DNA from: Pseudomonadota bacterium
GTDB taxonomy: Bacteria > Pseudomonadota > Alphaproteobacteria > Rhizobiales > Xanthobacteraceae
Reading direction: 5' to 3'
Assembly (NCBI GenBank): GCA_021815055.1
Contig: JAKAHJ010000001.1
Span: 1-45,110 of the forward strand
DNA: 45,110 nt
Both the position numbers and the translations under genes were made by a program. The notes below the pieces were generated by a model that worked only from the letters and a program-made list of their open reading frames with translations, had not been told where the DNA came from and did not search any database. Positions 1-45,110 of this stretch are shown piece after piece; within the stretch, counting starts at the first letter, position 1, and each line of letters begins with the position of its first letter.

Positions 1-1419
<1,419 letters not shown>

Positions 1420-1668
1420 TGTGGTGGTTCCATTCCCGGCCCGGGACATCGGCATGGGTTCGGTCTAAATTCGTCTCGGCCGAGCAATCTCGTTCGGCGA
1501 GACTTGTACCCGAATTCCAGTTCGTAACGCCGCGGTGCGGGCTTATAAGGTCTTTTCGCGGCCGACGCCAGATTTACCGGAACTGTCCTACACGATGCGC
1601 AGAATTTCGTCGTATGCCCTCATCCGCATTGCAGGCCTGCAGACGCCGCGTCAAACGAAAGCAGCGTG

Positions 1669-2277
1669 ATGCGGCTCGCAGCGGATAACCTGGGTTGCAG
1701 CCGCGGCGGGCGCACGGTCTTCACGGGGCTCAGTTTTAGCCTGTCCGGCGGCGAGGCCATGATCGTCACCGGCCGCAATGGCGCCGGAAAATCCTCGCTT
1801 CTGCGCATGATTGCCGGCCTGGTCCATATCGCGGCAGGCCAGATCGAACTCACCGGCGGGGACGCCGAGGCCTCCACCGCCGAGCAGGCGCATTACCTCG
1901 GTCACCACGATGCGTTGAAACCGTCGCTTTCGGTTGGTGAAAACCTCGGTTTCTGGGCCCAATATCTTGGCGGCGACGCCGCCACGGTGGAACCGGCCCT
2001 GGAGGCGGTCGGGCTCGCGCCGCTCTCAGGACTACCGGCAGCCTATCTGTCGGCCGGACAGCGCCGGCGGCTGTCGATTGCCCGTCTCATCGCGGTCAAG
2101 CGGCCGCTCTGGCTCTTGGACGAGCCGACCTCGGCGCTCGACGCGCCGTCGCAGGTTCGGCTGGCCGAATTGATGCGCGTGCATCTCGCAGGCGGCGGCA
2201 TCATCGTGGCGGCGACGCATGGACCGATCGGGCTGGAAGCGCCGCGCCAACTTAGAATAGGGCCGGGGCCGGCATGA
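1669..2277 (+). CDS. ccmA: Heme ABC exporter ATP-binding protein CcmA
   Basis: Walker [18 protein letters not shown] signature, LLDEP; first gene of the ccm operon. Confidence 0.93.
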
Positions 2278-2942
2278 ACGCGCTCCTGGCCCTCATCAAG
2301 CGCGATATGCGGCTCGCCATGCGCGTGGGCGGCGGCGCAATGATGGGCGCGCTGTTCTTCCTGATCGTCGTCGTCATGATGCCGTTCGCGCTCGGCCCCG
2401 ATCTCAATTTGCTGGCGCGCATCGGTCCGGCGATCCTTTGGCTGGGCGCGCTGCTGGCGAGCCTCTTGGCGCTCGACCGGCTGTTCGCCACCGACCATGA
2501 GGATGGTTCGCTCGACGTGCTGATGATGGGCCCACTGCCGCTTGAAGTCGCGGTCGCCGCCAAGGCCATCGCGCACTGGCTGACCACCGGCCTGCCGCTG
2601 ATCGTGATCTCGCCGGTGCTGGGGCTGATGCTCAATGTCGAATTGCGCGCCATGGGCGTAGTGGCGCTGACCCTGCTCGCCGGCACGCCGGCCTTGACCT
2701 TTATCGGCCTGGTAGGCGCCGCGCTGTCGGTGGCGCTGCGGCGCGGCGGTCTCCTGCTCGCGGTCCTCGTATTGCCGCTGACGATCCCAGTGCTGATTTT
2801 CGGGGTCGCCGCCGCCAATGCCGCCATCGTCGGCCCGGCGCCGTTCGGCCCCCCTTTCACCATTCTTTGCGCGCTATCCTTGGCCTCCCTGGTGCTCGGA
2901 CCGGTGGCCGCCGCCGCGGCACTGCGCCACGGTCTGGAGTGA
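2274..2942 (+). CDS. ccmB: Heme exporter permease CcmB
   Basis: Hydrophobic; [15 protein letters not shown] and [11 protein letters not shown] motifs; ATGA overlap with ccmA. Confidence 0.93.
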
Positions 2943-2984
2943 TGTTGTTGCCCGCAACCGCCGGTACGACTAAATAGCCTGCAA

Positions 2985-3725
2985 ATGGCCGTCATCGACC
3001 TCGCAAACCCAACGCGGTTTCTGAATCTCGTCAATCGCGTGCTGCCGTGGCTCACGGCGGCGACCGTGCTGCTGTTCGCATTCGGCCTCGCCCGCGCCAT
3101 GAACGCACCGGACGACTACCAGCAGGGCGCCACCGTCAAGATCATGTTCCTGCATGTGCCGGCCGCCTGGCTCGGCATGATGGGCTGGGGTGTGATGAGC
3201 GCCGCCGCGCTCGGCACGCTGGTGTGGCGGCACCCGCTCGCGGATGTCGCCGGCAAAGCGGCCGCGCCGATCGGCGCCGCCTTCACCTTCATCTGCCTCG
3301 TTACCGGTTCGCTCTGGGGCCGGCCGACCTGGGGCACCTATTGGGTGTGGGACGCCCGGCTGACCTCGATGCTGGTCCTGTTCCTGCTCTATCTCGGCGT
3401 GATGGCGCTCTATTGGACCGCCGAGGACCCCGGCCGCGGCTCGCGCGCCGCCGCCATCCTGTCGCTGGTCGGCGCCGTGAACCTGCCGATCATCAAGTTC
3501 TCGGTCGACTGGTGGAACACGCTGCACCAGCCGGCATCGGTGTTCCGCATGGGCGGTTCGACCATAGATCCTTCGATCCTGACGCCGCTATTGATCATGG
3601 CCGTCGCTTTCACCCTGCTGTTCTTCACGCTGCATCTGGCCGCCATGCGTAACGAGATCCTGCGCCGGCGCGTGCGCAGCATGCGGCTGATGCAGGCGCA
3701 GGAACTCGCGGAGGCCGGCGCATGA
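2985..3725 (+). CDS. ccmC: Heme exporter protein CcmC
   Basis: WWD-type motif [30 protein letters not shown]. Confidence 0.95.
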
Positions 3726-3898
3726 TCCCGAGCCTGGGCCCGCACGCCGATTTCATCGTCGCGTCTTACGCCGTGACAGCCTTCGTGGTCGCCGCGCTGA
3801 TCGCCTGGGTCGTGCTCGATTACTCCGCACAGCGGCGCATCCTCGGCGATCTCGAGGATCGCGGCGTCACGCGGCGTTCGCGGCGGATGAAGGACTAG
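3722..3898 (+). CDS. ccmD: Heme exporter protein CcmD (58 aa)
   Basis: Manually translated: [58 protein letters not shown]; one TM segment plus basic tail, ATGA overlap with ccmC. Confidence 0.85.
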
Positions 3899-4023
3899 AG
3901 CATTTTACGATGAGATCGAATCAGTTCCGTCATTGCGAGGAGCCCTGAAAGGGCGACGAAGCAATCCAGTGTCGAGCATTCGGCTTCTGGATTGCTTCGT
4001 CGCTTTCGCTCCTCGCAATGACG
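3895..4023. repeat. Palindromic element family A, copy A1 (core 3928-4023 plus CTAG-ended arm)
   Basis: CTAGAGCATTTTACGATGAGATCGAATCAGTTC-CGTCATTGCGAGGAGCCCTGAAAGGGCGACGAAGCAATCCAG...CTGGATTGCTTC...CTCGCAATGACG. Confidence 0.9.
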
Positions 4024-4059
4024 ACAGTGTTACCGATCTATAATTCCGGGTACCGAACG

Positions 4060-4653
4060 ATGAGTGAAACCACCGGCGCAGGCCCTGCTCCCAAGCGGCG
4101 CAATTGGTTCGTGCTGCTGCCGCTGGTCGTGTTTCTCGCCCTGGCCGGATTGTTCCTCTACCGGCTCGGCAGCGGCGACCCCTCGCTTATTCCCTCGGCG
4201 CTGATCGGCCGTCCCATACCCAAGACCGATCTGCCGCCACTCGAAGGCCTCACCCGCGACGGCAAGCCGGTGCCCGGCCTGAACAACGAGATTTTCAAGG
4301 GGGCGGTGACGGTCGTGAATGTGTGGGCGTCTTGGTGCGTCCCCTGCCGTGACGAAGTGCCGTTCCTGGAGCAACTGTCGAAGGACAAGCGCATCCAATT
4401 GGTCGGCATCAATTACAAGGATTCGCCCGGCAATGCGCGGCGCTTCCTCAACGGCAACGGCAATCCCTTCATCGCTAACGGCGTCGACCGCAACGGCCGC
4501 GCCTCGATCGACTGGGGCGTCTATGGCGTGCCGGAGACGTTCCTGGTCGGACGCGACGGCAAGATCGCCTACAAGCTGGTGGGGCCGATCACGGCCGATA
4601 ATCTGCAAAGCAAGCTGATGCCGGAAATCGAGAAGGCGATGGCCCGGCCCTGA
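4060..4653 (+). CDS. ccmG: Thiol:disulfide interchange protein CcmG/DsbE
   Basis: N-terminal TM segment, WASWCVPC (CXXC), GVYGVPETF; the ORF-track start at 4018 lies inside the repeat. Confidence 0.92.
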   Translation: MSETTGAGPAPKRRNWFVLLPLVVFLALAGLFLYRLGSGDPSLIPSALIGRPIPKTDLPPLEGLTRDGKPVPGLNNEIFKGAVTVVNVWASWCVPCRDEVPFLEQLSKDKRIQLVGINYKDSPGNARRFLNGNGNPFIANGVDRNGRASIDWGVYGVPETFLVGRDGKIAYKLVGPITADNLQSKLMPEIEKAMARP

Positions 4654-4654
4654 G

Positions 4655-4749
4655 CGTCATCATCCGCGAAAGCGGATGATCCAGTAACCGCCGACATCAA
4701 TCGAATGCGAGGCTGCGGCGTACTGGATGCCCGCCTTCGCGGGCATGAC
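4655..4749. repeat. CGTC-type palindromic element family E between convergent genes
   Basis: CGTCATCATCCGCGAAAGCGGATGATCCAGTA...TACTGGATGCCCGCCTTCGCGGGCATGAC: two hairpins plus outer inverted repeat. Confidence 0.8.
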
Positions 4750-4753
4750 AGCA

Positions 4754-5314
4754 TCATTGCTTGTTGGCCCGATACTTCATCAACAGCGGATACTGCAGCG
4801 CGCCGAAAATGAAGGTCAGCGGCACCACGCCGAACAGTTTGAAGCTGACCCAGAAATCGGTCGAGAAATTGCGCCAGACGATTTCGTTGAGGATCGCCAG
4901 CGCGAAGAAGAACAGCGCCCAGCGCCAGGTGAGCTTGCGCCAGCCTTCCTCGGTGAGGTCGAACACCGAATCGAACAGCATCCCGAGCAGCGGCTTGCCG
5001 AACATGAGACCGCCGACCAGCGTGCCGCCGAACAAGACGTAGATGATGGTCGGCTTGAGCTTGATGAACAGTTCGTCGTGCAGCGCCAGCGTGAGCCCGC
5101 CGAAGATGAAGACGACCACCGCGGTGACCAGCGGCATCACTTCGATGCGCTTGGTCAGCGCATAGGCGACGGCGAGCGCGGCCAGCACCGCCACCATGAA
5201 ACCGCCGGTGGCGGCATAGATGCCGAATTTCGCATTGGCGGCGAAGAACAGCACCAGCGGCCCGATGTCGAGCACGAGCTTGAGGGTGGGATTGAGTTTT
5301 TTCGTTTCGGACAT
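4754..5314 (-). CDS. yciB: Inner membrane protein YciB (septation protein A / IspZ)
   Basis: FIKLKPTIIY, W..LT.RWALFF and WVSFKLFG motifs; alternative start at 5326. Confidence 0.9.
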   Translation of the reverse strand: MSETKKLNPTLKLVLDIGPLVLFFAANAKFGIYAATGGFMVAVLAALAVAYALTKRIEVMPLVTAVVVFIFGGLTLALHDELFIKLKPTIIYVLFGGTLVGGLMFGKPLLGMLFDSVFDLTEEGWRKLTWRWALFFFALAILNEIVWRNFSTDFWVSFKLFGVVPLTFIFGALQYPLLMKYRANKQ

Positions 5315-5363
5315 GGTGTCTTTCATTTTGGCGACATTTCACGGGTTCGTGTCCCGGACCCAC

Positions 5364-6293
5364 TCATTCCAGCCCCACCACCGCCCGCGCGAAGTCGCGC
5401 GCGGTGAAAGGCGCGAGGTCGTCGACGCCTTCGCCGACGCCGATGAAATGCACCGGCAGCGCGAACTTGGACGCAATCGCGACGAGAATACCGCCGCGCG
5501 CGGTGCCGTCGAGCTTGGTCATCACCAGGCCGGTGACACCGGCGATCTTGCCGAAAATCTCTACCTGGCTGAGCGCGTTCTGCCCGACGGTGGCATCGAG
5601 CACCAAGAGCACGGCATGCGGCGCCGCCGGTTCCACCTTGCGCATCACGCGCACGATCTTTTCCAATTCGCTCATCAGCTCGGCGCGGTTCTGCAGGCGG
5701 CCGGCGGTATCGACCAGCACCACGTCCGCGCCTTGCGCCTTGGCGGCGGCAATGCCGTCGAAGGCCAAGCCCGCCGCATCGGCGCCCGGCTCGCGCGCGA
5801 CGATGACGGCACTCGTGCGCTCGGCCCAGATTTTGAGCTGATCGATGGCCGCGGCGCGGAAGGTGTCGCCCGCGACCAGCATTACGCTCTTGCCTTCGGC
5901 GCGGAATCGGGCCGCAAGCTTACCGATGGTGGTGGTCTTGCCGGAACCGTTGACGCCGGCGACCAGGATGACGAAAGGTTTCGCTGTGATCTCGAGAGGC
6001 GTCGCCACCGGCGCCATGACCTTCTCGATCTCGCCGGCGAGCAGCGTTTGCAGTTCCTCCGGCGCGATGCCCTTCTCGTAACGGCCCTGGCGCAGCGCGG
6101 CGATGGTGCGATCGGCGATGTCGACGCCGAAATCGGCGCGGATCAGTTCGTTTTCCAGTTCCTCCAGCGTCGAGGCGTCGAGCTTGCGCTTGGTGACGAG
6201 GCTCGTGATGGCGGAACCGAGCTGCGAGGATGTGCGCTTGAGGCCGGTGCTCAGGCGCTTCCACCAACTCGTTTTCTGTGTCGTCTCGTCCAT
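5364..6293 (-). CDS. ftsY: Signal recognition particle receptor FtsY
   Basis: GVNGSGKTTTIGK, DTFRAAA, DTAGRLQN, TKLDGTARGG; start placed at MDETTQK. Confidence 0.95.
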   Translation of the reverse strand: MDETTQKTSWWKRLSTGLKRTSSQLGSAITSLVTKRKLDASTLEELENELIRADFGVDIADRTIAALRQGRYEKGIAPEELQTLLAGEIEKVMAPVATPLEITAKPFVILVAGVNGSGKTTTIGKLAARFRAEGKSVMLVAGDTFRAAAIDQLKIWAERTSAVIVAREPGADAAGLAFDGIAAAKAQGADVVLVDTAGRLQNRAELMSELEKIVRVMRKVEPAAPHAVLLVLDATVGQNALSQVEIFGKIAGVTGLVMTKLDGTARGGILVAIASKFALPVHFIGVGEGVDDLAPFTARDFARAVVGLE

Positions 6294-6350
6294 GATAGGT
6301 CCTTGGGCCGCGCCCCTGATACCCGCTTCGGCGCTATTTGGTAACTGATA

Positions 6351-7178
6351 ATGACTCCGGAAGAGATGCTCGCCCGCTTGCTCTACCGCGACGGGCTGAT
6401 GCTGGTGATCGACAAGCCGCCCGGCATGCCGGTGCATCGCGGGCCGAAGGGCGTGGAAGCCTTCGAGGACTATTTCGACGCGCTACGCTTCGGCCTGCCG
6501 CGCGCGCCGGCGCTCGCCCACCGGCTCGACCGCGATACCACCGGCTGCCTGGTGCTCGGCCGCCACCGCAAGGCGCTCGCGCTCCTCGGCAAGCTGTTCA
6601 AGCAGGGCAAGGTCGGCAAGACCTATTGGGCGGTGGTCGAAGGCGGCCCGGCCGAAGACGAGGGCCGCATCGACATTGCGCTCTCCAAGCGCGACGACAG
6701 CCGCGGCTGGTGGATGAAGGCCGACCCGCACGGCATGCCGTCGGCGACGACGTGGAGGGTGATGGGGCGCTTTCTTCATCCCTCCCCCGAAGGGGGAGGG
6801 TCGCCCGCCGAAGCGCAAGCGAGGACGGGCGGGGTGGGGGATGGTTCAATGAATGCCCTCAAGGTAACCCCACCCGGCGCCTTCGGCGCCACCCTCCCCT
6901 TTCAGGAGAGGGATAAACACCTCACCTGGCTCACGCTCTCGCCGCTCACCGGCCGCACGCATCAACTGCGCGTGCACTGCGCCGAGATGGGCTTCCCCAT
7001 CGTCGGCGATACGATTTACGGCAACGCACCCCGCACCGGCGGCCCGGTGCTGCATCTGCACGCGCGCGAAATCGTTGTGCCGATTTCCAAGAACAAGCCG
7101 CCGGTGACGGTCATCGCACCGGTGCCGCCGCATATGCGGAAGTTGCTGAGTGCGTGTGGATGGACGGACGACGATTAG
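6351..7178 (+). CDS. RluA-family RNA pseudouridine synthase carrying an in-frame insertion of about 46 aa
   Basis: DKPPG, HRLDRDTTG (catalytic Asp), TGRTHQLRVH, PIVGD.IYG, LHLHA. Confidence 0.9.
   Translation: MTPEEMLARLLYRDGLMLVIDKPPGMPVHRGPKGVEAFEDYFDALRFGLPRAPALAHRLDRDTTGCLVLGRHRKALALLGKLFKQGKVGKTYWAVVEGGPAEDEGRIDIALSKRDDSRGWWMKADPHGMPSATTWRVMGRFLHPSPEGGGSPAEAQARTGGVGDGSMNALKVTPPGAFGATLPFQERDKHLTWLTLSPLTGRTHQLRVHCAEMGFPIVGDTIYGNAPRTGGPVLHLHAREIVVPISKNKPPVTVIAPVPPHMRKLLSACGWTDDD
6778..6914. repeat. Palindromic element family F inside the coding sequence
   Basis: ATCCCTCCCCCGAAGGGGGAGGG...ACCCTCCCCTTTCAGGAGAGGGAT; left half closely matches the non-coding copy at 31600-31650. Confidence 0.85.
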
Positions 7179-7179
7179 A

Positions 7180-7285
7180 CCTCATCCTTCGAGACGCCGC
7201 CACGCAAGTCGGCTATAGCCGATTTGCTCGCTTAACGCGACCGATGTCGGGCAAACTCGACATCGGTTGGCGGCTCAGGATGAGG
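7180..7285. repeat. Palindromic element family B with a nested double hairpin
   Basis: CCTCATCCTTCGAGACG...CTCAGGATGAGG enclosing GCAAGTCGGCTATAGCCGATTTGC and ACCGATGTCGGGCAAACTCGACATCGGT. Confidence 0.75.
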
Positions 7286-7360
7286 GCGGCGGGCGCGCCT
7301 TGACTCCGCCTCTCCCTCTCCCTAGTTTCCGCCCGTTCTCGATAGAGACGTGAAATTCAG

Positions 7361-7428
7361 CACCCGCCGACCGGTCCTGCGAGACCGGAGGCAACCGCCC
7401 GACAGCGCGATGCGCCCTCGGGCGCGTT
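7361..7428 (+). ncRNA. Probable ffh leader RNA motif (alphaproteobacterial)
   Basis: Hairpins CCGGTC-CTGCGA-GACCGG and CGCCCGACAGCGCGATGCGCCCTCGGGCG upstream of ffh; resembles, from memory, the conserved ffh 5' motif; covariance search not run. Confidence 0.45.
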
Positions 7429-7442
7429 TGTGTTTTCTCAGG

Positions 7443-7549
7443 CCTCATCCTGAGGAGCCCGCGGCATGCGGGCGTCTCGAAGGATGGGGCCGTAACCCGA
7501 GGGGCTTCGTCCTTCGAGACGCGGGCTTCGCCCGCTCCTCAGGACGAGG
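7443..7549. repeat. Palindromic element family B
   Basis: CCTCATCCTGAGGAG...GTCTCGAAGGATG...CCTTCGAGACG...CTCCTCAGGACGAGG; matches 42033-42129. Confidence 0.88.
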
Positions 7550-7556
7550 TTGCGAA

Positions 7557-9104
7557 ATGTTCGACTCACTGTCGGAAAAGCTGAACGGCATTCTCGACCG
7601 CCTCACCCGCCGCGGCGCGCTGAGCGAGGCTGACGTCGACGCCGCGTTGCGCGAAGTGCGCCGCGCTCTGCTCGAGGCCGACGTCGCGCTCGACGTGGCG
7701 CGCTCGTTCACCGACAAGGTGAAGAGCCAGGCGGTCGGCGTCGAAGTCGTGAAGTCGGTCACGCCCGGCCAGATGGTCGTGAAGATCGTGCACGACCAGC
7801 TCATTGCCACGCTCGGCGCCGACAGCCAGCCGATCGACCTCAACGCCGCACCGCCGGTCCCGATCATGATGGTCGGCCTGCAGGGCTCCGGCAAAACCAC
7901 CACTACCGCCAAGCTCGCCAAGCGGCTCACCGAGCGCCAGAAGCGCAAGGTGCTGATGGCCTCGCTGGACGTGCGCCGCCCGGCCGCCATGGAGCAGCTC
8001 GCCGTGCTCGGCCGCGACGTCGAGGTGGATACGCTGCCCATCGTCGCCGGCCAGACGCCGCTGCAGATCGCGCGCCGCGCCATGGATGCCGGCAGACTCG
8101 GCGGCTATGACGTGGTTCTGCTCGACACCGCCGGCCGCACCACGCTCGACGACGCGATGATGGCCGAGGCGGCGGAAGTCAAGAACGCCGTCAATCCGCA
8201 CGAAGTGCTGCTGGTCGCCGACGCGCTGACCGGCCAGGACGCGGTCAATCTCGCGCGCGCTTTCGACGAGCGCGTGGGCTTGACCGGCATCGCGCTCACC
8301 CGCGTCGACGGCGATGGCCGCGGCGGCGCCGCGCTCTCCATGCGCGCGGTCACCGACAAGCCGATCAAGCTGATCGGCGTGGGCGAGAAGATGGACGCGC
8401 TGGAGGACTTCGACCCCGCGCGCATCGCCGGCCGCATCCTCGGCATGGGCGACATCGTCGCGCTGGTCGAGAAAGCCGCCACCACCATCGACGCCGAAAA
8501 GGCAATGCGCGCGGCCGAGAAGATGCGCAAGGGCGCCTTCGATCTCGGCGATCTGCGCGAGCAGCTCAATCAGATGCAGGCCATGGGCGGCATGGGCAGC
8601 CTGCTCGGCATGATGCCGGGCGTCGCCAAAATGAAAAACCAGATCGCCGCCGCCGGTCTCGACGACAGACTGTTGAAGCGGCAGATCGCCATCATCGACT
8701 CGATGACGCCGCAGGAACGGCGCAACCCGGACATCCTGAAAGCCAGCCGCAAGAAGCGCATCGCTGCCGGCTCCGGCACCTCGCCGGAAGCGATCAACAA
8801 GCTTTTGAAAATGCATCGCGGCATGGCCGACATGATGAAGGCCATGGGCTCGGGCAAACGCGGACCGCTCGCCGGCCTCGGCCAGATGCTGGGTTTCGGT
8901 TCCGGCGCGCCGTCGCCCGAACAGATGGCCGAGCTCGCCAAGAAGCTGCCGCCGGGCACGCTGCCGCCCGGTATGCCGGGAGCGGGCGGCCTGCCGCCGA
9001 CCATGCCGGCATTGCCGAAAGGCCTGCCACCGAATTTCCCCGGCCTGCCGGGCGGAAAAATTCCCGGACTGCCGGGCCTGCCCGGTTTCGGAAAAAAGAA
9101 ATGA
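7557..9104 (+). CDS. ffh: Signal recognition particle protein Ffh
   Basis: MFDSLSEKL start, [30 protein letters not shown]; Pro/Gly-rich tail. Confidence 0.96.
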
Positions 9105-9144
9105 ACCAACTCGACACTACGATTTAGCTGAAAGGAAAACCGAA

Positions 9145-9492
9145 ATGTCTCTCGTCATCCGTCTGGCCCGTGCGGGCACCAAGAAGCGGCCGGTCTATCA
9201 CATCGTCGTCGCCGACTCGCGCGCGCCCCGCGACGGCCGCTTCATCGAGCGGCTCGGCTATTTCAATCCGCTGCTGCCGAAGGAAAAGACCGAACGGCTG
9301 AAGTTCGATCTGGAAAAGGCGCAGGCCTGGATGAAAAAGGGCGCGCAGCCGTCCGACCGCGTGATGCGCTTCCTCGATGCCGCCGGTGTCGCCAAGCGCT
9401 CGCCGCGCAGCAATCCGGAAAAGGCCGTGCCGCGCAAGGAACGCAAGGCCAAGGCCGAGGAAGCCGCCAAAGCTCCCGCGCCGGCGGCCTAA
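9145..9492 (+). CDS. rpsP: 30S ribosomal protein S16
   Basis: [31 protein letters not shown]; AAGGA RBS. Confidence 0.97.
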
Positions 9493-9546
9493 CGGCCGAC
9501 ATTTCATGGCGCTTAGGCCGAAGGACAAGCGCAAATCACGCCCCCG

Positions 9547-9652
9547 GTCATTCCGGGGCGCGCCCGAAGGGCGCGAACCCGGAATCCAGAAACAGCTTCG
9601 GAAATCGCCCCTGGATTCCGGGCCCGGCGCTGCCGCGCCGTCCCGGAATGAC
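9547..9652. repeat. Palindromic element family D
   Basis: GTCATTCCGGGGCGCG...CCCGGAATCCAG...CTGGATTCCGGG...CCCGGAATGAC; same architecture as family A. Confidence 0.8.
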
Positions 9653-9655
9653 GCC

Positions 9656-10174
9656 ATGTGTGCAGGCGCGTCGGACAAAATCCGCGTCGCCCGCATCGGG
9701 GCGGCGCATGGCGTGCGCGGCGAGGTGAAGCTGTGGTCGTTCACGGAGGACCCGCTGGCGGTTGCCAACTACGGCGCGCTGGAAACCGCCGACGGCGCAA
9801 GGCGCTTCGACATCGAGAGCCTGCGCCCGGCCAGGGATTTCCTGGTCGCCCGCCTCAAGGGCGTCGACGACCGCAATGCTGCGGAAATGCTGCGCAACAC
9901 GGAACTGTTCGTGCCGCGCAAGCGCCTGCCGGAAATCGACGAAGAGGGTACCTTTTATCACAGCGACCTCGTCGGCCTCGCGGCGGTGACGCCGGAGGGC
10001 GCGGAGATCGGCAAGGTCGTCGCGGTCCATAATTTCGGCGCCGGCGACCTGATCGAGATCGCGCCGGCCGGCGGCGGCGCGAGTTTCATGCTGCCTTTCA
10101 CCGAGACGGTCGTGCCCGAGGTGGATTTGCAGGAGCGGCGCATGATGGTCGTGCTGCCGGCGGAAAGCGAATAG
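9656..10174 (+). CDS. rimM: 16S rRNA processing protein RimM (alternative in-frame start at 9506)
   Basis: [31 protein letters not shown]; lies between rpsP and trmD. Confidence 0.9.
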
Positions 10175-10176
10175 CC

Positions 10177-10878
10177 ATGTGGCGCGCGTCGGTGCTGACC
10201 ATCTTCCCGGAAATGTTTCCCGGACCGCTGGGCGCGAGCCTCGCCGGTAAGGCGCTGCATTCGGGCATCTGGTCGCTCGATACCCACGACATCCGCAACG
10301 CCGCCACCGACAAACACCGCACCGTCGACGACACTCCGGCCGGCGGCGGACCCGGCATGGTGATGAAAGCGGACGTGCTCGCCCGCGCGCTCGACGCGCT
10401 CCCACACGATACCCGCCCGCGCCTCTTGATGAGCCCGCGCGGCGCCCCGCTCAGCCAAGCCCGCGTGGCGGAACTCGCGCACGGCCTCGGCGTCGTCATC
10501 CTGTGCGCCCGCTTTGAGGGCGTCGACGACCGGCTGATCAAGGCCCGCGCCCTGGAAGAGGTCTCGCTCGGCGATTTCGTGCTGTCGGGCGGCGAGATCC
10601 CGGCGCTGGCGCTGCTGGACGCCTGCGTTCGCCTCCTGCCCGGTGTCATGGGCAAAGAGACCTCCGGCGTCGAGGAGAGCTTCGCCGACGGCTTGCTGGA
10701 GTATCCGCAATACACCCGGCCGCCCGTTTTCGAGGGCGAACCGATCCCCGAAGTGCTGGTATCGGGCGACCATGCCAAGGTCGCTGCCTGGCGGCGGGCC
10801 GAAGCCGAGCGCCTCACGCGCGAGCGGCGGCCCGACTTGTGGGCCGCCTACAGCGCCCGCAAGCCGGGCCAAAGATGA
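10177..10878 (+). CDS. trmD: tRNA (guanine-N1)-methyltransferase
   Basis: [35 protein letters not shown]. Confidence 0.96.
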
Positions 10879-10884
10879 GAGCCC

Positions 10885-11331
10885 TTAGTCCTTCAAATTA
10901 TAGGTGAAATTGTCGGCATCCTCGGTGTCGACTTCGAGGAACTGCTTGCTGATCTGGCCGCCGGATTCGCAGTCGATCTCGCCCTTGGTCTCGTACTCGC
11001 GGTTGTGGAAGGTGAATTTGGCCTTCCCGATGCAGAAATAGCCGCCCTTCTGTTCGCCCTTGCGCGCCTGCCAGACTCCGTCGCCGCCGGTCGCGTAGAC
11101 GTAATAATAGCGCTGATTCAGCTTGCCGGTGATGATGTTGTGGCATTCATCGCTCTCGATTTGCCACCAGCCCTCCGATGTCCAGCCGTAATCGCCACTC
11201 TTATAGCCGATCGCGACGCTGATTTTCTGGTCGGAACGGTTGCAGACCTTGAATCCGGCCACGGCATTACCGGCGGTCAGCAAGAGACCCGCGGCGAGCA
11301 CGGCGCCGCCGCTCAAAACACGCTTGATCAT
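10885..11331 (-). CDS. Secreted DUF1036-like protein
   Basis: Signal peptide; F.VCN, W.SEGWW, YYYVYA and Cys pattern typical of DUF1036. Confidence 0.7.
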   Translation of the reverse strand: MIKRVLSGGAVLAAGLLLTAGNAVAGFKVCNRSDQKISVAIGYKSGDYGWTSEGWWQIESDECHNIITGKLNQRYYYVYATGGDGVWQARKGEQKGGYFCIGKAKFTFHNREYETKGEIDCESGGQISKQFLEVDTEDADNFTYNLKD

Positions 11332-11555
11332 AGTAAATTACCCCCCTTCACCCATTTCTGGTGTCGGTTCTGCCTTTATCATGCCGTGGTGGACTTCAAA
11401 ATGCGGTCTGAGGGCGCAGTCGCCCCCGGAGGCCTGGTCTTGCGAAAAGCGCATGACAAACCGCGCCGTTTAGGCTAGAAGCCCGCCCGACCCATTCAGA
11501 CCCGACCCTAGGAACCGCGCGCCGGTTGCTGGCGCTGCCGACGGAGATTTAACCC

Positions 11556-11957
11556 ATGGACCTCATTCAGACGCTCGAAAAAGAGCAGATGGCCAAGCTG
11601 TCGGCCGGCAAGGACATCCCGGATTTCGGGCCCGGCGACACCGTGCTCGTCAATGTGAAGGTGATCGAAGGCGACAAGAGCCGCGTGCAGGCTTATGAGG
11701 GCGTTTGCATCGGCCGTGCGGGCGGCGGCCTGCACGAGAACTTCACGGTCCGCAAGATTTCCTACGGCGAAGGCGTCGAGCGCGTGTTTCCGCTCTACTC
11801 GCCGATGATCGACTCGATCAAGGTCGTGCGCCGCGGCAAGGTGCGCCGCGCCAAGCTCTATTATCTGCGCGGGTTGCGCGGCAAGAAGGCCCGTATCGCC
11901 GAAGCGAGCGGAGCGCACGGCGCGGAGGCGGCCGAGGCAGGCGCTGCGAAGGCGTAG
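11556..11957 (+). CDS. rplS: 50S ribosomal protein L19
   Basis: [29 protein letters not shown]. Confidence 0.97.
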
Positions 11958-11984
11958 CACCCAGTTTCGCAACTGACCGATCGC

Positions 11985-12107
11985 GTGTCCCGGCCACGGT
12001 GCAGCGTGCAACGCTGCGCCGCAGAGCCGGGACCGTCCTAGGCCCCGAGCTCGTAACGGTCCCGGTTCTGCACAGCAGCACTTCGCGCTGCAGTGCGCCC
12101 GGGACAC
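11985..12107. repeat. Palindromic element family C
   Basis: GTGTCCCGG...GAGCCGGGACCG...CGGTCCCGGTTC...CCGGGACAC; related copies at 22895 and 39915. Confidence 0.85.
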
Positions 12108-12124
12108 CGATCGCTGTCTTTATG

Positions 12125-12150
12125 AAGGGGCCGCTTCGTCGGCCCCTTTT
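12125..12150 (+). terminator. Rho-independent terminator after rplS
   Basis: AAGGGGCCG-CTTCGT-CGGCCCCTTTT stem-loop with T run. Confidence 0.7.
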
Positions 12151-12179
12151 GCTTGCCGGCGCGACGCGGCGCGCCTTCA

Positions 12180-12208
12180 TTGTCGCGGCGTGTGCGATTG
12201 GCTATATA
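12180..12208 (+). promoter_or_regulatory. Putative sigma70 promoter for the leuC leader
   Basis: TTGTCG-N17-TATATA; expected transcription start coincides with ATG at 12215. Confidence 0.55.
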
Positions 12209-12214
12209 GCCGGC

Positions 12215-12310
12215 ATGGTTTCCAAGGCTCACCGCATCGTCCTCGCCGACCACGCCCGGCTGCCCTGGCGGTTCTTCGGCCGGCTGACGGCCGTGCAAAT
12301 CGGCCTTTGA
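12215..12310 (+). CDS. 31-aa upstream ORF before leuC (possible leader peptide)
   Basis: MVSKAHRIVLADHARLPWRFFGRLTAVQIGL, apparently leaderless, ending 74 nt before leuC. Confidence 0.5.
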   Translation: MVSKAHRIVLADHARLPWRFFGRLTAVQIGL

Positions 12311-12384
12311 GCGGCTGCCGCGGCCGAATGCCGGCCCGCCCGCACACGATTTCGAAAATTCAATCCGATCAAGGTCTGTGAGAC

Positions 12385-13788
12385 ATGAAACCGCGCACCC
12401 TCTACGACAAAATGTGGGACGATCATCTGGTGGACGAGCAGCCGGACGGCACCTGCCTCATCTATATCGACCGCCATCTCGTGCACGAGGTGACGAGCCC
12501 GCAGGCCTTCGAAGGCCTCCGCACCGCCGGCCGCAAGGTCCATGCGCCGGACAAGACGCTCGCCGTTGTCGATCACAACGTGCCGACCACCGATCGCTCC
12601 AAGCCCAATCCCGATCCGGAAAGCGCCGAGCAGATCGCTGCGCTGGCACAGAACGCCAAGGATTTCGGCATCGAATACTACAACGAGTTCGACCGCCGTC
12701 AGGGCATCGTGCACATCATCGGCCCCGAGCAGGGCTTCACTTTGCCCGGCACCACCATCGTCTGCGGCGACAGCCACACGGCGACGCACGGCGCCTTCGG
12801 CGCGCTCGCCTATGGCATCGGCACGTCCGAAGTAGAACATGTGCTGGCGACGCAGACGCTGATCCAGAAAAAGTCGAAGAACATGCGCGCGATCGTCGAC
12901 GGCCAGTTGCCGCCCGGCGTCACCGCGAAGGACATCATCCTCGCCATCATCGGCGAGATCGGCACCGCCGGCGGCACCGGCTATGCGCTGGAATATGCCG
13001 GCGAGGCGATCCGCGCCATCTCGATCGAAGGCCGCATGACCGTCTGCAACATGTCGGTCGAAGGCGGCGCCAAGGCCGGCTTCATCGCGCCCGACGAAAA
13101 GGTCTTCGAGTATCTCAAGGACCGGCCGAAAGCCCCAAAGGGCGACGCCTGGGATCAGGCCATGCGCTACTGGGAGACGCTGCGCTCCGACGAGGGGGCG
13201 TATTTCGACCGCGAAATTCACCTCGACGCTGCCAAGCTGCCGCCGCTGGTGACCTGGGGCACCAGCCCCGAACAGGTCATCTCGGTGGCCGGACGCGTGC
13301 CGGTGCCGTCGGAGATCGCGGACGAGAAGAAGCGCATCGCGGCCGAGCGTTCGCTCGATTATATGGGCCTCAAGGGCGGCGAGAAGATCACCGACATCAA
13401 GATCGACCGGGTATTCGTCGGCTCCTGCACCAACGGCCGCATCGAGGACCTACGCGAGGCCGCGCGCATTGCCGAAGGCAGACATGTCAACGGCAATGTC
13501 AATGCGATGATCGTGCCGGGCTCGGGCCTGGTGAAGGCGCAGGCCGAAGCGGAAGGCCTCGACAAAATCTTCAAGGCCGCCGGTTTCGAATGGCGCGAGC
13601 CGGGCTGCTCGATGTGCCTTGCCATGAACCCCGACAAGCTCGCGCCGGGCGAACGCTGCGCCTCGACCTCGAACCGCAATTTCGAAGGCCGGCAGGGCTA
13701 CAAGGGCCGCACCCATCTGGTGTCGCCGGCGATGGCCGCCGCCGCCGCGATCGCCGGGCATTTCGTGGATGTGCGGGAGTGGAAGTAG
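12385..13788 (+). CDS. leuC: 3-isopropylmalate dehydratase large subunit
   Basis: [43 protein letters not shown]. Confidence 0.97.
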
Positions 13789-13894
13789 GCCCGAAGGCCC
13801 TTCCAACAAGCTCCACGTCCAAGCTCCACGTCGGGTGCGTCCTTACAGCCGCACCCGACTTCACCCGACTTCGACGAATCCTACCGTCGATCCG

Positions 13895-14371
13895 TTACCA
13901 GCAGCGCCAGACGCGGCGGATCACACGGTGGTGGTTGCGCCAGACGCGCACGCGGACATAGCCGCAATTGCCCGCTGCGTAGTAGGGATAGTCATAGTAA
14001 CCGTAGTAGGGCGAGGTAGCGGCCAGGCCGAGGCCGAATCCGGCGCCCCAGCCCCACCCGGGTCCCCACCAGCGCTGGCCACGCCAATACCGCCACCGGT
14101 GCCCATTCCAATACCGTCCGCCGGCCACGCGGGCGTGCCGCGCGCCGTGCCATCGCGCTGCGGCATAGGGGCCGCCACGATGGCGGGCGACAGCCGCACC
14201 GTGATGGGCCCGGACGCCCCCCGCCCGGACGGCCCCGGCATGGGCGCCACCGCCAGCATGCATCGCCACCCCGCCGCCACGACCGCGTTGGGCCGACGCA
14301 CTATCGGCGCTGATCGCAACAGCGCCGGCGATCAGGGCCAGCGCCGCGAGAATCTTGAATAGCTTCGACAT
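13895..14371 (-). CDS. Secreted Gly/Arg/Trp/Tyr-rich hypothetical protein
   Basis: GGAGG RBS before MSKLFKILAALAL signal peptide; low-complexity body; C-terminal C...RCW. Confidence 0.65.
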   Translation of the reverse strand: MSKLFKILAALALIAGAVAISADSASAQRGRGGGVAMHAGGGAHAGAVRAGGVRAHHGAAVARHRGGPYAAARWHGARHARVAGGRYWNGHRWRYWRGQRWWGPGWGWGAGFGLGLAATSPYYGYYDYPYYAAGNCGYVRVRVWRNHHRVIRRVWRCW

Positions 14372-14437
14372 TGATGCACCTCCAGGTGCGATCCCCCAGC
14401 GCACAAAACCATAACCGCAAAGCCGCGGATTCGTTCG

Positions 14438-14704
14438 CTACTGCCACCAGCATTGCATGCGCGGGACGATCACCGTCCCGCTGATGCGGTATTCCTGAGC
14501 GAGCCAGGCGCGGCAATAGCGCTTGGAATTCGGACCCGGACGCGTTGCGCGCGGATGAATGGTAATCCGCGGACGTGTCTGCGGTTGCTGCTGGGCGGAA
14601 AATTCATCGGTAAAACGCGCCGCACCGGCCTCTCGCGGCGCCGCGCTGGCGATCGAAGCGCCAATCAAAGCCATAAAGCCGAGGCCGATCGCGAGAATGC
14701 GCAT
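14438..14704 (-). CDS. Small secreted hypothetical protein
   Basis: Signal peptide; C-terminal RYCRAWL...PRMQCWWQ. Confidence 0.6.
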   Translation of the reverse strand: MRILAIGLGFMALIGASIASAAPREAGAARFTDEFSAQQQPQTRPRITIHPRATRPGPNSKRYCRAWLAQEYRISGTVIVPRMQCWWQ

Positions 14705-14805
14705 GAGGGTCTCTTACGTCCGGGCCGTAATACTTAACGCTCGCCCATTCCGACTGTTGCGTCAACGCTTGGTGAATGCCTCCCGTTCGCCTAAGTAATC
14801 ATCGC

Positions 14806-15231
14806 ATGACGCGCGAATTCGACAAGGGCGAAACCTGGCGCCGCAGCACCGCGCCGATGCTGGCCGATATCGAAGCTTTGGCTGCGGACGCCTATGCCCG
14901 GCTACCGGAACATTTCCGCACTCTATGCGAGGACCTCGTCATCCGGGTCGAGGATTTCCCCGACCAAAGCGTCGTGGAAGCCATGAATCTCGACAGCGAG
15001 TTCGACCTGCTCGGGCTGTTCCAGGGGGTCGGATTGCCGTTCCGGTCGCCGACTTCGCCGCCTTTGATGCCGAACATGATCTGGCTCTATCGCCGCCCGA
15101 TCCTCGACTACTGGGCCGAGCACGACGACAGCCTGAACGCGATCGTCACCCATGTCCTGGTGCACGAGATCGGCCATCATTTCGGGCTGTCGGACGACGA
15201 TATCGAGGCAATCGAGGCCAGCGCCGGCTGA
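14806..15231 (+). CDS. Minimal zincin-like metallopeptidase family protein
   Basis: LLGLFQG, IWLYRRPIL, HVLVHEIGHHFG (HExxH). Confidence 0.85.
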   Translation: MTREFDKGETWRRSTAPMLADIEALAADAYARLPEHFRTLCEDLVIRVEDFPDQSVVEAMNLDSEFDLLGLFQGVGLPFRSPTSPPLMPNMIWLYRRPILDYWAEHDDSLNAIVTHVLVHEIGHHFGLSDDDIEAIEASAG

Positions 15232-15340
15232 GCCGACCGATCGCCGATCATCGGCACATATCGGCGGCCTATTGACCCACCCCGCAAAGACCTTAGAAAC
15301 AAGGGCGGATTTCCCCTGAGACGGGCCGGAGCATCGGAAC

Positions 15341-15946
15341 ATGGAAAAATTCACCACACTCGAAGGCGTCGCGGCGCCGGTGCGGATCATCAATGTCGAC
15401 ACCGACATGATCATCCCCAAGCAGTACCTGAAGACGATCAAGCGCACCGGACTCGGCAAGGGCCTTTTTTCCGAGCAGCGCTATCTCGACGACGGCGCCG
15501 AAAACCCGGATTTCGTGCTCAACAAGCCGGCCTATCGCAACGCCAAGATCATCGTCGCGGGCGATAATTTCGGCTGCGGCTCGAGCCGCGAGCACGCACC
15601 TTGGGCGCTGATGGATTTCGGCGTCCGCTGCGTAATCTCCACCTCCTTCGGCGACATTTTCTACAACAACTGCTTCAAGAACGGCGTGCTGCCGATCCGC
15701 GTCTCGCCGGAGGATCTGGAGAAGCTGTTCGACGACGCCGACCGCGGCGCCAATTCGACGCTCACCATCGATCTCGAAAGCCAAGAGATCCGCGGCCCCG
15801 ACGGCGGCACGATCGGCTTCGAGATCGACGCGCACCGCAAGCACTGCATGCTCAACGGGCTCGACGATATCGGGCTGACCCAGCAGAAGCGGGACAAGGT
15901 CGCAAGCTACGAGGACAAGGCCAAGGCCGCGCGCCCGTGGGCGTGA
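15341..15946 (+). CDS. leuD: 3-isopropylmalate dehydratase small subunit
   Basis: [31 protein letters not shown]. Confidence 0.97.
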
Positions 15947-15984
15947 GGGCCGCCGGTGCCCGTTTGCACGCCTTGCGCCGCAAA

Positions 15985-16863
15985 TCACCCTTGTAATCCG
16001 ATCGCCTCGGCGATCGCCACCGTGCGCCGCGCCATGTCCGCATGCAGGCGTTCGACCATGCGGCCGTCGATCGACACCACGCCTTTGTTCTTGTTTTCGG
16101 GCAGGTCGAAAGCCGCGATCGTTTTGCGCGCCTGCGCAACCTCCTCGGGCGAGGGCGAGAACGCCTTGTTGCAGGGCTCGATCTGGTTGGGATGGATCAG
16201 CGTCTTGCCGTCGAAGCCGAATTCGACGCCCTGCTCGCACTCAATAAAGAAGCCGTCGGCATTGCCGATGTCGTTATAGACGCCGTCGAGAATGTCGATG
16301 CCGTGGATGCGCGCGGCCGCGACGCACATCGAAAGCCAGGACAGCATTGGCACGCGGCCCGGTACCAGGCGCGCGCGCGTGTCCTTGGCAAGGTCGTTGG
16401 TGCCCATGATGAAGCCGGCGAGCCGCGTCTCGGAATCGCGCGCGGCGGCGGCGATGCCGAGAATGTTGAAGATGGCGAGCGGCGTCTCGATCATGGCCCA
16501 GACCCGCGTCCTGCGATCGGCGCCGATGTCGAGCAGGCGGCGGCCGATCAGTTCGAGCGTGTCGGGCGCGGAGACCTTCGGCACGAGGATCGCGTCGGGC
16601 GCGGCATGGGCGGCGGCGGCGAGATCGTCGGCGTGCCAGGGCGTGTCGACGCCGTTGACGCGGATGAACACCTCGCGCCGGCCGAAGCCGCCGGCTTTCG
16701 CCGCCGCGCATACCTGGTCGCGGGCGGCCTGCTTGGCGTCGGGGGCGACCGAATCCTCGAGGTCGAGAATGACGCCGTCGGCGGCAAGCGTCTTGGCTTT
16801 CTCGATCGCGCGGGCATTGGAGCCCGGCATATAGAGCACACTGCGACGCGGACGGATGGTCAT
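15985..16863 (-). CDS. CitE/HpcH-family CoA ester lyase (malyl-CoA thioesterase-like)
   Basis: RPRRSVLYMPGSN, ILDLEDSV, MIETP, GTNDL, GFDGKTLIHP. Confidence 0.88.
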   Translation of the reverse strand: MTIRPRRSVLYMPGSNARAIEKAKTLAADGVILDLEDSVAPDAKQAARDQVCAAAKAGGFGRREVFIRVNGVDTPWHADDLAAAAHAAPDAILVPKVSAPDTLELIGRRLLDIGADRRTRVWAMIETPLAIFNILGIAAAARDSETRLAGFIMGTNDLAKDTRARLVPGRVPMLSWLSMCVAAARIHGIDILDGVYNDIGNADGFFIECEQGVEFGFDGKTLIHPNQIEPCNKAFSPSPEEVAQARKTIAAFDLPENKNKGVVSIDGRMVERLHADMARRTVAIAEAIGLQG

Positions 16864-17030
16864 TGTCGATTCCCTTTGAGCCTGTCGCGCAAGCCTACCG
16901 TCCGCCGAGGCGGCGTGCCACTGCCGCACAACCGTTTCCCGATCCGCCCGCGCGCGACGCTTATGGGTTGCCAATGGCGATCCGGGCGTGACAAACCTAC
17001 CCGGCGGGGGCCAACTCGCGTGGAGCGGCA

Positions 17031-17705
17031 ATGATGGATTTTCCGAAGCGCCTCATCGACGGTTACAACGCCTTCCTGCGCGAGCGGCTGCCGGTCGAGC
17101 AGACCCGCTTCCGCGAACTGGCGGAGGTCGGCCAGCGCCCGGAAATCATGGTGATCGGCTGCTGCGATTCGCGCGTGTCGCCGGAAGTTATTTTCGACGC
17201 GCGCCCGGGCGAATTGTTCGTGGTGCGCAACGTCGGGAATCTGGTGCCACCCTACACGCCGGACGGCGCGCAGCGCGCGGTCTCGTCGGCACTCGAATTC
17301 GGCGTGCAGGCGTTGAAAGTGAAGCACATCGTCGTCTTGGGCCACGCGCAATGCGGCGGCATCCGCGCCTTCGCGGAAGAAGCCGCGCCGCTCTCGCCCG
17401 GCGATTTCATCGGGCATTGGATGGCGCTGATCGCGCCGGCCGCGAAGGAAGTCGGACCGCGCGGCGCCCGGCCGCTCGTTGAATACCTCACGCGGCTCGA
17501 GCAGGCATCCGCCGTCAAGACGCTCGACAATCTGATGACCTTTCCCTGGCTGCGCGATCGAGTCGAGCGCGGCGAGCTCGCGCTGCATGCGGCTTACTTC
17601 GGCGTCGCCACCGGCGAACTGTCGGTGTTCGATCGCGCGGCCGGCGCATTCGGGCGCGTCGCGTCCGCTGCTTATGCGGAGGCCTTCGGCGCACCGCGGT
17701 TTTGA
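17031..17705 (+). CDS. Beta-class carbonic anhydrase
   Basis: GCCDSRV, RNVGN, GHAQCGG zinc ligands. Confidence 0.92.
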   Translation: MMDFPKRLIDGYNAFLRERLPVEQTRFRELAEVGQRPEIMVIGCCDSRVSPEVIFDARPGELFVVRNVGNLVPPYTPDGAQRAVSSALEFGVQALKVKHIVVLGHAQCGGIRAFAEEAAPLSPGDFIGHWMALIAPAAKEVGPRGARPLVEYLTRLEQASAVKTLDNLMTFPWLRDRVERGELALHAAYFGVATGELSVFDRAAGAFGRVASAAYAEAFGAPRF

Positions 17706-17900
17706 CGCGTTCATCGTTCACCGCACCTTAACCCTAATGAGCATTGACCCTTACGGCTGCGCGCAACGATATGAGCGAACAACAAAACAGGCCATAGCGC
17801 GGCGCTGTTCGCGACAATGCCGCGGCCCTGCGCAAGTCGATGGTAATCTTCTCCGGTTACGTCTAGCGGCGGTGAATTTTGGAAATCGGTCGCAGTCGTG

Positions 17901-19037
17901 ATGCAAGAGCGTTCGTTCATCGCCGAACTCGAAGGCACTCTGGCAACAGGATCGCCCGGCAGGCAGGCGGAGATCCTGCGCCGCGTCACCGACCTGTTCC
18001 TGGCGCGCGCCAGCCAGTATTCCGAGGAACAGGTCGATCTGTTCGACGGCGTGATTTTGCGCATCGCCGAGCGCATCGAAACCAAGGTGCGCGCCGAGCT
18101 CGCGAATCGTCTGGCGACGGTCGGCAATGCGCCGCCGATGATCGTGCGCCGGCTCGCGCGCGACGAAGCGATCGAGGTCGCAGGCCCGATCCTCAGTCAA
18201 TCGCCGCGGCTGACCGACGAAGACCTGCTGGCGATCGCCGCCGATACCAGCCAGGACCGGCTGCTCGCCATTTCGAAGCGCGCCACCATCAGCGAGAACG
18301 TCAGCGATGCGCTGGTGACGCGCGGCGACCGCGAAGTCGTGCTCTCCGTCACCCAGAACGAAGGCGCGCGCTTCTCCGACAGCGGTTACAGCAAGCTCGT
18401 CGACCGCTCGATCGACGACGAAGTGCTCGCGGTCTGCGTCGGCATGCGCAAGGATATTCCGCGCGAGCATTTCCACGCGCTGATCTCGAAAGCGTCCGAG
18501 GTGGCGTTCGAGCGGCTCGCCGCCGCCAATCCGCAAGCCATGCGCGAAGTGCAGGAAGTTTTGACCGGCATCACCGGCCAGGACGTGGTGACGCGCGCGC
18601 AGGGCGGACGCGACCGCCGCGTCGACATGGTGCAATTCGAGAGCGCGGTGCGCAGCGGTCAATCGGCGGATGCGCTGGTCGCCGCCTATGCCTCGAGCGG
18701 GAAGTTCGACGAGACGGTCGCCGCGCTCGCTGCGCTGTCGCGCACGTCGGTCGAATTGGTCGAGCACGTAATGAACGACCGGCGCGGCGACAACGATTTC
18801 GCTTTGCTGCTGGCGAAGGCCGCCGGGCTGTCGTGGCCGACGGCCTTGCAGGTCTGCATCCTGCGGCGTGGACCCGGCGGCCTGTCGCCGCTCGGTATCG
18901 AAGCGGCGCGCCGGAATTTCGAGCGCTTGCAGACGGCGACCGCGCAGCGCGTCGTTCGCTTCTACAACGAGCGCAACCAGGCCGTCGGAGATTTTTCGCA
19001 GCTCGCGCAGCAGATGCGTATTGGCGGGGCGGGGTAA
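17901..19037 (+). CDS. DUF2336-family protein
   Basis: [16 protein letters not shown]...AP, LARD..I.VA.P.L..SP.L repeats typical of DUF2336. Confidence 0.75.
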
Positions 19038-19132
19038 GCCCAATCACAGGCCATCGTCCCGGCCGAGCATCGGCGAGAGCCGGATCCGATACGCCGCAGC
19101 CTAATTCCGCCTCCTTTCAGGATGAGGTGCTG

Positions 19133-20011
19133 ATGCCCGAACTGCCCGAAGTCGAAACCGTGCGGCGCGGCCTGGCGCCGGCCATGGAGGGCCAGCGCTT
19201 CAAGTCGGTCGAGGTGCGGCGGCGCGACCTGCGCTGGCCGTTGCCGAAGGACTTCGCCAGACGCCTGGAAGGCGAGAAGGTCGAGGGCCTCGGCCGGCGC
19301 GCCAAATACCTCCTGGCCGATCTGTCGTCCGGCGACGTGCTGATCATGCATCTCGGCATGTCGGGCTCGTTCCGGCTCAGCCGTAACGGCGAGGACGTCC
19401 TCGGCGACCCGCGCTATTTCGGAGAGGCCAAGGACGAAAGGCACGACCACGTCGTGTTTCACATGTCGAACGGGGCGACCGTCACCTTCAACGATCCGCG
19501 CCGTTTCGGCTCGATGAAGCTGGTGCCGCGCGCAAAGCTCGAGTCCGAGCCGCTGCTGCGCAGGCTCGGGCCCGAGCCCTTGGGCAACGCATTCGATGCC
19601 GCGCTGCTGGCAAAGGCCTGTCAGGCCAAGAAGACCTCGCTCAAGGCCGCGCTCGGCGACCAGCGTGTGGTGGCGGGGCTCGGCAATATCTATGTCTGCG
19701 AGGCGCTGTTCAGGGCGCGGCTCTCACCGAAAAGGCAGGCCTCGACCCTTGCGGACCGCAACGGCAATCCCAACGCGCGCGCCGGGGCGCTGGTCGAGGC
19801 CATCAAGGCGGTGCTCAACGACGCCATCAAGGCCGGCGGCTCCTCGTTGCGCGACCATCGCCAGGCCGACGGCTCGCTCGGCTATTTCCAGCACCATTTC
19901 CAGGTCTACGACCGGGAAGGCGAGCCCTGCCCCGGCGGCTGCAAGGGGACGGTGAAGCGCATTGTGCAGACCGGGCGCTCGACGTTCTTTTGCCCGAAGT
20001 GCCAGAAATAG
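19133..20011 (+). CDS. mutM: Formamidopyrimidine-DNA glycosylase
   Basis: [10 protein letters not shown] start, HLGMSG, DPRRFG, GLGNIY, C-terminal zinc finger; GAGG RBS. Confidence 0.96.
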
Positions 20012-20128
20012 GGGCTGGCGCGGCCCCCGTCTACACCGTCACAGACTTGACCCCGGCCGCCATCCTTTGTTCAAGAACGGGCAAACAAGCGGGCCGGCGG
20101 CCCGCCCTGCCGAACAGAGAGAATTCCG

Positions 20129-21376
<1,248 letters not shown>

Positions 21377-21416
21377 GCGCGGGGCGCACGCGGCCGCGGC
21401 GCTGGGGAGGGACGCG

Positions 21417-21833
21417 ATGGATGGAAGCGCTAGCACTCTGGCATTGATTGCCGCATGCGGCGTCGCGCTGGCCGCCTGTTCCAGCAGCAGTTCGGTTTAT
21501 ACCGCCGATCCCAATGTGTTTCCGGCTGATTACAAGAAGCAAATCCTCCTGACCCTGACGCAAACGCTGGATGACCCGACCAATATCAAAGATGCCGGAA
21601 TCACCGATCCGGTCCTGCGCACGGCCGGCAAGGAGCAGCGCTATGCGGTGTGCGTCCGGCTGAACGCGCGCGACGCTAATCGGCGCTACACCGGCGTGAA
21701 GGAGCGCATTGCCTATTTCTATGCCGGCGGTCTCAACCAGATGGTCGATGCCGATCAAGGCCAATGCGCGAACGCAGCCTACCAGGCATGGGCGGAACTG
21801 GAAAAATACTGCCTCGCCAAGAGCTGCGCGTAG
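21417..21833 (+). CDS. Hypothetical lipoprotein
   Basis: GGAGG RBS; lipobox LAAC; Y.VCVR.NA. Confidence 0.7.
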   Translation: MDGSASTLALIAACGVALAACSSSSSVYTADPNVFPADYKKQILLTLTQTLDDPTNIKDAGITDPVLRTAGKEQRYAVCVRLNARDANRRYTGVKERIAYFYAGGLNQMVDADQGQCANAAYQAWAELEKYCLAKSCA

Positions 21834-21973
21834 CGGCCGCGCGCTTCTCCGCCCCGTGTGGGCGAAAGCGTCCGCCTCGGCGGCGGCGCAGCGCATGGCG
21901 TAGCCCATGACCTGCAGGGCTCAGCCTTTAAGATAAATCGTGAAGTTTAGTGCGCTTCCCGATTACGTCGACC

Positions 21974-22107
21974 CGTCATTGCGACCCCGAGCGAAGCGAG
22001 GGGGAAGCAATCCAGGAGCCGCATGCTCGATACTGGATTGCTTCGTCGCCCTTTCAGGGCTCCTCGCAATGACGGAACTGATTCCATCTCATCGGAACAG
22101 GCTTTAG
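21974..22107. repeat. Palindromic element family A, copy A2 (reverse orientation)
   Basis: Reverse complement reads CTAAAGCCTGTTCCGATGAGATGGAATCAGTTCCGTCATTGCGAGG...; overlaps the sdhB stop. Confidence 0.92.
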
Positions 22108-22883
22108 AGTTGCCGGTCCACCAGCGCCTTCTTGAGCGTGGCGATTTCCTTGGCCGGGTTGAGGCCCTTCGGGCAAGCCTTCGAGCAGTTCAGGATGGTG
22201 TGGCAGCGGTAGAGGCGGAACGGATCCTCGAGGCCGTCGAGCCGCTCGCCGGTCGCCTCGTCGCGCGAGTCCTGCACCCAGCGGTTCGCCTGCAACAGCG
22301 CCGCCGGTCCGAGATAGCGCTCGGAATTCCACCAATAGCTCGGGCAAGAGGTCGAACAGCAGGCGCACAGGATGCACTCGTACATGCCGTCGAGCTTGGA
22401 GCGGTCCTCGTGGCTCTGGCGCCATTCCTTCTCCGGCGTCGGCGTCACGGTGTGCAACCACGGCTCGATCGAGGCATATTGCGCATAGAAATTCTTCAGG
22501 TCCGGCACCAGGTCCTTCACCACCGGCTGATGCGGCAGCGGATAGATTCTCACCGGCGCCTTATTGTCGTCGATCGCCTTGGTGCAGGCGAGCGTGTTGG
22601 TGCCGTCGATGTTCATGGCGCAGGAGCCGCACACGCCCTCGCGGCAGGAGCGGCGGAAGGTCAGCGTCGGATCGATGTTGTTCTTGATCCAGATCAGCGC
22701 GTCGAGAACCATCGGCCCGCAGTCGTGGCGATCGACGTAATAGGCGTCGACGCGCGGGTTCTGCCCGTCGTCTGGGTTCCAGCGGTAGATGTGAAACTCG
22801 GTTTCCTCACCGGCCTTCGGGGCGCGCGGCCAGGTCTTGCCTTGCGTGATCTTGGAGTTCTTCGGCAGCGTGAATTCGACCAT
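22104..22883 (-). CDS. sdhB: Succinate dehydrogenase iron-sulfur subunit
   Basis: [37 protein letters not shown]...CPK. Confidence 0.97.
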
Positions 22884-22894
22884 GTCTCTGACCT

Positions 22895-23020
22895 CGTGTC
22901 CCGGGCGCAGCGCATCGTGAAACGGTGCGCTGCAGAACCGGGACCGTTACAACCTCAAGACGCCGATACGGCCCCGGATCAGCAGCGCACCACTGCGTGC
23001 TGCGCTGCGTCCGGGACACG
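22895..23020. repeat. Palindromic element family C between sdhA and sdhB
   Basis: CGTGTCCCGGG...CCGGGACACG terminal inverted repeat. Confidence 0.87.
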
Positions 23021-23025
23021 GCACA

Positions 23026-24858
23026 TCAATAAACCCGCGCCTTCGGCTCGACGTAAGCAACCTCGTTGGTGAGCGTGTAGGTGTGCACCGGGCGATAATC
23101 GAGCGTCACATGGCCCTTGTCGTCCAGCCACGACAGCGTGTGCTTCATCCAGTTCTTATCGTCGCGATCGGGGAAGTCCTCGCGCGCGTGCGCGCCGCGG
23201 CTCTCGGTGCGGTTCTTGGCCGAGTCCATGGTGACGACCGCCTGCGCGATCAGGTTGTCCAGTTCGAGCGTCTCGATCAGGTCGGAATTCCAGATCAGCG
23301 AGCGGTCGCTGACATGAAGATCGACCATGCCCGCATGGACGTCATGGATGAGCTTGTGCCCTTCCTCCAGCACCTCGCCGGTGCGGAAGACGGCGCAGTT
23401 GTTCTGCATCACGCGCTGCATATTGAGACGGAGCTTCGCGGTCGGCGTACCGCCGGAGGCGTTGCGGAATTTGTCGAGCCGCGTGAGCGGCAGTTCGGCC
23501 GAGTCCTTCGGCAGGTCGGGCTGCTTCTCGCCGGGTTTCAGGATCTCAGCGCAACGCAAAGCGGCGGCGCGGCCGAACACCACGAGGTCGATCAGCGAAT
23601 TGGAGCCGAGGCGGTTGGCGCCGTGCACCGACACGCAAGCCGCCTCGCCCAGCGCCATCAGGCCGGGAACGACGACATCGGTGTTGCCGTCCTTCTTGGT
23701 CAGCGCCTCGCCGTGATAGTTCGTGGCGATGCCGCCCATGTTGTAATGCACGGTCGGCAACACCGGGATCGGCTCGCGCGTCACGTCGACGCCGGCGAAG
23801 ATGCGCGCGGTTTCGCTGATGCCCGGCAGCCGCTCGTGCAGCACCTTGGGATCGAGATGATCGAGGTGCAGGTAGATGTGGTCTTTCTCTTTGCCGACGC
23901 CGCGGCCCTCGCGGATCTCGATGGTCATGGCGCGCGAGACCACGTCGCGCGAGGCCAGGTCCTTGGCGGACGGCGCGTAGCGCTCCATGAAGCGCTCGCC
24001 TTCGGAATTGACCAGGTAGCCGCCTTCGCCGCGCGAACCTTCGGTGATCAGGCAGCCGGCCGGATAGATGCCGGTCGGATGGAACTGTACGAATTCCATG
24101 TCCTGCAGCGGCAGGCCCGCGCGGAGAACCATCGCGTTTCCATCCCCGGTGCAGATATGCGCCGAGGTGCAGGAGAAATAAGTGCGCCCGTAGCCGCCGG
24201 TCGCGAGGATCGTCATGTTGGCGCGGAAGCGATGGATGCTGCCGTCGTCCATGTTGAGCGCGACGACGCCGCGGCAGCGGCCTTCCTCGTCCATGATCAG
24301 GTCGATGGCGAAATATTCGATGTAGAATTCGGCCGCATGGCGCAGCGCCTGGCCGTACATCGTATGCAGCATGGCGTGGCCGGTGCGGTCGGCGGCGGCG
24401 CAGGTGCGCTGCGCGGTGCCCTTGCCGTAATGCGTGGTCATGCCGCCGAACGGACGCTGGTAGATCTTGCCGTCTTCCTCGCGGCGCGAGAACGGCAGAC
24501 CCCAATGCTCCAGTTCGTAGACCGCGGCGGGCGCGTTTTTGCACATGTATTCGATCGCGTCCTGGTCGCCGAGCCAGTCGGCGCCCTTGACGGTGTCGTA
24601 CAAGTGCCAGCGCCAGTCGTCCTCGCCCATGTTGCCGAGCGCGGCGGCGATGCCGCCCTGCGCCGCCACCGTGTGCGAACGGGTGGGAAACACCTTGCTG
24701 ATGCAGGCGGTGCGCAGGCCCGCTTCGCTGCAGCCGACCACGGCGCGCAAGCCGGCGCCGCCGGCGCCGACAACAACAACATCGTAGGTGTGGTCCTCGA
24801 TCGGATAGGCGCGGCCGTTCACCGAAGGTCCGCCATCGGCTTTTCCACTGCTCGCCAT
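23026..24858 (-). CDS. sdhA: Succinate dehydrogenase flavoprotein subunit
   Basis: [16 protein letters not shown] (FAD His), [17 protein letters not shown]. Confidence 0.98.
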
Positions 24859-24862
24859 GAGG

Positions 24863-25255
24863 TCAGACTCCGAACGACAGTTTCAGGATGGCGAAGCAGG
24901 CGGCCGCGGCCACAGCGACAACGAAGAAGGTGTTCGCCATCAGGGCGAGCAGCTTCAATTTGTCCTCGTGCACATAGTCGAGGATGATTTCCTGCATGCC
25001 GATCCACATGTGATAGGCGCTGTTGATGATGAACAACAACATGATGACGGCGACCGGCGAGGAGCCGAGAATCTGCACGGCCGCCGCGTGGTTGCGCCCG
25101 AGTAGCGAGATGGCGATGACGACGAGCGCGATGGTGAGAACAACGCCGGCCGCGCTGGTTACGCGCTGATGCCAGAAATGTCCGGTGCCGGAATGGGCGG
25201 CGCCCAGGCCGCGCACGCGCCGCATCGGGGTGCGCATTTGCGGAGCCCTGCTCAT
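24863..25255 (-). CDS. sdhD: Succinate dehydrogenase hydrophobic anchor subunit
   Basis: [31 protein letters not shown]; ATGA overlap with sdhC. Confidence 0.92.
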
Positions 25256-25680
25256 CGCGGACCTCCCATCGCGAGATAGCCGATCACCCAGATCGCCAAA
25301 GTGAGCGCGATCGAGCCGACGATCGTCGTGAGCGTCAGCGTTTCGCGCTCGGCCGGCTCGAGGCCGTGCAGCGTGTCCCAGATCAGATGGCGAATGCCGC
25401 CCAGCATGTGGTGCATGAGCGCCCAAGTGTAGCCGAACAACAGCAGTTGCCCGATCAGGCTGCCGATGAACCGCTCGAAATTGGCGTAGGCATTGGGGCC
25501 GGCCGCCGCCGCGATCACCCACCAGGCGAGGAGCAGCATGCCGAAATAGAGCGCGGCGCCGGTGATGCGGTGGACGATGGACATCATCATCGTCAGCATC
25601 GGGCGGTAAATTTGCAGATGCGGAGACAGCGGGCGCGCCCGGCGCGCTCCCTGGTTGGTGCTCGCCTCAAGCTCGGCCAT
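25252..25680 (-). CDS. sdhC: Succinate dehydrogenase cytochrome b556 subunit
   Basis: RPLSPHLQIYR, SIVHRITG, GIRHLIWD; GGGAGAG upstream of MAELE. Confidence 0.93.
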   Translation of the reverse strand: MAELEASTNQGARRARPLSPHLQIYRPMLTMMMSIVHRITGAALYFGMLLLAWWVIAAAAGPNAYANFERFIGSLIGQLLLFGYTWALMHHMLGGIRHLIWDTLHGLEPAERETLTLTTIVGSIALTLAIWVIGYLAMGGPR

Positions 25681-25906
25681 TCGTCGCTCTCCCACACTCC
25701 GCACCGCCGGAACCCTGTCGGCGATCGCGGGCGGTTGGTAGCCAAAGCAAACACCCGCCGCAACGCATGTCGAGGCCGGGGCAGATGCCAAACTCACGCT
25801 GAACTTGTTCTAACTTCTTCAAAGGCGAAGCTATCTCCTGTAAAATGCCCGTTCAATGCGTGGTTAACGTAGCCACCCTTCGCAAATTAAGAAGGAATAG
25901 GTCGCA

Positions 25907-26794
25907 ATGCGGTACGATTTCACTGACCTCAGCCTGTTCCGCCATACCGTCGAAGCGGGCAGCATTACCCAGGGGGCCGCCCGGGCGAACCTGGCGCTGG
26001 CCGCCGCCTCGACCCGCATCCGCAAGATGGAACTCGCCTTCGGCACCGAGCTTCTGGTGCGCGGGCGCGCGGGGGTCACCCCGACGCAGGCCGGGCGCAC
26101 ACTCTTGCAGCATGCGCGCGGTATCCTGGCGCAGACCGAGCGGATGCAGGAGGACCTCTCCCCTTACGCGCGCGGGCTCGCCGGGCAGGTGCGCGTGCTG
26201 TCCAACACCAATGCGCTCACCGAGTTCCTGCCCGAGACGCTGAGCTCGTTCCTGATGGCCTATCCGGACATCAGCGTCGATCTCGAGGAGCGGCTGTCCG
26301 ACGAGATCGTCGGCCTGATTGCCGAGGGCGCCGGCGATGTCGGCATCGTCGCCGGCACGGTGGACTACGGCGGCCTGCACACCTTCCCGTTTCGCAGCGA
26401 CCGTTTCGTGCTCGTGGTGGCGCGCGATCATCCGCTGGCCGCGCGCACGACGATCGGATTCGCCGAGGTGTTGCACTACGACATGGTGGGGCTCGACCGT
26501 GCCAGCGCCATCCAGCGCTTTCTCGCCGACAAGGCCGCGCGCATCGGCCGTCCGATCCGGCTGCGCGTGCAGTTGCGCTCGTTCGACGCAATCTGCCGTC
26601 TGGTCGAAGCCAATGTCGGCGTCGGCATCGTGCCGGAAACGACGGTCAGGCGCACCGAGCGCAACATGGCGATCACCGCCGTGCAGCTCGCCGATTCCTG
26701 GGCATTGCGCGAATTGACCATCTGCGTGCGCGACGAGAATGCCTTGCCGCCCTATGCGCGGCAGTTGGTGGATCACTTGAGGGCGAGCGCGTGA
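25907..26794 (+). CDS. LysR-family transcriptional regulator, divergent from sdhC
   Basis: N-terminal HTH (GSITQGA...LALAAASTRIRKME), LysR substrate-binding domain. Confidence 0.9.
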   Translation: MRYDFTDLSLFRHTVEAGSITQGAARANLALAAASTRIRKMELAFGTELLVRGRAGVTPTQAGRTLLQHARGILAQTERMQEDLSPYARGLAGQVRVLSNTNALTEFLPETLSSFLMAYPDISVDLEERLSDEIVGLIAEGAGDVGIVAGTVDYGGLHTFPFRSDRFVLVVARDHPLAARTTIGFAEVLHYDMVGLDRASAIQRFLADKAARIGRPIRLRVQLRSFDAICRLVEANVGVGIVPETTVRRTERNMAITAVQLADSWALRELTICVRDENALPPYARQLVDHLRASA

Positions 26795-26814
26795 TTTTTC
26801 TTCTTACCTCCCCA

Positions 26815-26947
26815 TAGAGCCTGTTCCGATGAGATGGAATCAGTTCCGTCATTGCGAGGAGCCCTGAAAGGGCGACGAAGCAATCCAGTGTTGCGCACTC
26901 GGCCTCTGGATTGCTTCCCCCTCGCTGCGCTCGGGGTCGCAATGACG
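26815..26947. repeat. Palindromic element family A, copy A3
   Basis: TAGAGCCTGTTCCGATGAGATGGAATCAGTTCCGTCATTGCGAGG...GGGGTCGCAATGACG; near-identical inverted counterpart of A2. Confidence 0.92.
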
Positions 26948-26986
26948 GGTCAAGGGGTCAGCTTTCGTCGCAGCAAAATGAGCCCC

Positions 26987-28051
26987 TCACCTCGGCATCA
27001 GCACCCAATAATCCAGATCCAAAATCACCGCCGGGTCGTAGTCCTCGCCTTGCTTGAACGGGAAATCCGCGCACGGCCTGTCCTTGGTGGCAATCGTGCG
27101 CAGGCGAAGTGCACCGACATCGGTGCGGCCCGGCAATTCGGCGGTCGCCAGCACTTCCGACCAGGCGAACACGGTGAGCCCCGCGAACAGCGGCGCAACG
27201 TGCCGGCCGCCATTGATCGCGGCGACATGGAAAGCGTTGCCGAGCCCGTTGAACGAAAGAGCCCGTGCGAGCGAGATCACATGGCCGCCATAGATCAGCC
27301 GCTTGCCGAAGCGGTCCTTGCTCTGGGCGAACAGGTTGAAGTGCACCTTGGCCGTGTTCTGGTAGAGCCGCGTCGCGATCTGGTGCTCGGCTTCCTCGAC
27401 CGTCATGCCGTCGGCGTGGTCGATCTTCTCGCCCGCTTTGTAATCGCCGAAACGGTGCGGGCTGCCGGCCAGAACGGTGTCGTAAGCGGAGACGTCGATC
27501 GCAGGGCAGGCGGCGCCGAGCGCGGCCGGCTCGACTGCTTTCGGCAGTTGCGGCACTTTTTCGCCCGGCGCCGGCGCCGCCTCGTCGCGCTTTCGCACCA
27601 TCACCCAGCGCGCATAGTCGATGACCGGCGCGCCGTGCTGGTTGAAGCCGCGCGAGCGCACATAGACGATGCCGGTCTTGCGGTTGGAATTCTCCTTCAG
27701 CCCGATGACCTCGGACTCCGCGCGCAGCGTGTCGCCGGGATAGACCGGCGCCAGAAAGCGGCAATCGGCATAGCCGAGATTGGCTACCGCGTTGAGCGAG
27801 ATGTCGGGCACGGTCTTGCCGAACACGATGTGGAAGACCAGAAGGTCGTCGATGGGCGAGCGCGGATAGCCGATCGCGCGGGCGAATTCGTCCGACGACT
27901 GCGCGGCGAAGCGCGCGCCGAACAACCCGTTGTAGAGCGCGACATCGCCGAGCGTGACCGTGCGCGGCGTAGCGTGGCGGATTTTCTGGCCGAGGCGGAA
28001 ATCCTCGAAGAAATGGCCGGCGTTGGTTTTGGATGGCGTCGAACGAGTCAC
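26987..28051 (-). CDS. Double MaoC/hot-dog dehydratase (mesaconyl-CoA hydratase-like)
   Basis: GHFFEDF, FHIVFGKTVPDISLNAVANLGY, QNTAKVHF, YGGHVIS. Confidence 0.85.
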   Translation of the reverse strand: MTRSTPSKTNAGHFFEDFRLGQKIRHATPRTVTLGDVALYNGLFGARFAAQSSDEFARAIGYPRSPIDDLLVFHIVFGKTVPDISLNAVANLGYADCRFLAPVYPGDTLRAESEVIGLKENSNRKTGIVYVRSRGFNQHGAPVIDYARWVMVRKRDEAAPAPGEKVPQLPKAVEPAALGAACPAIDVSAYDTVLAGSPHRFGDYKAGEKIDHADGMTVEEAEHQIATRLYQNTAKVHFNLFAQSKDRFGKRLIYGGHVISLARALSFNGLGNAFHVAAINGGRHVAPLFAGLTVFAWSEVLATAELPGRTDVGALRLRTIATKDRPCADFPFKQGEDYDPAVILDLDYWVLMPR

Positions 28052-28075
28052 GGAATTCGTCCTACATTCACATAT

Positions 28076-28483
28076 TCATCGTGCCGAAAACGGATTCAAC
28101 AGTTTAACGCCGAAGCCTGAAAAATCCTTGATGTTTCGCGTAACTATCGTCAGCTCATGTTGGATGCCGGTTGCTGCAATCATGGCGTCCTCGATCAAGG
28201 TGTCAGATCGCCGGTGCATGAGCTTGGCCCATGTTCGGAAAGTCTCGCCGTCCATCGCCAATATATTCCACGTGCCGGCGACTTGATCCGCCCAGGCCTC
28301 GATTTCGGCCGCCCTCGATGGATCTTGCTCGCGTGTTATCTCGATGCCCGCTTGGATCTCCCCGAGCGTCACCGCCGACAGATGGAGATCGCGATCTTCG
28401 ACACCCTGAATCCAAGCAAGGACCGCGCCATGCGGCTTTGGCTTGCGCAGTTCCGAAACGACATTGGTATCGAGGAGATACAC
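28076..28483 (-). CDS. vapC: VapC-family PIN-domain toxin
   Basis: YLLDTNVVSELRK, LSAVTLGEI, DAMIAAT, VTRN.KDF; GTG start. Confidence 0.92.
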   Translation of the reverse strand: MYLLDTNVVSELRKPKPHGAVLAWIQGVEDRDLHLSAVTLGEIQAGIEITREQDPSRAAEIEAWADQVAGTWNILAMDGETFRTWAKLMHRRSDTLIEDAMIAATGIQHELTIVTRNIKDFSGFGVKLLNPFSAR

Positions 28484-28491
28484 GGCGCGCG

Positions 28492-28645
28492 CTAGTGTCC
28501 CGATGAGACGGAATCGGTATCGTCATTGCGAAGAGCCCTGAAAGGGCGACGAAGCAATCCAGGCCGAAAAGCAAGGCTGGATTGCTTCACCCTCGCTTCG
28601 CTCGGCTTCGCAATGACGGATCAGCCTGGTCGTGAACCGCGCTAG
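28492..28645. mobile_element. Family A copy A4: CTAG-bounded MITE-like element between antitoxin and toxin
   Basis: CTAG at both ends (28492-28495, 28642-28645), both outer arms and full palindromic core. Confidence 0.75.
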
Positions 28646-28929
28646 CCGATCCGTTGCGGCGGCCGGCGCCGACGCTCGCCACGGGGCGGAATGCTCAGGT
28701 CGCCGCGCGCTTCCGCGCTCAGCAGAAGCTCCTTGAGCGTCGGGCGAGCCTGACTGGAAAGCCTTTGCCATTGTTCTGCCGGCACCAGCACGGCGGCCTC
28801 GGTCCCGCGCCGCGTGATCATCTGGGGACCTTTTTCCAGGCACGCATCGAGCATCTCGCTGAAGCGGGCCTTGGCGTCCTGAACAGGCCAGTCTTTCATG
28901 GACGGTTTCATAGGTGCTCTCTTACGCAT
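28642..28929 (-). CDS. Phd/YefM-family antitoxin (start could be 28911 or 28899)
   Basis: W.VQDAKARFSEML, GPQMITRRG.EAAVLV; upstream of vapC. Confidence 0.88.
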   Translation of the reverse strand: MRKRAPMKPSMKDWPVQDAKARFSEMLDACLEKGPQMITRRGTEAAVLVPAEQWQRLSSQARPTLKELLLSAEARGDLSIPPRGERRRRPPQRIG

Positions 28930-28930
28930 A

Positions 28931-28982
28931 AGTTATCTGACTAGTTAGATAACTAGTTATAGCGCCGGGGCGGCGCCGTCAA
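28931..28982 (-). promoter_or_regulatory. TA promoter with palindromic operator
   Basis: Minus-strand TTGACG ... TATAAC/TAACTA; inverted repeat AGTTATCT-GACTAGTT-AGATAACT (28931-28954) and perfect palindrome ATAACTAGTTAT (28949-28960). Confidence 0.65.
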
Positions 28983-28995
28983 GACGATGCGCGCA

Positions 28996-29117
28996 GGGCG
29001 AAGGTCCAGCACAGCCCATCGTCATTGCGAGGAGCCCTGAAAGGGCGACGAAGCAATCCAGGCCAAAAAGCAAGGCTGGATTGCTTCACCCTCGCTTCGC
29101 TCGGGTTCGCAATGACG
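28996..29117. repeat. Family A copy A5 (core 29020-29117) with leader AGGGCGAAGGTCCAGCACAGCCCAT
   Basis: Core nearly identical to that of A4; ends 78 nt upstream of the GIY-YIG gene. Confidence 0.9.
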
Positions 29118-29195
29118 GGCGGGGTTGCTCCCCTCGCAGTGAGGAGGGATCGCCATCGGCTGGTGCTAAGCGCGATGAGGCACTAACCTTGGCGC

Positions 29196-29486
29196 ATGGC
29201 TAGACAACCGGCGGTCTACATTCTGGCAAGCCGTCGAAATGGGACGCTGTACACCGGCGTCACATCGAATTTACCGCAACGCGTCTGGCAGCACCGGACC
29301 GGCGCCGTTCGCGGTTTTACGAAGCAATACGGCTGCAAGACGCTCGTCTGGTATGAAATGCATTCGACAATGCTCGATGCCATTGCCCGGGAAAAACAGC
29401 TCAAAGGCGGCCCGCGCAAGAAAAAACTCGCGCTCATCGAGGCGTCGAACCCGGCTTGGCGGGATCGGTTCGACGACTTGATGTGA
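29196..29486 (+). CDS. Stand-alone GIY-YIG nuclease (96 aa)
   Basis: AVYILAS..NGTLYTGVTSNL..RVWQH, FT..Y, LVWYE, AIAREKQLK, IE..NP.W.D; catalytic Tyr/Arg/Glu present. Confidence 0.9.
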   Translation: MARQPAVYILASRRNGTLYTGVTSNLPQRVWQHRTGAVRGFTKQYGCKTLVWYEMHSTMLDAIAREKQLKGGPRKKKLALIEASNPAWRDRFDDLM

Positions 29487-29503
29487 CGTTACTGCGGGGC
29501 CGA

Positions 29504-29692
29504 AGGGGCAAAATTCAGCCCAGCCCATCGTCATTGCGAGCCCGAAGGGCGAAGGTTCAGCGCAGCCCTCGTCATTGCGAGGAGCCCTGAAAGGGCGACG
29601 AAGCAATCCAGTGTCGCGCATTCGGCTTCTGGATTGCTTCACCCTCGCTTCGCTCGGCTTCGCAATGACGGATCAACCTGATCGCGAACCGC
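29504..29692. repeat. Family A copy A6: half unit (29529) plus full core (29570-29670) plus outer arm
   Basis: Tandem ...CAGCCC(A)TCGTCATTGCGAG leaders, then core, then GATCAACCTGATCGCGAACCGC. Confidence 0.9.
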
Positions 29693-29712
29693 CGTAATCC
29701 CTGCTCCGGCTG

Positions 29713-31338
29713 TCACAAATCCAGCTTCTTCTGTGTCTCGGTGTTCTCGCGCTTGGCCTTCTTGAACACGGTAGGGTCGATCCACGGCATATGCGGCTTC
29801 TTGCCGTCGAACAGGTCCTCGACGGTGAGGATCTGGATTTTCTCGAACTTGCCGTAGTCGGTTTCGTAGAACCCGGCCTTGGCGGCGGCGGTGCGCATGC
29901 CGGTGGTCGGGTCCTCCAGCGTGAGGAACACGCCCATCTTGGCCTTCTCGGAGTCCACGGTGCCGACGAGATCGCGCACCATGTTCGGGTTGAGATTCTG
30001 ACCGCCCTTGACCGACACCACGGCCTTCTCGGTCACCTTGCCGTCCGGCTTGAAATAAAGATAGCCGTCGATGCCGGTGTCGCCGCCCTTCTTGCCGCCC
30101 TTGTAGGGCTGCGCCTCGATCATCGACAAAGCCCAGAGCTGGAACTGGTGCTTGTCCTGCAAGGCCAGTTCGCGCGCCGCGCCGATGTCTTTGGGCACGC
30201 CTTGAATGTCGAATTGCGCCTGCGGGAAGGCGTCGATCAGCCGCCGCTTGATGAGACCGATGGCGAGATGCGTGATGTCGATGCCGATCCAGCGGCGCTT
30301 GAGCTTCTGCGCGGCGTGGACGGTGGTGCCGCAGCCGCAGAAGGGATCGAGCACCAGATCGCCTTCGTTGGAGGAGGCGGAGAGAATGCGTTCGAGCAGG
30401 GCGAGAGGTTTTTGCGTGGGATAGCCAAGGCGTTCTTGGGCTTGGGAATTGATCGGGGGAATATCCGTCCACACGTCGCTGAGCGGGAGCCCCCTTTGCT
30501 CATCTAAGTATCGTTTTAGCTGCGGGACGGTTCCAGGATTCGTCTGAATCACAAGTCCCTTTTCATAAGCCTCCTGCATACGCTCACGCGTCCATCTCCA
30601 AACGCGGGTTACGCCCAGAAATTCATACGTGAGATTTGGCCGATTGGCGTTGGGGTTTATCAGGCTATCGAGCCGAAAAATGCGGCCATCCTTGTCTCGA
30701 TGCTTGTATTTTTCGGCGGTCTTCTCTGGTAAATCGCTCTGGTCATATTCAATAAACAATGCGTCTTCATTCCAAACGAAATCATCCGACTTCTGATAGA
30801 ATAAAATCGTATCATGATTTGTCGGAAGCCGTCGCGACATCAAACTTTTGCCAGTTGATCGTTGCCAGATTATCTCATTGCTGAATCGTTGAGGTCCAAA
30901 TACCGAATCCAACAAAATCTTCAAATAATGACTCGCCGTCGGATCGCAGTGCAAATAAAGCGAGCCGGTCGGCTTGAGCACGCGATGCAATTCCAAGAGC
31001 CGCACCGCCATCATGGCGAGATAGGCCATCATGTCGTTCTCTTTCAGGAACGAGCGCATGGCGCGCAGCATCTCTGCGGCGTCGGAATTGCCCGATTTGA
31101 TCACCTGGTCGAAGGCTTCTTCGGCATGGATGTTCCAATGCCAGGTGTCGCCGAAGGCCTCGATCTGCGCTTGCGACTGCTCGCCGGTCGGCGCGTGGAA
31201 CAGCACATTGTAGGTGGCGTTCGAATTGAACGGGGGATCGAGATAGACCAGATCGACCGTCTCGTCGGCGATATATTCGCGCAGAATGTCGAGATTATCG
31301 CCATAGAACAGCGTGTTGGCGGCAGGCGTCTTGGGCAT
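29713..31338 (-). CDS. Beta-class N6-adenine/N4-cytosine DNA methyltransferase with C-terminal Mrr-like extension
   Basis: Motif IV DPPF precedes motif I DPFCGCGTT; YPTQKP; C-terminal D.GIDG...VSVKGG; no partner REase gene nearby. Confidence 0.88.
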   Translation of the reverse strand: MPKTPAANTLFYGDNLDILREYIADETVDLVYLDPPFNSNATYNVLFHAPTGEQSQAQIEAFGDTWHWNIHAEEAFDQVIKSGNSDAAEMLRAMRSFLKENDMMAYLAMMAVRLLELHRVLKPTGSLYLHCDPTASHYLKILLDSVFGPQRFSNEIIWQRSTGKSLMSRRLPTNHDTILFYQKSDDFVWNEDALFIEYDQSDLPEKTAEKYKHRDKDGRIFRLDSLINPNANRPNLTYEFLGVTRVWRWTRERMQEAYEKGLVIQTNPGTVPQLKRYLDEQRGLPLSDVWTDIPPINSQAQERLGYPTQKPLALLERILSASSNEGDLVLDPFCGCGTTVHAAQKLKRRWIGIDITHLAIGLIKRRLIDAFPQAQFDIQGVPKDIGAARELALQDKHQFQLWALSMIEAQPYKGGKKGGDTGIDGYLYFKPDGKVTEKAVVSVKGGQNLNPNMVRDLVGTVDSEKAKMGVFLTLEDPTTGMRTAAAKAGFYETDYGKFEKIQILTVEDLFDGKKPHMPWIDPTVFKKAKRENTETQKKLDL

Positions 31339-31365
31339 TGGCAGTGATTCCCCCTCGGCCGGACG

Positions 31366-31526
31366 CTAGAGCGGTTCACGATCCGGTTGATCCGTCATTG
31401 CGAACCCGAGCGAAGCGAGGGTGAAGCAATCCAGAAGCCGAATGCTCGATACTGGATTGCTTCGTCGCCCTTTCAGGGCTCCTCGCAATGACGGAACTGA
31501 TTCCATCACATCGGGACATGCTCTAG
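31366..31526. mobile_element. Family A copy A7: complete 161-bp element with CTAGAGC terminal inverted repeats
   Basis: Starts CTAGAGCGG, ends ATGCTCTAG; both arms and core present, reverse orientation. Confidence 0.8.
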
Positions 31527-31599
31527 CGAACGGGAGGCCGATTGCAAGCGGGGCGGGTAGGGCTGCCGGCTCGCGGAATCGACCCTCTCCGCTTGCTCC

Positions 31600-31800
31600 A
31601 TCCCTCCCCTGAAAGGGGAGGGTCGCCCGTCGAAGCCCGAAGGGCGAAGGTTCAGCGCAGCCCATCGTCATTGCGAGCCCGAAGGGCGAAGCAATCCAGG
31701 CCGAAAAGCCAGGCTGGATTGCTCCACCCTCGCTTCGCAATGACGGATCAACCTGATCGTACCCCTCCCCGCCACGCGTAAGGGCGCGTGGGGGGAGGGG
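31600..31800. repeat. Composite: family F left half, family A copy A8 (31666-31759), then a CCCCTCCCC...GGGGAGGGG hairpin
   Basis: ATCCCTCCCCTGAAAGGGGAGGGTCGCCCG matches the rluA insert; followed by a CGTCATTGCGAG...CGCAATGACG core. Confidence 0.8.
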
Positions 31801-31857
31801 GGACGAGAGGCCGTGCAAAATCTGAACGGCTCGTTCCCGGCTGCGGTCCGTTCGGAT

Positions 31858-31887
31858 GTAACCTTCCGCCCTCCCCCAGCGAAATAG
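31858..31887 (+). promoter_or_regulatory. ECF (SigF-type) promoter upstream of the sigma gene
   Basis: GTAACC-N16-CGAAATAG; identical motif at 33318. Confidence 0.7.
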
Positions 31888-32066
31888 AAGGAATCGCGAG
31901 CCCGGACTCCCTTTATCGGCCGCCTTGCAGGGATTGCATGACCGCCCGAACGCTTCAAACGAACGTGATCCCCGCCGACAAGGATGGGGCGTTGCTTCCG
32001 CCGGCGTTTCGCGGCATGGCGGTATTGGAAGCTTGCGGCAACCCGCAATGCCGGCGTCTGGTGAGC

Positions 32067-32645
32067 ATGGCCGAACCGCAGACCCGAAGCGCCGACGATC
32101 TGCGCCGCTCGGCTCAAATGGCGGCGGCGCAAGGCGGCGACCGCGCGGCCTATGAGGCGCTGCTGCGCGACTGCGCGCCGCTCATCAAGGCCATCGCGGG
32201 CCGGCAGGGCGTCCCGGCCGACCGCATCGACGACGTGGTGCAAGACGTGCTGCTGACGATCCATCGCGCCCGCCATACCTACGATCCGGCCCGCTCCTTC
32301 ATGGCCTGGCTGCGGGTCATCGCCGAGCGGCGGGCGATCGACCTCTTGCGCCGGGTCCGCCGCCACGGCGCGCGCGAATTTCACGCCCCGCTGGCCATGG
32401 AGAGCTATGCCGACGAAGGCGCCGATCCGGCGCGCGGCCTCGCGCAGGCGGACGCCTCGGGCCGGGTGAACGAAGCCTTGGCGAAGCTGCCGCCGCGTCA
32501 GCGCGAAGCGGTGGAAATGCTGGTGCTGAACGAGCGCTCGCTGACCGAGGCCGCAGCCTTCACCCGCAGCAGCAAGGTCGCGCTGAAAGTGAACCTGCAT
32601 CGCGCGCTCAAGGCGCTGCGCGGCAAACTCGATCGACCCGGGTGA
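32067..32645 (+). CDS. ECF sigma factor (SigF-like); start uncertain
   Basis: GDRAAY..LL, DDVVQDVLL.IH..RHTYDP.R.F..WL, region 4 LP.RQRE...KVNLHRALK. Confidence 0.88.
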   Translation: MAEPQTRSADDLRRSAQMAAAQGGDRAAYEALLRDCAPLIKAIAGRQGVPADRIDDVVQDVLLTIHRARHTYDPARSFMAWLRVIAERRAIDLLRRVRRHGAREFHAPLAMESYADEGADPARGLAQADASGRVNEALAKLPPRQREAVEMLVLNERSLTEAAAFTRSSKVALKVNLHRALKALRGKLDRPG

Positions 32646-32652
32646 CGACGCC

Positions 32653-33321
32653 ATGACCGGCTCCCCCTACGATCCCTTGATCCACGAGCTCGCGGCCGAT
32701 CTCAAGCCGGTGCGCCGGCTGCCGCCGCCCGCGCTGCGCGCGCTCGGCTGGCTCGGCGCGGTGGCGGCTATCGCGCTCGCTCTCGCCGCCTTCTCCGATT
32801 TGCACGCCCTATGGGAGCGCATCAGCGCCGCGCCCGACATGTGGCTGGCGATTATCGGCTCGACGGCGACCGCCGTGCTCGCCGCCATTGCGGTCTTCGA
32901 ACTGAGCCTGCCCGACGCACCGCGCGCCTGGGCCTGGCTGCCGCTGCCGGGCGCCTTGCTGTGGGTGGCGGCGAGCGGTTTCGGCTGTCTGCGCGCGTGG
33001 GTCTTGCCGGCAGCGCATGTCGCGCTGCTGGGCGAAGCGCGCGACTGCCTGATCTTCATCGTTTCGTTGTCGGCACCGTTGTCCGCGCTGCTGTTCCTGA
33101 TGCTGCGGCGCGCCTGCCCGCTGCAGCCCGGCCTCACCGCGACGATCGGCGGGCTCGCGGTGGCGGCGGCCGCGGCGACCTTGCTCAATTTCTTCCATCC
33201 GTTCGACGCTGCCGCGACCGACCTTATCGTGCATGTCATTGCGGTGGCGCTGGTCGTCATCGCCAATCGCGCGCTCGGCGGCCGGATTTTCGCCGCGCCC
33301 AATTTCGTGCGGCCGGCGTAA
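32653..33321 (+). CDS. nrsF: NrsF-family (DUF1109) membrane anti-sigma factor
   Basis: LI.ELAADL.PVRRL start, several TM segments, Cys residues, directly downstream of the ECF sigma. Confidence 0.8.
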   Translation: MTGSPYDPLIHELAADLKPVRRLPPPALRALGWLGAVAAIALALAAFSDLHALWERISAAPDMWLAIIGSTATAVLAAIAVFELSLPDAPRAWAWLPLPGALLWVAASGFGCLRAWVLPAAHVALLGEARDCLIFIVSLSAPLSALLFLMLRRACPLQPGLTATIGGLAVAAAAATLLNFFHPFDAAATDLIVHVIAVALVVIANRALGGRIFAAPNFVRPA

Positions 33322-33347
33322 CCGCTGCGCGGGTTGCTCCGAAATAG
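33318..33347 (+). promoter_or_regulatory. Second ECF promoter, upstream of the MXKDX gene
   Basis: GTAACC-N16-CGAAATAG overlapping the nrsF stop. Confidence 0.7.
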
Positions 33348-33399
33348 GAGGCAGGTGGCGGGCGACACCGCCATCGACCATCCTCGAGAGGAGTAAGCA

Positions 33400-33633
33400 A
33401 TGACCCGTTCCCGCATCGTCCTCGCGCTCGCCGCCGCCACCCTGGGCTTCACGCTCGCGTTCGCCCCCGGCGCCTTCGCCGACGATATGAAGAAGGACAC
33501 GATGTCGAAAGACACGATGGCCAAGGACTCGATGAAGAAGGACACGATGTCCAAGGACTCCATGTCGAAGGACTCGATGAAGAAGGACACGATGTCCAAG
33601 GACAACATGTCCAAGGACAACATGAAGAAATAA
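33400..33633 (+). CDS. Pentapeptide MXKDX repeat protein (secreted, Met-rich)
   Basis: Signal peptide followed by about ten MxKDx repeats; GAGGAG RBS. Confidence 0.9.
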   Translation: MTRSRIVLALAAATLGFTLAFAPGAFADDMKKDTMSKDTMAKDSMKKDTMSKDSMSKDSMKKDTMSKDNMSKDNMKK

Positions 33634-33711
33634 AGCGCCCGCGCGCGGCCGGGCGCTGCATCCGCGGGCCCGGCCGCCGCGTATATCCGGAAAATCACCA
33701 GGAGGCGCGTC

Positions 33712-34332
33712 ATGAGCGTGCAGGCGATCGCGACGAACACGGAAGGTACGGCCGTCATTCATCCCGCCTGGGTACGCGCGACCCATTGGATCAATGCGCT
33801 CGCCATGCTGGTGATGATCGGCTCCGGCTGGCAAGTGTATAACGCCTCGCCGCTGTTCGGCTTCACTTTTCCCCCTTCCATCGCGCTCGGCAATTGGCTG
33901 GGCGGCGCCCTGCAATGGCATTTCGCGGCCATGTGGGTGCTGGCGATCAACGGCCTGGTTTATCTCACGCTCGGCTTCGTCACCGGCCGCTTCCGCCGCA
34001 AGCTGCTGCCGATTACGCCACGCGCAGTGATTGCCGACGTCAAGGCGGCGGTCACTTTCAAGCTCGCGCATGACGATCTGGCGCATTACAACGCGGTGCA
34101 AAAGGTCCTGTATGCCGGCGTGATCCTCGCGGGCGTCGTCGTCGTGCTGTCGGGCCTGGCGATCTGGAAGCCGGTCCAGTTCCAGGAACTCGCCGCGCTG
34201 TTCGGCGGCTATGACGCCGCCCGCTACGTGCATTTCTTCGCCATGGCCGCGATCGTGGGCTTTCTCGTCGTGCATGTCTCGCTCGCGCTCCTCGTGCCGA
34301 AGAGCCTGCGCGCGATGATCGCCGGTCGATAG
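33712..34332 (+). CDS. Cytochrome b-type membrane subunit
   Basis: R.THWINA, WHFAAMW, YNAVQK, HFFAM...HV heme His residues. Confidence 0.85.
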   Translation: MSVQAIATNTEGTAVIHPAWVRATHWINALAMLVMIGSGWQVYNASPLFGFTFPPSIALGNWLGGALQWHFAAMWVLAINGLVYLTLGFVTGRFRRKLLPITPRAVIADVKAAVTFKLAHDDLAHYNAVQKVLYAGVILAGVVVVLSGLAIWKPVQFQELAALFGGYDAARYVHFFAMAAIVGFLVVHVSLALLVPKSLRAMIAGR

Positions 34333-34341
34333 GAGGTTTTC

Positions 34342-35115
34342 ATGCGCATTCGCAAACTCATCCCCGGTGTCGATCCCGAGCTTCTGGTCAAGGACGCCGC
34401 CAAACTGATGCCCGATCCCGCGCGCCGCAATTTCCTGCGCGGGGCGGCTGGACTCGGCGCGCTCACGCTGCTCACCGGCTGCGACATCATCGATGGCGAC
34501 ACCGCGGAAGGCGTGCTGCGCAAGATTTCCTCGTTCAACGACGGCGCGCAGGCGGCGCTGTTCAGCCGCAGCAAGCTCGCGCCCACTTATCCGGAAAGCG
34601 CCATTACCCGCCCGTTCCCGTTCAACGCCTATTACAGCGAGGACGAAGCCCCGGTGGTCGATCCCGCCACCTACCGGTTCGAGATCTCCGGGCTCGTCGA
34701 CAACAAGAAGCCGTGGACGCTCGACGAATTGCATGCGCTGCCGGAAGTGTCGCAGATCACGCGGCATGTCTGCGTCGAGGGCTGGAGCGCCATCGGCTCC
34801 TGGCAGGGCGCTTCGCTCGGCGATTTCCTCAAGCGCATCGGCGCCGACACCCGCGCGAAATATGTCTTCTTCCGTTGCGCCGAGGGCTACAGCAACACAA
34901 TCGACATGGCGACCGCGCTGCATCCGCAGACGCAGATGACGTTCAAATACGACAATAAACTGCTGCCGCGCGCTTACGGCTTCCCGATGAAGATCCGCAT
35001 GCCCACCAAGCTCGGCTACAAGAATCCGAAATACGTGGTGGCGATGGAGGTCACCAATACCGACCGCGGCGGCTATTGGGAGAACCAGGGCTACAACTGG
35101 TTCGGGGGGTTGTGA
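34342..35115 (+). CDS. Molybdopterin-dependent oxidoreductase (MsrP/YedY-like), Tat-exported
   Basis: RRNFL twin-arginine, HVCVEGWS, GFPMKIR.P.KLGYKNPKY. Confidence 0.85.
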   Translation: MRIRKLIPGVDPELLVKDAAKLMPDPARRNFLRGAAGLGALTLLTGCDIIDGDTAEGVLRKISSFNDGAQAALFSRSKLAPTYPESAITRPFPFNAYYSEDEAPVVDPATYRFEISGLVDNKKPWTLDELHALPEVSQITRHVCVEGWSAIGSWQGASLGDFLKRIGADTRAKYVFFRCAEGYSNTIDMATALHPQTQMTFKYDNKLLPRAYGFPMKIRMPTKLGYKNPKYVVAMEVTNTDRGGYWENQGYNWFGGL

Positions 35116-35148
35116 CCCCCCTCGTCTTGCCGAGCTCGTGACGGCTCG

Positions 35149-35856
35149 CTAGTGCTTGTCCGTATCGAGGGGGGTCGCTTCGCGGCCGCGCAGCACGATG
35201 TCGAAGCGGAAGCAGAGCGCCCAATCCGGGATCGTGTTGTCCAGATCGAAGCTCGACACCATGCGCTGACGCGCCTTCTCGTCGGTCACCGAATTGAAGA
35301 TCGGATCGAACGGGAACAGCGGGTCGCCCGGAAAATACATCTGCGTGACCAGCCGCGACAGGAACGAGTGGCCGAACACCGAGAAGTGGATGTGGTTGGG
35401 CCGCCAGGCATTGTGGTGGTTGCCCCAGGGATAGGCGCCCGGCTTCACCGTGATGAAGCGGTAATAGCCGTTCTTGTCGGTGACGGCGCGGCCGGCGCCG
35501 GTGAAATTGGGATCGAGCGGCGCCGGGTGCTGGTCGACGGTGTGCACATAACGGCCGCAGGCATTGGCCTGCCAGATTTCCACCAGCGTGTCGGCCTGCG
35601 GGCGCTTGTCCTCGTCGAGCACATAGCCGTGCACGATGATACGCTCGCCGAGCGGCTCGCCTCTGTGCTGCTTGGTGAGATCGTTGTCGCCCGCCTGCAC
35701 CGCGTCGTGGCCGTAGACCGGGCCGGTGAGCTCCGACAGCGTGTGCGGCACGAGGATCAGCGGCTTCGACGGCGTGCGCTTGACCGTGCTCTTGTATTCC
35801 GGAGTCAGATGTTTGGGAAATGCGCTCAGGCTTTCCCGCGGCAGTATGAGCGGCAT
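35149..35856 (-). CDS. pcaH: Protocatechuate 3,4-dioxygenase beta subunit
   Basis: SELTGP, EIWQANACGRY.H, GAYPWGNHHNAWRPNHIHFS. Confidence 0.93.
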   Translation of the reverse strand: MPLILPRESLSAFPKHLTPEYKSTVKRTPSKPLILVPHTLSELTGPVYGHDAVQAGDNDLTKQHRGEPLGERIIVHGYVLDEDKRPQADTLVEIWQANACGRYVHTVDQHPAPLDPNFTGAGRAVTDKNGYYRFITVKPGAYPWGNHHNAWRPNHIHFSVFGHSFLSRLVTQMYFPGDPLFPFDPIFNSVTDEKARQRMVSSFDLDNTIPDWALCFRFDIVLRGREATPLDTDKH

Positions 35857-35886
35857 TGCGGTTCCCCTATGCTCTCATCGCTTTGT

Positions 35887-37095
35887 TCATGACACGCGCT
35901 CGAGCGCGAGCGAAACGCCCTGCCCGACACCGACGCACATGGTGGCAAGGCCGAGCCTGCCGCCCTTCTCTTCCAATCCATGCGCGGCCGTCAGCGCGAG
36001 GCGCGCGCCCGACATGCCGAGCGGATGGCCGAGCGCGATCGCCCCGCCATGCGGATTGACGTGCTCGGCGTCGTCGGGAAGCCCGAGCTGCCGCAGCACC
36101 GCGAGCGACTGCGAGGCGAAGGCCTCGTTCAGCTCGATGATATCGAAATCGCCGATTTTGAGGCCGAGCCGCGCCATCAGCTTCTGCGTCGAGGGCACCG
36201 GGCCGATGCCCATGATGCGCGGCGGCACGCCCGCCGACGCCATGCCGAGAATACGCGCGCGCGGCGTGAGCCCATGCGCCTTCACCGCCGCCTCGGACGC
36301 GATAATCAGCGCCGCCGCGCCGTCATTGACGCCGGACGCATTGCCCGCGGTCACCGTGCCGGGATTGCGGAACGGCGTCTTGAGCTTGGCGAGCTGCTCG
36401 AGCGTAGTGTCGGGACGCGGATGCTCGTCGGCATCGACCTTGACCACTTCGCCCTTGCGACCGGGGATTTCGACCGCCACGATCTCCTTGGCGAAATAGC
36501 CTTCGACCATCGCCTTGCCGGCGCGCTGCTGCGAGCGCACGGCAAAGGCATCCTGGTCGGCGCGCGAAATCTGGAATTCCTCGGCCACGTTCTCGCCGGT
36601 TTCCGGCATCGAATCGATGCCGTACTGGCTTTTCATCAGCGGATTGACGAAACGCCAGCCGATGGTGGTGTCGAAAATTTCCGCGCTGCGCGCGAAGGCC
36701 TCGGTTGCCTTCCCCTGCACGAAGGGCGCGCGCGTCATCGATTCGACGCCGCCGGCGATCGCCAGCTCCATCTCGCCGGCGCGGATGGCGCGCGCGGCAC
36801 TGCCCACGGCTTCGAGCCCCGAGGCGCACAGCCGGTTGAGCGTCACGCCCGGCACATTGACCGGTAGACCGGCAAGCAGCAGCGCCATGCGCGCCACGTT
36901 GCGGTTATCCTCGCCGGCCTGATTGGCGCAGCCGTAGAACACTTCGTCGAGCTTGTCCCAATCGACCTTGGGGTTGCGCGCCTTCAGCGCCTTGATCGGC
37001 GCAGCGGCGAGATCGTCGGTGCGCACCTTGGCGAGCGAGCCGCCATAGCGGCCGATCGGCGTGCGCACCGCATCGCAGATGAAGACGTCACGCAT
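35887..37095 (-). CDS. pcaF: 3-oxoadipyl-CoA thiolase
   Basis: GCANQAGEDNRNVARM, NRLCASG, GHPLGMSG, MCVGVGQG. Confidence 0.93.
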   Translation of the reverse strand: MRDVFICDAVRTPIGRYGGSLAKVRTDDLAAAPIKALKARNPKVDWDKLDEVFYGCANQAGEDNRNVARMALLLAGLPVNVPGVTLNRLCASGLEAVGSAARAIRAGEMELAIAGGVESMTRAPFVQGKATEAFARSAEIFDTTIGWRFVNPLMKSQYGIDSMPETGENVAEEFQISRADQDAFAVRSQQRAGKAMVEGYFAKEIVAVEIPGRKGEVVKVDADEHPRPDTTLEQLAKLKTPFRNPGTVTAGNASGVNDGAAALIIASEAAVKAHGLTPRARILGMASAGVPPRIMGIGPVPSTQKLMARLGLKIGDFDIIELNEAFASQSLAVLRQLGLPDDAEHVNPHGGAIALGHPLGMSGARLALTAAHGLEEKGGRLGLATMCVGVGQGVSLALERVS

Positions 37096-37115
37096 GATAT
37101 TCGTTCCTTGATCGT

Positions 37116-37898
37116 TTACGCCGCCGCGATATGCGCGCGATTGGTGCGGGCATGCAGTTCGCGAAGAACTTCGAGTTCCTGCGCGGCCGGCGGTTCCGTT
37201 TCCGCCACCTCAGCGGCGAAGCGCACCGGCCAGCCGGTGTTTTCCGCGACCTGCTCGCGCGTGACGCCCGGATGCAGAGAGACCGCGATCATCTCCTTGG
37301 TCTCCGGATCGGGCGCAAACAGCGCGAGATCGGTGATGAGCTTGGTCGGACCTTTGGTCTTGACGCCGAGCTTTTGCCGGCTGTCGCCCCCGCTGACGTG
37401 GCCGATCGAGGTCACGAAATCGAGCCTGTCGACGAAGCTGCGCTTGCCCTGCGCCATGATGATGAAGATCTCGCCGCAGGAGGTGGCGATCTCGGGCGCG
37501 CCGCCGCCGCCCGGCAGCCGCACCTTCGGCCTGTCGTAGGGGCCGACGACCGTCGTATTCAGATTGGCATATTTGTCGATCTGCGCGCCGCCGAGAAATC
37601 CGACCTTGATGCGCCCGCCTTGCAGCCAGTAGCGGAACATTTCCGGCACCGACACCGTGGTGAGCGCGGTCTCGCACAATTCGCCGTCGCCGATCGAGAG
37701 CGGCAGGATGTTGGGCTTGGTGGCGAGCGTGCCCGATTCGTAGATCAGCGTGATGCCGGGTGCGTGCGTCAGGCGGGCGAGATTGCAGGCGGCCGAGGGC
37801 TGGCCGATGCCGACGAAGCAGACGTCGTCGTTCTTGAGCATGCGCGCCGCGGCGACGGTCATCATCTCGTTGGGCTTGTAATCGGCCATCGTCTTCAC
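37116..37898 (-). CDS. pcaJ: 3-oxoadipate CoA-transferase beta subunit (CatJ/GctB type)
   Basis: FVGIG, LIYESG, GFLGGAQID, RLPGGGGA; alternative ATG at 37889. Confidence 0.85.
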   Translation of the reverse strand: MKTMADYKPNEMMTVAAARMLKNDDVCFVGIGQPSAACNLARLTHAPGITLIYESGTLATKPNILPLSIGDGELCETALTTVSVPEMFRYWLQGGRIKVGFLGGAQIDKYANLNTTVVGPYDRPKVRLPGGGGAPEIATSCGEIFIIMAQGKRSFVDRLDFVTSIGHVSGGDSRQKLGVKTKGPTKLITDLALFAPDPETKEMIAVSLHPGVTREQVAENTGWPVRFAAEVAETEPPAAQELEVLRELHARTNRAHIAAA

Positions 37899-38758
37899 TC
37901 CGCCGCCGCCGCGCGCGGCATGCGCACATAGTGCGCGAAGGCCTCGGGGCCCTTGTTCAGCACGTTGTCCTTCATCCAGGCGAGGAAGCCGTCGCGGTCG
38001 CGCGAGACTTCATCCCACTGCTTGTAGAAGCTGTTGTTGCGCGGATAGTAGCCCTGCGCATAGGACGGGAAGGCGCCGCCCGGCACCTCGACCACATGGC
38101 TTACGGTCCAGTGCGGCAGCACCACCGCGTTCAGGCTGCGCGCGGGCAGTTCGTCGACGATCTCTTCCACCGTCACCACCGAGCGCTTGGAAGCGAGCAC
38201 CGCCTCCTTCTGCACGCCGAGCACGCCCTCGATCATGACATTGCCGGCCTTGTCGGCGCGCTGGGCGTGGATCACCGCCACGTCCGGCCGGTGCGCGGGA
38301 ATCGCCGCCAGTTCCTCGCCGGTGAAGGGGCAGGTGATCGTCTTGATCTGCGCATTCACCTTGGGGAGATCGGTGCCGATATAGCCGCGAAAAATTGCGC
38401 AGGGCAGTCCGGCCGCGCCGGCCTCATAGGCATTGGCCATGGCGGCGTGCGAATGCTCCTCGATCGCGAGCTTGTGCGGCCAGCCGTTCTCGATCGCGTC
38501 GCGGAAGCGGTGCAGCGAACCGACGCCCGGATTGCCGCCCCAGGAGAACACGAGCTTGTCCACGCAGCCCATGCCGATGAGCTGATCGTAGATCAGGTCG
38601 AGCGTCATGCGGATGAGCGTCAGGCGCTTGCGCCCCTGCCGGATGATCTCGTGGCCGGCCGCGTGCGGAATGAGGTGGGTGAAGCCTTCCACGGCCAGCG
38701 TGTCGCCGTCGCGGACGGCGGCGGCGATGGCCTCGGAAAGCGACGAAATCTGCGCCAT
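37895..38758 (-). CDS. pcaI: 3-oxoadipate CoA-transferase alpha subunit (CatI/GctA type)
   Basis: EGFTHLIP, FSWGGNPGVGSLHR, CPFTGE. Confidence 0.87.
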   Translation of the reverse strand: MAQISSLSEAIAAAVRDGDTLAVEGFTHLIPHAAGHEIIRQGRKRLTLIRMTLDLIYDQLIGMGCVDKLVFSWGGNPGVGSLHRFRDAIENGWPHKLAIEEHSHAAMANAYEAGAAGLPCAIFRGYIGTDLPKVNAQIKTITCPFTGEELAAIPAHRPDVAVIHAQRADKAGNVMIEGVLGVQKEAVLASKRSVVTVEEIVDELPARSLNAVVLPHWTVSHVVEVPGGAFPSYAQGYYPRNNSFYKQWDEVSRDRDGFLAWMKDNVLNKGPEAFAHYVRMPRAAAAE

Positions 38759-38893
38759 GCGAATGCTTCCCTCGTTGCGGTCCCGTATTTACGGCCGGCC
38801 ACGAAAAGGGTCAAATGGCGCTCCGCAGTTAGGTTGGGTCTCCAACGAATCGCGTCCCATGCTGTAGAGTGCGCTCCGCCGGAACGCGCCATT

Positions 38894-38912
38894 TTGTTGT
38901 CCAGGACAACAA
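38894..38912. promoter_or_regulatory. Palindromic operator candidate between divergent pcaI and crotonase genes
   Basis: TTGTTGTCC-A-GGACAACAA, followed by TTGACG at 38915. Confidence 0.55.
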
Positions 38913-39082
38913 TATTGACGGCTTCCGCCGCGACTGACAACAATCCCCTGGCGATGACGGCACCGGCCGGGCGATAGCGCGAAATGAGCCCGCTTGCCCA
39001 ACCCGGTTCGTCACCACATGATCGCCACGACATCGACCGGACGCCGCCCTCACCGGCTGCGGCGGCCAAGCAGGAGTCCCCG

Positions 39083-39883
39083 GTGAATTCGATCGATTCT
39101 TTGCGCGCCCGCCTGCCCGCCTCGCTGCAAGCCGAACAGCAAGGCCCAGTCGCCGTGCTGCGCCTCAATCGCCCGCAAAAACGCAACGCGCTCGACGACG
39201 AGACCATCTTCGGCGTCGACGCCTTCTTCAGCGCAATCCCCGCGGGCACGGACGCCGTGCTGCTGGTCGGCGAAGGCGAGCATTTTTCCTCCGGCCTCGA
39301 CTTGTCCGAGTTGGACGAGCGCGACATCCGCCAAGGGATCGAGCATTCGCGGCTATGGCACCGCACCTTCGAGAAGATTCAGTTCGGGCGGGTGCCGGTG
39401 GTGGCCGTGCTGCATGGCGCGGTGTTGGGCGGCGGGCTCGAGCTCGCGGCCGCCGCCCATGTGCGGGTGGCCGAGCGTTCGGCCTATTACGCGCTGCCGG
39501 AGGGCAGCCGCGGCATCTATGTCGGCGGCGGCGGCTCGGTGCGGCTGCCCCGCCTGATCGGCGTCGCGCGCATGATGGACATGATGCTGACCGGCCGCAC
39601 CTATTCGGCCGAGGAAGGCCAGACCATCGGCCTCACCACCTATCTGGTGGAGCCCGGCAAAGGCTTCGCCAAGGGCCTGGAACTCGCCCGCCGTATCGCG
39701 GAAAACGCGCCGCTCACCAATTTCGCGGTCACCCAGGCGCTGCCGCGCATCGCCGAGATGGACCCGGGCAGCGGCTATGCCATGGAGGCGCTGATTTCCT
39801 CGATCGCGCAGGCCGATCCGCAGGCCAAGGCGCGCCTGAAGGACTTTTTGGAAAAGCGCGGCCCGAAAGTGACGCGCGGCTGA
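39083..39883 (+). CDS. Enoyl-CoA hydratase/crotonase family protein
   Basis: AGGAG RBS plus GTG; LNRP.KRNAL, FSSGLDL, GGGLEL, LPEG.RG. Confidence 0.88.
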   Translation: MNSIDSLRARLPASLQAEQQGPVAVLRLNRPQKRNALDDETIFGVDAFFSAIPAGTDAVLLVGEGEHFSSGLDLSELDERDIRQGIEHSRLWHRTFEKIQFGRVPVVAVLHGAVLGGGLELAAAAHVRVAERSAYYALPEGSRGIYVGGGGSVRLPRLIGVARMMDMMLTGRTYSAEEGQTIGLTTYLVEPGKGFAKGLELARRIAENAPLTNFAVTQALPRIAEMDPGSGYAMEALISSIAQADPQAKARLKDFLEKRGPKVTRG

Positions 39884-39914
39884 TCCGAACCGGCGCGCGC
39901 CAGACATTGGGGGC

Positions 39915-40061
39915 GTGTCCCGGGCGCGGCGCAGCGCGTAACAGCGTGGAGCGATGCGCTGCAGACCCGGGACCCCGGTTTTTGAAGCGCAGGAACACCG
40001 GGGTCCCGGATCAGCGGCGCACCACTTCGCTGTCGCTCGTGTTGCGCCGCATCCGGGACAC
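39915..40061. repeat. Palindromic element family C
   Basis: GTGTCCCGG...CCGGGACCCCGG...CCGGGGTCCCGG...CCGGGACAC. Confidence 0.85.
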
Positions 40062-40184
40062 CTAGCCTTTGCGCGGGTGTGAACGAATCGAGCGCGAATC
40101 CTGGCGGAGACGTGATCGGCGCGCGCATTCCGCGAATGCGCGCCCGGGCCTATATTAGGCGCATCGATTGCGGGAGAACCAACC

Positions 40185-40847
40185 ATGTTCGGCTTCAAGA
40201 AAATTTCCATGCCGAGTGCCGCCGAGGCTTTGCCCGGCCGCGATCACGCCATCCGCACCGCCTCCGAACATTTCGTCAATCATCGCCCGTTGAAGGGCCC
40301 CTATCCGGAGGGCACCGAAATGGCGATGTTCGGCCTTGGCTGCTTTTGGGGTGCCGAGCGCAAATTCTGGGAATTAAGCGACGGCATCCATGTCACCGCC
40401 GTCGGCTATGCCGGCGGGCTCACGCCCAATCCGATCTACGAGGAAGTCTGCTCCGGCCGCACCGGCCACAACGAAGTCGTGCTGGTGGTCTACGACCGGA
40501 AGAAGATTTCCTACGACGCCCTGCTCAAGACCTTCTGGGAAAGCCACGACCCGACGCAGGGCATGCGCCAGGGCAACGATATCGGCACGCAATATCGCTC
40601 CGGCATCTATACTTTCACGCCGGCGCAGCGGCAGGCGGCCGAAGCCTCCAAGGCGATGTATCAGGCCGAATTGAAGCAGAAGGGCTACGGCACGATCACC
40701 ACCGAAATCGTCGATGCGCCGGCGTTCTATTTCGCCGAGGATTATCACCAGCAATATCTGGCGAAGAATCCGTTCGGTTATTGCGGGTTAGGCGGCACCG
40801 GCGTGTCCTGCCCGATCGGCACCGGCGCGAAACTGCGGACGGCGTAG
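40185..40847 (+). CDS. msrA: Peptide methionine sulfoxide reductase A
   Basis: [35 protein letters not shown]. Confidence 0.95.
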
Positions 40848-40993
40848 GCCGGCTATCCACCTCCCCTAGGTTCACTCACGCTCGCCGACGCTTCCCCTCC
40901 AGGGGGCGAAAGAAGCGCGGTGGTGAGACTTTATTAACCATATAAAGCGTTAATCGGACGGGAATTCCTTTTCACCGGCCCGGATTCGTTTTG

Positions 40994-41995
40994 ATGCGGG
41001 GAAGCCGATTTTTGCTGGGACTGGCGGTCGCACTTGCGGCTGCCGGTTGCGCACGTCAGCAGCAAGGCTATTACGTCGTCGATCCGCAAACCGGCCAGCC
41101 GGTCTTTGCGCAGCCGGCCTATCAGCCGCCGCCGCCGACCGCTGCAAGCGACCGGCGCGGCCTGTTCTCGTCCTCGCCTGCCTATGCGCAGCAGTACTAC
41201 GAGCCCGCCCCCGCGCCGCAGACGGCCTATCAGCCGGCGCCCGCCCCGCAGCCGCCATCGGCGCAGACGGAGCAGCGCGGCCTGTTCAATACGCCCGGCT
41301 TCTTCGCAGGGCGGAGCCGCGCACCGGCCTATGTCCAGCAGCCGGCCTATGCCCCGCAGCCGGTTTACGCCCCGGCGCCGCAGGCTAGCGCGCCGCAATA
41401 TGCGCCCCAACCGCAATATTCCCCGGCCCCACGCTATGGCGCCTCGATCGGCGGACCCTATGCGGCGGCGCCGGCGCCCGCCGCGGTGCCGGTATCCGCC
41501 GTCGCGGTGCCGGTGGCCGTGCCGACGAACTACCAGCCGAATTACACGCTCGATTCCGGCGACCGGCTGCGCATCGTGGTCTACGGCCAGGAGGGCATCA
41601 CCAGCAGCTACATCGTCGGCGCCGACGGCAATGTGAACCTGCCGCTGATCGGGGCGGTGCCAGCGCGCGGCTTCTCGACGCAGCAACTCTCGAAGATGAT
41701 CGCCGAACGGCTCAAGCAAGGCTATGTGCGCGAGCCGCATGTGAGCGTGGAGGTCGAGGTCTACCGGCCGTTCTTCATCCTCGGCGAGGTGACCACACCC
41801 GGCCAATATCCTTACGTCGCCAACATGACGGCGGAGACCGCGATCGCGATCGCGGGCGGCTTCTCGCCGCGCGCCGACAAGCGACAGGTGGTTCTCACCC
41901 ACAATTCGCCCGGCCCGCCGTTCCGCGGGCCGGTGCCGCTGAACTATCCGGTGCGGCCCGGCGATACGGTGCTGGTCAAGGAGCGGTGGTTTTAA
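40994..41995 (+). CDS. Polysaccharide export lipoprotein (Wza/Poly_export plus SLBB) with Pro/Gln/Ala-rich linker
   Basis: Lipobox AAGC; YTLDSGD.LRI, G.V.LPLIG.V, FFILGEV..PG.YP, AGGF..RA. Confidence 0.82.
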   Translation: MRGSRFLLGLAVALAAAGCARQQQGYYVVDPQTGQPVFAQPAYQPPPPTAASDRRGLFSSSPAYAQQYYEPAPAPQTAYQPAPAPQPPSAQTEQRGLFNTPGFFAGRSRAPAYVQQPAYAPQPVYAPAPQASAPQYAPQPQYSPAPRYGASIGGPYAAAPAPAAVPVSAVAVPVAVPTNYQPNYTLDSGDRLRIVVYGQEGITSSYIVGADGNVNLPLIGAVPARGFSTQQLSKMIAERLKQGYVREPHVSVEVEVYRPFFILGEVTTPGQYPYVANMTAETAIAIAGGFSPRADKRQVVLTHNSPGPPFRGPVPLNYPVRPGDTVLVKERWF

Positions 41996-42032
41996 GGCTT
42001 TGTCTCAGGACCGTGATCCGCAGTTTTCTCCG

Positions 42033-42129
42033 CCTCATCCTGAGGAGCATCGCGAAAGCGATGCGTCTCGAAGGATGGGGCGGCCCATGCTTCGAGACGC
42101 GCTGCTGCGCAGCGCTCCTCAGCATGAGG
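42033..42129. repeat. Palindromic element family B
   Basis: CCTCATCCTGAGGAG...CTCGAAGGATG...CTTCGAGACG...CTCCTCAGCATGAGG; partial family E hairpin at about 42154-42179. Confidence 0.87.
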
Positions 42130-42192
42130 CCGAATTGAGACTGCGACGTATGAGGTCCCCAGCTTCGCGGGGATGAACGGCCAAATGGCCGC

Positions 42193-42864
42193 TCACTTCA
42201 TATGCTTCGCCAGAAATTCCTGCGTGCGGCCCCAGGCGATATCGGCCGGTCCCTTGCGATAGCTCGCGCGCTCGTCGCAATAGAAGCCGTGCGGCGCATC
42301 CGGATAGGTGTAGATTTCCGCCTGCGGCTGCTTCTTCTTGATTTCTTCCACCGTCGCCATCGGGATGCTTTCGTCCGTCTCGCCGAAATGCATCTGGATC
42401 GGGCATTTCGGCTTTTCGTCGGCAAACTTGCCGATCATGCCGCCGTAAAAAGCGACCGCGGCTGCAAAACCGGGAAGACGGCAGGCGGCGAGGAAGGCCG
42501 CGGTGCCGCCCATGCAGAAGCCGACCACACCCAAGGGGCCGACGCCTTTGAGATCGCCTTGGGCGGCCGCGACATCGGCCATCATGTTGTCCCAGTTGAG
42601 ATTGCCGAGATAGCTGCGGGCGTTGGCGATCTCGTCCGGCGTATAGCCGGATTCGAAATCGCGCACGAAACGGTCGAACACCGCCGGCGCCACCGCGACA
42701 TAGCCGAGCGCCGCGAGCCGGTCGCAGACCGCGCGGATGTGATGATTGACGCCGAAAATCTCCTGCACGACGACCATGCCGCCCTTCGGCGCACCGGCCG
42801 GATCGGCGCGGTAGGCGCCCAGCGTGTGGCGATCGGACGTGGTGAGCTTGAACTGCTTGCCCAA
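42193..42864 (-). CDS. Dienelactone hydrolase family protein
   Basis: QEIFGVN, GFCMGG nucleophile, HGF; TTG start after GGGAGG. Confidence 0.9.
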   Translation of the reverse strand: MGKQFKLTTSDRHTLGAYRADPAGAPKGGMVVVQEIFGVNHHIRAVCDRLAALGYVAVAPAVFDRFVRDFESGYTPDEIANARSYLGNLNWDNMMADVAAAQGDLKGVGPLGVVGFCMGGTAAFLAACRLPGFAAAVAFYGGMIGKFADEKPKCPIQMHFGETDESIPMATVEEIKKKQPQAEIYTYPDAPHGFYCDERASYRKGPADIAWGRTQEFLAKHMK

Positions 42865-42987
42865 GGAAACCTCCCATTTATTGCAATCGATGAGATGCCG
42901 GGAAACGCGTGTCGCGCCCGCGGCGGGGTTCTAGCATGGAAGCGCGTCATTCGTCATGGCCGGGACCGAAGAATAACGCGATACGCC

Positions 42988-43986
42988 TCAGCCAAACGCT
43001 TGCGCCAGCAGCGCGTAGGAGCGTTTGCGCGCCGCGTGGTCGTGGACCATGGTCGTGACCATCAGTTCGTCGGCTTCGGTCGCATCGAGCAGCGGCTTGA
43101 GCCGCGCCATCACGGTCGCCGGCGAGCCGACCGCCACCCGCTGGCGGTTGTGCGCAATGCGCGCTCTGTCGGCCGGCGAGTAATCGTAAGCCGCAGCCTC
43201 CTCGGGCGACGCGAGCGGCAGATATTCTCCCTTGGCCCGGCGCACAAAATTCAGGTCGACGGTCGCGGCCAGCCGCTCCGCTTCGGCGTCGGTGCCGGCG
43301 CATACTACATGCGTCGCCAGAATGGCGTAGGGCTCGGCATGCGCGGGCGACGGCTTGAAATTCTCGCGGTAGAGCCGCATCGCCTCGGCGGCGTCGAAAT
43401 TGGCGAAGTGGTGGGCGAACGCAAAGGCCGCGCCGATACGGCCGGCAAGCTGCGCGCTGTAATCGGACGAGCCCAACAGGTAGATCGGCGGCAGCGGCAC
43501 GTCCGCCGGCATCGCGTGCACATTATGGAAGGGATGGCCCTCGGGGAATTTGCGGGTCTCGAGCAGCATCAGTTCGTTGAAGCGCTCGAGGAAATCGTCC
43601 TCCTCGCTGATGCCCTGGCGGCGGCGCAGCGCATAGGAGGTCGCCGGATCGGTGCCGGGCGCGCGCCCGAGCCCGAGATCGATGCGGCCGGGAAAAAGCG
43701 CCTCCAGCACCTTGAAGCGCTCGGCCACCGTCAGCGGCGCGTGGTTCGGCAGCATCACGCCGCCGGAACCGACACGGATGCGCGCCGTCAGCGCCGCGAT
43801 CTGGCCGATCATGATGTCGGGCGCGGAGCTCGCGATCGCCGGCATATTGTGATGCTCGGCAACCCAATAGCGCGTGAAGCCGAGCCGGTCGGCATGCTGC
43901 GCCAGATCGAGCGAATTGTGCAGCGCCTGGGCGCCGCCGGAGCCGGCCGCCACCGGCGAGAGATCGAGGATCGAAAGGGGGAACAT
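42988..43986 (-). CDS. LLM-class flavin-dependent oxidoreductase (luciferase-like)
   Basis: [33 protein letters not shown]. Confidence 0.9.
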
Positions 43987-44196
43987 AAAATCCCGACCTG
44001 CCTTTGCAGAATTGGTTCGGCCAGTCATATACAATTACATTGCCGTCGTCCCCGCCAAGCGCAAGCCAAACCTGAGACGACGCGCGCGAGGTAGGTGCAA
44101 TCCCGAGGCTGCCACTTTGCCGTTTCTCGCCCGCGTCGCGGCCGGTATGATGGCGCAAATTCGTGCCGGTGATCTACTTCGAGGGAATCCAAGCCG

Positions 44197-45110
44197 ATGG
44201 CCTCGCTGACCGAATGGAAAGTGCCGGCAGCCGCGCAGCCGCGCCCGGAAGACTACCCTTACGACCTCGAGCGCGCGCTCAGTTCGGTGGTCGGGCTGCA
44301 CGCGCTCATCCCGCCCGACGCCTTCACCGCCGACACGCTCGGCACCGAACGCGCCGGCAACGGCGTCTTGATCGACGACGGGCTGGTGCTCACCATCGGC
44401 TATCTCATCACCGAGGCGGAAACCGTCTGGCTGCATCTCGGCGACGGCCGCGTGATGCAGGGCCATGCGCTCGGTTTTGATCAGACGACCGGCTTCGGCC
44501 TGGTGCAGGCGCTTGGCCGCCTCGATCTGCCTACGCTTCCGATCGGCACTTCCGCCGCCGCGCAAGTCGGCGATCGCGTGGTGGTCGGCGGCATCGGCGG
44601 GCGCACGCGTTCGCTCGCCGCGCATATCGCCGCCAAGCAGGAATTCGCCGGCTATTGGGAATACGTACTCGACGAGGCGATCTTCACTTCACCCGCCCAT
44701 CCGAACTGGGGCGGCACGGCACTGATCTCGCCCGCGGGCGAATTGATCGGCATCGGCTCGCTCCAGCTCGAACGCGAGCGTTCCGGCAAGAACGAGCACC
44801 TCAACATGATGGTGCCGATCGACCTGTTGAAACCGATCCTCGACGACCTGCGCCGCTTCGGCCGCGTCAACCAGCCGGCGCGGCCGTGGCTCGGCGTCTA
44901 TTCGACCGAGATCGAGGACAAGATCGTGGTTGTCGGCATCGCGGCCAAGGGCCCGGCCGCGCGCGCGGAATTGCGCACCGGCGACGTCGTCGCCGCGGTC
45001 GCCGGCGAGCGCGTCTCGACGCTCGGCGCCTTCTATCGCAAGGTCTGGTCGCTGGGCGAGGCGGGTGTCGAAGTGCCGCTCACGCTCTACCGCGAGGGCG
45101 TCACCTTCGA
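44197..45110 (+). CDS. S1C/HtrA-like trypsin-fold plus PDZ protein (runs off window end)
   Basis: Manual translation MASLTEWKVP...GNGVLIDDGLVLTIGYL...PNWGGTALI...RPWLG...GPAARAEL..GD. Confidence 0.8.
   Translation, partial: MASLTEWKVPAAAQPRPEDYPYDLERALSSVVGLHALIPPDAFTADTLGTERAGNGVLIDDGLVLTIGYLITEAETVWLHLGDGRVMQGHALGFDQTTGFGLVQALGRLDLPTLPIGTSAAAQVGDRVVVGGIGGRTRSLAAHIAAKQEFAGYWEYVLDEAIFTSPAHPNWGGTALISPAGELIGIGSLQLERERSGKNEHLNMMVPIDLLKPILDDLRRFGRVNQPARPWLGVYSTEIEDKIVVVGIAAKGPAARAELRTGDVVAAVAGERVSTLGAFYRKVWSLGEAGVEVPLTLYREGVTF

What the first reader, a model, noticed from the sequence alone, without database searches (positions are those of the whole stretch)
28996..29692. Stand-alone GIY-YIG nuclease bracketed by CGTC-type palindromic elements: candidate mobiliser of a REP/MITE family
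Seen: a 96-aa intact GIY-YIG gene is flanked closely by family A elements in the same orientation, A5 upstream and A6 downstream. It sits at the centre of the densest family A cluster (5 of 8 copies within 3.3 kb). The leader AGGGCGAAGGTTCAGCGCAGCCCAT, with variants, occurs only here and at 31640. No transposase, integrase or RAYT gene is visible in the window. Known: GTAG-type REPs flank, and are thought to be mobilised by, RAYT/TnpA(REP) HUH nucleases; as far as I recall, no dedicated enzyme is established for alphaproteobacterial CGTC-type REPs. Some GIY-YIG enzymes (for example Slx1) cut branched DNA. Inference: this could be a RAYT-like autonomous unit in which a small GIY-YIG nicks the cruciform repeats and drives their spread.
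Basis: partly seen in the sequence, partly recalled or inferred. Interest (0 to 1): 0.85.

Follow-up and report, generated by a model that had tools for sequence, protein, structure and literature searches.

The report
Ssn nuclease variant with own hairpins
A small DNA-cutting enzyme gene sits between hairpin repeats, a pairing published in 2025 as the Ssn family; this copy belongs to a sub-branch found almost only beside one longer hairpin type that it likely cuts as single-stranded DNA, and a role in spreading the repeats remains untested.

Summary
In detail: an intact 96-aa GIY-YIG gene (29196-29486) lies between two same-orientation CGTC hairpin dimers. It is a member of the published Ssn family (PMC11893778): 59% identical to the Neisseria SsnA orthologue, catalytic residues kept. 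That paper already pairs these nucleases with CGTC repeats, shows single-strand cutting just 5' of CGTC, and raises the RAYT analogy as a hypothesis; this scan also met Ssn cassettes on other DNA. What I did not find in print (7 searches) is the sub-branch: proteins with Gly72 instead of Trp have the long CGTC-ATTGCGA...GCAAT-CCAG repeat within 400 bp in 49 of 50 loci, Trp72 proteins in 2 of 118, and the published SRM pattern misses this repeat. Autonomy is not supported: only 10 of 31 repeat-rich genomes showed this nuclease type, and half of this genome's dimers ride in a CTAG-bounded element, one copy with a target duplication. The 'leader' is part of a 42-bp direct repeat bracketing a methyltransferase block that one related strain appears to lack. 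Verdict: new specificity variant of a known system; mobiliser role unproven.

The parts
29196..29486 (+). ssn gene, 96-aa single-domain GIY-YIG nuclease, Gly72/Lys76 sub-branch; Y8, Y19, R29, H33, E66, N85 intact
29020..29117 (.). A5: inverted dimer of family A half-units (CGTC-ATTGCGA...GAAGCAAT-CCAG), CGTC ends outward
28996..29019 (+). degenerate leader before A5
   Evidence: (D6)
29500..29569 (+). leader + truncated half-unit head (29529-29554) + linker; about 2 tandem copies of a 42-bp unit
29570..29670 (.). A6: inverted dimer, same orientation as A5
29671..29692 (+). right arm of the CTAG-bounded composite element, CTAG end lost
29513..29554 (+). left copy of 42-bp direct repeat bracketing the methyltransferase block
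29713..31338 (-). N6/N4 DNA methyltransferase with C-terminal Mrr-like domain; cargo of the strain-variable block
31366..31526 (-). A7: complete 161-bp CTAGAGC...GCTCTAG composite carrying a family A dimer
31650..31691 (+). right copy of the 42-bp direct repeat (the second 'leader' site)
31666..31745 (.). A8: short dimer; directly follows ssn in one related strain
28488..28645 (.). A4 composite (dimer 28521-28618) inserted at the phd stop codon, 8-bp direct repeat containing CTAG on both sides
28642..28929 (-). Phd/YefM antitoxin gene
28076..28483 (-). PIN-domain (VapC-like) toxin gene

Best explanation
The gene encodes an Ssn-family single-domain GIY-YIG nuclease of a Gly72 sub-branch that lies beside family A hairpins and likely binds each half-unit as single-stranded DNA and cuts a few bases 5' of its CGTC end. 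Shown here: family membership by sequence, intact active-site residues, and the near-exclusive pairing of this sub-branch with this repeat. Inferred from the Neisseria enzyme: single-strand, orientation-specific cutting about 4 nt 5' of CGTC. Inferred: loss of the two conserved tryptophans (W72G, W76K/R, at the hinge and start of the last long helix in the model) retunes recognition to the longer, GA-interrupted stem. Inferred: the cuts, plus homology between copies, make repeat clusters hot spots where host recombination and repair gain, lose or duplicate DNA; the gene spreads as a repeat-flanked passenger cassette, not as a self-sufficient transposon, and at least part of the repeat family is moved by something else (a CTAG-bounded miniature element).
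For: 59% identity (55/93) to the N. gonorrhoeae SsnA orthologue, E 6e-29 in a 7.3-Gb library; Y8/Y19/E66 align with SsnA Y6/Y17/E64, whose mutation abolished cutting (alignment). Family A keeps the CGTC head, the AT...AT stem base and the CCAG tail (C at -1 in 187 of 210 half-units, CCAG in 162), including the two NTS positions used to block binding and cutting (G26, C49). Pairing: Gly72 49 of 50 loci, Trp72 2 of 118 rows; 100 half-units in 26.8 kb near the gene versus 10 in 112 kb more than 1 kb away; the Gly72 proteins form one branch (SH-aLRT 93, quick tree). The genome's five other Ssn paralogues each sit in a different repeat type, none in family A. Block absent between maoC and the ECF sigma gene in relatives (adjacent in 4 of 29; none of 29 has any block gene within 1.5 kb upstream of maoC). 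One contig of another study joins 29513 to 31651, skipping the methyltransferase block between the 42-bp repeats. Truncated heads lie 5' of full half-units in 9 of 205 cases, orphan tails 3' in 0 of 205.
Against: No Gly72 protein has been assayed in the papers read; all four assayed enzymes were tested on short perfect-stem repeats. The isolated family A half-unit folds weakly (about -6 to -7 kcal/mol; the left half of A5 did not give the ATTGC/GCAAT stem) while the whole dimer folds into one long hairpin (-31 to -36), so the substrate could be the dimer. The strain joint rests on one contig of depth 3.5 across a repeat longer than a typical assembly word. The 9 versus 0 asymmetry is small, non-independent and the tail probe is less conserved. 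Tree is a quick, weakly resolved one; kin share labels.
Confidence: 0.65

Rival explanations
1. Autonomous, RAYT-like unit: the nuclease itself excises or copies the dimers and the cassette and is the main engine of family A spread.
For: Gene flanked on both sides in 23 of 35 Gly72 loci under the strict pattern, in some inside a single dimer (L063, L048). 12 of 13 genomes whose top-scoring hit was of this type carry the repeat and 9 of 13 have at least 10 copies, against 66 and 31 of 350 overall (counted by hand). CGTC repeats have no associated transposase (PMC3733652 passages). The Ssn paper itself raises this hypothesis.
Against: GIY-YIG enzymes hydrolyse DNA and form no covalent intermediate, so joining needs another activity (own knowledge). 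This type was found in only 10 of 31 repeat-rich genomes (not all copies examined in G393, G457, G492), 7 of 31 had no Ssn match at all, and G007 has 169 half-units without one. 12 of 23 dimers here carry arms of a CTAG-bounded element and A4 shows an 8-bp target duplication. No target duplication or precise empty site was found for A5-ssn-A6 itself (relatives too diverged).
Confidence: 0.13
2. Domesticated single-strand restriction enzyme only: it trims incoming single-stranded DNA carrying family A repeats (as SsnA does in Neisseria transformation) and plays no part in repeat or cassette dynamics; the repeats are moved by transposases in trans.
For: This is the only in vivo function shown for the family. 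The gene lies among defence-like genes (toxin-antitoxin pair, methyltransferase). CTAG-bounded composites and an IS-like end beside a repeat head at C93 point to other mobilisers.
Against: The sub-branch is patchy: no close copy in 36 same-genus genomes (best others 67% or less, all Trp72), nearest homologues 82-83% in other lineages, lower GC than flanking core genes (0.58 versus 0.65-0.70). Flanking repeats track the protein branch across families, which a fixed host gene would not need. Competence of this organism was not examined.
Confidence: 0.2
3. Chance: a generic repair-type GIY-YIG gene (UPF0213/Slx1-like) landed in a repeat-rich intergenic hot spot.
For: Closest solved folds are UPF0213 (1zg2) and Slx1; the contig is rich in family A (16 of 52 half-unit hits on 1.8% of the assembly).
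Against: Only 26-30% identity to those folds versus 59% to SsnA; 49 of 50 versus 2 of 118 pairing across many families.
Confidence: 0.02

Closest known systems
Ssn nucleases with NTS/SRM repeats (SsnA of Neisseria meningitidis, CDD cd10448; Chenal et al. 2025, PMC11893778)
   Same: Single-domain 94-96-aa GIY-YIG protein, same catalytic residues, 59% identity to the gonococcal orthologue, gene flanked by oriented CGTC-AT...AT-C hairpins that are also scattered genome-wide; mobility proposed but not shown.
   Different: Gly72/Lys76 replace the two tryptophans of SsnA; the repeat has a longer, GA-interrupted stem that the published SRM pattern does not match (0 of 16 window half-units; 0 of 50 Gly72 loci); flanks are often whole dimers on each side.
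CGTC-tagged REPs (Di Nocera et al. 2013, PMC3733652)
   Same: CGTC tag, AT at the first stem positions, CCA tail, head-to-head dimers, mostly Alphaproteobacteria.
   Different: Their families have 8-9 bp stems and 4-5 nt loops; family A is 26-45 nt with an interrupted stem. Their Figure 2 consensus table could not be seen, so family A may correspond to one of their long-loop variants. From recall, not from a call, some Rickettsia RPE families begin with the same head.
RAYT/TnpA(REP) with GTAG REPs (REPtrons)
   Same: Small nuclease gene flanked by its cognate hairpins; single-stranded hairpin recognition; several gene-repeat pairs coexist in one genome (two RAYT genes with their own GTAG repeats are in this assembly).
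   Different: RAYT is an HUH/Y1 enzyme with a covalent tyrosine intermediate able to rejoin DNA (own knowledge); this protein is a GIY-YIG hydrolase.
CIR / Brucella-type intergenic repeats of Alphaproteobacteria (review passages, PMC2229807)
   Same: About 110-160 bp intergenic elements with TA at the termini and a GANTC site; the CTAG-bounded shell around many family A dimers has both.
   Different: No sequence comparison with CIR was possible (original paper not held); resemblance is a lead only.

Membership tests
Ssn (cd10448) | Small single-domain GIY-YIG protein (under 150 aa) | tested here: met
   96 aa, one Pfam domain, model pLDDT 90.5 with GIY-YIG fold
Ssn (cd10448) | Homology to Neisseria SsnA at E < 1e-10 over > 75% of length | tested here: met
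   Against the N. gonorrhoeae orthologue (94 aa, contains the paper's ssnA primer sites): 55/93 identical, E 6e-29, 97% cover. Just under the paper's stricter 60% cut-off; the N. meningitidis protein itself was not obtained.
Ssn (cd10448) | Catalytic residues Y6, Y17, E64 of SsnA | tested here: met
   Y8, Y19, E66, invariant in 17 aligned homologues
Ssn (cd10448) | Top CDD hit cd10448 | not testable with these tools
   CDD not available. Indirect: five named genomes that carry a Gly72 copy are scored cd10448-positive in the paper's Supplementary Data 4, but which copy was scored is not given.
Ssn (cd10448) | Flanked by repeats matching the published degenerate SRM pattern | tested here: not met
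   No match near the gene; 0 of 50 Gly72 loci versus 41 of 118 Trp72 rows. The paper found SRMs near only 71% of homologues, so this is not required for membership.
Ssn (cd10448) | Flanked on both sides by an oriented CGTC-stem-C hairpin repeat that is also dispersed in the genome | tested here: met
   A5, A6/A8; 23 dimers in the assembly
Ssn (cd10448) | Falls within the Ssn branch | tested here: inconclusive
   Gly72 branch (SH-aLRT 93) groups among SRM-flanked Trp72 proteins in a quick tree without an outgroup from other GIY-YIG families
Ssn (cd10448) | Site-specific cleavage of single-stranded DNA 5' of the repeat | not testable with these tools
   Needs an assay
RAYT/REPtron | HUH motif and Y1 catalytic tyrosine (PF01797) | tested here: not met
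   Only GIY-YIG matched; the genome's PF01797 genes are on C9 and C20
RAYT/REPtron | Flanking GTAG-tagged REPs | tested here: not met
   Flanks are CGTC-tagged
Autonomous insertion sequence | Target duplication or precise empty site for the repeat-gene-repeat unit | tested here: inconclusive
   Whole 3.9-kb block absent in relatives, but intergenic DNA too diverged to place junctions; no joint skipping the gene in 7 runs whose contigs break at the repeats
CGTC REP superfamily | Unpaired CGTC end, AT first stem pairs, CCA tail, head-to-head dimers | tested here: met
CGTC REP superfamily | 8-9 bp stem with 4-5 nt loop (families 1-4) | tested here: not met
   5-bp outer stem, GA-rich internal loop, variable inner hairpin

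The most novel reading that the evidence does not exclude
The Gly72 sub-branch is an Ssn of distinct specificity whose cut 5' of CGTC directly seeds propagation: the freed 3' end primes repair synthesis that duplicates the flank plus repeat head (the 42-bp unit here, orphan heads elsewhere) and lets repeat-tagged cargo such as the methyltransferase integrate. That would be a hydrolase-driven, transposase-free counterpart of RAYT/REP and would explain how CGTC repeats and their clusters grow.
Probability: 0.2. Interest if true: 0.7.

Novelty: new variant of a known kind. Interest (0 to 1): 0.3.

Why it matters
The core idea (small GIY-YIG gene flanked by CGTC hairpins, possibly mobile) is in print since 2025, so the finding does not open a new class. 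The added value is a natural specificity pair: a two-residue change (W72G, W76K/R) that tracks a different hairpin almost perfectly, in genomes where the published motif search shows little or no enrichment (fold 1.05, 0.79, 1.46 for three carriers). It gives a direct test of how Ssn enzymes read hairpins, a candidate new single-strand cutter for tools, and, with five paralogue-repeat pairs in the same genome, a ready panel for cross-specificity and for the open question of how CGTC repeats spread.

Tried and rejected
NCBIfam, PADLOC and PDB sequence searches gave no family or structure for the nuclease; Rfam gave only a sub-threshold chance hit; repeat-spanning frames matched no NCBIfam RPE model. 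No homologue among phage records; 34 plasmid-collection records matched, all under 60%. Two scans for the N. meningitidis gene found nothing; the gonococcal orthologue served instead. No sigma-70 promoter or terminator consensus around the gene. No RNA holder listed. No IS630-type DDE_3 transposase found for the CTAG shell in this 69%-complete assembly. The IS-like end at C93 did not match the two IS110 loci found. The careful tree did not finish; the quick tree is reported (4 of 110 rows left out as truncated or untyped). Rejected: leader as an independent signal (it is repeat-derived); RAYT genes of this genome as family A partners (0 family A heads within 1 kb of either); my first idea that A8 is a solo deletion product of A5-ssn-A6 (fits better with A8 as the original downstream flank). 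Uncovered stretches in the laid runs were not used as evidence. Literature searches; none returned a paper on this sub-branch or repeat, but subscription journals are missing and figures cannot be read.

Full report
Observation. The ORF at 29196-29486 encodes 96 aa with one GIY-YIG domain and a confident GIY-YIG model (pLDDT 90.5; nearest solved folds 1zg2 and Slx1 at 26-30% identity). The window holds eight inverted dimers of a half-unit CGTC-ATTGCGA-(variable)-GAAGCAAT-CCAG; the 10-mer head occurs 17 times against 0.17 expected. A5 (29020-29117) and A6 (29570-29670) flank the gene in the same orientation. The assembly (2.5 Mb, 69% complete) has 23 such dimers. The leader is confined to this contig but is repeat-derived: leader plus truncated head is a 42-bp unit repeated at 29513-29554 and 31650-31691 (40 of 42). 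None of five transposase or integrase families matched this contig.

Identity. Chenal et al. 2025 (PMC11893778; I read parts 1-6 of 11 of the text, covering results, discussion and most methods; supplements: file list, Data 5, 8, 10 without its pictures, legends part 1 of 2, and single rows of Data 4; no figures) define Ssn: small cd10448 GIY-YIG proteins flanked by CGTC hairpins, cutting single-stranded DNA upstream of the repeat, inactive on duplex DNA and RNA, limiting transformation in N. meningitidis. The 20-nt product from an oligo whose CGTC starts at base 25 places the cut about 4 nt 5' of CGTC (my reading). They note that NTS-ssnA-NTS looks like an insertion sequence and compare it with REP-associated transposases, as a hypothesis. 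The window protein is 59% identical to the gonococcal orthologue and keeps the residues whose mutation kills SsnA. Di Nocera et al. 2013 (PMC3733652; passages and section 6; Figure 2 not seen) equate Neisseria CGTC-1 repeats with dRS3 and found no transposase for CGTC repeats. Earlier notes of this scan report the same on other genomes; I treated them as leads and had found the paper before consulting them.

What is different. The published SRM pattern matches none of the family A half-units. The protein has Gly72 and Lys76 where SsnA and most homologues have tryptophans. Among 80 loci from the species-level genome scan: 36 of 36 Gly72 had family A, 0 of 43 Trp72, 0 of 1 Leu72. Among 29 relatives' loci: all Trp72, 2 with family A. 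Among later loci (top 29 hits of a 350-genome class draw, 40 regions picked mostly from repeat-rich genomes, and Pfam hits): 13 of 14 Gly72, 4 of 4 with Ala, Asp or Ser72, 0 of 46 Trp72, and 1 of 13 with another residue. Totals without the window: Gly72 49 of 50, Trp72 2 of 118 rows (L008 and L143 are one gene). The published SRM was near 0 of 50 and 41 of 118. With the stricter first pattern the figures were 32 of 35 and 0 of 70. Gly72 proteins form one branch (SH-aLRT 93, quick tree); related rows are not independent, so this is one origin with long retention across Xanthobacteraceae, Beijerinckiaceae, Sphingomonadales and others, not 49 events. In this genome the five other paralogues each sit in another repeat type, and one rare half-unit variant occurs only beside this gene and around its nearest homologue L031.

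Is the nuclease the mobiliser? For: 24 of 31 genomes with at least 10 half-units have some Ssn against 88 of 319 others, and 9 of 13 genomes whose top hit is of the small-residue-72 type are repeat-rich against 31 of 350 overall (counted by hand; the unpublished genome G171 is one row of these tallies). Against: this type was seen in only 10 of the 31 (copies unexamined in G393, G457, G492; 49 weaker matches were not listed), 7 had no Ssn match, and G007 (98% complete, 200 contigs) has 169 half-units with only a UvrC-sized GIY-YIG frame; loss after expansion or assembly gaps at repeats could explain some. Twelve of the 23 dimers here carry one or both arms of a second element, two as perfect 161-bp CTAGAGC...GCTCTAG units. 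A4 sits at the phd stop codon with an 8-bp direct repeat on both sides; the phd-vapC gap is 158 bp against 1-21 bp in 6 of 7 homologous operons, the seventh having a different insert. That is the footprint of a TA/CTAG-targeting miniature element, usually moved by DDE transposases (own knowledge); its enzyme was not found. The shell recalls CIR repeats (review passages PMC2229807, PMC10969869; not tested).

Dynamics of the locus. In 4 of 29 same-genus relatives maoC directly abuts the ECF sigma gene, and none of the 29 has vapC, phd, ssn or the methyltransferase within 1.5 kb upstream of maoC; the 3.9-kb block is a lineage-specific gain with lower GC in three of its four genes. Four runs, from both studies that hold the stretch, cover the gene. 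In run X5 one 593-nt contig runs from the gene to 29513 and continues at 31651-31749 without differences, skipping 2137 bp. If real (depth 3.5, one contig, junction inside a repeat; a second X5 joint, 29692 to 31631, also skips the methyltransferase), that strain has A5-ssn-A8, and the methyltransferase with A6 and A7 was gained or lost by recombination at the 42-bp repeat that spans the predicted cut site. Truncated heads 5' of full half-units (9 of 205, against 0 of 205 orphan tails) and similar partial copies in the paper's natural NTS oligos hint that cutting there seeds short duplications; this is suggestive only.

Verdict. Best reading (0.65): an Ssn of a Gly72 sub-branch, cognate to family A, likely cutting single strands 5' of CGTC and thereby making repeat clusters recombination-prone, spreading as a passenger cassette. 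Pure restriction role 0.2; autonomous mobiliser 0.13; chance 0.02. New variant of a known kind; interest 0.3. Unseen figures (Di Nocera Figure 2; Chenal Figures 2c, 3e, 5) and unread supplement parts may already show this repeat or branch.

Noticed in passing
G000 C156:208-474, C13:8309-8575, C67:21866-22123, C85:4898-5164, C176:11316-11567: Five further Ssn paralogues, each inside an inverted pair of its own repeat type: CGTCATGGCC (C156), CGTCATTCCGG (C13, C67) and a TGTCCCGG-type repeat without the usual CGTC head (C85, C176), the same family as window repeats near 11979, 22890 and 39913.
   Followed up: partly
G000 C9:6659-6931 and C20:9631-9960: Two RAYT-like Y1 transposase genes with their own GTAG-tagged repeats; no family A within 1 kb.
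   Followed up: partly
window 31366-31526; also 28488-28645, about 26815, 22100, 3895: A 161-bp CTAG-bounded shell with a GANTC site in one arm carries family A dimers at its centre; mobiliser unknown, CIR-like by recall.
   Followed up: partly
G000 C93:1-153 (L151) and C55:1-127: A left shell arm runs into a repeat head that is cut off after CGTCAT by a sequence shared exactly by two contig ends; by recall it resembles an IS110-type end, which would mean an IS targeting the repeat. It did not match the two IS110 loci found.
   Followed up: partly
L243:1235-1500: A homologous phd-vapC operon in another genome has a different insert of about 270 bp at the same junction.
   Followed up: no
window 29713-31338: Methyltransferase fused to an Mrr-like domain, without a separate restriction gene, bracketed by the 42-bp direct repeat and apparently strain-variable.
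   Followed up: partly
G007 (same genus): 169 family A half-units, many in arrays at contig ends, with no Ssn gene detected.
   Followed up: partly
L185, L186 (G251); L174; L205; L070: Other Ssn-like proteins that lost both tryptophans differently (Met, Lys, Phe or Leu at 72); two are flanked by standard SRMs, the G251 pair by neither pattern.
   Followed up: no
L059, L067, L068, L037: Several Gly72 genes look frameshifted or lack the normal stop while keeping full repeat flanks.
   Followed up: no
window 33400-33633: Small exported protein with a 15-bp tandem (pentapeptide MxKDx) repeat, conserved position next to the cytochrome b gene; ordinary.
   Followed up: no
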